Positions 1 to 44,485 of a stretch of 44,485 bases of DNA are shown here, piece by piece; position 1 is the stretch's first letter, and every line of letters begins with the position of its first letter. The DNA is taken from positions 1 through 44,485 of the forward strand of contig JBDRBK010000128.1 in NCBI GenBank assembly GCA_043822705.1, read 5' to 3'. The stretch comes from Fidelibacterota bacterium (lineage in GTDB: Bacteria; Fidelibacterota; Marinisomatia; Marinisomatales; TCS56). The notes under the pieces were generated by a model, which worked only from the letters and a program-made list of their open reading frames with translations, was not told the DNA's origin and did no database searches. Position numbers and translations under genes: made by a program.

Positions 1-498
1 TACCCGGTGGTGATCCCCGGCGTCAACAATATGTATTTCCTGAAAACGGCCCTGAACGCCCAGCGCAAGGCCCGCGGCGAAGAAGAACTGGACGCGATGG
101 ATTTCCTGACGCTGATCAAGGCCAAGATCAAGGACGTCAAGCTGGATGAAAGTTTCCTGCACCGGGCCGTGAACGAAGGCTTTTCCGGTGGCGAAAAAAA
201 GCGCAACGAAATCCTGCAGATGATCACCCTGGAACCGAAACTGGCGATCCTCGATGAGACCGATTCCGGTCTCGACATCGACGCCCTGAAAATCGTAGCC
301 GAAGGGGTCAATACTTTCCGCAGCCCGGAGCGCGGTTTTCTGGTGATCACCCATTACCAGCGCATCCTGAATTTTCTGGATGCGGACCGGATTCACGTCA
401 TGATCGACGGTCGAATCGTCAAATCCGGCGGCAGCGAGCTGGTGAACAAACTGGAAGCCGAAGGCTACGCCTGGCTCGATGACCCGGCTACCGTTTGA
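1..498 (+). CDS. sufC: Fe-S cluster assembly ATPase SufC (5'-truncated by window edge)
   Basis: Frame open from base 1 (YPVVIPGVNN...); signature VNEGFSGGEKKRNEILQ, Walker B ILDETDSGLDIDAL, ITHYQR. Confidence 0.97.
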   Translation, partial: YPVVIPGVNNMYFLKTALNAQRKARGEEELDAMDFLTLIKAKIKDVKLDESFLHRAVNEGFSGGEKKRNEILQMITLEPKLAILDETDSGLDIDALKIVAEGVNTFRSPERGFLVITHYQRILNFLDADRIHVMIDGRIVKSGGSELVNKLEAEGYAWLDDPATV

Positions 499-1823
499 CA
501 ACCCTGGCTAAATCGATGGACTCCACTTCAATTATTCAGCATTACCGACGTGAGTTTCAACGCTTGCATACTACCAACGGGTCGCTCACGGCCCTGCGTC
601 AGGCCGCCCTGGAACAATTCAGCGCTACCGGCTTCCCTTCGTCCAGACAGGAGGACTGGCGCAATCTGGACCTGGCGCCCGTCAGTAACAATTTTCAAAT
701 TGCGACCCCGGCTCCGGAACCGGATTATTTCGACGACCTGGATTTCAAATACCAGCCAAGCACGCCACGGCTGGTATTTGTGAACGGGTATTTCACCGCT
801 GAACTATCCGATCTGTCCCGGGTGCCGGAAGGGGTCATAATCAATAGCCTGACCTACCTGCTGAAGACCGATCCGGAGCAGGTCGCGGCGGCATTAGTCC
901 AATTGCCTGCCGATTCGAGCAACCCATTCGAACGGCTGAACACCGCCTTTTTCAATTCCGGCGTAAAGATCGATATTGCGGCTGGGATTGCCGATCCGGT
1001 GGCGCTACAACTGATTTTCATCACCAGACCAAAGGTCGACCGGCAGGTTTTCCAACTGCGCAACCTGATCAACATCGGCGCCGGCAGTCAATTGAACCTG
1101 ATCGAACAATATATCGGAATCGGCGATCACAATTATTTCAATAACGTCGTTACCGACGTGACCATCCGGGAAAATGGCGGTTTCAACTGCACGAAAATCC
1201 AGAATGAGACTCCGGCCGGGAACCAGCTTTCGACCACCAATTTGATTCAACAGGCCGACTCCCGCTCACAGGCGCTGGCCGTATCACTGGGAGGCCGGTT
1301 GGTCCGCAACAATACCCGGCTGAACCTCAACGGTTCCGGTGCCCGCGCCAGCCTGAATGGTCTCTATCTGGGCCGGGGCCGGCAGGTGATCGACAATCAC
1401 ACCCTGATCGACCACACCGCACCCGACTGCACCAGCACCGAGCTCTACAAGGGCATCCTGGACGAGGACGCCCAGGCGATCTTTAACGGCAAAATCATCG
1501 TTCGCCCCGACGCCCAGAAAACCGACGCCAATCAGGTCAACCGCAACCTGCTGCTGTCGAAAAACGCCCGGGTAAATACCAATCCGCAACTGGAAATCTA
1601 TGCCGACGATGTGAAGTGTTCCCACGGTTCCACCATCGGCCAACTGGATCCGGACGCCCTGTTCTACCTGCGTTCCCGAGGGATCAGCGCGGTTCAGGCC
1701 CAGGCACTGATGATCAACGGTTTCGCCAACGAAGTGTTACAGACCATCACCGATGAGATTACCCGCGAACTGGTCACGAACATGGTTAACGATTGGTTCA
1801 ACAACAGCCCGGAGATTTCCTGA
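495..1823 (+). CDS. sufD: Fe-S cluster assembly protein SufD
   Basis: N-terminal FP...EDWR motif, beta-helix, C-terminal PQLEIYADDVKCSHGSTIGQLD...LFYLRSRGI; TTGA overlap with sufC (alternative ATG at 516). Confidence 0.95.
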   Translation: MTTLAKSMDSTSIIQHYRREFQRLHTTNGSLTALRQAALEQFSATGFPSSRQEDWRNLDLAPVSNNFQIATPAPEPDYFDDLDFKYQPSTPRLVFVNGYFTAELSDLSRVPEGVIINSLTYLLKTDPEQVAAALVQLPADSSNPFERLNTAFFNSGVKIDIAAGIADPVALQLIFITRPKVDRQVFQLRNLINIGAGSQLNLIEQYIGIGDHNYFNNVVTDVTIRENGGFNCTKIQNETPAGNQLSTTNLIQQADSRSQALAVSLGGRLVRNNTRLNLNGSGARASLNGLYLGRGRQVIDNHTLIDHTAPDCTSTELYKGILDEDAQAIFNGKIIVRPDAQKTDANQVNRNLLLSKNARVNTNPQLEIYADDVKCSHGSTIGQLDPDALFYLRSRGISAVQAQALMINGFANEVLQTITDEITRELVTNMVNDWFNNSPEIS

Positions 1824-2272
1824 TGGACGAACTGCGCGAACTCTACCAGTCCCTGATCCTGGATCACAGCCAGCACCCCCATAATTTCAAGGTGCTGGAT
1901 GACGCCAATCGCACCGCCGACGGCCACAATCCGCTCTGCGGCGACCAGATTACGCTCTACATGAAAGTGGAAAATGACGTGATCAGGGAAATAAGCTTCC
2001 AGGGACAGGGCTGCGCCATCTCGAAAGCATCGACCTCGATCATGACGACGATCTTGAAAGGTAAGACCGTCAGCGAGGCCCAGGCGATATTCGATAAATT
2101 CCAGCACATGATTAAAACCGGCGAGTACGACATCGACGAGATGGGGAAACTGGCGGTACTGGCCGGCGTGCACAAATATCCGGTGCGGGTGAAATGCGCC
2201 ATCCTGCCCTGGCATACGGCCATCAACTCCCTCCAATCAACCGATCAATCCGCAATTTTTTCAACCGAATAA
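1823..2272 (+). CDS. sufU: SUF system NifU-family protein SufU
   Basis: LYQSLILDH, NPLCGD, GCAISKAS, RVKCA motifs; ATG 1823 overlaps sufD TGA. Confidence 0.93.
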   Translation: MDELRELYQSLILDHSQHPHNFKVLDDANRTADGHNPLCGDQITLYMKVENDVIREISFQGQGCAISKASTSIMTTILKGKTVSEAQAIFDKFQHMIKTGEYDIDEMGKLAVLAGVHKYPVRVKCAILPWHTAINSLQSTDQSAIFSTE

Positions 2273-2277
2273 TACCT

Positions 2278-2829
2278 ATGGCAAGTCACGAACAAGTCAC
2301 CTTTATCCGCGATTGCGCGGCGGTCGCAATTCCCTCCGGCGACCTGATCACAATCAAGTCCGGCGAAATCGCCTATATCACCCAGGCTCTGGGCGGAAAT
2401 TACACCCTGATGCTCAACGGTAACCTAGTCCAGATCGACGGCAAGGATGGTGATGCCATCGGCGAGGCGGCCGCGATCGACAACGCCGCGGTGGAGCCCT
2501 GCGAGGACCGTCAAGCCCCCGACGAGCACCTGATCCTGACCCAGCTCAGGACCTGCTACGACCCGGAAATTCCGGTCAATATCGTCGATCTGGGACTGAT
2601 TTACGATCTGGAAATCACACCCAAAAACGACTGTGACTACCGGGTTAATATCAAGATGTCGCTGACCGCTCCCGGCTGCGGCATGGGTGATTATATCGCT
2701 GCTGACGTGAAAAAGAAGGCGCTGATGGTCCCCGGCGTGACCGAGGCAAATATCGAGCTGGTCTGGGAACCACTCTGGAACCGGGAGATGATGTCCGACG
2801 CCGCCCGCCTCGAGCTGGGACTGTTCTGA
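2278..2829 (+). CDS. sufT: Fe-S cluster assembly protein SufT (DUF59 with N-terminal extension)
   Basis: QALGGNYT N-domain, YDPEIPVNIVDLGLIY, MSLTAPGCGMG, MMSDAARLELG; start moved to ATG 2278. Confidence 0.9.
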   Translation: MASHEQVTFIRDCAAVAIPSGDLITIKSGEIAYITQALGGNYTLMLNGNLVQIDGKDGDAIGEAAAIDNAAVEPCEDRQAPDEHLILTQLRTCYDPEIPVNIVDLGLIYDLEITPKNDCDYRVNIKMSLTAPGCGMGDYIAADVKKKALMVPGVTEANIELVWEPLWNREMMSDAARLELGLF

Positions 2830-4052
2830 TGGCGTTTGACGTTGCGAAAATCCGCCAGGATTTCCCGATCCTGCAGCGACCGGTCAACGGCAAACCGCTG
2901 GTCTACCTGGATAATGCCGCCACCACCCACAAACCGCAGGCGGTGATTGACGCGGTCAGCAAATTTTACGGTGAATACAACGCCAACGTCCACCGGGCGC
3001 TGTACCGCCACGCCGCCGAGGCCACCGAAGCCTACGAAGCCGTCCGCGATAAAGTCGCGCGACTGATCAACGCACCTGATCGGCGTTCGGTAATCTTCAC
3101 CAGCGGTACCACCGAGTCAATCAACCTGGTGGCCTACGCCTGGGGCCGCCATAACCTGCACCCCGGCGATGAAATTCTGGTGACGGAAATGGAACACCAC
3201 TCCAACCTGATCCCCTGGCAATTAACGGCGCGCGACACCGGCGCTGCTCTAAAATATATCCCCATTAAAACGGAGGGTACATTGGATTTGGATGATCCCG
3301 GTAAATATTTTACTCGGAACACTAAACTGGTGGCTTTCACCCACCAGTCCAACGTTTTTGGCACGATCAATCCCGCCAAAGAAATTGTTGCGATGGCCCG
3401 GAAGGTTGGCGCAATCACAATCGTCGACGCTGCCCAGAGCGTACCCCACCAGATGGTTGATGTGACCGATCTGGATTGCGATTTCCTGGCTTTTTCCGGC
3501 CATAAAATGTTGGGTCCCACCGGCGTCGGCGTCCTCTATGGCAGACCGGAACTGCTTGAACGGATGTCGCCATTTTTCGGCGGTGGTGAAATGATCCGGA
3601 CCGTTACCATGGAACAATCCACCTGGAATGAGATTCCCTGGAAATTCGAGGCGGGCACGCCCAAAATCGCCCAGGTGATCGGCTTGGGGGCGGCCATTGA
3701 TTATTTAAACGAATTGGGATTTGTTGCCATTGGCAATTATGAAAAAGAACTCACCGGTTACGCCCTGCAAAAACTAGCGGCTGTTGACGGAATGACCATT
3801 CACGGCAATGCTCCCCGGCGGGGACCGGTAATCAGCTTCAACCTGGCTGGTGTCCATCCTCACGACCTGGCCCAGTTTCTGGACGAAGAAGGTATCGCCA
3901 TTCGCGCCGGCCATCACTGCGCCCAGCCGATCATGCAACGTCTGGGAGTGCCGGCCACATCCCGCACCAGCATATATATTTACAATACCCGGGAGGAAGT
4001 GGATCGACTTATCCATGCAATCAACAAAACTGTTGCCTTTCTAACCGGCTAA
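2829..4052 (+). CDS. sufS: Cysteine desulfurase SufS
   Basis: VYLDNAAT, SGHKMLGPTG (PLP Lys), IRAGHHCAQP (catalytic Cys). Confidence 0.97.
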   Translation: MAFDVAKIRQDFPILQRPVNGKPLVYLDNAATTHKPQAVIDAVSKFYGEYNANVHRALYRHAAEATEAYEAVRDKVARLINAPDRRSVIFTSGTTESINLVAYAWGRHNLHPGDEILVTEMEHHSNLIPWQLTARDTGAALKYIPIKTEGTLDLDDPGKYFTRNTKLVAFTHQSNVFGTINPAKEIVAMARKVGAITIVDAAQSVPHQMVDVTDLDCDFLAFSGHKMLGPTGVGVLYGRPELLERMSPFFGGGEMIRTVTMEQSTWNEIPWKFEAGTPKIAQVIGLGAAIDYLNELGFVAIGNYEKELTGYALQKLAAVDGMTIHGNAPRRGPVISFNLAGVHPHDLAQFLDEEGIAIRAGHHCAQPIMQRLGVPATSRTSIYIYNTREEVDRLIHAINKTVAFLTG

Positions 4053-4140
4053 GCAAAATCAGCTTTTCACAGAATCATGCTTTCTGTTTAATTTGTTCAA
4101 TGGAAAATTCGCCCAGCTCTTAAATTGAAGATCATTACCG

Positions 4141-4572
4141 ATGAACGATAAGTTGACACGCATCTCCTGGGAACAGTATTTCATGAATATCGCCCACGAA
4201 GTGGCCAGCCGCTCGACCTGCGACCGGAAAAAAGTCGGGGCGGTGATCGTGCGGGAAAAGTCGATTTTGTCCACCGGTTATAACGGCAGTCTGCGCGGTT
4301 TGCCCCACTGTGACACAGTCGGTCATGAAATGGAAAACGGCCATTGTGTGCGGACGATCCATGCCGAGGCCAATGCCATCGTTCAGGCCGCCCGCAACGG
4401 CGTACGTATCGAAGGCGCTGAAATCTATGTCACGGCCTCACCCTGTTATAACTGCTTCAAGATGATCGCCAACGCGGGAATTAATAAGATATTTTTCGGT
4501 GAATTCTACCGTGACGAGCGGATTAAAAACCACGCCGCCGAACTGGGGATTAAGTTAATCCATCTGGTCTGA
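4141..4572 (+). CDS. dCMP deaminase / ComEB-family cytidine deaminase
   Basis: TGYNG, HAEANA and SPCYNC zinc motifs. Confidence 0.92.
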   Translation: MNDKLTRISWEQYFMNIAHEVASRSTCDRKKVGAVIVREKSILSTGYNGSLRGLPHCDTVGHEMENGHCVRTIHAEANAIVQAARNGVRIEGAEIYVTASPCYNCFKMIANAGINKIFFGEFYRDERIKNHAAELGIKLIHLV

Positions 4573-4589
4573 AAACCGGGCTACCTTCG

Positions 4590-5741
4590 CTAAAATTGGT
4601 AGCCCACGGTAAACAGCCCGGCAAAATAATTGAGATCAGCAGTATAGTCCCACCTTTCTTCATAAACCGCACCCAAATCATTTACCCAGCGGACGCCGAC
4701 CAGGAATTGATCCAGACGATACTCGACTCCTAAGACAAAACTGGCCTCTACCGCACTTAAATTATCAGCCATCCACAGGTCCCGGTCTTCACCGATACTA
4801 TACACTTCATCGTAATCTGCGTCCAGGACTGTACCGCTGATTATAAAATTACCGGCTAATCCGAGTAAAAGGTTAAAGTCACCCAATCTCCAGGGATATA
4901 TCAGATTCAGCGAAAGACCTTTTATTTTAGTCACTAAATTAAGATTATCACCCACATAATCGCTTGGTTCCCAGGAATGTCCCCGCTCGATGTAGACCAG
5001 TTCGGGCCTGAAATGCAGCCAGCCGATTGAATAATCCACCGCCGCCCCCAAATAGACGCTTCCACCAACGAAGTAATTGTAGCCGGTCTCAGTGGAATAG
5101 CGCGGGACCGAAACACCAAAACCACCGATTATTGAAAAACGTGGTTTTTCATCACGGGCGGTTTTCAGCGGCGGTTGTGACTCCGGGAGCACGGTCCGCT
5201 CGGTTGTCTGGTCCAGTTCGGTTACCGCGACAATCGGTGCCGGTGTCACGCTTTCAATGGCCGGTGGAGCCGCTTCGCCGGCGGCTAGTTCCCGCGCAAC
5301 TTGAGCCATCCCGGTTTTCAGCAACTCACCGATTTTACCCTCATGATCATAGGTGGCGATCCGGATGATCTCGGCCGTCTGGACGCTGACTATCCGGGCG
5401 GCGATCGAAAAAACATCTCCCACGCGGCTGACACTGCCGGAAATGATCTGGTCGACACCGATCAGGCGCCCCATCTCGACCATGCATTCATCGCTGGTGC
5501 AACCGGACATTTGAAAACCCTGTTCACTCAATATTTCATCCATCATCTCCCGCTCGATCACACGGAATTGACTGGTGCGGAACATTTCCGAGCGCAGGCG
5601 GTCGGTCAGAGCGCTGGCTTCCACCGCCGAGACATTTTTCCCGGTAAATTCGAGAACGGCGATATAGGTTTGACCGCTGGCAGCCGTGAGTAGTATCAAA
5701 AGAATAATAATGTCACGCGACCAGCGACGAAGAAATTTCAT
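4590..5741 (-). CDS. Secreted protein: CsgG/TolB-N-like domain, P/A/T linker and outer-membrane beta-barrel
   Basis: Signal peptide; IAVLEF...FRVIEREMMDEILSEQGFQMSGCTSDECMVEMGRLIGVD domain; amphipathic beta strands ending TVGYQF. Confidence 0.75.
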   Translation of the reverse strand: MKFLRRWSRDIIILLILLTAASGQTYIAVLEFTGKNVSAVEASALTDRLRSEMFRTSQFRVIEREMMDEILSEQGFQMSGCTSDECMVEMGRLIGVDQIISGSVSRVGDVFSIAARIVSVQTAEIIRIATYDHEGKIGELLKTGMAQVARELAAGEAAPPAIESVTPAPIVAVTELDQTTERTVLPESQPPLKTARDEKPRFSIIGGFGVSVPRYSTETGYNYFVGGSVYLGAAVDYSIGWLHFRPELVYIERGHSWEPSDYVGDNLNLVTKIKGLSLNLIYPWRLGDFNLLLGLAGNFIISGTVLDADYDEVYSIGEDRDLWMADNLSAVEASFVLGVEYRLDQFLVGVRWVNDLGAVYEERWDYTADLNYFAGLFTVGYQF

Positions 5742-5856
5742 TTTGCCCTCATTATTTGGTTGTAACTCAAATTCTGACCTTAATTACAATTGTAACAATT
5801 AGTGGAAAATACACAACAATTGTTATCCTTAAAATGAAAAACCATAGCGACGAAGA

Positions 5857-6372
5857 TCAAATACCGGAATCGCCAAAAACACTGTGATTGTAACATTCAG
5901 TAGCCAGCGACTGCGCCAGCATGGAACGAAACCGGTCCATTTTTTCATAGTCGAAAATTCTGAAATGCCGGGTGGACCGTACCAGATTTGCCTCGTTCCA
6001 GCGGTAATCAGTACTAAGCCGCACCGGTAACGGTTCGGAGCGCAACCAGTCTTCGTGCCAAGCCGCCAGTACGGCGGTTTCTTCCCGGTCACATTGCAGC
6101 GACAGGCCGATTTCCGCTTTTTTAATCTTCCGTTCAAACTGGCGCAATTCGCTGAATTCGAACTTTCCCCGGCTGAAATATTTATCCCTGATTTCCCAGT
6201 CGAAAGTGATCCGTTTCCCGGATCGGGTATCCACAATCACGCCGTCGTCGCGAAAATTCTCGGTCTGGTAAATCTGCATTACCAACGGCAGCCCGTCCCG
6301 GACGGCATTGAACAGCTCGGCGAATTTCCGTAGACTCTGTTCATGCCGGTCATACATGCTGGGACGCTTCAT
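5857..6372 (-). CDS. Hypothetical protein, putative PD-(D/E)xK nuclease fold
   Basis: ATG 6372 overlaps the MTase stop (ATGA); D-G-V-I-V-D...F-D-W-E-I-R pattern. Confidence 0.6.
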   Translation of the reverse strand: MKRPSMYDRHEQSLRKFAELFNAVRDGLPLVMQIYQTENFRDDGVIVDTRSGKRITFDWEIRDKYFSRGKFEFSELRQFERKIKKAEIGLSLQCDREETAVLAAWHEDWLRSEPLPVRLSTDYRWNEANLVRSTRHFRIFDYEKMDRFRSMLAQSLATECYNHSVFGDSGI

Positions 6373-7952
6373 GATCGGCTCTTGCGCTCCCGCTGGGCCA
6401 TCAGTTCGGCCGTCAATCGCCGGCACTCGTCGTAACGCCGGGTCAGTCCTAATGCTTCGAATACGATCGCGTCGATCGCCTGCCGATCCGGTTGTTCCAG
6501 TTCCTGCGGCCAGTTACCGATCGGTCGTCGCAGAAAGCCATCCAGATCGGCCGGAAAAACCAGACTGTCCGATCGCGGCAATGGAATTTTCAATAGATCG
6601 GATTTTACCAGCCGGACCGCTCCGCCGCCCAGACTTTTGCGGCCGAACAATTCTACCATCAACCAGATCCAGGTGGAATTCAACAACAGGGCCCAGGTTC
6701 GCTGGTTGATCCGGTCGAGTGGCGTCAGGCCATAAAACGTATGCTCGAACGGCAGATTGTCCCGGTTCCAGACCACCAGATGACGCCCGCCACGCAGATC
6801 GGTCCACAGCAGCGGCGCCTGCCGTAACCGGAACGGTACATTCTCCATCTGCAACCAATTACCAGCCTGGTTCCGGTAGAATTCAATGGCGGCGGTTTCC
6901 TTGGGCGAACGGATCGCCGCCGTCCAACCCGGATCGTCCGGTGTCCTCCGATAATATTTCCGATTATTGCCCGTAATAATCCCGGTTTTTACTGACAGTT
7001 GCTCGCCTAACGGTATCAATCGCGGATTGCTTAGCAACTCCGGTCGCAGCCAGTCCGGGCAACGGAAAAACGTACCGTACCAACCCAGTGGCGTCGCAGC
7101 CAATTCCTCTTGCTGAACCTGCCGGATCGCATCGCCGCGGTCGATAGCGACCAATCGACGTCGATCCACCGGTTGTTTGACAGCCGTGAAAATGATGGTG
7201 TTGACATCAACACTGAAATGCCGTGCGTCGCCGTTGTCGGACAATTCGACCAGTTGCAGTCCGCTACGGAACAACTGTCGCAGGCCGGCGCCAAAATCGT
7301 TATCCAGCCAGCCGTTGGGCACGATTACCGTCATAACGCCGTTCCGGTTCAGCACAGTGGCTACCCGCAGGATGAAATATAAATACAGATCGGACCGGGC
7401 CGAGACCGGCAACCCGGGCCAGTCACGCCGGGCCTGGCTGACGACCAGCGACTTGTATTCCGGCCGCAACAGTTCCTGGCGAACGTAGGGTGGATTGGCA
7501 ATAATGATATCGGGAAGGCTGGTAATTTCGGCGGTCAGAAAATCGATCAGCCGCAAATGCGGCCGGAAAGGCAGCGACCGGCGGCAGTGATTGATCATCG
7601 CCGGGTCGACATCGATGCCACAAATCCGTTCGTTGAGCCAATCCGGATCGGGACCGTTTCGATACAAATTCTGTATAACCATCAGTTCGCGGTGGAGCAC
7701 ATTCAGAAACACGCCCCGGCCCGCGGCCGGATCCAGGTAGGTATAACTGCTGAGTTTTTCCAACATGGAAACAGCGGTTTCCGGCGCGGCGCTGCCGCTG
7801 CGGAGTTCGGAGAATACAGTCTGAGTCAAATCGGGAAAATCGACTTTCAGGCGATGATACAGCGCCTGCCGGACCATTCTAATTGCCTCCGGACCGGCGG
7901 TGAAAACCACACCGGTTCCCGGTCGGGTTTCCGGTTTGAGTATTGCTGTCAT
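6369..7952 (-). CDS. N6-adenine DNA methyltransferase (gamma class, Eco57I/TaqI-like) with C-terminal TRD
   Basis: Motif I LDPAAGRGVFL, GIDVD, motif IV IIANPPY, DLYLYF, LLNS...GGG C-terminal region. Confidence 0.88.
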   Translation of the reverse strand: MTAILKPETRPGTGVVFTAGPEAIRMVRQALYHRLKVDFPDLTQTVFSELRSGSAAPETAVSMLEKLSSYTYLDPAAGRGVFLNVLHRELMVIQNLYRNGPDPDWLNERICGIDVDPAMINHCRRSLPFRPHLRLIDFLTAEITSLPDIIIANPPYVRQELLRPEYKSLVVSQARRDWPGLPVSARSDLYLYFILRVATVLNRNGVMTVIVPNGWLDNDFGAGLRQLFRSGLQLVELSDNGDARHFSVDVNTIIFTAVKQPVDRRRLVAIDRGDAIRQVQQEELAATPLGWYGTFFRCPDWLRPELLSNPRLIPLGEQLSVKTGIITGNNRKYYRRTPDDPGWTAAIRSPKETAAIEFYRNQAGNWLQMENVPFRLRQAPLLWTDLRGGRHLVVWNRDNLPFEHTFYGLTPLDRINQRTWALLLNSTWIWLMVELFGRKSLGGGAVRLVKSDLLKIPLPRSDSLVFPADLDGFLRRPIGNWPQELEQPDRQAIDAIVFEALGLTRRYDECRRLTAELMAQRERKSRS

Positions 7953-8177
7953 ACGCTTTTTCTAAAGATTATCACCGGTTGGTAATTAATTTCATCCTGG
8001 AAAAAAGTAAGCCCGGTTCCGGTAATCGTTTCTGTGCCAATCGCTGATTGCTTCCGGCTTGATAATAGACTGGCTGGTCGGTAAATTTCAACCACATTTT
8101 GAGGGTTGTATCACAGACTGACTCTAAATTACTCAGAAACATCTTAATAAGTACACACTCAACCAAGGAGACATGAA

Positions 8178-8930
8178 GTGAATATCATAGTCCTTGTTAA
8201 ACAAGTACCGGACACCGAAGCAAAAATCCGGATAGCGGATGACGGCAAGCATATCGATGAGTCGTCGCTGAACTTCGTTGTCAATCCCTACGATGAATTT
8301 GCCATCGAAGCGGCGCTCCAACTGAAGGAAGCTCACGGGGGTGAGATTACATTGATTTCGGTCGGACCCGATAGCGCCCTGGCAGCGTTACGTACCGGGC
8401 TGGCCATGGGGGCCGATAAAGCAGTATTGTTAAAAACCGCCGACAGTCGTTTCATGGATTCGTTCGCCGTCGCCAGGCTGCTGGCCGATGATATCAAGGG
8501 CCGCGAATACGATTTGGTCCTGAGCGGCAAAAAAGCGGTCGACACCGACGCCCAGCAGGTTGGCACACTGGTTGCGATGCAACTCGGTCTGCCGGTGATC
8601 ACTTCGATCGTCAAGTTGAATCTGGCCGATGGCCGGGTGACCGCTGAGCGCGAAATCGAAGGCGGCACCGAACAGGTGGCCTGTAATCTACCGGCTGTTT
8701 TGAGCTGCGAAAAAGGTCTGAACGAACCGCGCTATCCCAATCTCAAGGGAATCATGATGGCCAAGAAAAAGCCGATCGAAGAAAAGGAAACCGGAAGCGG
8801 GGGCATCGCCGCTGCGATCGCTTCCATGGAGTACCCACCCCAGAAGGCGGAAGGACGGATCGTCGGTGAAGGTTCCGCCGCTGCCGCCGGACTGGCCAAA
8901 CTGCTGCGCGAGGAGGCGAAAGTAATCTGA
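8178..8930 (+). CDS. etfB: Electron transfer flavoprotein beta subunit
   Basis: VKQVPDT, NPYDEFAIEAAL, LNEPRYP, KKKPI; RBS AAGGAG before GTG. Confidence 0.96.
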   Translation: MNIIVLVKQVPDTEAKIRIADDGKHIDESSLNFVVNPYDEFAIEAALQLKEAHGGEITLISVGPDSALAALRTGLAMGADKAVLLKTADSRFMDSFAVARLLADDIKGREYDLVLSGKKAVDTDAQQVGTLVAMQLGLPVITSIVKLNLADGRVTAEREIEGGTEQVACNLPAVLSCEKGLNEPRYPNLKGIMMAKKKPIEEKETGSGGIAAAIASMEYPPQKAEGRIVGEGSAAAAGLAKLLREEAKVI

Positions 8931-9895
8931 TGACTACAATATTATTCTATGCCGAACAACGTGATGGAGAACTGCGTAAAACCGCCGGTGAACTGGCCAC
9001 GGTAGCCTGCCGGCTGGCAACCGAAACCGGCGGCGAAGCTGTCGGAGTGGTGATCGGTTCCGAAGCAGCCGCCAACGGACTGGGCCAATTCGGTATCAGC
9101 AAGGTACATTCGATCGCAGATCCCAGTCTGTCTGATTATTCCACGACTGCTTATGCCGCAGCCCTGATAAAACTGACCGGCGAGCTCAAACCAGCCGTAA
9201 TTCTATTTGCCGCCTCCGCCATTGGGCGCGATCTGGCACCGGCGGTTGCGGGTCTGGCCGGTAAGTCGGTATACACCGACTGCACGCGGATTGGCTTCGC
9301 AGGAAGTGAGCTGTCTTTGCAGCGCCCGGTCTTCGCCGGTAAAACACTGCTCAACATCAAGGCTGCCGGCGAACCGGTTATCGTGTCGCTAAGGCCCAAC
9401 AGCTATCCGGCTGCGAAAAATCAGGTATCCGTCAGTGTTACCGCTTTCGCTCCCGGCCTGGATGACAGTGCCTATGCGGCTAAAGTCATCGAATTCACAC
9501 CCGCCACCGCGACCCGGCCGGAACTGACCGAAGCGGATATTATTGTTTCCGGAGGCCGTGGTATGGGTGGAGCAGAACGGTATACGGTGATCGAAAATCT
9601 GGCCGACACCCTGGGCGCCGCGGTCGGCGCCAGTCGCGCCGCTGTAGATGCCGGCTGGCGACCACACAGCGATCAGGTCGGGCAGACCGGCAAGACCGTT
9701 TCGCCCAAGCTGTACATCGCCTGCGGAATTTCAGGCGCCATTCAACATCTGGCAGGGATGTCCTCCAGCAAAGTCATCGTCGCCATCAACAAAGATCCCG
9801 AAGCACCAATTTTCAAGGCGGCAACCTATGGAATCGTCGGCGACCTCTTCGAGGTGGTTCCCGCACTGAATACGGAGCTTAAAGCCATTCTTTGA
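8930..9895 (+). CDS. etfA: Electron transfer flavoprotein alpha subunit
   Basis: VSGGRGMG, GASRAAVDAGW, QVGQTGKTV, GISGAIQHLAGM. Confidence 0.97.
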   Translation: MTTILFYAEQRDGELRKTAGELATVACRLATETGGEAVGVVIGSEAAANGLGQFGISKVHSIADPSLSDYSTTAYAAALIKLTGELKPAVILFAASAIGRDLAPAVAGLAGKSVYTDCTRIGFAGSELSLQRPVFAGKTLLNIKAAGEPVIVSLRPNSYPAAKNQVSVSVTAFAPGLDDSAYAAKVIEFTPATATRPELTEADIIVSGGRGMGGAERYTVIENLADTLGAAVGASRAAVDAGWRPHSDQVGQTGKTVSPKLYIACGISGAIQHLAGMSSSKVIVAINKDPEAPIFKAATYGIVGDLFEVVPALNTELKAIL

Positions 9896-9996
9896 GCCAG
9901 GCCGTATTAGCCAATTTTCTGTTCGTCGTCGGAATCGTAATCCTGATTCTGACGCTGCGGCACTGGCTTACCAGATCCAGAGATAAATCCGAATAA
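9892..9996 (+). CDS. Putative 34-aa single-pass membrane peptide (not in ORF track)
   Basis: TTG overlaps etfA TGA; MSQAVLANFLFVVGIVILILTLRHWLTRSRDKSE*; stop abuts terminator. Confidence 0.5.
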   Translation: MSQAVLANFLFVVGIVILILTLRHWLTRSRDKSE

Positions 9997-10023
9997 AAAA
10001 AGCCCCAATCGGGGCTTTTTTTT
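9995..10023. terminator. Bidirectional intrinsic terminator
   Basis: A7-GCCCC-AATC-GGGGC-T8. Confidence 0.9.
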
Positions 10024-10132
10024 ACACCTTTGATTAGCTGCTATTCGGATGTAAAAAAATAAGCAGGAAGCTTTGAAACTGGGAGCGGGGGAAACAACCA
10101 GTATTCTAAAAGGCTATCCTGCTTAATTCTAT
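9995..10132 (-). ncRNA. Candidate small RNA (about 135 nt) with long hairpin and CU-rich loop
   Basis: Minus-strand promoter upstream; stem TAAGCAGGA(10060-68)/TCCTGCTTA(10117-25) and ACTGG/CCAGT; ends at bidirectional terminator. Confidence 0.5.
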
Positions 10133-10138
10133 TTGAAA

Positions 10139-10165
10139 ATTATATCAAATACAGTAATAGGTCAA
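10139..10165 (-). promoter_or_regulatory. Sigma70-type promoter with extended -10
   Basis: TTGACC-N15-TATAAT with TGn immediately before the -10; spacer is short. Confidence 0.5.
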
Positions 10166-10301
10166 GAGTTTTCTGAGTAAATACTCCGAAAACTTTCAAG
10201 TTTTCCGTTTGTCGACGAAGAGAACATCCACCGATTGTCTTTAATACCAAAAAGAATAACCCGGCAATTTTTTTCCACACTCAACCTGTGTAATTTTTTC
10301 C

Positions 10302-10907
10302 ATGATAAACTGGCTTGACACACTTGATCATAAATTATTTCATTTGTTAAACGGCACTATTGCCAATCCCCTTCTGGATTGGTTAATGCCGATCATAACC
10401 AACCAGAATATTTGGGCCGTGCCCCTGCTAATCGTCTGGTTATTGTTGATCGTGAAAGGTGGCCGGCGCGGACGGATCGCCGCAGTTGTACTGTTAGTTG
10501 CAGTCGGCCTGACTGACATAATCGCGGCCCAGGTGATTAAGCCGTTGGTGGGACGTTTGCGACCGAGCCATTCGATGCCGGACCTGATAAATCTACTGGT
10601 GCGCCGGGGTGGCAAATATGGTTTTGTATCGAATCATGCGGCCAATATGTTTGCCGCGGCTACGGTATTGGGATATTTCTATGAGCGCTGGCGCAAAGGA
10701 TTATTCATGCTGGCAGCGGTAGTGGCATTCAGCCGGGTGTATGTCGGTGTTCATTATCCCGGCGATGTTCTGGCCGGGGCGGCCTTCGGCTATCTGGTGG
10801 CCTGGATAATACTGACCGGCTGGGTGCTAATTAAAATGCGCGAATTGAAACGGGGCCGGACCTGGGTCTGGTATGCCGGTCCCGCGGGCGATCTGCCGGT
10901 TAATTAG
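10302..10907 (+). CDS. PAP2-family membrane phosphatase
   Basis: K..VGRLRP, SNHAAN, SRVYVGVHYPGDV motifs. Confidence 0.92.
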   Translation: MINWLDTLDHKLFHLLNGTIANPLLDWLMPIITNQNIWAVPLLIVWLLLIVKGGRRGRIAAVVLLVAVGLTDIIAAQVIKPLVGRLRPSHSMPDLINLLVRRGGKYGFVSNHAANMFAAATVLGYFYERWRKGLFMLAAVVAFSRVYVGVHYPGDVLAGAAFGYLVAWIILTGWVLIKMRELKRGRTWVWYAGPAGDLPVN

Positions 10908-11208
10908 GCAGAACGTTTTCGGGGGGATTCACCCCAAAAGGGGCGCCCGGTGTTTTTACTTCGCCGTATTTCTCTTCGAATTTGCGAATATTATCCTGCA
11001 GGGCGGTCATAAACGCTTTGGCGTGCGGTGGTGCCATGATGATCCGTGAATGAACTTTGGCCTTGGATACGCCGGGCAATATTCGGGTAAAATCCAGGAC
11101 AAATTCAGCCGGTGAATGGGTCACGACGACGAAATTGGCATATTCACCGCTGCTCACATCCTGATCCAATTCAATATTGATCTGTTGGGTCTTTTTCTTT
11201 TCTTCCAT
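10900..11208 (-). CDS. DUF3467 family protein
   Basis: GEYANFVVVTHSPAEFVLDF...RIIMAPPHAK...NIRKFEEKYG. Confidence 0.88.
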   Translation of the reverse strand: MEEKKKTQQINIELDQDVSSGEYANFVVVTHSPAEFVLDFTRILPGVSKAKVHSRIIMAPPHAKAFMTALQDNIRKFEEKYGEVKTPGAPFGVNPPENVLPN

Positions 11209-11234
11209 TTTTCTCCCCGGCTGGATTCGTTTTA

Positions 11235-11621
11235 TTAAAATCCCTCGAATTCACGCCGATTGAAATCTTCCCAGTCCTCCTCAATCCCTTCGAAATCATC
11301 ATATTCGGGACCATCTTCTTCAACGACCTGGCCATCCATTTCATTCTCGTAAAGACTGAAAGTATCTTTTTTGCGCTCGAATTCGGCGGGATCGATCTCT
11401 TCCTCGTCGGTAGCTTCCAGTCGCTCAATATCCTCACTGTAAACGTCGGTATCGAAAAAATCCAGATTTTCGACGATTCCGTGAGTCATCAAATATTCCA
11501 GAAAATCAAGGTACTTGCGATCTCGTAAATCTGTTTTACATATACTACAGATCAATGATTCCTTAAGCTGATCTTCTTCAAGGGAGCTTTCACAAACGGG
11601 ACAAATTATTCCTTCTAACAT
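11235..11621 (-). CDS. Hypothetical protein, N-terminal zinc ribbon and very acidic C-terminus
   Basis: CPVC...CSIC; D/E-rich tail. Confidence 0.7.
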   Translation of the reverse strand: MLEGIICPVCESSLEEDQLKESLICSICKTDLRDRKYLDFLEYLMTHGIVENLDFFDTDVYSEDIERLEATDEEEIDPAEFERKKDTFSLYENEMDGQVVEEDGPEYDDFEGIEEDWEDFNRREFEGF

Positions 11622-11700
11622 CTATTTTTTCCTGAAAAATCGGGGCAAAATATAACTGGCTGACCGGGCCTCGTCAACACTAATATTACCAATCGGAATA

Positions 11701-12930
11701 TTAATCCCGGCTATAATATTTTTCGCTATCGGCATAGATCGCCGACAAAAGCCGGTCCGTCGCCGGTGAAAGGGTCCAATTCCGACGTCCCATAACTATC
11801 CTGGCAGTAGCGATAAATTTAGCATAAGAGTAGCAACTTGCCTTTTCGTTAACCAGAAACGTGAATGGCGGTATCAGCCTGGGCGGGAAGAAACCGCTGA
11901 CCACGCTGGAGCCGGTGCCGATAATCGTCCCCGAATTGAGCGGAGTATTAATTCCGGTCTTCACATGATCGCCCAGGTAAACACCGGCATGGACCAGTCC
12001 GCTGTCTATTGCCCTTCCATTGACCATGACCGATACGTTGCCGTAATTATTCTTCAAATTGCTGTTGGTCGTTCCGGCACCGAGATTGACCCATTCCCCC
12101 AGATATGAATCGCCGAGGAAACCATAATGACTTTTATTGGAATAGCCCTGGATAACGGTTCCCTTGATTTCACCACCGAGGTTGCACACCGGACCGATGG
12201 CGCAACCGTTCCTAAGGACGGTGTGGGGGCTCAGATGACAGCCGGGACCAATATAGACCGGTCCAGTGATGACAACGAACGGATCAACGGTGACATTTTC
12301 CGAAATCAGGACCGGTCCCACGGTAGCATCAATAAATACCATAGGTGAAATCATGACGTCACGGCCAATAAAAATATTTTCCCGTTTGATCAGGTAGACT
12401 CCCGGATAATCGGCAGCGTTGGGAACACCGGCCGGAAACCAGCGCTGATCGTCGACCAGAGTCGCCGGCAGGGCCTGATTGATATCCCAAAGACGGCGGG
12501 CCACCTGGACAGACAAATTGTGTCGCGGTATGGTTGCCTGGCAGGCATTCACAACCGGACCTCCGCTATTCAACCATTCCTGCCCCTCCTCGGCCGTGAG
12601 GCGGGCGGCCACCGGAATCTCAGCACTATAGAACAGGCCCGGTGGGGCGATCAGCAATTCCGCCAGCGTTTTATCATCCCAGTAGACATTGCCCAGCAGC
12701 CATAATCCGTCCTCGGCCACCGCAGGATTCACACTGAAATCCGGATGGGTTTCGGCCACGGTGTCAACCAGGAGTAGTCGCACCACCAACCGAATTTCGC
12801 CGTCCGGCACCATTTTCCGCAAACGTTCCAGAAAGGTAAACGCGCCGCAGCGCAGATCAAATGCCGGCCGTGTTTGTGTGAGCGGTTCGAAATCAACCGC
12901 AAACCGGTCCTCAAAAATGTATATTATCAT
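11701..12930 (-). CDS. GlmU-like sugar nucleotidyltransferase/hexapeptide acyltransferase
   Basis: PLTQTRPAFDLRCG N-terminus; hexapeptide repeats; NKSHYGFLGDSYLGEWVNLGAGT.NSNLKNNY. Confidence 0.85.
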   Translation of the reverse strand: MIIYIFEDRFAVDFEPLTQTRPAFDLRCGAFTFLERLRKMVPDGEIRLVVRLLLVDTVAETHPDFSVNPAVAEDGLWLLGNVYWDDKTLAELLIAPPGLFYSAEIPVAARLTAEEGQEWLNSGGPVVNACQATIPRHNLSVQVARRLWDINQALPATLVDDQRWFPAGVPNAADYPGVYLIKRENIFIGRDVMISPMVFIDATVGPVLISENVTVDPFVVITGPVYIGPGCHLSPHTVLRNGCAIGPVCNLGGEIKGTVIQGYSNKSHYGFLGDSYLGEWVNLGAGTTNSNLKNNYGNVSVMVNGRAIDSGLVHAGVYLGDHVKTGINTPLNSGTIIGTGSSVVSGFFPPRLIPPFTFLVNEKASCYSYAKFIATARIVMGRRNWTLSPATDRLLSAIYADSEKYYSRD

Positions 12931-13493
12931 TATAACCCCAGTATTTTTTGTATATTTACATATCCTTGCTCAATGAATGATTCGGGTTTGCGATCGACTT
13001 CAAGATTATAAAACTCGTAGGAATATTCGGATTTAAACCCAACCCGCAGGGGAGCCCGGGAATACCATACCAGAGTGGCGGACGGTAAATTGAATTCCGG
13101 GTTTAAGTCCACTACGGCATCGTAAGGCTGGTTATAGATTCGCGACAACGTCTCCGGCCGGGGCAATCCCCACCAATTGAAATCTTCCACCGCATAGGTT
13201 TTCACGGTGGCCTGATCCCGGATCCAAGCCAACGCTTCAAGGGACGTTTTACCCAGCACGTGAACCACCATCCCGGGATTGGCCAGCACCGTTCGCAGGA
13301 AAAACTGAGCGATGCGAAAGTAGGTTTGATCTTCCGGAAAAACAACCAGCACTCTGGTTAACCCGGCGCCCTGGCTCCGGAAAGCGAGCGGCCGGTGGAG
13401 TTCGGCGGCCGGGTGAACGTTCCGTTGCGCCCATTTCAGTGCCAAGCGCTTGCGTATCGGTATTTTCATAGGTCCAGAATATAACTTTTTCAT
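12930..13493 (-). CDS. Hypothetical protein (DUF6913 / GT9 N-terminal-like)
   Basis: FNWWGLP, YDAVVDLN, APLRVGF, YNL motifs; start could be 13469. Confidence 0.65.
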   Translation of the reverse strand: MKKLYSGPMKIPIRKRLALKWAQRNVHPAAELHRPLAFRSQGAGLTRVLVVFPEDQTYFRIAQFFLRTVLANPGMVVHVLGKTSLEALAWIRDQATVKTYAVEDFNWWGLPRPETLSRIYNQPYDAVVDLNPEFNLPSATLVWYSRAPLRVGFKSEYSYEFYNLEVDRKPESFIEQGYVNIQKILGL

Positions 13494-13519
13494 AAATCCG
13501 ATACTGCTTAGTTTTGACT

Positions 13520-15022
13520 ATGTTTAAAAAGATTTTGGTGGCGAATCGTGGAGAAATCGCTATCAGGGTTCTACGGACCTGCCGGGAAATGGGTATCGCA
13601 ACAGTCGGAATATATTCCACCGCCGACCGCACCGCGCCGCATATTCTGATGTCCGATGAAGCCTATCCCGTCGGACCGCCCCCGGCCGCCGAGAGTTACC
13701 TGAATATCGACCGGATCATGGCTGTCGCCCGGCAGTCCGGCGCCGAGGCAATACATCCCGGGTACGGTTTTTTGTCGGAAAATATTGAATTCGCACAAGC
13801 GATTGAAGCTAACGGTCTGACCTGGATCGGACCGCCGCCGGCGGCCATCCGCGAGCTGGGCGACAAGACCGCCGCCCGGCAACGGGCGCTCCAGGCCAGC
13901 GTACCGGTGGTGCCGGGTCTCGAACGGCCGTTAACTGACAGCGATGATCCGCAGGCAATCGCTCGTGAGATCGGCTACCCGGTGCTGGTAAAAGCGGCCG
14001 GCGGCGGTGGCGGCAAAGGCATGCGGATCGTTGCCCGTCCAGCTGATCTGGCAGCAGGACTGGAACGGGCCCGCTCGGAAGCCAAATCCTCTTTTGCCGA
14101 CGACCGGATATACATCGAGAAATACCTTGAAGACCCGCATCATATCGAGGTTCAGATCCTGGCCGACCAGCACGGCAGTTGCATCGCCCTGGGAGAGCGG
14201 GAATGCTCGATCCAGCGACGCTATCAGAAAATAATCGAAGAGACGCCGTCACCGTTTATCGCTCCCGGCCTGCGGCAGGCCTTGCTGGATCAGGCCGTGG
14301 AGCTGGCACGGGCCGCCGATTATGTCGGCGCCGGGACGGTGGAATTTCTGGTCGATGCCCGGCATAATTTTTACTTTCTGGAAATGAACACGCGGCTCCA
14401 GGTCGAACATCCGATCACCGAAGTCGTTACCGGGATCGACCTGGTGCGGCAGCAGATTCGCATCGCCTGGGGCGAACCGCTGGAATTCCGCCAGGCTGAT
14501 CTCAAATTCCACGGACACGCCATCGAATGCAGAATCTACGCCGAGGATGGTTTCAATAATTTCACGCCATCGGTCGGAACGATCCACGAGCTGGTCCTGC
14601 CGGACGGATTCGGCGTGCGTCTCGATCACGGCCTGCGGATGGGCGAGGAGGTCACGCCTTATTACGATCCGCTGCTGGGTAAATTAATCATTCACGGCTC
14701 GACCCGCGAAGGCGCCATTTCCGGGATGCGTCGGGCCCTGTCGGAATTCCATATTGTCGGCGTCGAAACTGTCATACCCTTCTGCCTGGCGGTAATGAAC
14801 AATCCCAACTTCATTCAGGGTCGCTATGACACCCATTTCATCCAGAAGGAAATGGACGCAATCGGTCGCCAGGTGGCCGTCGCCGCGGCCGGCAAACGGG
14901 ATGTGGGCGCCGTGGCAGCGGCTCTCCACCATACGCTGGCAACCGACCGGCCACGACCGCAAAACGGCGTTACCACGGCCAGCAACTGGAAGCTCCAGGG
15001 CCGCCGGCAGGAACAACAATGA
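13520..15022 (+). CDS. accC: Biotin carboxylase subunit of acyl-CoA (probably propionyl-CoA) carboxylase
   Basis: KKILVANRGEIA, HPGYGFLSE, GGGGKGMR, RECSIQRR, EMNTRLQVEHP, ECRIYAED. Confidence 0.93.
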   Translation: MFKKILVANRGEIAIRVLRTCREMGIATVGIYSTADRTAPHILMSDEAYPVGPPPAAESYLNIDRIMAVARQSGAEAIHPGYGFLSENIEFAQAIEANGLTWIGPPPAAIRELGDKTAARQRALQASVPVVPGLERPLTDSDDPQAIAREIGYPVLVKAAGGGGGKGMRIVARPADLAAGLERARSEAKSSFADDRIYIEKYLEDPHHIEVQILADQHGSCIALGERECSIQRRYQKIIEETPSPFIAPGLRQALLDQAVELARAADYVGAGTVEFLVDARHNFYFLEMNTRLQVEHPITEVVTGIDLVRQQIRIAWGEPLEFRQADLKFHGHAIECRIYAEDGFNNFTPSVGTIHELVLPDGFGVRLDHGLRMGEEVTPYYDPLLGKLIIHGSTREGAISGMRRALSEFHIVGVETVIPFCLAVMNNPNFIQGRYDTHFIQKEMDAIGRQVAVAAAGKRDVGAVAAALHHTLATDRPRPQNGVTTASNWKLQGRRQEQQ

Positions 15023-15528
15023 AATTCAAGGCGCTGATCGACGATCTGACACTGGAATTCGCCGTCGAGCGGCAAGCCGCTGGCTTCCTGGTTCGGATGA
15101 CCGACCGTGTCCAGAACATCGACTGCATCCGGCTCAGCCCCTATTCCTATTCACTGATTATCAACGGCGCCTCGCATTACCTGAGCCTGACCGTCAAGAA
15201 CGGCGGCTACCGGGTCACAATCGACCAGCAGTCTTTCTGCGTGCGACTCAAGGACGAGACGCAAATCCTGCTGGAAAAATTCGGACTCAATCCGACCGCC
15301 GCCGGTACGGCGCAGAATATTCTGGCGCCGATACCGGGTTTGGTGAAACAGATTCTGGTAAAACCGGGTGACCGGGTCAACCTGAAGGATAAATTATTGA
15401 TCCTGGAAGCGATGAAAATGGAGAATGAAATTCTGAGCACGGCCAGCGGGACCGTGGGGGAAATATTTGTAAAACAGGGCATCACCAAGAACAAGGGTGA
15501 TCTGCTGCTGCGAATCGACGGAGATTAA
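15019..15528 (+). CDS. Biotin carboxyl carrier protein with N-terminal BT-like domain
   Basis: APIPG, LEAMKMENEI biotinylation motif; ATGA overlap. Confidence 0.92.
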   Translation: MKFKALIDDLTLEFAVERQAAGFLVRMTDRVQNIDCIRLSPYSYSLIINGASHYLSLTVKNGGYRVTIDQQSFCVRLKDETQILLEKFGLNPTAAGTAQNILAPIPGLVKQILVKPGDRVNLKDKLLILEAMKMENEILSTASGTVGEIFVKQGITKNKGDLLLRIDGD

Positions 15529-15534
15529 TTCGAT

Positions 15535-16284
15535 ATGGCAATTGGTAAAAGATTACTGTGGGGTGGTATCGGCTGGGCATTCGGCGGTCCGATCGGGGGG
15601 ATTATCGGTTTCGCATTAGCCACAATGAGCGAACAGCAGGCCGGCGCGGGCAGCTACAATTTCGGCGGCGGATATCGCAGTTCGACCGACTCCAGGCGGA
15701 CCCAACCCGGGGATTTTGCCGTCGCGCTGCTGGTGCTGCTGGCATCGGTCATGAAGGCGGACCGGCAACTGTTGAAGTCAGAACTGGAATATGTGAAGCA
15801 ATTCCTGTTGCGTCAGTTCAGCCCGGTCGATGCCCAGGAATTGATGACGCTGTTCCGCGACATTCTCGAGCAGGACTATCCCCTGCGGGATGTCTGCCGG
15901 CAGATTCAGCACTCCATGGATCACCCCAGCCGGCTGGAATTGATCCATGTGCTGTTCGGCCTGTCAATGGCGGATGGCCAGATTCATCCCCAGGAAGATG
16001 AAATTATCCGGCGCATCGCCCGCTGGATCAATGTAAATGATTCCGATTTCGATTCGATCCAGGCGATGTTTATCGGCAGCGGCGATGCCGCCTACAAAAT
16101 CCTGGAAATCAATTCCGACGTTAACGATGAAGAAGTGAAAAAGGCCTACCGCCGAATGGCCAACAAGTATCATCCCGACAAGGTGGAGCATCTGGGTACC
16201 GATTTACGCAAACTGGCGGAGGAAAAATTCAAGTCCGTCAACGACGCCTACCAGAGCATTAAAAAAGAGCGCCGGTTCACATGA
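15535..16284 (+). CDS. djlA: DjlA-like co-chaperone (TM, TerB and J domain)
   Basis: Gly-rich N-terminal anchor; TerB-like ADG..HPQE; J-domain with HPD. Confidence 0.85.
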
Positions 16285-17771
16285 TCGAAAAACCCGGGGA
16301 ATTTCCGTTCACCCGCGGCATTCATCCTGATATGTACCGCAGCCGCCTGTGGACCACCCGCCAGTACGCCGGTTTCACCTCGGCCGAAGAGTCCAATCGG
16401 CGCAACCGCTATCTGCTGGATCAGGGCGTGATGGGGCTGTCGGTGGCCTTCGACCTGCCGACCCAGATCGGCTATGATTCCGATCACCCGCTGGCCGCCG
16501 GCGAAGTCGGTCGGGTTGGTGTGCCGATCGCGACCCCGGACAATATGGAACGGCTTTTCCACGCCATACCGCTGGATAGGGTATCGACCTCGATGACGAT
16601 CAACGCCACCGCCGCGATCCTGCTGGCCAATTATATTGTCGTGGCCGAAAATCAGGGCGTGCCGGCGGACAAGCTGACCGGTACGATCCAGAACGACATC
16701 CTGAAAGAATATATTGCACGCGGAACCTACATCTACCCGCCGGAGCCTTCGATGCGGCTGGTGACCGACACCTTTGAATTCTGCGCCAGCCATATCCCAA
16801 AATGGAATACCATTTCGATTTCCGGATACCATATCCGCGAGGCCGGCAGCACCGCAGCCCAGGAACTGGCCTTCACCCTGGCCAACGGCATCGCCTACGT
16901 GGAAGCCGCCCGGCTGCGCGGCCTGGATGCCAATACCTTTGGCGCCCGCCTGTCCTTTTTCTTCAACGCCCACAACGGTTTCCTGACCGAGATTGCGAAA
17001 TTCCGAGCGGCCCGTCGGCTCTGGGCGACAATCATGAAAGACCGCTTTGAGGTCACCAATCCCAAGGCCCAGGTGCTGCGTTTTCACACCCAGACCGGCG
17101 GCTCGACCCTGGCCGCCCGCCAGATCGACAACAACGTCGTCCGCACCACCCTGCAGGCCCTGTCGGCGGTACTGGGCGGGACCCAGTCGCTGCATACCAA
17201 CAGCCGCGACGAAGCACTGGCCCTGCCATCGGCCGAAGCGGCCCGACTGGCACTACGCACCCAGCAAATCATCGCCCATGAGACCGGTATTCCCGACTAT
17301 CCCGATCCATTCGGCGGCAGTCATGTGGTCGAGGAACTCACCGACCAGATAGAAGCCGAAGCCCGGGGACTGATCGCCGAAATCGACCGGCGCGGCGGCG
17401 CCGTACGCGCCATCGACCAGGGCTGGATTCAGAGTGAGATCGCCGCCAGCGCCTATCACTTTCAACAGGAACTGGACTGCGGCGACCGGATTCTGGTCGG
17501 CGTCAATAAATACACCGGCGACGACGAAACCGCACCGGAATTACTTAAAATCGACCGGGCGGCGGTGGATCGGCAGGTCGCCCATATGCGTGAATTCAAG
17601 CAGGCGCGGGATAATTCCGCCGTCGCCGAACATCTGCACGACCTGATCGCCATCGCGAGTGGGACCGATAACCTGCTGCCGCCGATCATCGACTGCGTGC
17701 GCAGCCGCTGTACCGTGGGTGAGATCGCCGACGCACTGCGTGGCGTGTTCGGCGAATATAAAGCAACGTGA
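16281..17771 (+). CDS. Methylmalonyl-CoA mutase, substrate-binding large subunit (no B12-binding domain)
   Basis: [52 protein letters not shown]; no DxHxxG motif. Confidence 0.92.
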
Positions 17772-17941
17772 TATTGGTCATGCCGCGCCATTCTTATCTC
17801 TTTGAATAGTGTTTATTTCGTAATTTCGATCTGGTTTTCCGGATAATTGCGATAAATCAATAGAACTTACCGACTTTTACCGCGTATAAGACCCAACTTG
17901 GTTTTCCAATTACGATGATTATCAATATGCGAGGGAGCATA

Positions 17942-18763
17942 ATGAAAAAATTTACTCTTCTTCTGCTGCTGCTGGTGCTGCTGGTTTCCTGCGCCAAGAA
18001 AACCGAAGAACTGGTCAGCCCCGATTCCCCGGCCGGCGTAACGCCGACCAGCGAGTCGGACCGCCTTAAAATGAACAATCAGGGTGGCGATCCTAAATTC
18101 GATCAGGCCGCCGCTAAAACCGCAGCCGTGAGCGAAACGACCCCGGTTGCCAGTGAAGCAAAGACCACCGTCAGTACTGCACCGGCGCCAGTCGTGGTAG
18201 ATGAGTCGGCTGAACAGCAGATGATCGCCGAGATCGAACCGGTCGTAAAAATCGTTGAACCGGCAACTGCTGCGCCAGAACCGAAAGCCGTTACGCCAAA
18301 ACCAGTAGCAGTCAAACCGGTCGTGGATAAAGTGACGATCACGCCGCCGCTGCCGAAACCGGAAGTGGTCTTCACCGACAGCAGTTTCCAGGACTACATG
18401 ATCAAGCGCGACGACTACCTCAGCAAGATTGCCAAGAAAGAATACGGCGACTGGCTGATGTGGAAAAAAATCTATGAATGGAACCGCGAGGAAATCGGTC
18501 CCAACCCGAATCTGATCTACCCCTATCGTTTCATCGACCTGCTGAAACCGACCGCACAGGTCAAAAATTGCCCGGTCGAATACTACTCCTACAAGATTTC
18601 CCGGGGGGAGACCCTCTGGTCGATCGCTGGCAAGGTTTTTGATGATGAATTAGCCTGGATCATCCTGTATTTCGATAATGAGGACATGATCGAAAACAAC
18701 GCCGGTATTATCAATCCCGGAATGGAACTGAAATTGCGGAAAAAACTTGATCCTTGTAGCTGA
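17942..18763 (+). CDS. Lipoprotein with P/A/V-rich linker and two LysM domains
   Basis: RBS GGGAG, lipobox LLVSC, DYLSKIAKKEYG and GETLWSIAGKVF LysM repeats. Confidence 0.85.
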   Translation: MKKFTLLLLLLVLLVSCAKKTEELVSPDSPAGVTPTSESDRLKMNNQGGDPKFDQAAAKTAAVSETTPVASEAKTTVSTAPAPVVVDESAEQQMIAEIEPVVKIVEPATAAPEPKAVTPKPVAVKPVVDKVTITPPLPKPEVVFTDSSFQDYMIKRDDYLSKIAKKEYGDWLMWKKIYEWNREEIGPNPNLIYPYRFIDLLKPTAQVKNCPVEYYSYKISRGETLWSIAGKVFDDELAWIILYFDNEDMIENNAGIINPGMELKLRKKLDPCS

Positions 18764-18775
18764 TACGATGCGCCG

Positions 18776-19351
18776 ATGATTCCAATTGCCAAATTGATTT
18801 CCAACCTGTTCAGCCCGGTCATCGTGGCGCCCGCGGCCTTTGCGATCCTGATCAGTCAGGCCGGCCTGCCCGGCCACCGCATGCTGATCTGGCTGGTTAT
18901 CCTGGTTTTTGCGGCAATCGTACCGCTGCTGATGCTGCTGTGGCTGCGGCACCGGGGTGCCATCACCGACCTGAATGTGTCGCGCCGCGATCAACGCCTA
19001 GTCCCGCTGTTAGTCAGCATGCTGTCATACGGCGCCGCCTATATCATCCTGGAACTGTTGAAAGCGGATAATTTCACCCGGGGACTGGTATTCTGTTCGC
19101 TGACCAACCTGATCATTGTCATCTTCATTACCCGCTATTGGAAGATTTCGATCCACGCCGCTGGCCTGACCAGTCCGCTGGCGGCCCTGTGGGTGTTGTG
19201 GAATTCCTACGCCTGGCCGATGGCCGCTCTGGCCGCCCTGGTGGGCACATCACGGGTGATCCTGAAGGCCCACACCCCCGCCCAGGTCGTGGTCGGTTCC
19301 ATATTCGGCTTTACCCTGACGGTTATTCAGCTCAAATTATTCTTTATTTGA
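18776..19351 (+). CDS. Integral membrane PAP2-like protein
   Basis: Multiple TM helices; WKISIH, SRVILKAHTPAQV. Confidence 0.75.
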   Translation: MIPIAKLISNLFSPVIVAPAAFAILISQAGLPGHRMLIWLVILVFAAIVPLLMLLWLRHRGAITDLNVSRRDQRLVPLLVSMLSYGAAYIILELLKADNFTRGLVFCSLTNLIIVIFITRYWKISIHAAGLTSPLAALWVLWNSYAWPMAALAALVGTSRVILKAHTPAQVVVGSIFGFTLTVIQLKLFFI

Positions 19352-19354
19352 ATC

Positions 19355-20140
19355 GTGTTTGCGATCCACGAAGTTAACGCACTTCTGGAAGACGACCGCG
19401 AATTCTGGCAGCTGGTCTATTATCCCCGGTTGGATTCCACCAACACCGAGACCTGGCGCCTATTCGAATCCAACGGCAGCGCTGGAACCGTCGTTATCAC
19501 CGATGATCAAACCGCCGGCCGCGGCCGTGGCGCCCATACCTGGCTGGCACGTCCGGGGCTGGGACTGACCTTTTCGATCCTGCTGCAACCAGACCTGGCC
19601 GCCGACCGGGCCGGACTACTGCCGATCATCAGCGGCGTGGCCGTGGCGGAAGCGCTGGCCGACGCCGGGCTGCCGGCGCAACTGAAGTGGCCCAACGATA
19701 TTTATCTGAACGGCAAAAAGACCGGCGGCATCCTCTGCGAAAGCCGGATTTCCGGTCGCCGGCTGACCGCCGCCGTGATCGGGATCGGGCTGAATGTAAA
19801 CAACACTCATACCGATTTTCCGCCCAGCCTGCGGCAACGGGCGACATCCCTGCGAAATGAATCCGGCCGCAAATTCCGACGGGAAAGCCTGCTGGCCGCC
19901 ATCCTCAACCGGCTGCGGTTATGGCTGGCACAACCCGATTACGGCGCCGCCCGGCTGGTGCAGCACTGGCAACGCGCGGCCCTGCTGATTGGTGCGACCG
20001 TCACAATGAATGTCGCCGGAACCAAAGTAATTGGTAAATTCGCGGGGATCAATAATCGGGGCGAGGCGCTGATTGCGGCGGAAGGGAAAACCGCTCCCTT
20101 TGCCAGCGGTACAATCAACGAATTCCGGGAGGTCGAATGA
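19355..20140 (+). CDS. birA: Biotin--[acetyl-CoA-carboxylase] ligase (no HTH)
   Basis: DSTN, QTAGRGR, KWPND, KKTGGIL, GIGLNV. Confidence 0.95.
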   Translation: MFAIHEVNALLEDDREFWQLVYYPRLDSTNTETWRLFESNGSAGTVVITDDQTAGRGRGAHTWLARPGLGLTFSILLQPDLAADRAGLLPIISGVAVAEALADAGLPAQLKWPNDIYLNGKKTGGILCESRISGRRLTAAVIGIGLNVNNTHTDFPPSLRQRATSLRNESGRKFRRESLLAAILNRLRLWLAQPDYGAARLVQHWQRAALLIGATVTMNVAGTKVIGKFAGINNRGEALIAAEGKTAPFASGTINEFREVE

Positions 20141-20904
20141 TATTAGCGATCGATGTGGGTAACACCAACATTGTTTTCGGTCTGTTTTCCGACGGCCGGC
20201 TGCTGGATAGCTGGCGCCTGCGCAGCGAGGAATCGCGCACCATCGACGAGAGCTGGGCGCTGTTCCAGCAACTGGCACTGACCTATGAGATCAACCTGCC
20301 CGCCCTGAAAGGGGTCGTCATCGGCAGCGTCGTACCCAAACTGACCTTCGTGTTCCGCAAGATGACCACCCGGTTCCTGGGGATGGAACCATTGGAAGTC
20401 AGCGGCGCCCTGGATCTGGGCATCCGGCTGTTGGTGGATACGCCGCGCGAGGTCGGCGCCGACCGTATCGCCAACGCCTACGCCGGGGGACTGCTCTACG
20501 GCAAGCCGTCGATCGTGATCGATTTCGGCACCGCCACCACCTACGACGTGGTGGACGACAACGGCAGTTTCATCGGCGGGGCGATCGCCCCCGGCATCGA
20601 AACCAGCGCCAACTACCTGTTGCAGAAGGCGGCCCTGCTGCACCGCATCGATTTCAACGTTCCGGCCACCGCCATCGGCACCAACACCCAGACCAACCTG
20701 ACCAGTGGGATTCTGTTCGGCGCCGCCGATATGGTCGACGGCATGGTGGAACGGATCAAGAAGGAAAAAGACTGGGGCGATATCCCGGTAGTCGTCACCG
20801 GCGGACTGGGCAAGGTGATCGCCGGCATATCCAAGGCAATCACTCATTTTGACGAAGACTTGACCTTAAAGGGATTGTATCATATTTATAAGGATTGCAC
20901 TTAG
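20137..20904 (+). CDS. coaX: Type III pantothenate kinase
   Basis: IDVGNT, VGADR, IDFGTATT, GGAIAPG, VTGG. Confidence 0.96.
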   Translation: MILAIDVGNTNIVFGLFSDGRLLDSWRLRSEESRTIDESWALFQQLALTYEINLPALKGVVIGSVVPKLTFVFRKMTTRFLGMEPLEVSGALDLGIRLLVDTPREVGADRIANAYAGGLLYGKPSIVIDFGTATTYDVVDDNGSFIGGAIAPGIETSANYLLQKAALLHRIDFNVPATAIGTNTQTNLTSGILFGAADMVDGMVERIKKEKDWGDIPVVVTGGLGKVIAGISKAITHFDEDLTLKGLYHIYKDCT

Positions 20905-21033
20905 CAGCCGGGAGCAGCGAGCGAAGAACACCGAACAAGGATTAACGATTTAAGAAGTCAAAACCTCGAATCCGGCCTCATAGTCATTTCGTATCTGCCG
21001 AAGTCCGTCGTTATTTGGTCGAAAACCTGGTAA

Positions 21034-21142
21034 ACCGACCCCTGCCATCTGATCCCTGATCCCTGCTAAAAACCCCTTGCGACCACTCCTGCCACTATGG
21101 TATAATTAACAGCAACCGGATTCAGGAATCGCACCTGCTACT
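21034..21142 (+). repeat. Promoter-bearing repeat copy 1 (TTGCGA-N18-TATAAT)
   Basis: Aligns with 22147-22257; -35 at 21077, extended -10 at 21101. Confidence 0.7.
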
Positions 21143-21344
21143 GTTATTGATCTTTTAATTCCAGGCATGGAACACTATTAAGAATTTCAGATCAAGATAA
21201 TCGAATCATCATTGGAGTTTCGAATAGTGGGTTTTTAACCAAAAGAAGTATTCCGTCTGAATATTAACCATTAAACACACCTAAAAGAGTCTTGCGCCTT
21301 TTTCGAAGCAAATGGTATTGGCAAGACCGGAGTAATTCACAACA

Positions 21345-22073
21345 ATGAATCCCTCACATTTCTTACACTACGTTTCGATGCTCTTTGTGAGCAGTATCCT
21401 GTGCTCTGGTTCCGTATTTGCCCGCCAGGTTGATATGGACGAACTTTTTATTGGTGGGTTTTACGCCCGTGCGGGCTGGGTTCAATTTGACAAAGCACTT
21501 ATATTGGACCAATTTGGCAACAGCGAACTCGTCCTGGCTCAGAGCAAGAATGGGATTTCAATAGGTGCTGGCATTGCCGCCGTACCGAAGGAGGTCATGG
21601 TTGGAATTAACTTGGGTGCAAATTTTTGGACGACCAAGCTCGAGGATTTACGAACCGGAACCTCCCTCTATGATCCAATTTTCAAAGACATAAGGTATTC
21701 GATGCTGCTTTTCGATTTTAGTATATATCTGGCACCGATTTCCCTGCTTCCGGTTGCACTGACATTTGGACTTACACTTGGCGGATCGTTTCATAGTTAC
21801 AGAATATCTGCGGATATACCACAGTATCTGTTATTTTCCGGCGATATATCAAACTCCATGTTCAGATATGGTACGATCCTCGGATGTAAAATAACACCGT
21901 CGCGGTTTTTCTCACTCGATATTGAATATCGCCCCATGAGCGCCTATTCCGAGAGTCAAAGCGCGGAATATCTTTACACTAAAGGGGATTACAATTATTA
22001 CCGGTTCACCGGTGAGAAGATTGCGGGTCCTTCAGAGCATATATTTATGATTGGATTATCAATCTACCGGTAA
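21345..22073 (+). CDS. Putative outer-membrane beta-barrel protein (AT-rich)
   Basis: Signal peptide, amphipathic strands, C-terminal MIGLSIYR. Confidence 0.65.
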   Translation: MNPSHFLHYVSMLFVSSILCSGSVFARQVDMDELFIGGFYARAGWVQFDKALILDQFGNSELVLAQSKNGISIGAGIAAVPKEVMVGINLGANFWTTKLEDLRTGTSLYDPIFKDIRYSMLLFDFSIYLAPISLLPVALTFGLTLGGSFHSYRISADIPQYLLFSGDISNSMFRYGTILGCKITPSRFFSLDIEYRPMSAYSESQSAEYLYTKGDYNYYRFTGEKIAGPSEHIFMIGLSIYR

Positions 22074-22146
22074 CAACGGTATATAGTAAGCAAACTGTCA
22101 TTTCGCGTCCGCTATAGCCCCCGTTACACAGTCAAAAGTCCAGCCC

Positions 22147-22257
22147 ACTGACCCCTGTTACCTATCCTCGGCCCCTGTCAAAAACCCCTTGCCGCTTCCC
22201 TCACCGCTGCTGTATACTTTGCCGCAACAACCAAATACGGAAATCGTACCTGCTGCT
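22147..22257 (+). repeat. Promoter-bearing repeat copy 2 (TTGCCG-N18-TATACT)
   Basis: Aligns with 21034-21142; -35 at 22189, -10 at 22213. Confidence 0.7.
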
Positions 22258-22369
22258 AATGACGTCTGCGGAAGCAGAACGATATTTCGGATTTAATATT
22301 AAAATGCAGTACAGCAATAGATACCGCCTGAAATGGAGTAAGTCAAATTGGGTTTGAGGGAATAACCAG

Positions 22370-24124
22370 ATGTTCCGTATCCGCCGCATATATGATGATG
22401 TCGTTCCGGCCAATCTGCTGGCCCTGGAGCAGGTCCGGGCGATCCTGCATTCACAATTCGAGTTTTTCGACCAGCAGAAAATCGATCGCATCCCGGAAGC
22501 GTTGCGGCATCCACTGGCAGGCCGTTTTCGTGCGATCCTTTATGTAGCCGAAAATCACCGCGGCACTGTCCGCGGCGTGGCTTTGCTTGATTACGACACG
22601 GATCTGAAATTTTGTTTTCTTGCCAGCCTTGCCAGTGACAAACGCCTGGCTGGTCGTGGTGTGGGCGGAGCGCTCTACGACCGGATTCGCAGTGAGGCGC
22701 TGGCGCTGGGTGTCGCCGGCCTGTTCTTCGAATGCCTGCCCGACGACCCGCGACTCTGTCGCAATCCGGAGGTGCTCAAACAGAACAAGGCGCGCTTGAA
22801 ATTCTATGAGTCCTACGGTGCGCGCCCGATAGCGAACACCGCCTACGAGACACCAGTCGGTCAGGATACGGATAATCCGCCTTATCTGGTATTCGATGAC
22901 CTGGCGCAAAACACGGTGCTCAGCCGCGACTACCTGAAACGGGTGATCGCCCGTATTCTCCAGCAAAAGTACCCGGATATCTGCAAACCGGCCTATGTGC
23001 GAATGGTGCAAAGGTCGGTGGTTGATGATCCCGTCCGGTTGCGGCCACCGCGCTATGTAGCGGTCCCGGTTGTAATGAAGAATGCACCTGTCGTAACCAA
23101 TCTCGCCCGGATCGCCCTGGTGGTGACGGACCAGCACGAGATTCACCATATAAAGGAGCGCGGCTACGTCGAGTCGCCGGTACGCATCCGAGCGCTGCGT
23201 CAGGCGCTCGAACCCACTGGCATGTTTGAGTCCGTGGCACCGCAGACATACGGCGACAACCTGATTACCGCCGTGCACGATCCCAAGTACATCAGGTACT
23301 TCAAACAGGTCTGTAAAAATATTAAGCCGGATACACCCCTCTATCCCTATGTATTCCCGATCCGCAACCGGGCCCGGCCGCCGGTGGAATTGCCGATTCG
23401 GGCGGGATACTATTGCATTGATACCTTCACCCCTATCAGCGGACATGCTTACGTGGCGGCACGGCGCGCCGTCGACTGCACCCTAACCGGCGCCCGCGAG
23501 CTGCTTGCCGGCCGGCGCAGCGCCTACGCGCTGGTACGTCCCCCGGGTCACCACGCCGAGCGGGGCTTCTTCGGTGGCTTCTGCTACTTCAATAATGCCG
23601 CCATTGCCGCCCAGCATCTCAGCCAGTTCGGCAAGGTCGCCATCCTGGACATCGACTATCATCACGGCAACGGGCAGCAGGATATTTTTTACCAACGCCG
23701 GGACGTGCTGACGATTTCGATCCACGGGCACCCGCGTTTCGCCTACCCCTATTTCACCGGCTTCGCCGACGAACGCGGCGCCGGCGAGGGAACAGGGTAC
23801 AACCAGAATTACCCCTTGCCGGAAACGGTTGACGCCGCCGCTTACCTCGGCACGCTGCAAAACACCCTGGCCCGCATCCGGGAGTACCGCCCCACCTACC
23901 TGGTCGTGTGCCTGGGGCTGGATACCGCCAAGGGCGATCCCACCGGCACCTGGAACCTCACCAGCCGCGATTTCACGACCATCGGTACCGAGATCGGCGG
24001 CCTGCGTCTGCCCTGCCTGGTAGTGCAGGAAGGCGGCTATAACAGCCGCTCGATCGGCGCCAACGCCCGGGCCTTCTTTACCGGATTACGGACCGGATCG
24101 GACCAGCAATCACCGCGACATTGA
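22370..24124 (+). CDS. GNAT acetyltransferase-like domain fused to Zn-dependent HDAC/acetylpolyamine amidohydrolase domain
   Basis: GRGVGGALY and FYESYGA (GNAT); RPPGHHA, GFCYFNN, DIDYHHGNG, GLDT, QEGGY (HDAC). Confidence 0.88.
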   Translation: MFRIRRIYDDVVPANLLALEQVRAILHSQFEFFDQQKIDRIPEALRHPLAGRFRAILYVAENHRGTVRGVALLDYDTDLKFCFLASLASDKRLAGRGVGGALYDRIRSEALALGVAGLFFECLPDDPRLCRNPEVLKQNKARLKFYESYGARPIANTAYETPVGQDTDNPPYLVFDDLAQNTVLSRDYLKRVIARILQQKYPDICKPAYVRMVQRSVVDDPVRLRPPRYVAVPVVMKNAPVVTNLARIALVVTDQHEIHHIKERGYVESPVRIRALRQALEPTGMFESVAPQTYGDNLITAVHDPKYIRYFKQVCKNIKPDTPLYPYVFPIRNRARPPVELPIRAGYYCIDTFTPISGHAYVAARRAVDCTLTGARELLAGRRSAYALVRPPGHHAERGFFGGFCYFNNAAIAAQHLSQFGKVAILDIDYHHGNGQQDIFYQRRDVLTISIHGHPRFAYPYFTGFADERGAGEGTGYNQNYPLPETVDAAAYLGTLQNTLARIREYRPTYLVVCLGLDTAKGDPTGTWNLTSRDFTTIGTEIGGLRLPCLVVQEGGYNSRSIGANARAFFTGLRTGSDQQSPRH

Positions 24125-24207
24125 TCTATCTTTTTTGAGAGTGCTACTCTGCCACCTGTCGGACTTATCCGTCCTCCAGCAGATCGTTACTTGCGCTGCT
24201 CCCACCG

Positions 24208-25227
24208 TCAAACGGTCTTCTGCACGTGGTGCAACATGATTTTCACATTTTCATTGACATTTTCCGGGACCAGTTCGATATCTGGATATCGCTGCCTGAA
24301 AACACGGAACACCTCATCGGCAAAACCCTGACCTATGGCTATTACATTATTAAAATCCAGAACAATCGACCGGTATTTTTCCAGACCGTACAACATTCGT
24401 TTGGCACTCGAACGTGAGAGGTATTCCTCTTCAAATAACTTTACGAATATTTTTGTCCGTTCAAAGCGGTAGTCAAACTGTTCCGGCGCATATTGCCCAA
24501 ATATATCGTCCAACTTACGAAGTGACTGCCGGCTGATCCGAAAGTACACTTCCGTGCCGGTCAGATTGCGCCGCTGCTCAAGGAATACATCGGAAGCGAC
24601 AGTAATAAACTTGAGCAATGTTCGATGCGATCTGAAATGCACCAGGTCACCGATTTTAGATGTGAAGAAAATGCCTTCGCCACTATGTTTTTTCGCCATG
24701 GTGGTACTCTGACCTTTCAGCAACTCCCCTACAGCTTCATTTTCATTATTCAATCCGAAATTTGAGAAAATCGAATGGAACACGCCGATACCATAATCCC
24801 GGATCGTAAAACCGGCTTGATAATCATCATATTCAACTAGCACAGAACACTGCTTGGATTGCGAGTGATCAATGGCGTTATTCAACATTTCAGTAAAGGC
24901 ATACTGGAAAATACTGTATGCATTAGCGCTCAGAACACGTCGCAATCCCAGAGAAGAATCAAATTCGGTAAATACTTTATCTTCCGCCAGACCATTCACC
25001 TGAAAGGTCCGAAGTAGCCGCCCACCACCGGTTTTTCTTCCATTGCCAGCCAACTTATAGCGGGCGCCACGAGTGATACCGATTTTTTGAATCTTTCCGT
25101 CAGCAATCAAAGCCTTAATGTGTTTATTCAGCGCCTGCCGCGTAATACCCAGCGCCGCCAGCAGATCGACACCAGTCACGGTATTTGACTGTTTAATAAT
25201 ATTCAATATCTGAATTTTAATATCCAT
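24208..25227 (-). CDS. wHTH + HATPase_c + STAS-like (DUF4325) protein
   Basis: LGITRQALNKHIKAL HTH; EMLNNAIDHS, IRDYGIG, HSGEGIFF ATPase boxes; LDF...IGQGFADEVF. Confidence 0.85.
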   Translation of the reverse strand: MDIKIQILNIIKQSNTVTGVDLLAALGITRQALNKHIKALIADGKIQKIGITRGARYKLAGNGRKTGGGRLLRTFQVNGLAEDKVFTEFDSSLGLRRVLSANAYSIFQYAFTEMLNNAIDHSQSKQCSVLVEYDDYQAGFTIRDYGIGVFHSIFSNFGLNNENEAVGELLKGQSTTMAKKHSGEGIFFTSKIGDLVHFRSHRTLLKFITVASDVFLEQRRNLTGTEVYFRISRQSLRKLDDIFGQYAPEQFDYRFERTKIFVKLFEEEYLSRSSAKRMLYGLEKYRSIVLDFNNVIAIGQGFADEVFRVFRQRYPDIELVPENVNENVKIMLHHVQKTV

Positions 25228-25248
25228 AACACACTGTATTCGTGATAT

Positions 25249-25301
25249 ATAATACATTATTGTCAACTTATTGTCAACCTTTATTATATATTATTGTCAA
25301 C
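25249..25301 (-). promoter_or_regulatory. Promoter with three GTTGACAATAA direct repeats (putative operator)
   Basis: TTATTGTCAAC on + at 25257, 25268, 25291; minus TTGACA-N17-TATTAT. Confidence 0.7.
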
Positions 25302-25872
25302 CAAATGTCATACCATACTTCCCAGTAAAACCCACCGATTTTACTGATTATAAGGATTATTCATTTTACAATCCATAACTTTATGAGCCCTAAGAATAAC
25401 CACTAATTTTTACAAATATTTTTAGCGCAACCCGGATTTAAATAACCTGACACTCCACCATGCAATTCCTCCCTGCTTCCATCCAACATTAAAATTAAAC
25501 ATTTGACATCGGGAAAGTGCTTGCCACTAGCCAGCTAAACATATAAACTTACGTTGCTGTCACAGTCGAAAGGATAATAAACCAGGTTAAGATGGGAAAA
25601 AGTTGAAGTGTTAAACAAAACAGGACTGATTAAGCCAATCCAAGGACAAAAAAATGTTGGCTTGATCTTTAAGATAACAGCCTGGCCTTGGCCATTGTAC
25701 CGTCTGCTAATCCCCGGGGCTGTGTGTACCTGAACTGATATTGGTTAGGTAATAATAAACGTATCATCACAGGGCTACCCCCATGTAATTCTTGAAAATC
25801 GTTATATTGCCCGGCTGGCTAAAATGTGAAAGGTATTCGGATAATAAACCAATTTAATAAACATTGATCAAT

Positions 25873-26262
25873 ATGAAATTTCAAAAAGCCAATATAGTTA
25901 CGATTTCAATCATTTGTATTTTATTATGTAGTTGCGACTTGTCCTTTTTTTTTAAGGATCCATTTGGTGAAATAAAAGGTAAAGTATACTACGAAGATGG
26001 TACTCCATGTGAGGGATTACACGTTTTCTATGGTTCATGGGTATACAATATGGGCCATCCAGCATCTTTGGTGTCTGAAGAATCAGATACAACTGATAGT
26101 AATGGTCAGTTCAGATTTACTAATGTTGAATATTTACATGAATGGACAATTAAAATATTAAACGTACCAGATGGATATAGTTCTTCTCCGGAATATCATA
26201 AATCTAAACTTGATAGAGAAGAAATTGTTGATATCACTTTCACATTGATTCCAACCGAATAA
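25873..26262 (+). CDS. AT-rich lipoprotein with carboxypeptidase-regulatory/prealbumin-like domain
   Basis: Lipobox LLCSC; GEIKGKVY..DG.P, TTDSNGQFRF.NV. Confidence 0.7.
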   Translation: MKFQKANIVTISIICILLCSCDLSFFFKDPFGEIKGKVYYEDGTPCEGLHVFYGSWVYNMGHPASLVSEESDTTDSNGQFRFTNVEYLHEWTIKILNVPDGYSSSPEYHKSKLDREEIVDITFTLIPTE

Positions 26263-26306
26263 TTTGATTATCTGTCTTAAGACTGGCGTTACTTATTAAA
26301 ACCACA

Positions 26307-27443
26307 CTATAGATGACCCACCACCTCCACTAACTTATCCAGCTCCGCTTCGGTATTGTAGAAATGCGGCGATACCCGCAGATTGCCGTTGCGCAGTGAA
26401 ATATGAATATCCTTTTTATGCAGGTACTCGAAAATCTGCTGGTTGCGCTCCGGGTTGTGGTTGCTGGTAATCAGAATCCCTGATTTGACGCCGTCGCAGC
26501 GGTCGGAAACGATCCGGTAATTACGGGTCAGCAACTGGTGCACCAGGTAGTCGGTCAATTCAATAATCCGGTTTTCGATGGCCGGCTGACCGGCTTCTAG
26601 CAATAGATCAAAGGCACCATTCACGCCCCACACCCCCAGACTGAACGGCGTGGCAAATTCGTAGCGACTGGCATCGGCCTTCAGGGGTTGGTCGTAGGCA
26701 TGGAAATTCAGCAGATCGGACCGGCTCTGCCAGCCCAGGTGCGGCGGGTGGATCCGTTCCTGCAATTCCTCGGTGATGTAGATGAAGCCCACCCCCTGCG
26801 GACCCATCAGCCACTTGGCGCTGCCAGTGGCGATGAAATCGGCCTGGGCGCTGGCATTATCATACTTCAGCGCCCCCAGCCCCTGCATCACATCCACGGC
26901 TAACAGAATCCTCCGGCTGTGGCACCAATCCGCCAGGGCGGCGATATCATTTTTATAGCCGCTGAAATACTGGACCCAACTCACCGCCACCAGGCGGGTG
27001 CGGTCGGTCACTACTTTTTCCAGGTCCGCCGGCGCGACCGCACCCTGCGGCGTATCCAGGAAGTCCAGCGCGACGCCGAACGGCTGCAAATCCCACCAGG
27101 GGTAGACGTTGGAGGGGAACTCCATCCGGTGCAGGATGATCCGATCACCTTTCTGCCAGTCCAGACCGCGGGCCAGCAGGATCATACCGTCGGTGGTGTT
27201 GCGGACGGCGGCGACGCGTTCCTTGGGAGCATTGATCAGGCGGCCGAATTTCTCACGGGCCGCCACGGCCATATCCATGGTATCGAACCAGTTTTCAATT
27301 TTTTCGCCCTGGGCCTGGCGGATATAGGCCAGCAGGTTGGCCTTCACGCGGTTGTTCATCGGCGAGACAGCGGCATGATCCAGATAGACCATCTCGCGGT
27401 CGGTATGGGGAAATTCGGAACGGAATTTTTGCAGGTTGCTCAT
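26307..27443 (-). CDS. Aminotransferase class V PLP enzyme
   Basis: YLDHAAVSP, EFPSN, KWLMGPQG, LRVSPHFYNT; no desulfurase Cys loop. Confidence 0.9.
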   Translation of the reverse strand: MSNLQKFRSEFPHTDREMVYLDHAAVSPMNNRVKANLLAYIRQAQGEKIENWFDTMDMAVAAREKFGRLINAPKERVAAVRNTTDGMILLARGLDWQKGDRIILHRMEFPSNVYPWWDLQPFGVALDFLDTPQGAVAPADLEKVVTDRTRLVAVSWVQYFSGYKNDIAALADWCHSRRILLAVDVMQGLGALKYDNASAQADFIATGSAKWLMGPQGVGFIYITEELQERIHPPHLGWQSRSDLLNFHAYDQPLKADASRYEFATPFSLGVWGVNGAFDLLLEAGQPAIENRIIELTDYLVHQLLTRNYRIVSDRCDGVKSGILITSNHNPERNQQIFEYLHKKDIHISLRNGNLRVSPHFYNTEAELDKLVEVVGHL

Positions 27444-28609
27444 GCGTATTTATGAATCGGTGAAATTTTAATGATTAATTGGAAGCCCGGAAACTCCGCT
27501 TCCAGTTTTTCCTTGAGGGCCTGACAGCAACTGTTCTGCTGTTTTTTAGCGGCCCCGGGATTCATGTTGAGCCCGAACAGGATTACATGATGTTCGTCGG
27601 TGGCGACGATCCGCACATCGTGGAAGCCGGTTACGGTGGTCTCGCCCCGCAAGGTCGCCTGGAGGAAGTCGTGAACCTGGCGTACCAGCGGATGTTCGAT
27701 ATAGACCGGGTCCACGTGCACGGTGGGATTGATCCCCAAGCGGTCCGTGATCGCATCTTCCACCGCCTCGGAAATATCGTGGGTCCGCAGCACTTGCTGC
27801 CCGGCGTCGACCTCGATATGCAGGCTGGCGTATTTATCGCTGCCGTAGCTGTGAACGGTGATGTCGTGGGTACCCAGCACGCCGTTGATGGCCATGGCGG
27901 CCTGGCGGATTTCCTCTAATTCATCGTCACTGGGCGGTTTGCCGATCAGGTCATCGATGGCTTCCCGGGCGATTTCCCAGGCGGTCCCGAGAATGATCAG
28001 GGCCACGCCGACACCGGCCCAGCCATCCAGGTTACCGTAGCCGTAGCGTCCGGCGATCATGGCGATCACCACCAGCACCGATGAAATGGCGTCGGTCCGG
28101 TGATGCCAGGCATCGGCTTTCAGGGCCCCGGAAGCGATCCGGACGGCCAAAAATTCGGCATAGCGGGCGGTGATTTCCTTGATCACGATCGTCAAAATCA
28201 CGGCCACGATCATCCACCAACCGGCGATCATGATCCGCGGTTCCAGGATGCGCTCGATCCCGGATTTGACGAATTCGATCCCCACCACAGCCAGCATCAC
28301 TGCGATCACCAGCGTGGCGATGTACTCCGCCCGGCCGTGTCCGTAGGGGTGCTCGCTGTCAGCCGGTTTTTCCACGGCGTTGAAGCCCCAGATCACGACC
28401 ACCGACGACAGGACGTCTGACAGGGTGTGAATCGCGTCGGCCATCAGACTTATCGAACCGGTAAGCAGTCCCAGCACCAGTTTGACGATAAACAGTAGCG
28501 TGTTGACAATGACGGATACCCAGCCCTGGAATCTGCCGATCCGCGTGCGGTAATGCAAATCGTTGCCGGCTGGTACGAAACGACTGGTGAATGCTTCAAA
28601 TATTCCCAT
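27440..28609 (-). CDS. Cation diffusion facilitator transporter
   Basis: ADAIHTLSD, HPYGHGRAEY, ADAWHHRTD, C-terminal dimerization domain. Confidence 0.93.
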   Translation of the reverse strand: MGIFEAFTSRFVPAGNDLHYRTRIGRFQGWVSVIVNTLLFIVKLVLGLLTGSISLMADAIHTLSDVLSSVVVIWGFNAVEKPADSEHPYGHGRAEYIATLVIAVMLAVVGIEFVKSGIERILEPRIMIAGWWMIVAVILTIVIKEITARYAEFLAVRIASGALKADAWHHRTDAISSVLVVIAMIAGRYGYGNLDGWAGVGVALIILGTAWEIAREAIDDLIGKPPSDDELEEIRQAAMAINGVLGTHDITVHSYGSDKYASLHIEVDAGQQVLRTHDISEAVEDAITDRLGINPTVHVDPVYIEHPLVRQVHDFLQATLRGETTVTGFHDVRIVATDEHHVILFGLNMNPGAAKKQQNSCCQALKEKLEAEFPGFQLIIKISPIHKYA

Positions 28610-28627
28610 TAGCTAATCCTGATAAAT

Positions 28628-29797
28628 TTAATCGATGGCGCTCAGGCCGGTGATGTTCTGTCCCACGATCAGGGTATGCATTTCGTGGGTGCCTTCGTAG
28701 GTATAGACCGATTCCAGGTTGGCGGCATGACGCTGGACCGGGTACTCGTCCAAAATGCCGTTGGCGCCGAGGATTTCGCGGGCGCTGCGGGCGATATCGC
28801 GGGCGATCCGGACGTTATTGCGCTTGGCCAGCGATACCTGGGTGTAGTCCATTTTGCCCGCATCCTTCAGACGCCCCAACCGGATCGCCAGCAGCAGCGC
28901 CTTGGTGATCTCCTCCAGCATGTCCACCAGTTTGGCCTGGGTCAACTGGTAACCGGCGATCGGCCGGCTGAATTGTTTACGCTCTTTGGCATAACGCAGG
29001 GCGGTTTCGTAACAGTCCACCGCCGCACCGATGGCCCCCCAGGCGATCGAATAGCGAGCCTGGGTCAGGCAGGACAGCGGTCCTTTCAGGCCTTCCACCC
29101 CCGGCAACACGGCCGTATCCGGTACGATCACGTCCTGCAGAATCAATTCGGAGGTCACCGAGGCCCGCAGGCTCAGTTTGCCTTCCATTTCCGGGGCGGA
29201 GAAACCGGCGGTGCCCTTTTCGACCAGAAAACCGCGGATTGTACCGGCGGCGTCTTTGGCCCAAACCAAGGCGACATCCGCCAGGCTGCCGTTGGTGATC
29301 CACATCTTGGCTCCGTTCAGTAACCAGCCGTCGCCGGTGCGTCTGACCCGGGTGAGCATCCCGCCGGGATTGGAACCGAAATCCGGTTCGGTCAGTCCAA
29401 AGCAACCGACGGCGGTCCCTGCGGACAGTTGCGGCAACCAGCGCCGTCGCTGTTCTTCCGAACCGTACTGCCAGATCGGGTACATCACCAGCCCGCCCTG
29501 GACGCTGGCGAAGGAGCGCAGGCCCGAGTCGCCCCGTTCCAGCTCGTGCATGATCAGGCCGTAGGCTACGTTGCTGACCGCCGACCCACCGGCCACTTCC
29601 GGCAGATTGGCGCCGAAAAAGCCCAGTTCTCCCAGCTGTGGAATCAGGTCCAGTGGGAAAGTGCCATGGCGGTAATGCTCCCGGATCAGGGGTAAAAATT
29701 TATCCCGGACGAAATCGTGGGCCGTTTGTTGGATCAGCAGTTCGTCTTCGGTGAGCAGGTCGGTGATATGGTAAAAATCCGGTCCGATGTATCGCAT
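28628..29797 (-). CDS. gcdH: Acyl-CoA dehydrogenase, glutaryl-CoA dehydrogenase-like
   Basis: ELERGDSGLRS, GCFGLTEPDFGSNPGGM, GAKMWITN, KLSLRASVT, NLESVYTYEGTH. Confidence 0.8.
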   Translation of the reverse strand: MRYIGPDFYHITDLLTEDELLIQQTAHDFVRDKFLPLIREHYRHGTFPLDLIPQLGELGFFGANLPEVAGGSAVSNVAYGLIMHELERGDSGLRSFASVQGGLVMYPIWQYGSEEQRRRWLPQLSAGTAVGCFGLTEPDFGSNPGGMLTRVRRTGDGWLLNGAKMWITNGSLADVALVWAKDAAGTIRGFLVEKGTAGFSAPEMEGKLSLRASVTSELILQDVIVPDTAVLPGVEGLKGPLSCLTQARYSIAWGAIGAAVDCYETALRYAKERKQFSRPIAGYQLTQAKLVDMLEEITKALLLAIRLGRLKDAGKMDYTQVSLAKRNNVRIARDIARSAREILGANGILDEYPVQRHAANLESVYTYEGTHEMHTLIVGQNITGLSAID

Positions 29798-29861
29798 AAT
29801 GCAGAGAAATTACGGATGGAATGGAATAAGTTGGCATGAACAACATTTTAGAAATGGTAGG

Positions 29862-29893
29862 TGTAGGGACGACTCTCGAGAGTTGTCCCTACA
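29862..29893. repeat. REP-like GTAG-type palindrome
   Basis: TGTAGGGACGACTCTC/GAGAGTTGTCCCTACA, one G-T mismatch. Confidence 0.7.
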
Positions 29894-29941
29894 AAATCGC
29901 ATATTAAAAAGGGGCATGGTCACGCATGCACCTGAAGTGTT

Positions 29942-29975
29942 ACCTTCCAGGTCACAGAACAGCGACCTGGAAGGT
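29942..29975. repeat. 12-bp perfect inverted repeat (REP-like or RNA-stabilising hairpin)
   Basis: ACCTTCCAGGTC-N10-GACCTGGAAGGT just after the prpD stop; no U-tract. Confidence 0.65.
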
Positions 29976-29988
29976 TGTCCAAATCAAA

Positions 29989-31428
29989 TCAGACCGAAAC
30001 CACCATCTGACTCATGAAATCGCGGGCGCTCATGCTTTCGCAATTAAAGATCGTGTCTTTCAACTGTTTCAGTTCCTCGGCATCGAACAATCCGGCGGCC
30101 AGGGAATTGAATTTATTTTCCAGGTCGGTCATCGTCATCGGCTCGCGGGGATCGCCCTTGGGGTATTCCAGATATTCGTCGAATTCGCGGCCGTCGTTAG
30201 TGGTTATTTCCACCCGCGAGGGCTGTTTGGCCGGGAACATCTTTTCGAATTCCTGTGACGGAATCCCGACGATCTTATCAATCACTTTGTAAACTCGCGG
30301 ATCCTTTAACTTTTCATCGGTAAAGGATTCAGTGGTGATCTTCTTATCCACCATGGCCGCCGCCAGGCAATAAGGCAGGGAATGATCGGCGGTTTCCCGT
30401 GATTCGGGCCGGTACTTGGTGGGGTCGAACAGGATATCGTGGGCCTGGGCGAAGCAGGTCACTTTCACTTCCTTGATATCCGCGTAGGTCAGGTTATTGT
30501 TGGTCATCACCTTGAGCACGCAGGATATATGGGTATGGGTCAACGCCTCGGTCGGAAAGGCTTTCATGCTGCATTCCAGAATCTTGTAATTCTTACCCAG
30601 ATTACCAACCAGAGCGTCCACGTCCCAGCTCCAGGTCGAAACACCGTCGCGGCCTTCCATATCGCGTGGTTTCAACGCTTCTGCCTTGGCGTTCCAGCCG
30701 ATGAAAGTATCCATAAAACCTTCCTTGCCTTCGAACACTTTTTCGGTACCGCTGTAGCCTTTCTGGGCCAGCAGGGCGGCGAAGACCCCGGACTGCACCG
30801 CCATCGGATCGACGGTATTTTTCATCATCGTCAGTTTACCGGCGGTGGGGCAACCGATGGTGTGGTTGTGACAGCCGGAGATGCCGATGGCATTGACCAT
30901 CTGATCCACCGAAAGGCCCAGAATTTTACCGGCTACGATCGGTGACACGAACTGGGTCAGGGTGGCGTGGTGCCATTTCCGTTCGCGCACGCCGGGCTTG
31001 GCGAACAGGCACATGCGCTGTTCGAATTCGTAGGCCAGGACGACGGCGACGATCACATCTTTCATGGACGCATTGACTTTTTCAGCTACGGTCAGGGCGG
31101 CCGGGATAATATCACTGGGGTGGCTGGGGTCTTCTTTCCAGTAGATGTCGTTGAAGTCCAGGGCCCGGATCATCAGCGCGTTGATCAAAGTGGCGTTCAC
31201 AGCCGGAATCTGCTCGCCGAAACCGATAATGGTGGCCTCTTCCTTGCCGCCCATTTCCGAATACAGCTCGTGAATAGCGTTGACATCAAAAGTATGCATG
31301 CTGCCAAAGGCACAGCCGAAGGAATCATACAGATAGCGTTTTGCCTCCAGGATCACTTCCGGCGACAGGTCTTCATATTTCAGGTTCACGGCAAATTCGG
31401 CGATCCGCCGGGAGATTGATTTATCCAT
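29989..31428 (-). CDS. prpD: MmgE/PrpD-family tricarboxylate dehydratase
   Basis: RALDFND, SHPSD, ETADHSLPY, YPKGDPREPM; RBS AAAGGA before ATG 31428. Confidence 0.88.
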   Translation of the reverse strand: MDKSISRRIAEFAVNLKYEDLSPEVILEAKRYLYDSFGCAFGSMHTFDVNAIHELYSEMGGKEEATIIGFGEQIPAVNATLINALMIRALDFNDIYWKEDPSHPSDIIPAALTVAEKVNASMKDVIVAVVLAYEFEQRMCLFAKPGVRERKWHHATLTQFVSPIVAGKILGLSVDQMVNAIGISGCHNHTIGCPTAGKLTMMKNTVDPMAVQSGVFAALLAQKGYSGTEKVFEGKEGFMDTFIGWNAKAEALKPRDMEGRDGVSTWSWDVDALVGNLGKNYKILECSMKAFPTEALTHTHISCVLKVMTNNNLTYADIKEVKVTCFAQAHDILFDPTKYRPESRETADHSLPYCLAAAMVDKKITTESFTDEKLKDPRVYKVIDKIVGIPSQEFEKMFPAKQPSRVEITTNDGREFDEYLEYPKGDPREPMTMTDLENKFNSLAAGLFDAEELKQLKDTIFNCESMSARDFMSQMVVSV

Positions 31429-31444
31429 TGGAATTTCCTTTTTG

Positions 31445-31558
31445 TAACAACGAATCAAACGAAATCAATGAAATAACAATTTTGAAAGAAAAACATCGAA
31501 CGATGTTCCTGTTCAACTTTTGCTCTTTTCGTTCTTTTTTCTGTCCTCTTCGTTATTA
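31445..31558. repeat. Empty inverted-repeat element (9-nt units)
   Basis: Left TAACAACGAATCAAACGAAATCAATGAA; right end TTCGTTATTA; central AACATCG/CGATGTT. Confidence 0.55.
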
Positions 31559-31565
31559 ATTATCT

Positions 31566-32762
31566 TTAAAGCTTGGCGATGATGGCGTCGGCCATTTGGG
31601 TGGTAGAGGCAGCGCCTTTTTCGATCACGTCGGCCCGGCCGGACATTTTAGCCATGTCGTAGGTCCGCACCTTGCCTTCGGCTACGACATCGGCCACGGC
31701 CTTCCTGATCTTCTTGGCGATCGCCGGCTCATCGATGTAATCCAGCATCATGCAGGCCGATTCGACCATAGCGATTGGGTTGACGATCGATACCGGGTAA
31801 CCGGCATATTTGGGGGCGCTACCGTGAGTCGGTTCGAAAACGCCGATTCCGGTCTCGGGGTTGTACTGGGCGCTACAGGCAAAGCCCAGACCGCCGATCA
31901 GTCCGGCGAAACCATCGGAGACGATATCGCCGAACATGTTGCCGGCCACGATGACCCCATAATTCTCCGGATTCTTGGTCAGCCACATCATCTGGGCGTC
32001 GATATTGGTATTCCAGAGTTCGATGTCGGGGAAATCGGCCTTCTGCATCTGCTGGGCCATCTTGTACATCATGCCGGAGGTCTCGCGGATGACGTTGGGT
32101 TTTTCGCAGACCGTCACTGATTTATAACCCCATTTCCGGGCATGTTCGAAAGCTGCCCGCAGAATTCGATAGGTGGCATTTTTAGTGAAAATCCGAGTCG
32201 AAATCGAAATCTCATTTTTCGGAACCATACCGAAATTCTTCTTGAATTTGGGATGGGTCATCAGAGCATCATGCACCTGCTGCGGTGGGTCCGTCCATTC
32301 GACACCACCGTACAAACCCTCGGTGTTCTGGCGGAAAATTGCTACGTCAACCTCCGGTTCTTCAACCGTGTTGCCGGGACCGCGGCGAATGAAATTCAGC
32401 GGATTACCGGTATAAGTCCGGCAAGGCCGCAGACAGATATCCAGCCCGAAGTGCTGGCGCAGACCGACAATCGGACTGGAATATACCAGCCCTTTTTCCT
32501 TCAATTCAGGCGCCAGTTCGGCAAAAGCATCATCTTTGGGTTTGGAGGTGATCGCACCGAAGAGGCCGATCTTATGCTGCTCGATCAGGTCGAGTGTTCG
32601 CTGGGGTAGCGGGTTGCCCTCCTTGCACCAGAATTCCCAACCAATATCACCTTCCACGTAATCGGCTTCAAAGCCAGCGGCTTCCAGTACGCGGATCGCC
32701 TCATCCAATACTACCTTGCCGATCCCGTCGCCGGGCATCGCTACTATTGTTCTCTTTGCCAT
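31566..32762 (-). CDS. Isocitrate/isopropylmalate dehydrogenase family, homoisocitrate dehydrogenase-like
   Basis: PGDGIG, GAITS, YSSPIVGLR (as in fungal Lys12), RQNTEGLY, NMFGDIVSD, FEPTHGSAP. Confidence 0.85.
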   Translation of the reverse strand: MAKRTIVAMPGDGIGKVVLDEAIRVLEAAGFEADYVEGDIGWEFWCKEGNPLPQRTLDLIEQHKIGLFGAITSKPKDDAFAELAPELKEKGLVYSSPIVGLRQHFGLDICLRPCRTYTGNPLNFIRRGPGNTVEEPEVDVAIFRQNTEGLYGGVEWTDPPQQVHDALMTHPKFKKNFGMVPKNEISISTRIFTKNATYRILRAAFEHARKWGYKSVTVCEKPNVIRETSGMMYKMAQQMQKADFPDIELWNTNIDAQMMWLTKNPENYGVIVAGNMFGDIVSDGFAGLIGGLGFACSAQYNPETGIGVFEPTHGSAPKYAGYPVSIVNPIAMVESACMMLDYIDEPAIAKKIRKAVADVVAEGKVRTYDMAKMSGRADVIEKGAASTTQMADAIIAKL

Positions 32763-32777
32763 TTCACTTCCCTTGGT

Positions 32778-32842
32778 TAGCTACGAATTATACTGATTTC
32801 AACGATGTACATCATGGCATAATTCGTGTAATTAGTTGTTTA
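32778..32842. repeat. Empty inverted-repeat element, same family as GxxExxY flanks
   Basis: Left arm 21/29 identical (counted by eye) to the GxxExxY right arm; right end coincides with the homoaconitase stop. Confidence 0.6.
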
Positions 32843-34810
32843 TTGAATTTTTTTCTTAACCCAGTTTTCCAGTCCTTCGGTCAGGATCAGTTCCTGCGCC
32901 GCAGTACCGACTGTGCCGATATTGTACGTTTTACCGTCACAAGTCAGTTGGGCGGCGCTGAAATCGATGACGATCTCCAAGTCTGTGCGCACAGTCAGCT
33001 TAGTCTTGCCGAACTTGGCTTTCAAGTCCTCCAGCAACTCCGGCGCTTCCAGCACCAGGTAGCCGTTGTTGATGGCGTTGCGCTTATAGGTCTGGCTGAA
33101 AGAGCCGGCCAGCACCAGTTGGATGCCGCGATATTTCAGCGCGGTTGCGGCCTGTTCGCGGGAGCTGCCGGTGCCGAAATTGTATCCGCCCACCAAGATG
33201 TCACCCTTCTGCGCCAGCTGGCCGAATTCAGCATCATAGTTTTCCATCACGACTGCGGCCATCTGCACCGGGGTAAAATCATCGATGTAGGTATATTTTC
33301 CAGGATATATACCATCAGTATTCAGATTATCCTGATGACAGAAGATGGCTGTACCGGATAGCTTGGCCGGGAAACCATCCAACAGACTGGTGCTGACGGC
33401 CGCGCGCTTGGACGCCGGAGCCACTTTAATATTGCTCTTCACCAATTGTCCGGCGAATGGTGCCGGTCCGGCGATTTTGCCGGCCAGGGCGCTGGCGGCC
33501 ACCACCGCCGGTGACGCCAGGAAGGCCTGCGCTTCCTTGGAACCCATCCGGCCCTTAAAATTGCGGTTGGTGGCTGAAATACCGACCTCGCCATCCTGCA
33601 GTAATCCTACGCCCAGCCCGATGCAGGGACCGCAACCCGGCGGTATCGTAATTGCTCCGGTCGCGATCAGCGTTTGCCAGTCACCGCGACGTTCACTCTC
33701 CTCCTGCACTTCTCTGGAAGCGGCGGCGACATAAAATTCCACCCCAGCGGCCACTTTTTTACCTTTCACAACGGCGGCGGCTTCGGCCAGGTCGTCCACA
33801 CGACTGTTGACGCAGGAAACCAGGTAGGCCTTGTGGATTTTCAGGTTGCGCTTTTCCATCTCCGCCACGGAGGTCATGGTCTTGACATTGTGCGGTCCGG
33901 AAACACTGGGGCTGACCGTCGAGAGGTCGATTGTCAGTTCCTTGCTGTAATAAGCATCGGGATCGGCGGCAGGCGGATTCGCTTCCAATGCGGCAATGCG
34001 GGCCTTGTTCATCCGGGGATGAACGCCATTCCCGTCGGCATCAGAGGGAACGCCTTCCAGTCCACGCTTTTCGATTGCAGCAGCACGGTCATATAACCAT
34101 TTAATCGTGACAGTGTCGATCGGAAATAGTCCCACCAGAGCGCCCCATTCAGTGGTCATATTGGCAATCGCCAGACGTTCGTCGATGGTCAACCCGGCGA
34201 TACCGTCTCCACCGAATTCCAGGGCGAAATTAAGGACTTCGTCATGATTGAACACACCGCAGAGCGTGATGATCAAATCCTTGCCGGTTACGCCGGCCGG
34301 TAATTTGCCGGTCAGATTGACTTTGGCTACCGGCGGCACCTGCCACCAGGTCCGGCCCGTGGCCCAGATCGCTGCGGCGTCGGTGCGCACGATCGGCGTG
34401 CCCAGGCAACCCAATCCGCCGTACATATTGGAATGACTGTCGGACGCGACCGCCAGCGTGCCGGGGAAGGCATAGCCCTCTTCCAGCATGATCTGGTGAC
34501 CGATCCCGCGACCGGCGGGATAGAAATCGACGCCCATCGCTTTGGCGAAAGCCTCGATGCCGGCGTATTTCTTCAGGTTGGCCTCACTTTTATCCTGAAC
34601 GTTGTGGTCCAGGGCGAACATTGGCTGGCGCGGATTGGCGATTTTGCTGGCGCCGATCGAGCGAAACTTGGACATAACTGCACCGGTATTGTCATGGGTC
34701 AGGATATGGGCCGGCTGAATGGATAGATAATCACCGGCCTGTACTTTAACCCCAGCTGCTAAATCGACGGCATACCTCTGGGCAAGTTTTTCTACAAGGT
34801 TTTGAGACAT
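32840..34810 (-). CDS. lysF: Homoaconitase, single-chain fungal Lys4/LysF type
   Basis: THDN, LDHNVQDKSE.NL.KY, FYPAGRGIGHQIM, ASDSHSNMYGG, TWWQVPPV, SCVNSR, GCGPCIG, fused swivel GSSREQA. Confidence 0.9.
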   Translation of the reverse strand: MSQNLVEKLAQRYAVDLAAGVKVQAGDYLSIQPAHILTHDNTGAVMSKFRSIGASKIANPRQPMFALDHNVQDKSEANLKKYAGIEAFAKAMGVDFYPAGRGIGHQIMLEEGYAFPGTLAVASDSHSNMYGGLGCLGTPIVRTDAAAIWATGRTWWQVPPVAKVNLTGKLPAGVTGKDLIITLCGVFNHDEVLNFALEFGGDGIAGLTIDERLAIANMTTEWGALVGLFPIDTVTIKWLYDRAAAIEKRGLEGVPSDADGNGVHPRMNKARIAALEANPPAADPDAYYSKELTIDLSTVSPSVSGPHNVKTMTSVAEMEKRNLKIHKAYLVSCVNSRVDDLAEAAAVVKGKKVAAGVEFYVAAASREVQEESERRGDWQTLIATGAITIPPGCGPCIGLGVGLLQDGEVGISATNRNFKGRMGSKEAQAFLASPAVVAASALAGKIAGPAPFAGQLVKSNIKVAPASKRAAVSTSLLDGFPAKLSGTAIFCHQDNLNTDGIYPGKYTYIDDFTPVQMAAVVMENYDAEFGQLAQKGDILVGGYNFGTGSSREQAATALKYRGIQLVLAGSFSQTYKRNAINNGYLVLEAPELLEDLKAKFGKTKLTVRTDLEIVIDFSAAQLTCDGKTYNIGTVGTAAQELILTEGLENWVKKKIQ

Positions 34811-34828
34811 ATTATCACCGATTTATGA

Positions 34829-34900
34829 TGAGCCACGAAAAAGACAAGGAAATTGGAATTATACGTTTGTTCCTCGTTTAATTCGTTGCCTTCGTTGTTA
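34829..34900. repeat. Empty/degenerate inverted-repeat element (9-nt units)
   Basis: Right arm reverse complement TAACAACGAAGGCAACGAATTAAACGAG; left arm TGAGCCACGAAAAAGAC. Confidence 0.5.
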
Positions 34901-34909
34901 ATTGATTAT

Positions 34910-35443
34910 TTAAGCTTTGAATGGTTCGAATGATACAAAGTCGGCATGATGGACGATTATCGATTCCACCGTCCGGTAGCCCAGGTCACCTTCCTTGGAA
35001 TGGGTGCCGATGATATGCTGAACCTCCGCCGGCAGGTCGAACCGGGCGGCGATACCGACACCGCTGAATGGATGGCGCACGATTTTTCCGGCATTGCTGG
35101 TAATCAGCTTGCCGTCGACTATATCGTATTCCAGTAACTTGCCCACATCAATCAGGATTGCACCAGAAATCAGCAGATCCATATCGATTTTTATCTCCGC
35201 ACCGAAATTATCCTGCATGCGCTTGGCAATATCGACTGCCAGCTGGACACAGGTGCGCTTATGATTCATAAAGGACACTTTACAATCCTTGATCAGCAGC
35301 GAGAACGGAATTACTTCCAGATCTTCCGGCGTCAAGACACTGTTCTCAATCGCAAAGACCCAGGCCTGTAAAGTCTTTTCGCGCAATTCGTCATCCTTGA
35401 TCCAGTTGATCTCAGGCCAGATTTGTAAAACTTTTTCTCTCAT
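34910..35443 (-). CDS. HD-domain (HDIG-like) metalloprotein
   Basis: NH..., LIDVGK (HD read as ID), RHPFSG, HS, HHAD. Confidence 0.8.
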   Translation of the reverse strand: MREKVLQIWPEINWIKDDELREKTLQAWVFAIENSVLTPEDLEVIPFSLLIKDCKVSFMNHKRTCVQLAVDIAKRMQDNFGAEIKIDMDLLISGAILIDVGKLLEYDIVDGKLITSNAGKIVRHPFSGVGIAARFDLPAEVQHIIGTHSKEGDLGYRTVESIIVHHADFVSFEPFKA

Positions 35444-35465
35444 GAAAACTCCGATTTGGTGATTT

Positions 35466-35868
35466 AAGATTTAATATTGAATATTTAAGATTTCTTGGAC
35501 TTCTGTGTTTTACGAATGGAATAGAAAATTGCAGTTAATTCATTTGCCTCATTCAATAAATCTGCTATTCTATTCTCATCAAGCAGGTTTTCAGTTTTTA
35601 TGAATTCGATCCAGAAAAGCGTCTCATCAACTTCTTCCAAAACTATACTGATCTTTGCTGTAAAGGCGGCTCCTGATTGAGCTATTACAGCAGCCCGGTA
35701 GTTGGCAGCAACTGAAGTGGAACAGCGAATTAATTGACTATGCAAATGTCTCCCAAGAATTGAATCTGACAGAGAAAGAGCCAACTTTACGCATCGGTGC
35801 GCAAAATTCGTAGTCCGTTTGATCAGCTCTTTACTGTCCATATCCACGAATATTAAATATTAAATCTT
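35466..35868. mobile_element. Inverted-repeat-bounded cassette carrying four-helix-bundle gene
   Basis: AAGATTTAATATTGAATATT (35466-85) vs reverse complement of 35849-68, 19/20; 7-nt units; AT-rich. Confidence 0.6.
35485..35847 (-). CDS. Four helix bundle protein (23S rRNA IVS-protein family)
   Basis: QLIRCSTSVAANYRA..AQS...F..KISIVLEE.DET.FW; start GTG 35847 or ATG 35841. Confidence 0.9.
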   Translation of the reverse strand: MDMDSKELIKRTTNFAHRCVKLALSLSDSILGRHLHSQLIRCSTSVAANYRAAVIAQSGAAFTAKISIVLEEVDETLFWIEFIKTENLLDENRIADLLNEANELTAIFYSIRKTQKSKKS

Positions 35869-35877
35869 CATTATTAA

Positions 35878-37437
35878 TTATTCTTTTACTCCGTAGATTG
35901 AGTCGATGACGGTGCCATCGACCCACTTGACGATACCGATGACCTGGTCGGTCAATTCCGGTTTCTGCGGCGGACCGCCGATCAGGTCGTCCACCTCGGC
36001 CTTGATTTCTTCGATTGTCCGGATCGGCAGACCACTGTTTTTGACCGCGTCCAGCAAATCGGTGCGTAGCGGATTAATCGCTATCCCCCGTTCGGTGACG
36101 ATCACATCGATCAGTTCACCGGGTCCGACCAGGGTCGTGACTTCATCCACAATCACCGGAATCCGGTCACGGAAAGCGGGAATCGGCAGAATCGTGCACT
36201 TACTGAACAAACAGTTCTGCCAGCCACCGATACCGTGGAGCATCTTGCCGTCGGAGTGGGTCACCACATTGGCATTGAAATTCACATCGACTTCCGTGGC
36301 GCCCAGCACCACCACATCCAGCATCGAGGCGAAATTACCCTTGCCGTGCCAGTTGTAGCTGGTGAACGGCGAGGTGTTGACGTGCCCGGAATTCTCGCGC
36401 ATCGAGCGCACACCCTCCAGATCGAAGGTCTGCCCGTCCAGGATGAAATCGGTCAGGCCCTGCTCCAGCATTTCCACCAGGTATTTGGTGGAGCCGCCCC
36501 GGATAAACCGCGCCTTGATCCCGGCTTCCTTCATCATTTCTTTGAGATAAATGGCAAAGGCCAGGGATGTCCCCCCGGCACCGGCCTGGAAACTGAAGCC
36601 ATCCTTTAGAATCCCGGCGGCCTGAACGAATTTGGCCGTCAGTTCGGCGATGTACAGGCGGTCCGGCGATTTGGTTAATTCGGTTGTACCGCTGACGATC
36701 TTGGCCGGTTCGCCGATTTTATCCAGCACCACCACGTAATCCACATTCTGGCCCTGAATCTGCCATGGCACACAGGGGAACGGCACCAGATTATCGGTGA
36801 CAATGATCACCTTATCGGCATGGATCGAATCCACCAGGCCAAAGCCCAGCAGACCACAGGCCGAGGGACCGCGATCGCCGGTAGCGTTTCCGAAAGCATC
36901 GGCGGTGGGTGCGGCGATTACGGCGATGTCAATGTGGACTTCCCCATCCTGCACCGCCTGCCAGCGGCCGCCATGGCTGCGCAGAACGGCCGTACCCTTC
37001 ATTTTGCCACGGGAGGCGTACTCACCCAGCGGACCATTCAGGGAGCCTTCGACCCAGGATACCACGCCGTTTTCCATGTGCTCGATCACCGGCTGATGGC
37101 AGGGGAAGGCCGCCGACGGGAACCAGCGCAGACCTTTTACCCCTTTTTGGGCGGCAATATCGAAAACCTGGTTCATCACCAGATCACCGTTGCGGAAATG
37201 ATGGTGGGACGAAATCGTCATTCCGTCTTTCAACCCGCATTTTTCCAGTGCTTCCCCGAGCGAGGCGACGGTTTTATTGCCGTCCATGGGGTAGTCGCTG
37301 CAGGTGCGGATCGGCAGCACCGGTTTCAAACCGGTCGGTTTGTACTTCCCGACGCCCTGGTAGGGCACCTGCTGGACACCATTGATTTCCGTCGGGACCA
37401 GTCGTCCGGCGGCGTTTTTTACCATTTCAGTTTTCAT
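35878..37437 (-). CDS. citF: Citrate lyase alpha subunit / citrate CoA-transferase
   Basis: GLKDGMTISSHHHFRNGD, RSHGGR, SACG.LG, FQAGAGG, LGATEVD.NFN.NV, ERGIAINP. Confidence 0.92.
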   Translation of the reverse strand: MKTEMVKNAAGRLVPTEINGVQQVPYQGVGKYKPTGLKPVLPIRTCSDYPMDGNKTVASLGEALEKCGLKDGMTISSHHHFRNGDLVMNQVFDIAAQKGVKGLRWFPSAAFPCHQPVIEHMENGVVSWVEGSLNGPLGEYASRGKMKGTAVLRSHGGRWQAVQDGEVHIDIAVIAAPTADAFGNATGDRGPSACGLLGFGLVDSIHADKVIIVTDNLVPFPCVPWQIQGQNVDYVVVLDKIGEPAKIVSGTTELTKSPDRLYIAELTAKFVQAAGILKDGFSFQAGAGGTSLAFAIYLKEMMKEAGIKARFIRGGSTKYLVEMLEQGLTDFILDGQTFDLEGVRSMRENSGHVNTSPFTSYNWHGKGNFASMLDVVVLGATEVDVNFNANVVTHSDGKMLHGIGGWQNCLFSKCTILPIPAFRDRIPVIVDEVTTLVGPGELIDVIVTERGIAINPLRTDLLDAVKNSGLPIRTIEEIKAEVDDLIGGPPQKPELTDQVIGIVKWVDGTVIDSIYGVKE

Positions 37438-37441
37438 TTTT

Positions 37442-37883
37442 TAACCACTGATTTCACAGATTACACAGATTCATTTTATTATTCTTTCATATTCCAGTGA
37501 TTTGCCACCAAAGTTCATCAACAATCCAAGTTTCAGCTTAGTGACATTCAGATAATTCAATAGTTGGGCTCTCTCAATATCACCAATTTGTTTGATGGCT
37601 TTTAATTCGACAATCACCTTCCCATCAACAACTAAATCACCAATAGACTCTTTGATATTTACGCCTTTATAGTCTACAACAAATTTTTTCTGCTGTTCAA
37701 AGGGTATGTTTTGATTCTTTAATTCAACCACAAAAGCTTCTTCATACACAGATTCAAGAAAGCCAGAACCAAGTATTTTATGGACTTCCATCGCGGCTCC
37801 GATTATTTGATATGTCAACTCCTTGTATAAATAATCCTTCATACGATTCCATTTATCTGTGTAATCAGTGTAATCTGTGGTTA
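37442..37883. mobile_element. Inverted-repeat-bounded cassette carrying GxxExxY gene
   Basis: 29-bp arms 37442-37470 and 37855-37883, 26/29 complementary, built of 9-nt CACAGATTA units. Confidence 0.65.
37471..37842 (-). CDS. GxxExxY protein (PD-(D/E)xK nuclease superfamily)
   Basis: IIGAAMEVHK.LGSGFLESVYE, DLVV...IVELKA, AQLLNYL, GLLMNFG. Confidence 0.93.
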   Translation of the reverse strand: MKDYLYKELTYQIIGAAMEVHKILGSGFLESVYEEAFVVELKNQNIPFEQQKKFVVDYKGVNIKESIGDLVVDGKVIVELKAIKQIGDIERAQLLNYLNVTKLKLGLLMNFGGKSLEYERIIK

Positions 37884-39095
37884 CCCTAATTCTTCTTTCC
37901 AGTTATCAGATAACAATCCGGAGGCGATCGCCAGATTGATAGTTTGCTGCGCCCGTTTTACTACTGGCGGATCGATCATTTTATTGCCCAGCGCCACGAC
38001 CCCCAAACCTTGAGCCTGGGCCTTATCGAAAGCCAGCTCGATCTTTTGGGCTTTTTCAATTTCAGTCGCCGTGGGGGCGAACGCTTCGTGCAGTGGCTTG
38101 ATCTGACGCGGGTGGATGCAGCCTTTGCCGTCGAATCCCAGCGCTTTCGCTTCCAGCACCGACGCCCGCAACCCGGCTTCATTACCCACATCGCTGTAGA
38201 CCGTGTCGATCGCCTGCAGACCGGCAGCCCGCGCCGCGTTGACCAGCATCCCGCGGGCAAAGAATGATTCCTTGCCTTCATCGGTCCGCGGTACGCCCAG
38301 ATCGGCGGTGTAGTCTTCCAGTCCGATCGCCAGCGCGACAATGTTCGGAGAAGCTTCGGCAATTTCCAGTGCTTTCAGGATGCCCCGGCCGCTTTCCAGG
38401 ATCGGCATCAGATAAACCGGCTCGCTGCGGCCGCAGGCCCGGCTGATTTCGGCGATCTTATTATCGACAGCGATAATCTGTTCGGCCGACTCCACTTTGG
38501 GTATTAGAACAAGATGCACATTTTGGGGTACGATAAATTCCAGATCAATCAAACCCATTTCGCCCTGGTTGATCCGGACCATTCGCTCGGCGCCCATAAA
38601 ATCAAGGGACCGCAGGGCGTTACGCACCAGATAGCGGGTTTCCACTTTTTCCGGCGGACCGACCGAATCTTCCAGGTCCAGGATCAGACCGTCCGGTTGG
38701 TGGATACCGGCGTTCAGGGCCAATTTGGGTTGATTACCCGGCAAGTACAAGCGGCTGCGGCGAAAACGATCGCGCCGCGATGAATACCGGCAGAATTCCT
38801 TCATTTCCGGTAATGCTTCGGCTGTCAGCTCCGGGTGAGCCTGCTTGATGGCGGCTTCGATCCGGGCCATCATTACAAACGGTACCGCACCGAAATCGTC
38901 GATTTCCAGTAAGCCGGAATTAATACCCAGTTTGGTCAATACTTCCCGCGCCAGTTTATCAATGGCTTTATCAAAGAGAATACCGACTTTACTCTGAATT
39001 TTTACTGTTTGTTGGGCTGCCTGAGGCGTATAAGTGACGCGCACATCAGAACGCGGTTTATCGCCTTTCGGTCCAACGGTGAATGATGGTGCCAT
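37881..39095 (-). CDS. citE: Citrate lyase ACP (CitD)-beta subunit (CitE) fusion
   Basis: N-terminal RSD...SKV..LF...I...DDFGA..F...ARIEAA (CitD-like); RRSRLYLPGN, LDLEDSV, IPKVE, GFDGKGCIHPRQI, MIDPPV (CitE). Confidence 0.88.
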   Translation of the reverse strand: MAPSFTVGPKGDKPRSDVRVTYTPQAAQQTVKIQSKVGILFDKAIDKLAREVLTKLGINSGLLEIDDFGAVPFVMMARIEAAIKQAHPELTAEALPEMKEFCRYSSRRDRFRRSRLYLPGNQPKLALNAGIHQPDGLILDLEDSVGPPEKVETRYLVRNALRSLDFMGAERMVRINQGEMGLIDLEFIVPQNVHLVLIPKVESAEQIIAVDNKIAEISRACGRSEPVYLMPILESGRGILKALEIAEASPNIVALAIGLEDYTADLGVPRTDEGKESFFARGMLVNAARAAGLQAIDTVYSDVGNEAGLRASVLEAKALGFDGKGCIHPRQIKPLHEAFAPTATEIEKAQKIELAFDKAQAQGLGVVALGNKMIDPPVVKRAQQTINLAIASGLLSDNWKEELG

Positions 39096-39305
39096 AGCTG
39101 TCCTTGATCGTTGATCTTTATAACCACGAGTCCTGCGCCGAAGAATTTATCCTGACCTGCGAATGCCGGGCAATAAAAACCGGAGTACCGCGGTCGAAAA
39201 ACGGACGGGGGCATCGGACAGGTCGGGTGCTGGCGATTGAAAACGAGTTTAGCAACGGAAAACCCTGGATTATGAACACGGCAATCATTACGATATTGCA
39301 ATTCG

Positions 39306-39334
39306 GTTGATTATATTATACCCTTATAATCGAC
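39306..39334. promoter_or_regulatory. Inverted repeat in divergent promoter region (possible operator)
   Basis: GTTGATTATA-N9-TATAATCGAC; each arm contains TATAAT on one strand. Confidence 0.4.
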
Positions 39335-39425
39335 TTGATTTCCGAAGTGAGATACTAAATTTGGGAATAGTTATGCAAGCAATAGCTCCTTTATTCAAAA
39401 TTCATTCCGATAATCGGGGTTAGCA

Positions 39426-42400
39426 ATGATTAGAAATCGACTCTTAAGCTGGTCCGTTTTACTCAGCCTGCTACTCACGGTCCAATGTACCGTTGACAGC
39501 GACAATATTACCGGTCCCAGCGACGAACCGGATAAATATATCGTGCTGAAAAGTCTGACCGCGAGTAAGAATCAGGTCTTCACCCAGGGCGATCAGGCAA
39601 TCATCGCATTGACCGTGGCCAACGCTGATGACCAGCCCCCGGATCCCGGTATCGCCGTGAAGTTTACCGCTCAACTGGGCCAGTTCGCCACCAGCACCGA
39701 TACCACCGATACCGGCGGTGTCGCCCGGGCGACCTATATATCCGGGGATGTTCCCGGAGTGGACAAGATATTCGCCAGTACCGGAATTAAAACCGATTCC
39801 CTGTTGCTCTACCTGGTCAACCAGGCCGCCGATCTGCAACTGACCGCCAGCGCGACCGCAATACTCGGCGACGGCGTCACGACCGCCACGATTACCGCCA
39901 GCGCCCGCGATGATGCCGACCAACCGCTGGCCAACATGCGGATTTATTTCAACAGCGATCACGGCCAGATCACCGCCAGCGGCACCACCGCCGGCGATGG
40001 TACCGTTCAGGCCACCCTCACCAGCGTCGCCGACAGCCTGGATGTGGTAACCGTGGTCCGGGCCGCCTTCGAACCATTCACTGCGGCAACAGCTAAAATC
40101 GTTCAAAGCGTACCGAATGTCAGTAAGGTTGCCGAACGTGAATTCAGGACCGCCGGTAGTAAAAAAATGGAGCGTATGCTGTCTAACCGACGGAAAACAA
40201 TTTTGGAAAAACCGACCACCGCGCCCATCCCCCAAACGTTGACAAGAACCACCGCCGGACTGTATGACAGTCTGACCGTCACCTTCCGGGGGATTACGAT
40301 TCTGCTGCAGAAAAACAAATCGGAACTGCTGGCCAACGGTGAGGACCTGGCCAATATTACCATCACCGTCTACGAAACCACTACCGGCAATCCGGTGACC
40401 AATCACAGTTTTACCGCCACGACTACCCGGGGCACCGTCCTCGGGGATTCCCGCACCGACGGCAGCGGCCGGGCCACAATCCAACTGCGCAGCGGCACGG
40501 TTCCCGGCACCGCCACGGTCAATGTTACCATCGGCGGCACTCTGATCAGCAGTACCAAAATCAATTTCATCTCGACCTATCCGACCCATTTCAGCTTGTC
40601 CCAGAGCGACCATATTATCCTGGCCGACGGCCAGTCGGCGGCCACGATAACGGCACTGGTGATCGACACCCTGGGTAATCCGGTTCAGGGCGCCGGCATC
40701 CTGATCAGCAGCGACCTGGGTGACCTGGAATACGTCACCACCATCACCAACGCCGACGGCGAAGTGGAAGTGGATCTGATCAGCTTGGCTAATAAAACCG
40801 ATATGACCGCCACCGTCCGGGCCAGCGTAGTCGGGTATCCCAGACTCGCCGACAGCGTCACCGTCGACTTCAAGGGTATCACCCTTTCGGCCTATGCCAA
40901 TGATAATCTGCTGGTGGCCAATGGCATCAACACAACAACGGTCACAGCTGTAGTGTTCCAAACATCGACCAACAGTGCCGTCGCCGGCCGGCCGGTGTAT
41001 TTTTCCACATCCCTGGGAACGATTGCCAGTCCGGTGACCAGCTCCAGCAGCGGCGTGGCCGCTACCACCCTGACCAGCGGTATATTTCCCGGCCTGGCCA
41101 CCATCGTGGTGCGTTTCGGCGATCTGCTGACCGATACACTGACGGTCGAATATTTAAGCAGCGGCGCTAACAATCTGGTGCTGGCCCGTGATCAGGAAGC
41201 GATCCGCGCAAACGGCAAGGCCACAACCACGATCAGCGCCACCGTGACCGATACCCTGGGCGATCCCGTTTCCGGCACGCTGGTCAATTTCAGTACCGGC
41301 GCCGGGACTTTGAGCAACCTGTACGCCACCAGCGACGTGGACGGCATCGCCCTGGTCGTTCTGACCGGCCCCGCCAGCGTCATCGATCTGACCACCACAG
41401 TGCGTGCCAGCGTCAATACCAGCCTCAACCGCAGTCTGCTGGCCGGCAATATTTACGATCCCGCCCTGCCGACGCTTCGCTATACCACGGCTTCCGGACC
41501 GATTCGACCGCGTAGCGCCGCCATTCCGGCCACGGCCGCCCTCAATGACAGCGTCCAGGTCAGCTTCAAGGGGATCACCGTCGATTCCTACGCTACGGAC
41601 CAGGCCATCGTGGCCGACGGCAGCAGCCACACCACGATTATCGCCACCGTGCGCGAAACTTCAACCAATATTCCGGTTCAGGACGAGACCGTCCTGTTCA
41701 GTACCAACCTGGGTACGATCTCCGGGGCGCTCAACACCTCGGCCAGCGGCGTAGCCAGCGGCACCCTGACCAGCGGCCTGATTGCCGGCACGGCGCGGGT
41801 GATAATCCGCTACGGCGCCACCCTGTACGATACGACGACCGTGGATTTCTTCGACTCCGAGCCGGACCAGTTCACACTGGAGCTGAATCCCGCCACAGTT
41901 CTGGCTGACGGTCAGGCCACCCTGACACTGACGGCCCTGATTCTGGACACCCTCGATAATCCGGTGACCAGCGAAGCAGTCAGCTTCAGCACAACCCTAG
42001 GAAGCCTGTCCGCCGCGACCGCCTTGACTGATGAAGATGGTTTTGCCACCGTCACACTGACCGGCACGGCCCGCGCCAGCGATACAACCGTGACAGTTAA
42101 AAGCTGGGTAACGGGCTATCCCGAACTAGTGGACTCTGTAACGACCAAATTCCGCGGATTGACAATGTCAACCCAGGCTTCCGATCTGTCGATCACCGCC
42201 GACGGCAGCTCGATGACCGATATTATCGTCACCTTGTACGAAACCAGCAGCCATTCAGCCATTCCCAACCAGATCGTACGTTTCGCCACCAATCTGGGAA
42301 CGATCACCAACGCGGTCGCTACCGATATCAACGGTATCGCCAGCGCCACCCTGACCAGTGGAATTTTAGCCGGTACCGCCAGCGTTTTTGTTTCCACCGG

Positions 42401-44485
42401 GGACGTCCATAATGACACGATCCAGATCGGGTTCCTGAACCACAACCCGCATCATATATCAATTGCACCGGACGCCGTCAGCATCCTGGCCGACGGCAGC
42501 AGCGGTACCGTAATAACCGCCCAGGTCCTGGATACGCTGGATAATCCGGTGGCCGGGGCCGCGGTCAATTTCACCAGCGACAACGGGCAACTGGACCGGC
42601 TCAGCGGCATCACCGATGGTGACGGCTATATCTACACCACCCTGACCGGCCTGCCGGACAGTCTGGACCGAACCGCCAAAGTGCTGGGATCGGTCACCTA
42701 CTATGCCGGCGTAAAGGATAGCGTCGAAATCAGCCTGCGGGGAATGATCCTCAATATCAGCGCCGATCCGACCCGGCTGCCGGCCAATGGCTATTCCACC
42801 AGCGTGATCAGCATCAGCCTGCGGGAATCGGGTAACGGCAATCCGGTCACGGGGCGGGCGATCGCTCTGGGTACGAACCGTGGCACGATTATTTCGACCG
42901 TCACCACCAACTCGATGGGAACGGCCGAGACGGAACTGACCAGCAACACTACGCCGGGAACTGCGACCATTACCGCCACTGCCGGTATCAGTAAAACCAC
43001 AACGGTGGAATTCCTGCCGATCATTCCCAAGGATCTATCAATGATAGTGGCGGCGACCAGCCTGCTGGCCAACGGCTCCGCCATTACTAACCTGACCGCC
43101 ACTGTAATGGATACGCTGGGTAATCCGGTGAATAATGCCCTGCTCAGCTTCAGCAGTGACGCGGGCACATTGTCGAAAACGCTGACGCCCACCAACACCA
43201 GCGGTCAGGCCACCGTGACGCTCACCAGCACCGCCAGCAGCAACGATCTGACAGCCCAGGTAATCTGTAAAGCTTTTTCCTATCCGACGGTGACTGATAC
43301 GGTGGAAGTTGGATTCCGGGGTATCACGCTGACAATCGGCGCCAGTCCGCAGCAGATTCCCGCCAATGGCAGCACCACTGCCACGATCACCGCCGGCCTG
43401 CAGGAAACCACCAATGGTAACCCCCTGACCGGCACCACCGTGTTCTGGGGAACCTCGCTGGGCGTAATTCCGGCATCATCGGTGACCAACAGTCTCGGCT
43501 TCGCCACCGCCACTCTGACCAGCGGCATCACCAGCGGCACCGCCACGATCACAGCCACCGCGGGCGTGTCGAAAACCACTACTGTTGAATTGTTACCGGT
43601 AACCCCATCCGTCATCGCCGTCAGTGTCAGCGCCACCAGTATCATCGCCGACCGGGCCGCCACCAGCACCATCAGCGCCACCGTCAGCGATGTTTTGGGC
43701 AATCCGGTTTCGGGAACGTTGGTCAATTTCGCCACGGCGGTTGGTACCCTTAGCAGCGCTTCCGCCACCACCGGCACCAGCGGACTGGCCCAGGTAATTC
43801 TCACCAGCCCGGCCCGCACCAGCGATACCACCGCCGCCGTTACGGCCACTGTGGCCGCTTACCCGGCGGTCAACACCAGTACTGGTATCGAATACCGCGG
43901 CCTCACCCTGACCGCCAGCGCCGATCCGAACCAGATTCCCGCCAACGGCAACGCCGTGTCCAGTATTCTGGCCATTCTGACCGAGACCACCAACGGCAAT
44001 CCAGTGGTCAGTAAAATCCTGGCCGTCTCCACCGACCGCGGCTCGATTCCCGCCCAGGGAATTACCGGCACCAACGGCAAATCAACGATTATTCTGACGG
44101 CCGGCACCAGCGCCGGCACGGCTACGATCACGGTTAAAGCCGGCGTGACCGCCACAACCACGGTCGATTTCATTTCGACGGCACCGACAGCGGTCGTCCT
44201 GATTGCCTCCGCCAGCAGCATCCTGGCGGACCAGAACGACAGCAGTATTCTGACCGCCACCGTCACCGACGCCCTCGATAACCCGGTCAGCGGCAAAACG
44301 GTTAACTTCACCATCAGTAATGGCACGGTTGCCAATGCCAGCGGCGTCACCAATGGCGCCGGACTGGCTGTCACCACTGTCACCGGTGTTGCCGGCACGA
44401 TCGATCAGGTTGCCGAAGCCAAAGCGGTGCTGGCCGATTACAGCAGTGTCCGTGACAGTCTGGATATCGATCTGCGGGGTGTGAC
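39426..44485 (+). CDS. Giant invasin/intimin-type Ig-like (Big_1) repeat lipoprotein, 3'-truncated (at least 1686 aa); absent from ORF track
   Basis: ATG 39426 MIRNRLLSWSVLLSLLLTVQC; about 16 repeats with A(D/N)G...D..GNPV.G..V.F...G...T...G.A...LT; same frame at the window end. Confidence 0.9.
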   Translation, partial: MIRNRLLSWSVLLSLLLTVQCTVDSDNITGPSDEPDKYIVLKSLTASKNQVFTQGDQAIIALTVANADDQPPDPGIAVKFTAQLGQFATSTDTTDTGGVARATYISGDVPGVDKIFASTGIKTDSLLLYLVNQAADLQLTASATAILGDGVTTATITASARDDADQPLANMRIYFNSDHGQITASGTTAGDGTVQATLTSVADSLDVVTVVRAAFEPFTAATAKIVQSVPNVSKVAEREFRTAGSKKMERMLSNRRKTILEKPTTAPIPQTLTRTTAGLYDSLTVTFRGITILLQKNKSELLANGEDLANITITVYETTTGNPVTNHSFTATTTRGTVLGDSRTDGSGRATIQLRSGTVPGTATVNVTIGGTLISSTKINFISTYPTHFSLSQSDHIILADGQSAATITALVIDTLGNPVQGAGILISSDLGDLEYVTTITNADGEVEVDLISLANKTDMTATVRASVVGYPRLADSVTVDFKGITLSAYANDNLLVANGINTTTVTAVVFQTSTNSAVAGRPVYFSTSLGTIASPVTSSSSGVAATTLTSGIFPGLATIVVRFGDLLTDTLTVEYLSSGANNLVLARDQEAIRANGKATTTISATVTDTLGDPVSGTLVNFSTGAGTLSNLYATSDVDGIALVVLTGPASVIDLTTTVRASVNTSLNRSLLAGNIYDPALPTLRYTTASGPIRPRSAAIPATAALNDSVQVSFKGITVDSYATDQAIVADGSSHTTIIATVRETSTNIPVQDETVLFSTNLGTISGALNTSASGVASGTLTSGLIAGTARVIIRYGATLYDTTTVDFFDSEPDQFTLELNPATVLADGQATLTLTALILDTLDNPVTSEAVSFSTTLGSLSAATALTDEDGFATVTLTGTARASDTTVTVKSWVTGYPELVDSVTTKFRGLTMSTQASDLSITADGSSMTDIIVTLYETSSHSAIPNQIVRFATNLGTITNAVATDINGIASATLTSGILAGTASVFVSTGDVHNDTIQIGFLNHNPHHISIAPDAVSILADGSSGTVITAQVLDTLDNPVAGAAVNFTSDNGQLDRLSGITDGDGYIYTTLTGLPDSLDRTAKVLGSVTYYAGVKDSVEISLRGMILNISADPTRLPANGYSTSVISISLRESGNGNPVTGRAIALGTNRGTIISTVTTNSMGTAETELTSNTTPGTATITATAGISKTTTVEFLPIIPKDLSMIVAATSLLANGSAITNLTATVMDTLGNPVNNALLSFSSDAGTLSKTLTPTNTSGQATVTLTSTASSNDLTAQVICKAFSYPTVTDTVEVGFRGITLTIGASPQQIPANGSTTATITAGLQETTNGNPLTGTTVFWGTSLGVIPASSVTNSLGFATATLTSGITSGTATITATAGVSKTTTVELLPVTPSVIAVSVSATSIIADRAATSTISATVSDVLGNPVSGTLVNFATAVGTLSSASATTGTSGLAQVILTSPARTSDTTAAVTATVAAYPAVNTSTGIEYRGLTLTASADPNQIPANGNAVSSILAILTETTNGNPVVSKILAVSTDRGSIPAQGITGTNGKSTIILTAGTSAGTATITVKAGVTATTTVDFISTAPTAVVLIASASSILADQNDSSILTATVTDALDNPVSGKTVNFTISNGTVANASGVTNGAGLAVTTVTGVAGTIDQVAEAKAVLADYSSVRDSLDIDLRGV

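Follow-up and report, generated by a model that had tools for sequence, protein, structure and literature searches.

What has placed mirror-image repeat arms between the genes of a citrate-metabolism operon, and what are the small genes that some of these arms enclose? The question arises from the window, that is, the whole stretch of 44,485 nucleotides of Fidelibacterota DNA that was analysed, in which 5/5 junctions of this operon carry such arms and 2/5 enclose a small gene. The features concerned are as follows.

37881..39095, reverse strand: citD/E-like host gene (fused citrate lyase gamma/beta), whose own TAA stop forms the first bases of the next arm
37855..37883, reverse strand: left arm of the GxxExxY cassette, three RCNRA cores with a 9-nt period, ACCACAGATT type
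37471..37842, reverse strand: GxxExxY gene, 123 aa, by profile matches TIGR04256 / PF13366, predicted PD-(D/E)xK
37442..37470, forward strand: right arm of the GxxExxY cassette, with 4 nt between the arm end and the citF start codon
35878..37437, reverse strand: citF host gene (citrate lyase alpha)
35849..35880, reverse strand: left arm of the four-helix-bundle cassette, 7-nt units, adjoining the citF stop
35485..35847, reverse strand: four-helix-bundle gene, by profile matches TIGR02436 / PF05635 (S23p/IVP family), a relative of PDB 2RLD
35461..35492, forward strand: right arm of the four-helix-bundle cassette, overlapping the stop of its gene
34910..35443, reverse strand: HD-domain protein, host gene, TIGR00277
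34829..34900, no strand: gene-less pair at HD|homoaconitase, a clean TAACAACGAA-type left arm and a degenerate right arm
32840..34810, reverse strand: homoaconitase-family hydratase, host gene
32778..32842, no strand: gene-less pair at homoaconitase|idh, left arm beginning on the TAA stop
31566..32762, reverse strand: host gene of the isocitrate/isopropylmalate dehydrogenase family (idh)
31445..31558, no strand: gene-less TAACAACGAA-type pair at idh|prpD that also has an inner hairpin
29989..31428, reverse strand: MmgE/PrpD family host gene (prpD)

All arm pairs described in the earlier note on this DNA (that of the GxxExxY gene, the 7-nt pair of the four-helix-bundle gene and three gene-less pairs) were found again, as were the two arm starts on an upstream TAA, at citE and homoaconitase. 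The arms had been taken for one family; comparison showed instead that they belong to three lineages, namely two 9-nt types linked to GxxExxY (ACCACAGATT and TAACAACGAA, each paired with a different GxxExxY clade in relatives) and one 7-nt type linked to the four-helix-bundle gene. The 9-nt arms reported at four junctions are present, but the gene-less pairs each combine one clean 9-nt array with a degenerate partner, and the TAAC start lies outside the conserved element, RCC-RCNRA-N3-5-RCNRA. Complementarity is 90% in the 29-nt GxxExxY pair (37442-37470/37855-37883) and about 79% in the four-helix-bundle pair (35461-35492/35849-35877). Flanks were self-inverted with a score of at least 28 in 39/71 GxxExxY rows and 38/50 four-helix rows (a few broken genes were entered twice), compared to 1-2% of shuffles and 4-7% of cross-pairs, indicating that the arms are not due to chance at the family level. 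Promoter and terminator scans gave a signal at about the shuffle level.

The GxxExxY protein is predicted to be a PD-(D/E)xK nuclease with a Cas4-like fold. Pfam, the structural model and fold searches gave the core fold of this superfamily together with its E..D..ExK residues, and in the window protein E30, D69, E79, K81, Q93 and Y97 are all intact; among 56 aligned proteins the catalytic residues are kept in 56 (E30), 56 (D69), 54 (E79) and 55 (K81). The top structural match of the model (pLDDT 94) was the Cas4-like SSO0001 (PDB 4IC1; Foldseek E 1e-4; VIA Z 8.5, rmsd 4.2, 100 aligned), a RecB-type PD-(D/E)xK protein that shares the fold and the D69-E79-K81 triad but has about 200 aa compared to 123 aa; restriction-enzyme domains lie within 1 Z of this match, so that the fold leaves the GxxExxY substrate unfixed. 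A sequence search found no solved GxxExxY structure. The gene is under purifying selection (dN far below dS), and 6/62 near-full-length matches contain a stop codon. A scan of the genome contigs with the single protein gave three loci only, and such a scan, which is sensitive to close relatives only, confirmed no relative on viral contigs.

The history of the junctions was followed in 260 orthologous junctions from 93 loci, whose kin are not independent, so that the p-values given here overstate the evidence. In relatives each junction was found to be short and arm-free, armed and gene-less, or filled; 108 of the 260 were short and arm-free and 43 were gene-less and armed. GxxExxY occurred at 4/5 junctions (counts over the five: 5, 3, 9, 4 and 0), as did the four-helix gene (0, 13, 3, 3 and 1), and the cargo was in sense orientation in every case. 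Other genes of selfish type (HNH, YhcG/DUF1016 and nucleotidyltransferase-HEPN) were also present at armed junctions of relatives, and cassettes were found in unrelated operons. The window's HD|homoaconitase junction, gene-less here, is occupied by GxxExxY in relatives; its homoaconitase|idh spacer is similar to that of genome G002, and at idh|prpD the family relatives G002, G005 and G006 have arms of the other 9-nt type. One gene-less pair, in G002, encloses the first ~27 GxxExxY codons, the single recognisable GxxExxY remnant among the 43 gene-less armed junctions.

The sister group of the window GxxExxY gene, which lies at citE|citF, consists of HD|acn copies (identity 79-81%, support 97), and a single clade of the copies upstream of citF was rejected (p-AU 6e-73). 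On the GxxExxY tree the operon label changed 11 times compared to 22.3 times after shuffling (minimum 18 of 500), whereas the genome label changed 51 times compared to 48.6. The closest relative from another genus lay in the same operon in 28/35 cases and at a clearly different junction in 12. Within genomes, GxxExxY copies are at most 54% identical (76 pairs; 47% for the two copies in the window's genome), and these pairs contained no recent duplicate in any genome compared. The tree by operon, the low identity within genomes and the HD|acn sister copies together show that cassettes change junction inside an operon without transposon-like multiplication of the gene, and since relatives carry the same gene lineages at different junctions of this operon, these are likely selfish cassettes. 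The four-helix gene provides a comparable case in locus L160, where it lies at thyX|radC, 3.7 kb upstream, and shares 90% identity with one of the citF|HD copies, while the citF|HD spacer of this locus has no arms.

Arms and GxxExxY genes also occur together. Elsewhere in the window's genome arms are rare, with 24 profile matches (score at least 14) compared to 6 and 10 in two controls. The strict pattern matched 130 times in 29 genomes with GxxExxY, five times in 12 genomes without it and 20 times in a reversed control; 11 of the 12 were at background level, and in G013 arms were present and a GxxExxY match was absent. The arm type matches the cargo's own tree in both the GxxExxY and the four-helix family, and arm similarity correlates with GxxExxY protein identity (Mantel rho 0.37, p 0.001, 52/71 rows), although such covariation also follows from simple linkage. 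The best adjusted MI in a residue-to-base scan was 0.33, uncorrected for kinship. The likeness of units was 0.70 across the stem compared to 0.73 along one arm; stem-paired units are thus no closer than units of the same arm, a pattern that binding words in repeated copies would give. Elsewhere in the genome the repeat type of the gene also forms doublets without a gene, at low copy number. With the citrate-type arm patterns, which were derived from the citrate operon itself and whose use is therefore circular, gene-less arms lay near the gene in 10/18 cases in G005, 10/15 in G006, 4/4 in G038 and 2/2 in G000. Strictly local (cis) spread was rejected as a rule, since in the purine-operon lineage 13/20 matches lay away from the gene; rnf-type arms gave six matches only.

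The four-helix-bundle cassette has a steadier history. Its gene is likewise under purifying selection (dN far below dS), and the cassette looks vertically inherited at citF|HD over a long time, its residence there being about as long as the divergence of the hosts; this also fits a benefit to the host. The comparison of orthologous operons proposed in the earlier note had a divided outcome: arm-free, gene-less and filled alleles exist at the same junctions, but this one cassette is seemingly vertical. Non-recurrence of the arms, lack of co-occurrence with GxxExxY and vertical conservation of the spacers, any of which would have spoken against a mobile family, were each found not to hold fully. 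Targeting of stop-codon junctions is not distinguished from selection by the pattern found, because most spacers without arms measure from -8 to about 35 nt.

Taken together, these results incline us, a little beyond even confidence, to regard the elements as selfish, promoter-less operon cassettes whose predicted GxxExxY nuclease would bind the RCNRA words of its own arms. The cargo gene would be expressed from the host transcript, and its protein would nick or cut the DNA where arms of the cognate type lie; mobilisation by this putative nuclease is plausible. Host recombination, finding homology in the ~25-nt arms and in the host genes on either side, might then copy arms to other junctions, replace older arms and occasionally shift the gene to a neighbouring junction, and gene-less pairs would be the residue after gene loss. 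If one gene is kept per arm type per genome, a lineage would stay with its operon over long periods. The four-helix-bundle cassette may be a parallel family with 7-nt arms, in which the protein, to our knowledge not a known enzyme, would act as a binder dependent on host enzymes. By analogy, the best reading is a partnership of the RAYT/REPIN or Ssn kind with a different enzyme, the mechanism of which we infer.

It is possible, though unlikely, that the elements are domesticated post-transcriptional modules, in which mRNA stems cut by RNase III or bound by protein cause looping-out of spacer or cargo and adjust the expression of downstream genes, movement being a rare accident. The invariable sense orientation of the cargo, the long retention under purifying selection and an RNase III gene in the genome agree with this, as does the Coxiella intervening sequence (IVS), which bears heptamer repeats and is excised by RNase III according to the part of PMC4990558 consulted; the stem there is near-perfect, however, unlike the arms here, whose stems have 26-28% mismatches, mostly transversions. 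Folding gave mixed evidence. The gene-less pairs of the window fold better on the mRNA strand than shuffles (z -2.6 for 34829-34900, -2.0 for 32778-32842 and -3.0 for 31445-31558), the last relying on G.U pairs (antisense z -1.3, DNA z 0.07), and the sense strand folds better in 16/26 gene-less pairs (Wilcoxon p 0.036). This slight sense bias lends slight support to the mRNA loop-out that had been suggested earlier, but no sense-strand excess of G.U pairs accompanies it (102 vs 100 for GxxExxY, 112 vs 157 for four-helix and 23 vs 21 for gene-less pairs). Moreover, the same operon runs with short arm-free spacers in close relatives, and cassettes occur in operons unrelated to it. Somewhat less probable still is that the arms are passive recombination hot spots, shuffled by host recombination or another enzyme, with the GxxExxY and four-helix genes as passengers that have another job such as defence or DNA repair. 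Several unrelated cargos at armed junctions, a GxxExxY gene that does not multiply within genomes, a four-helix protein without a known catalytic role and five Y1 (RAYT-like) genes in the genome are compatible with it, but passive arms would not be expected to track the cargo tree in both families or to fall to background in 11/12 genomes without GxxExxY; of the five Y1 genes, two adjoin different palindromes of their own, and a 9-nt-like match within 400 nt, a single one, is present for only one gene.

The classical transposon reading is improbable. The earlier note had proposed a MITE-like family, with autonomous and non-autonomous members; in the classical form GxxExxY would be a cut-and-paste transposase with a TA or TAA target duplication. 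The arms are terminal and inverted, gene-less copies are scattered in low number, and the commonest of 102 arm starts in the citrate operon, TAACC (46), is readable as TA plus element; however, the other starts vary (AAACC 18, GAACC 5 and others), GxxExxY has 123 aa without DDE or HUH motifs, and its tree follows the operon. Near-identical gene copies are absent within genomes, and no target duplication is visible at L212/L231, the best empty/filled pair, which at 86.5% citF identity is the tightest locus contrast and too distant for a fresh insertion to show. Integron-like attC sites, TAAC...GTTA hairpins after stops with no integrase nearby, are largely refuted. An xAAC start does occur in 85/102 citrate-operon arms, hairpins do follow stop codons and all genes are co-oriented; yet starts in the wider operon set are often TAGCC, TTGCC, TCACC or TTACC rather than the invariant AAC/GTT ends, the hairpin surrounds the gene instead of trailing it, the neighbours form a conserved metabolic operon, and 0/4 integron integrase matches exceeded the TIGR02249 cut-off (assembly 93% complete). 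A reverse transcriptase had no match in the genome.

The cassettes preferred here, selfish and read by their own nuclease, resemble several systems, which are compared from portions of the cited papers. RAYT/REPIN and the REPtron/TIRtron forms (PMC3116915, PMC3733652) likewise have a small gene between its own inverted repeats, gene-less doublets, one repeat type per gene lineage and the nearest gene relatives in other genomes. Their enzyme is HUH/Y1, whereas that here is PD-(D/E)xK and the five Y1 genes are found on contigs other than this one; their repeats are short GTAG- or CGTC-tagged palindromes in hundreds of copies, compared to tandem arrays of the 5-nt RCNRA core in tens at most, and in contrast to them the cassettes here lie in sense inside operons with lineages by operon. 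Ssn nucleases with NTS/SRM repeats (PMC11893778), for which an IS-like origin has been proposed, share a small single-domain nuclease gene, a repeat on both sides and gene-less repeats, but are GIY-YIG enzymes with a 20-50-nt hairpin motif and demonstrated cleavage, whereas GxxExxY is a predicted PD-(D/E)xK nuclease. The four-helix cassette has a PF05635 ORF in sense between heptamer-bearing inverted repeats, like the 23S rRNA IVS with S23p (PMC4990558), in which tandem heptamers lie ahead of the ORF; the IVS, however, lies in an rRNA helix, where RNase III cuts a near-perfect stem of 28 bp, compared to an mRNA junction here, and Rfam at gathering score gave no match, the cassette lying between citF and the HD gene and not in a 23S rRNA helix. 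The heptamers of Xanthomonas and Nostoc (PMC4692102) and Beggiatoaceae (PMC4679880) also form 7-nt arrays between co-directional genes; those of Xanthomonas are G-rich on the sense strand, follow stops, are often inverted pairs (70 in Xcc) and were treated as quadruplex elements, and the covered parts of both papers name no partner gene. A literature search found no published account of such cassettes; neighbour lists bearing on this point may be given in the supplements of PMC11893778, PMC3733652 and PMC4692102, and a 2026 noncoding-space preprint held nothing relevant at its five matched places.

For TIGR04256 and TIGR02436, large families without known function, the flanking repeats offer a concrete, testable substrate, and the covered part of the Ssn work (PMC11893778) sets the precedent that repeat-gene pairs can give tiny sequence-specific nucleases. 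A testable origin is likewise offered for rRNA intervening sequences that bear an ORF, as well as for the inverted 7-9-nt arrays of intergenic regions published without a partner gene. More tentatively, GxxExxY proteins may be unrecognised mobilising nucleases of ~120 residues that read repeats, with S23p/Avd-like four-helix proteins in parallel, forming a selfish class of the operon niche in which each lineage would stay on one transcript over long spans and hop between its junctions without transposase, integrase or RT; 23S rRNA IVS and unexplained heptamer hairpins could be its outposts. The locus itself contributes a junction-by-junction comparison showing operon fidelity together with movement between the operon's junctions.

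Two properties of the 7-nt units were also considered. A role as suppliers of stop codons in all three frames was rejected (42/86 units compared to 46 shuffled). A match of the unit to the end of the upstream gene was rejected as a general rule (11/45 in the top tenth and 4 for the control, with a mean rank of 0.63 compared to 0.52), but it is true for L160, L177 and L231.

The minus-strand operon of the window comprises a fused citD/E gene, citF, an HD-protein gene and genes of the homoaconitase (acn), IDH (idh) and prpD families; citF was matched in 27 of the 41 genomes searched.

29989-39095, minus strand: conserved operon for citrate lyase (fused gamma/beta, alpha), HD, homoaconitase-like, IDH-like and PrpD-like proteins

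All five internal junctions carry arms (inverted tandem-unit repeats), as the earlier note had claimed, and two of the five enclose a gene. At the citE–citF junction, 29-nt arms (90% complementary) enclose a gene of the predicted PD-(D/E)xK nuclease family GxxExxY (TIGR04256, PF13366), and at citF–HD, arms of 7-nt units enclose a four-helix-bundle gene (TIGR02436, PF05635). The claim needs qualifying for the remaining three junctions, where each gene-less pair has one clean and one degenerate arm. The G+C content was 31-38% in all five inserts versus 49-57% in the three host genes measured. The clean arms of type TAACAACGAA at 31445-31471 and 34874-34900 are mutually inverted (78% over 27 nt) with the homoaconitase and idh genes between them; no inversion or loss of this block was noticed in relatives. 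Elsewhere in the window, ~39400-44485 holds a long stretch of several overlapping, V/T/A-rich minus-strand frames, suggestive of the antisense of a plus-strand gene for a large, repetitive surface protein.

The same junctions were compared in 26 genome loci and the best 80 of 264 metagenome loci from relatives, giving, after removal of 4 duplicates, 93 loci including the window and 260 callable junctions, classed by score thresholds (the citF stop of one locus, L164, was mis-called). Arm-free, gene-less and filled alleles all occur in orthologous operons, as had been anticipated: 108 junctions were short and arm-free, 43 held gene-less 9-nt arms and 41 were filled (21 by GxxExxY, 20 by the four-helix gene), the remainder holding other inserts. 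Further cargo at armed junctions of relatives included HNH, YhcG/DUF1016 and nucleotidyltransferase-HEPN genes. The cargo was in sense orientation in all 41 filled junctions. The left arm started -1 to +4 nt from the host stop in 33 of 49 cases, and at the three junctions with a Shine-Dalgarno-like motif, retained in 22/22, the right arm ended 14-21 nt upstream of the start codon. Host stop and ribosome site are thus preserved. The results agree with the proposed targeting of stop codons, but an intact stop and ribosome site is expected equally from selection.

Across the order, GxxExxY was found in 29 and the four-helix gene in 31 of 41 genomes. Flank analysis of part of these matches (71 GxxExxY and 50 four-helix rows with flanks) showed self-inverted flanks, at a score of at least 28, in 39/71 and 38/50, respectively, versus 1-2% of shuffles and 4-7% of cross-pairs. 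Where neighbours were callable, GxxExxY lay on the strand of its upstream neighbour in 61/63 and of its downstream neighbour in 66/67 cases, and the four-helix gene in 43/46 and 44/45. The GxxExxY arms have the consensus RCC-(RCNRA-N3-5) in two or three repeats, and the four-helix arms have lineage-specific units of 6-8 nt. The suspected co-occurrence of arms with GxxExxY was borne out: a strict 9-period pattern gave 130 matches, including arms flanking the GxxExxY genes themselves, in the 29 genomes with the gene versus 5 in the 12 without it, and 20 in total for the reversed control.

The window GxxExxY copy is sister to the HD–acn copies of two related genomes, G005 and G006 (79-81% identity, support 97). 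Another group (starred in the tree) unites citF–HD with acn–idh copies, and purine-operon groups unite purE–purB with purB–purF and further junctions. On this tree, which is short (125 columns) and leaves 21 of its 68 branches open, the operon label of 35 genome-derived copies required 11 changes versus 22.3 when shuffled (minimum 18 of 500), and the genome label of 60 copies 51 versus 48.6. The nearest other-genus relative was in the same operon in 28/35 cases; by hand reading of the rows, the junction was the same in 11, uncertain in 5 and different in 12. At the sequence level, GxxExxY cassettes thus appear faithful to their operon and mobile between its junctions. Two copies in one citrate operon were 39-48% identical, copies within one genome were at most 54% identical and no gene amplification within genomes was found, which argues against the MITE-like family of autonomous and non-autonomous elements suggested earlier. 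The window's arms at idh–prpD and HD–acn are of type TAACAACGAA, those of family relatives of type ACCACAGATT, which points to arm replacement. The GxxExxY clade linked to TAACAACGAA arms lies before idh in the genomes G004 and G038, and had no match in the window's assembly. In six genomes, GxxExxY lineages lie within the lexA-dinB operon (lexA–dinB of loci L065, L069, L072 and L132) or before lexA (L129 and L075), where the gene could be inducible by DNA damage.

The citF–HD copies of the four-helix gene fall into a single group (support 100), whose synonymous divergence is host-like and whose dN/dS is ~0.06, implying that the cassette is old there and was patchily lost. One copy of this group, sharing 90% identity with that of G036, lies instead at thyX–radC, 3.7 kb upstream (locus L160), where the cassette arm provides the last thyX codons and the stop. 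At L160:2500-2574 and the citF ends of L177 and L175, 7-nt arms extend into the final host codons and provide the stop; C-terminal host sequences like KIEE/KIED may thus have been left behind by cassettes since lost.

The GxxExxY structure model (pLDDT 94) has a PD-(D/E)xK core, and its best structural match was the Cas4 protein SSO0001, tied with restriction-enzyme domains. The conserved residues are E30, D69, E79, K81, Q93 and Y97; we take Q93-Y97 to be the RecB-family QxxxY motif. The four-helix protein matches PDB 2RLD. In published work, PDDEXK_3 is listed with multiple transfers and an unknown function (PMC3424549), and the four-helix family is connected with Avd of DGRs (PMC10053308) and located between cas genes (PMC3936711).

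The arms may act as an RNA stem, as in the earlier idea of looping out from mRNA. The gene-less window pairs gave mRNA-strand folding z-scores of -2.6, -2.0 and -3.0, the idh–prpD pair folded clearly better in sense, and a slight sense bias was seen in 16/26 gene-less pairs (p 0.036, kin not being independent). However, arm units were no more alike across the stem (0.70) than along the arm (0.73), and mismatches showed no sense-strand G.U excess. Arm similarity correlated with protein identity (Mantel rho 0.37, p 0.001), as linkage alone would also lead one to expect. We lean slightly towards selfish operon-resident cassettes, in which the predicted nuclease would act on its own arms and host recombination would do the copying. 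The cargo, for which no separate promoter was apparent, would rely on the host transcript, so its sense orientation needs no special mechanism. Against this model count the missing amplification, the lack of any fresh insertion among the compared loci, a gene remnant in only 1/43 gene-less pairs, and the failure of local clustering of gene-less arms in the purine-operon lineage. The cassettes would work in the manner of RAYT/REPIN and Ssn/SRM, but differ from both in enzyme and repeat form, which places them in neither. No published link of either gene to its arms was found in literature searches that covered mainly non-subscription papers.

The host genome has 2 GxxExxY and 7 four-helix matches (one of the latter at a contig end), each, by eye, with own-unit periodic flanks in a same-strand gene run. 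A motif search supported the claimed genome-wide recurrence in part: the relatives'-arm profile gave 24 matches at a score of at least 14 (controls 6 and 10), with paired gene-less copies on contigs C46, C123 and C149, but matches to two strict arm patterns were confined to the citrate operon (2/2 each). The spacer G000:C123:14455-14613 combines a left arm of 7-nt period with a right arm of the 9-nt type and may be a hybrid between two arm families. In this 93% complete assembly, no RT was matched and no integron integrase exceeded the cut-off; five Y1 genes and one RNase III are encoded. The spacer between prpD and the acyl-CoA dehydrogenase gene holds two distinct REP-like palindromes next to each other (window 29863-29892 and 29942-29975). 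The AACCTT type had 19 genome matches versus 3 in the control and is present in 4 copies next to a Y1 gene of contig C106; the GTAGGG palindrome is found 4 times next to a broken Y1 gene of C149.
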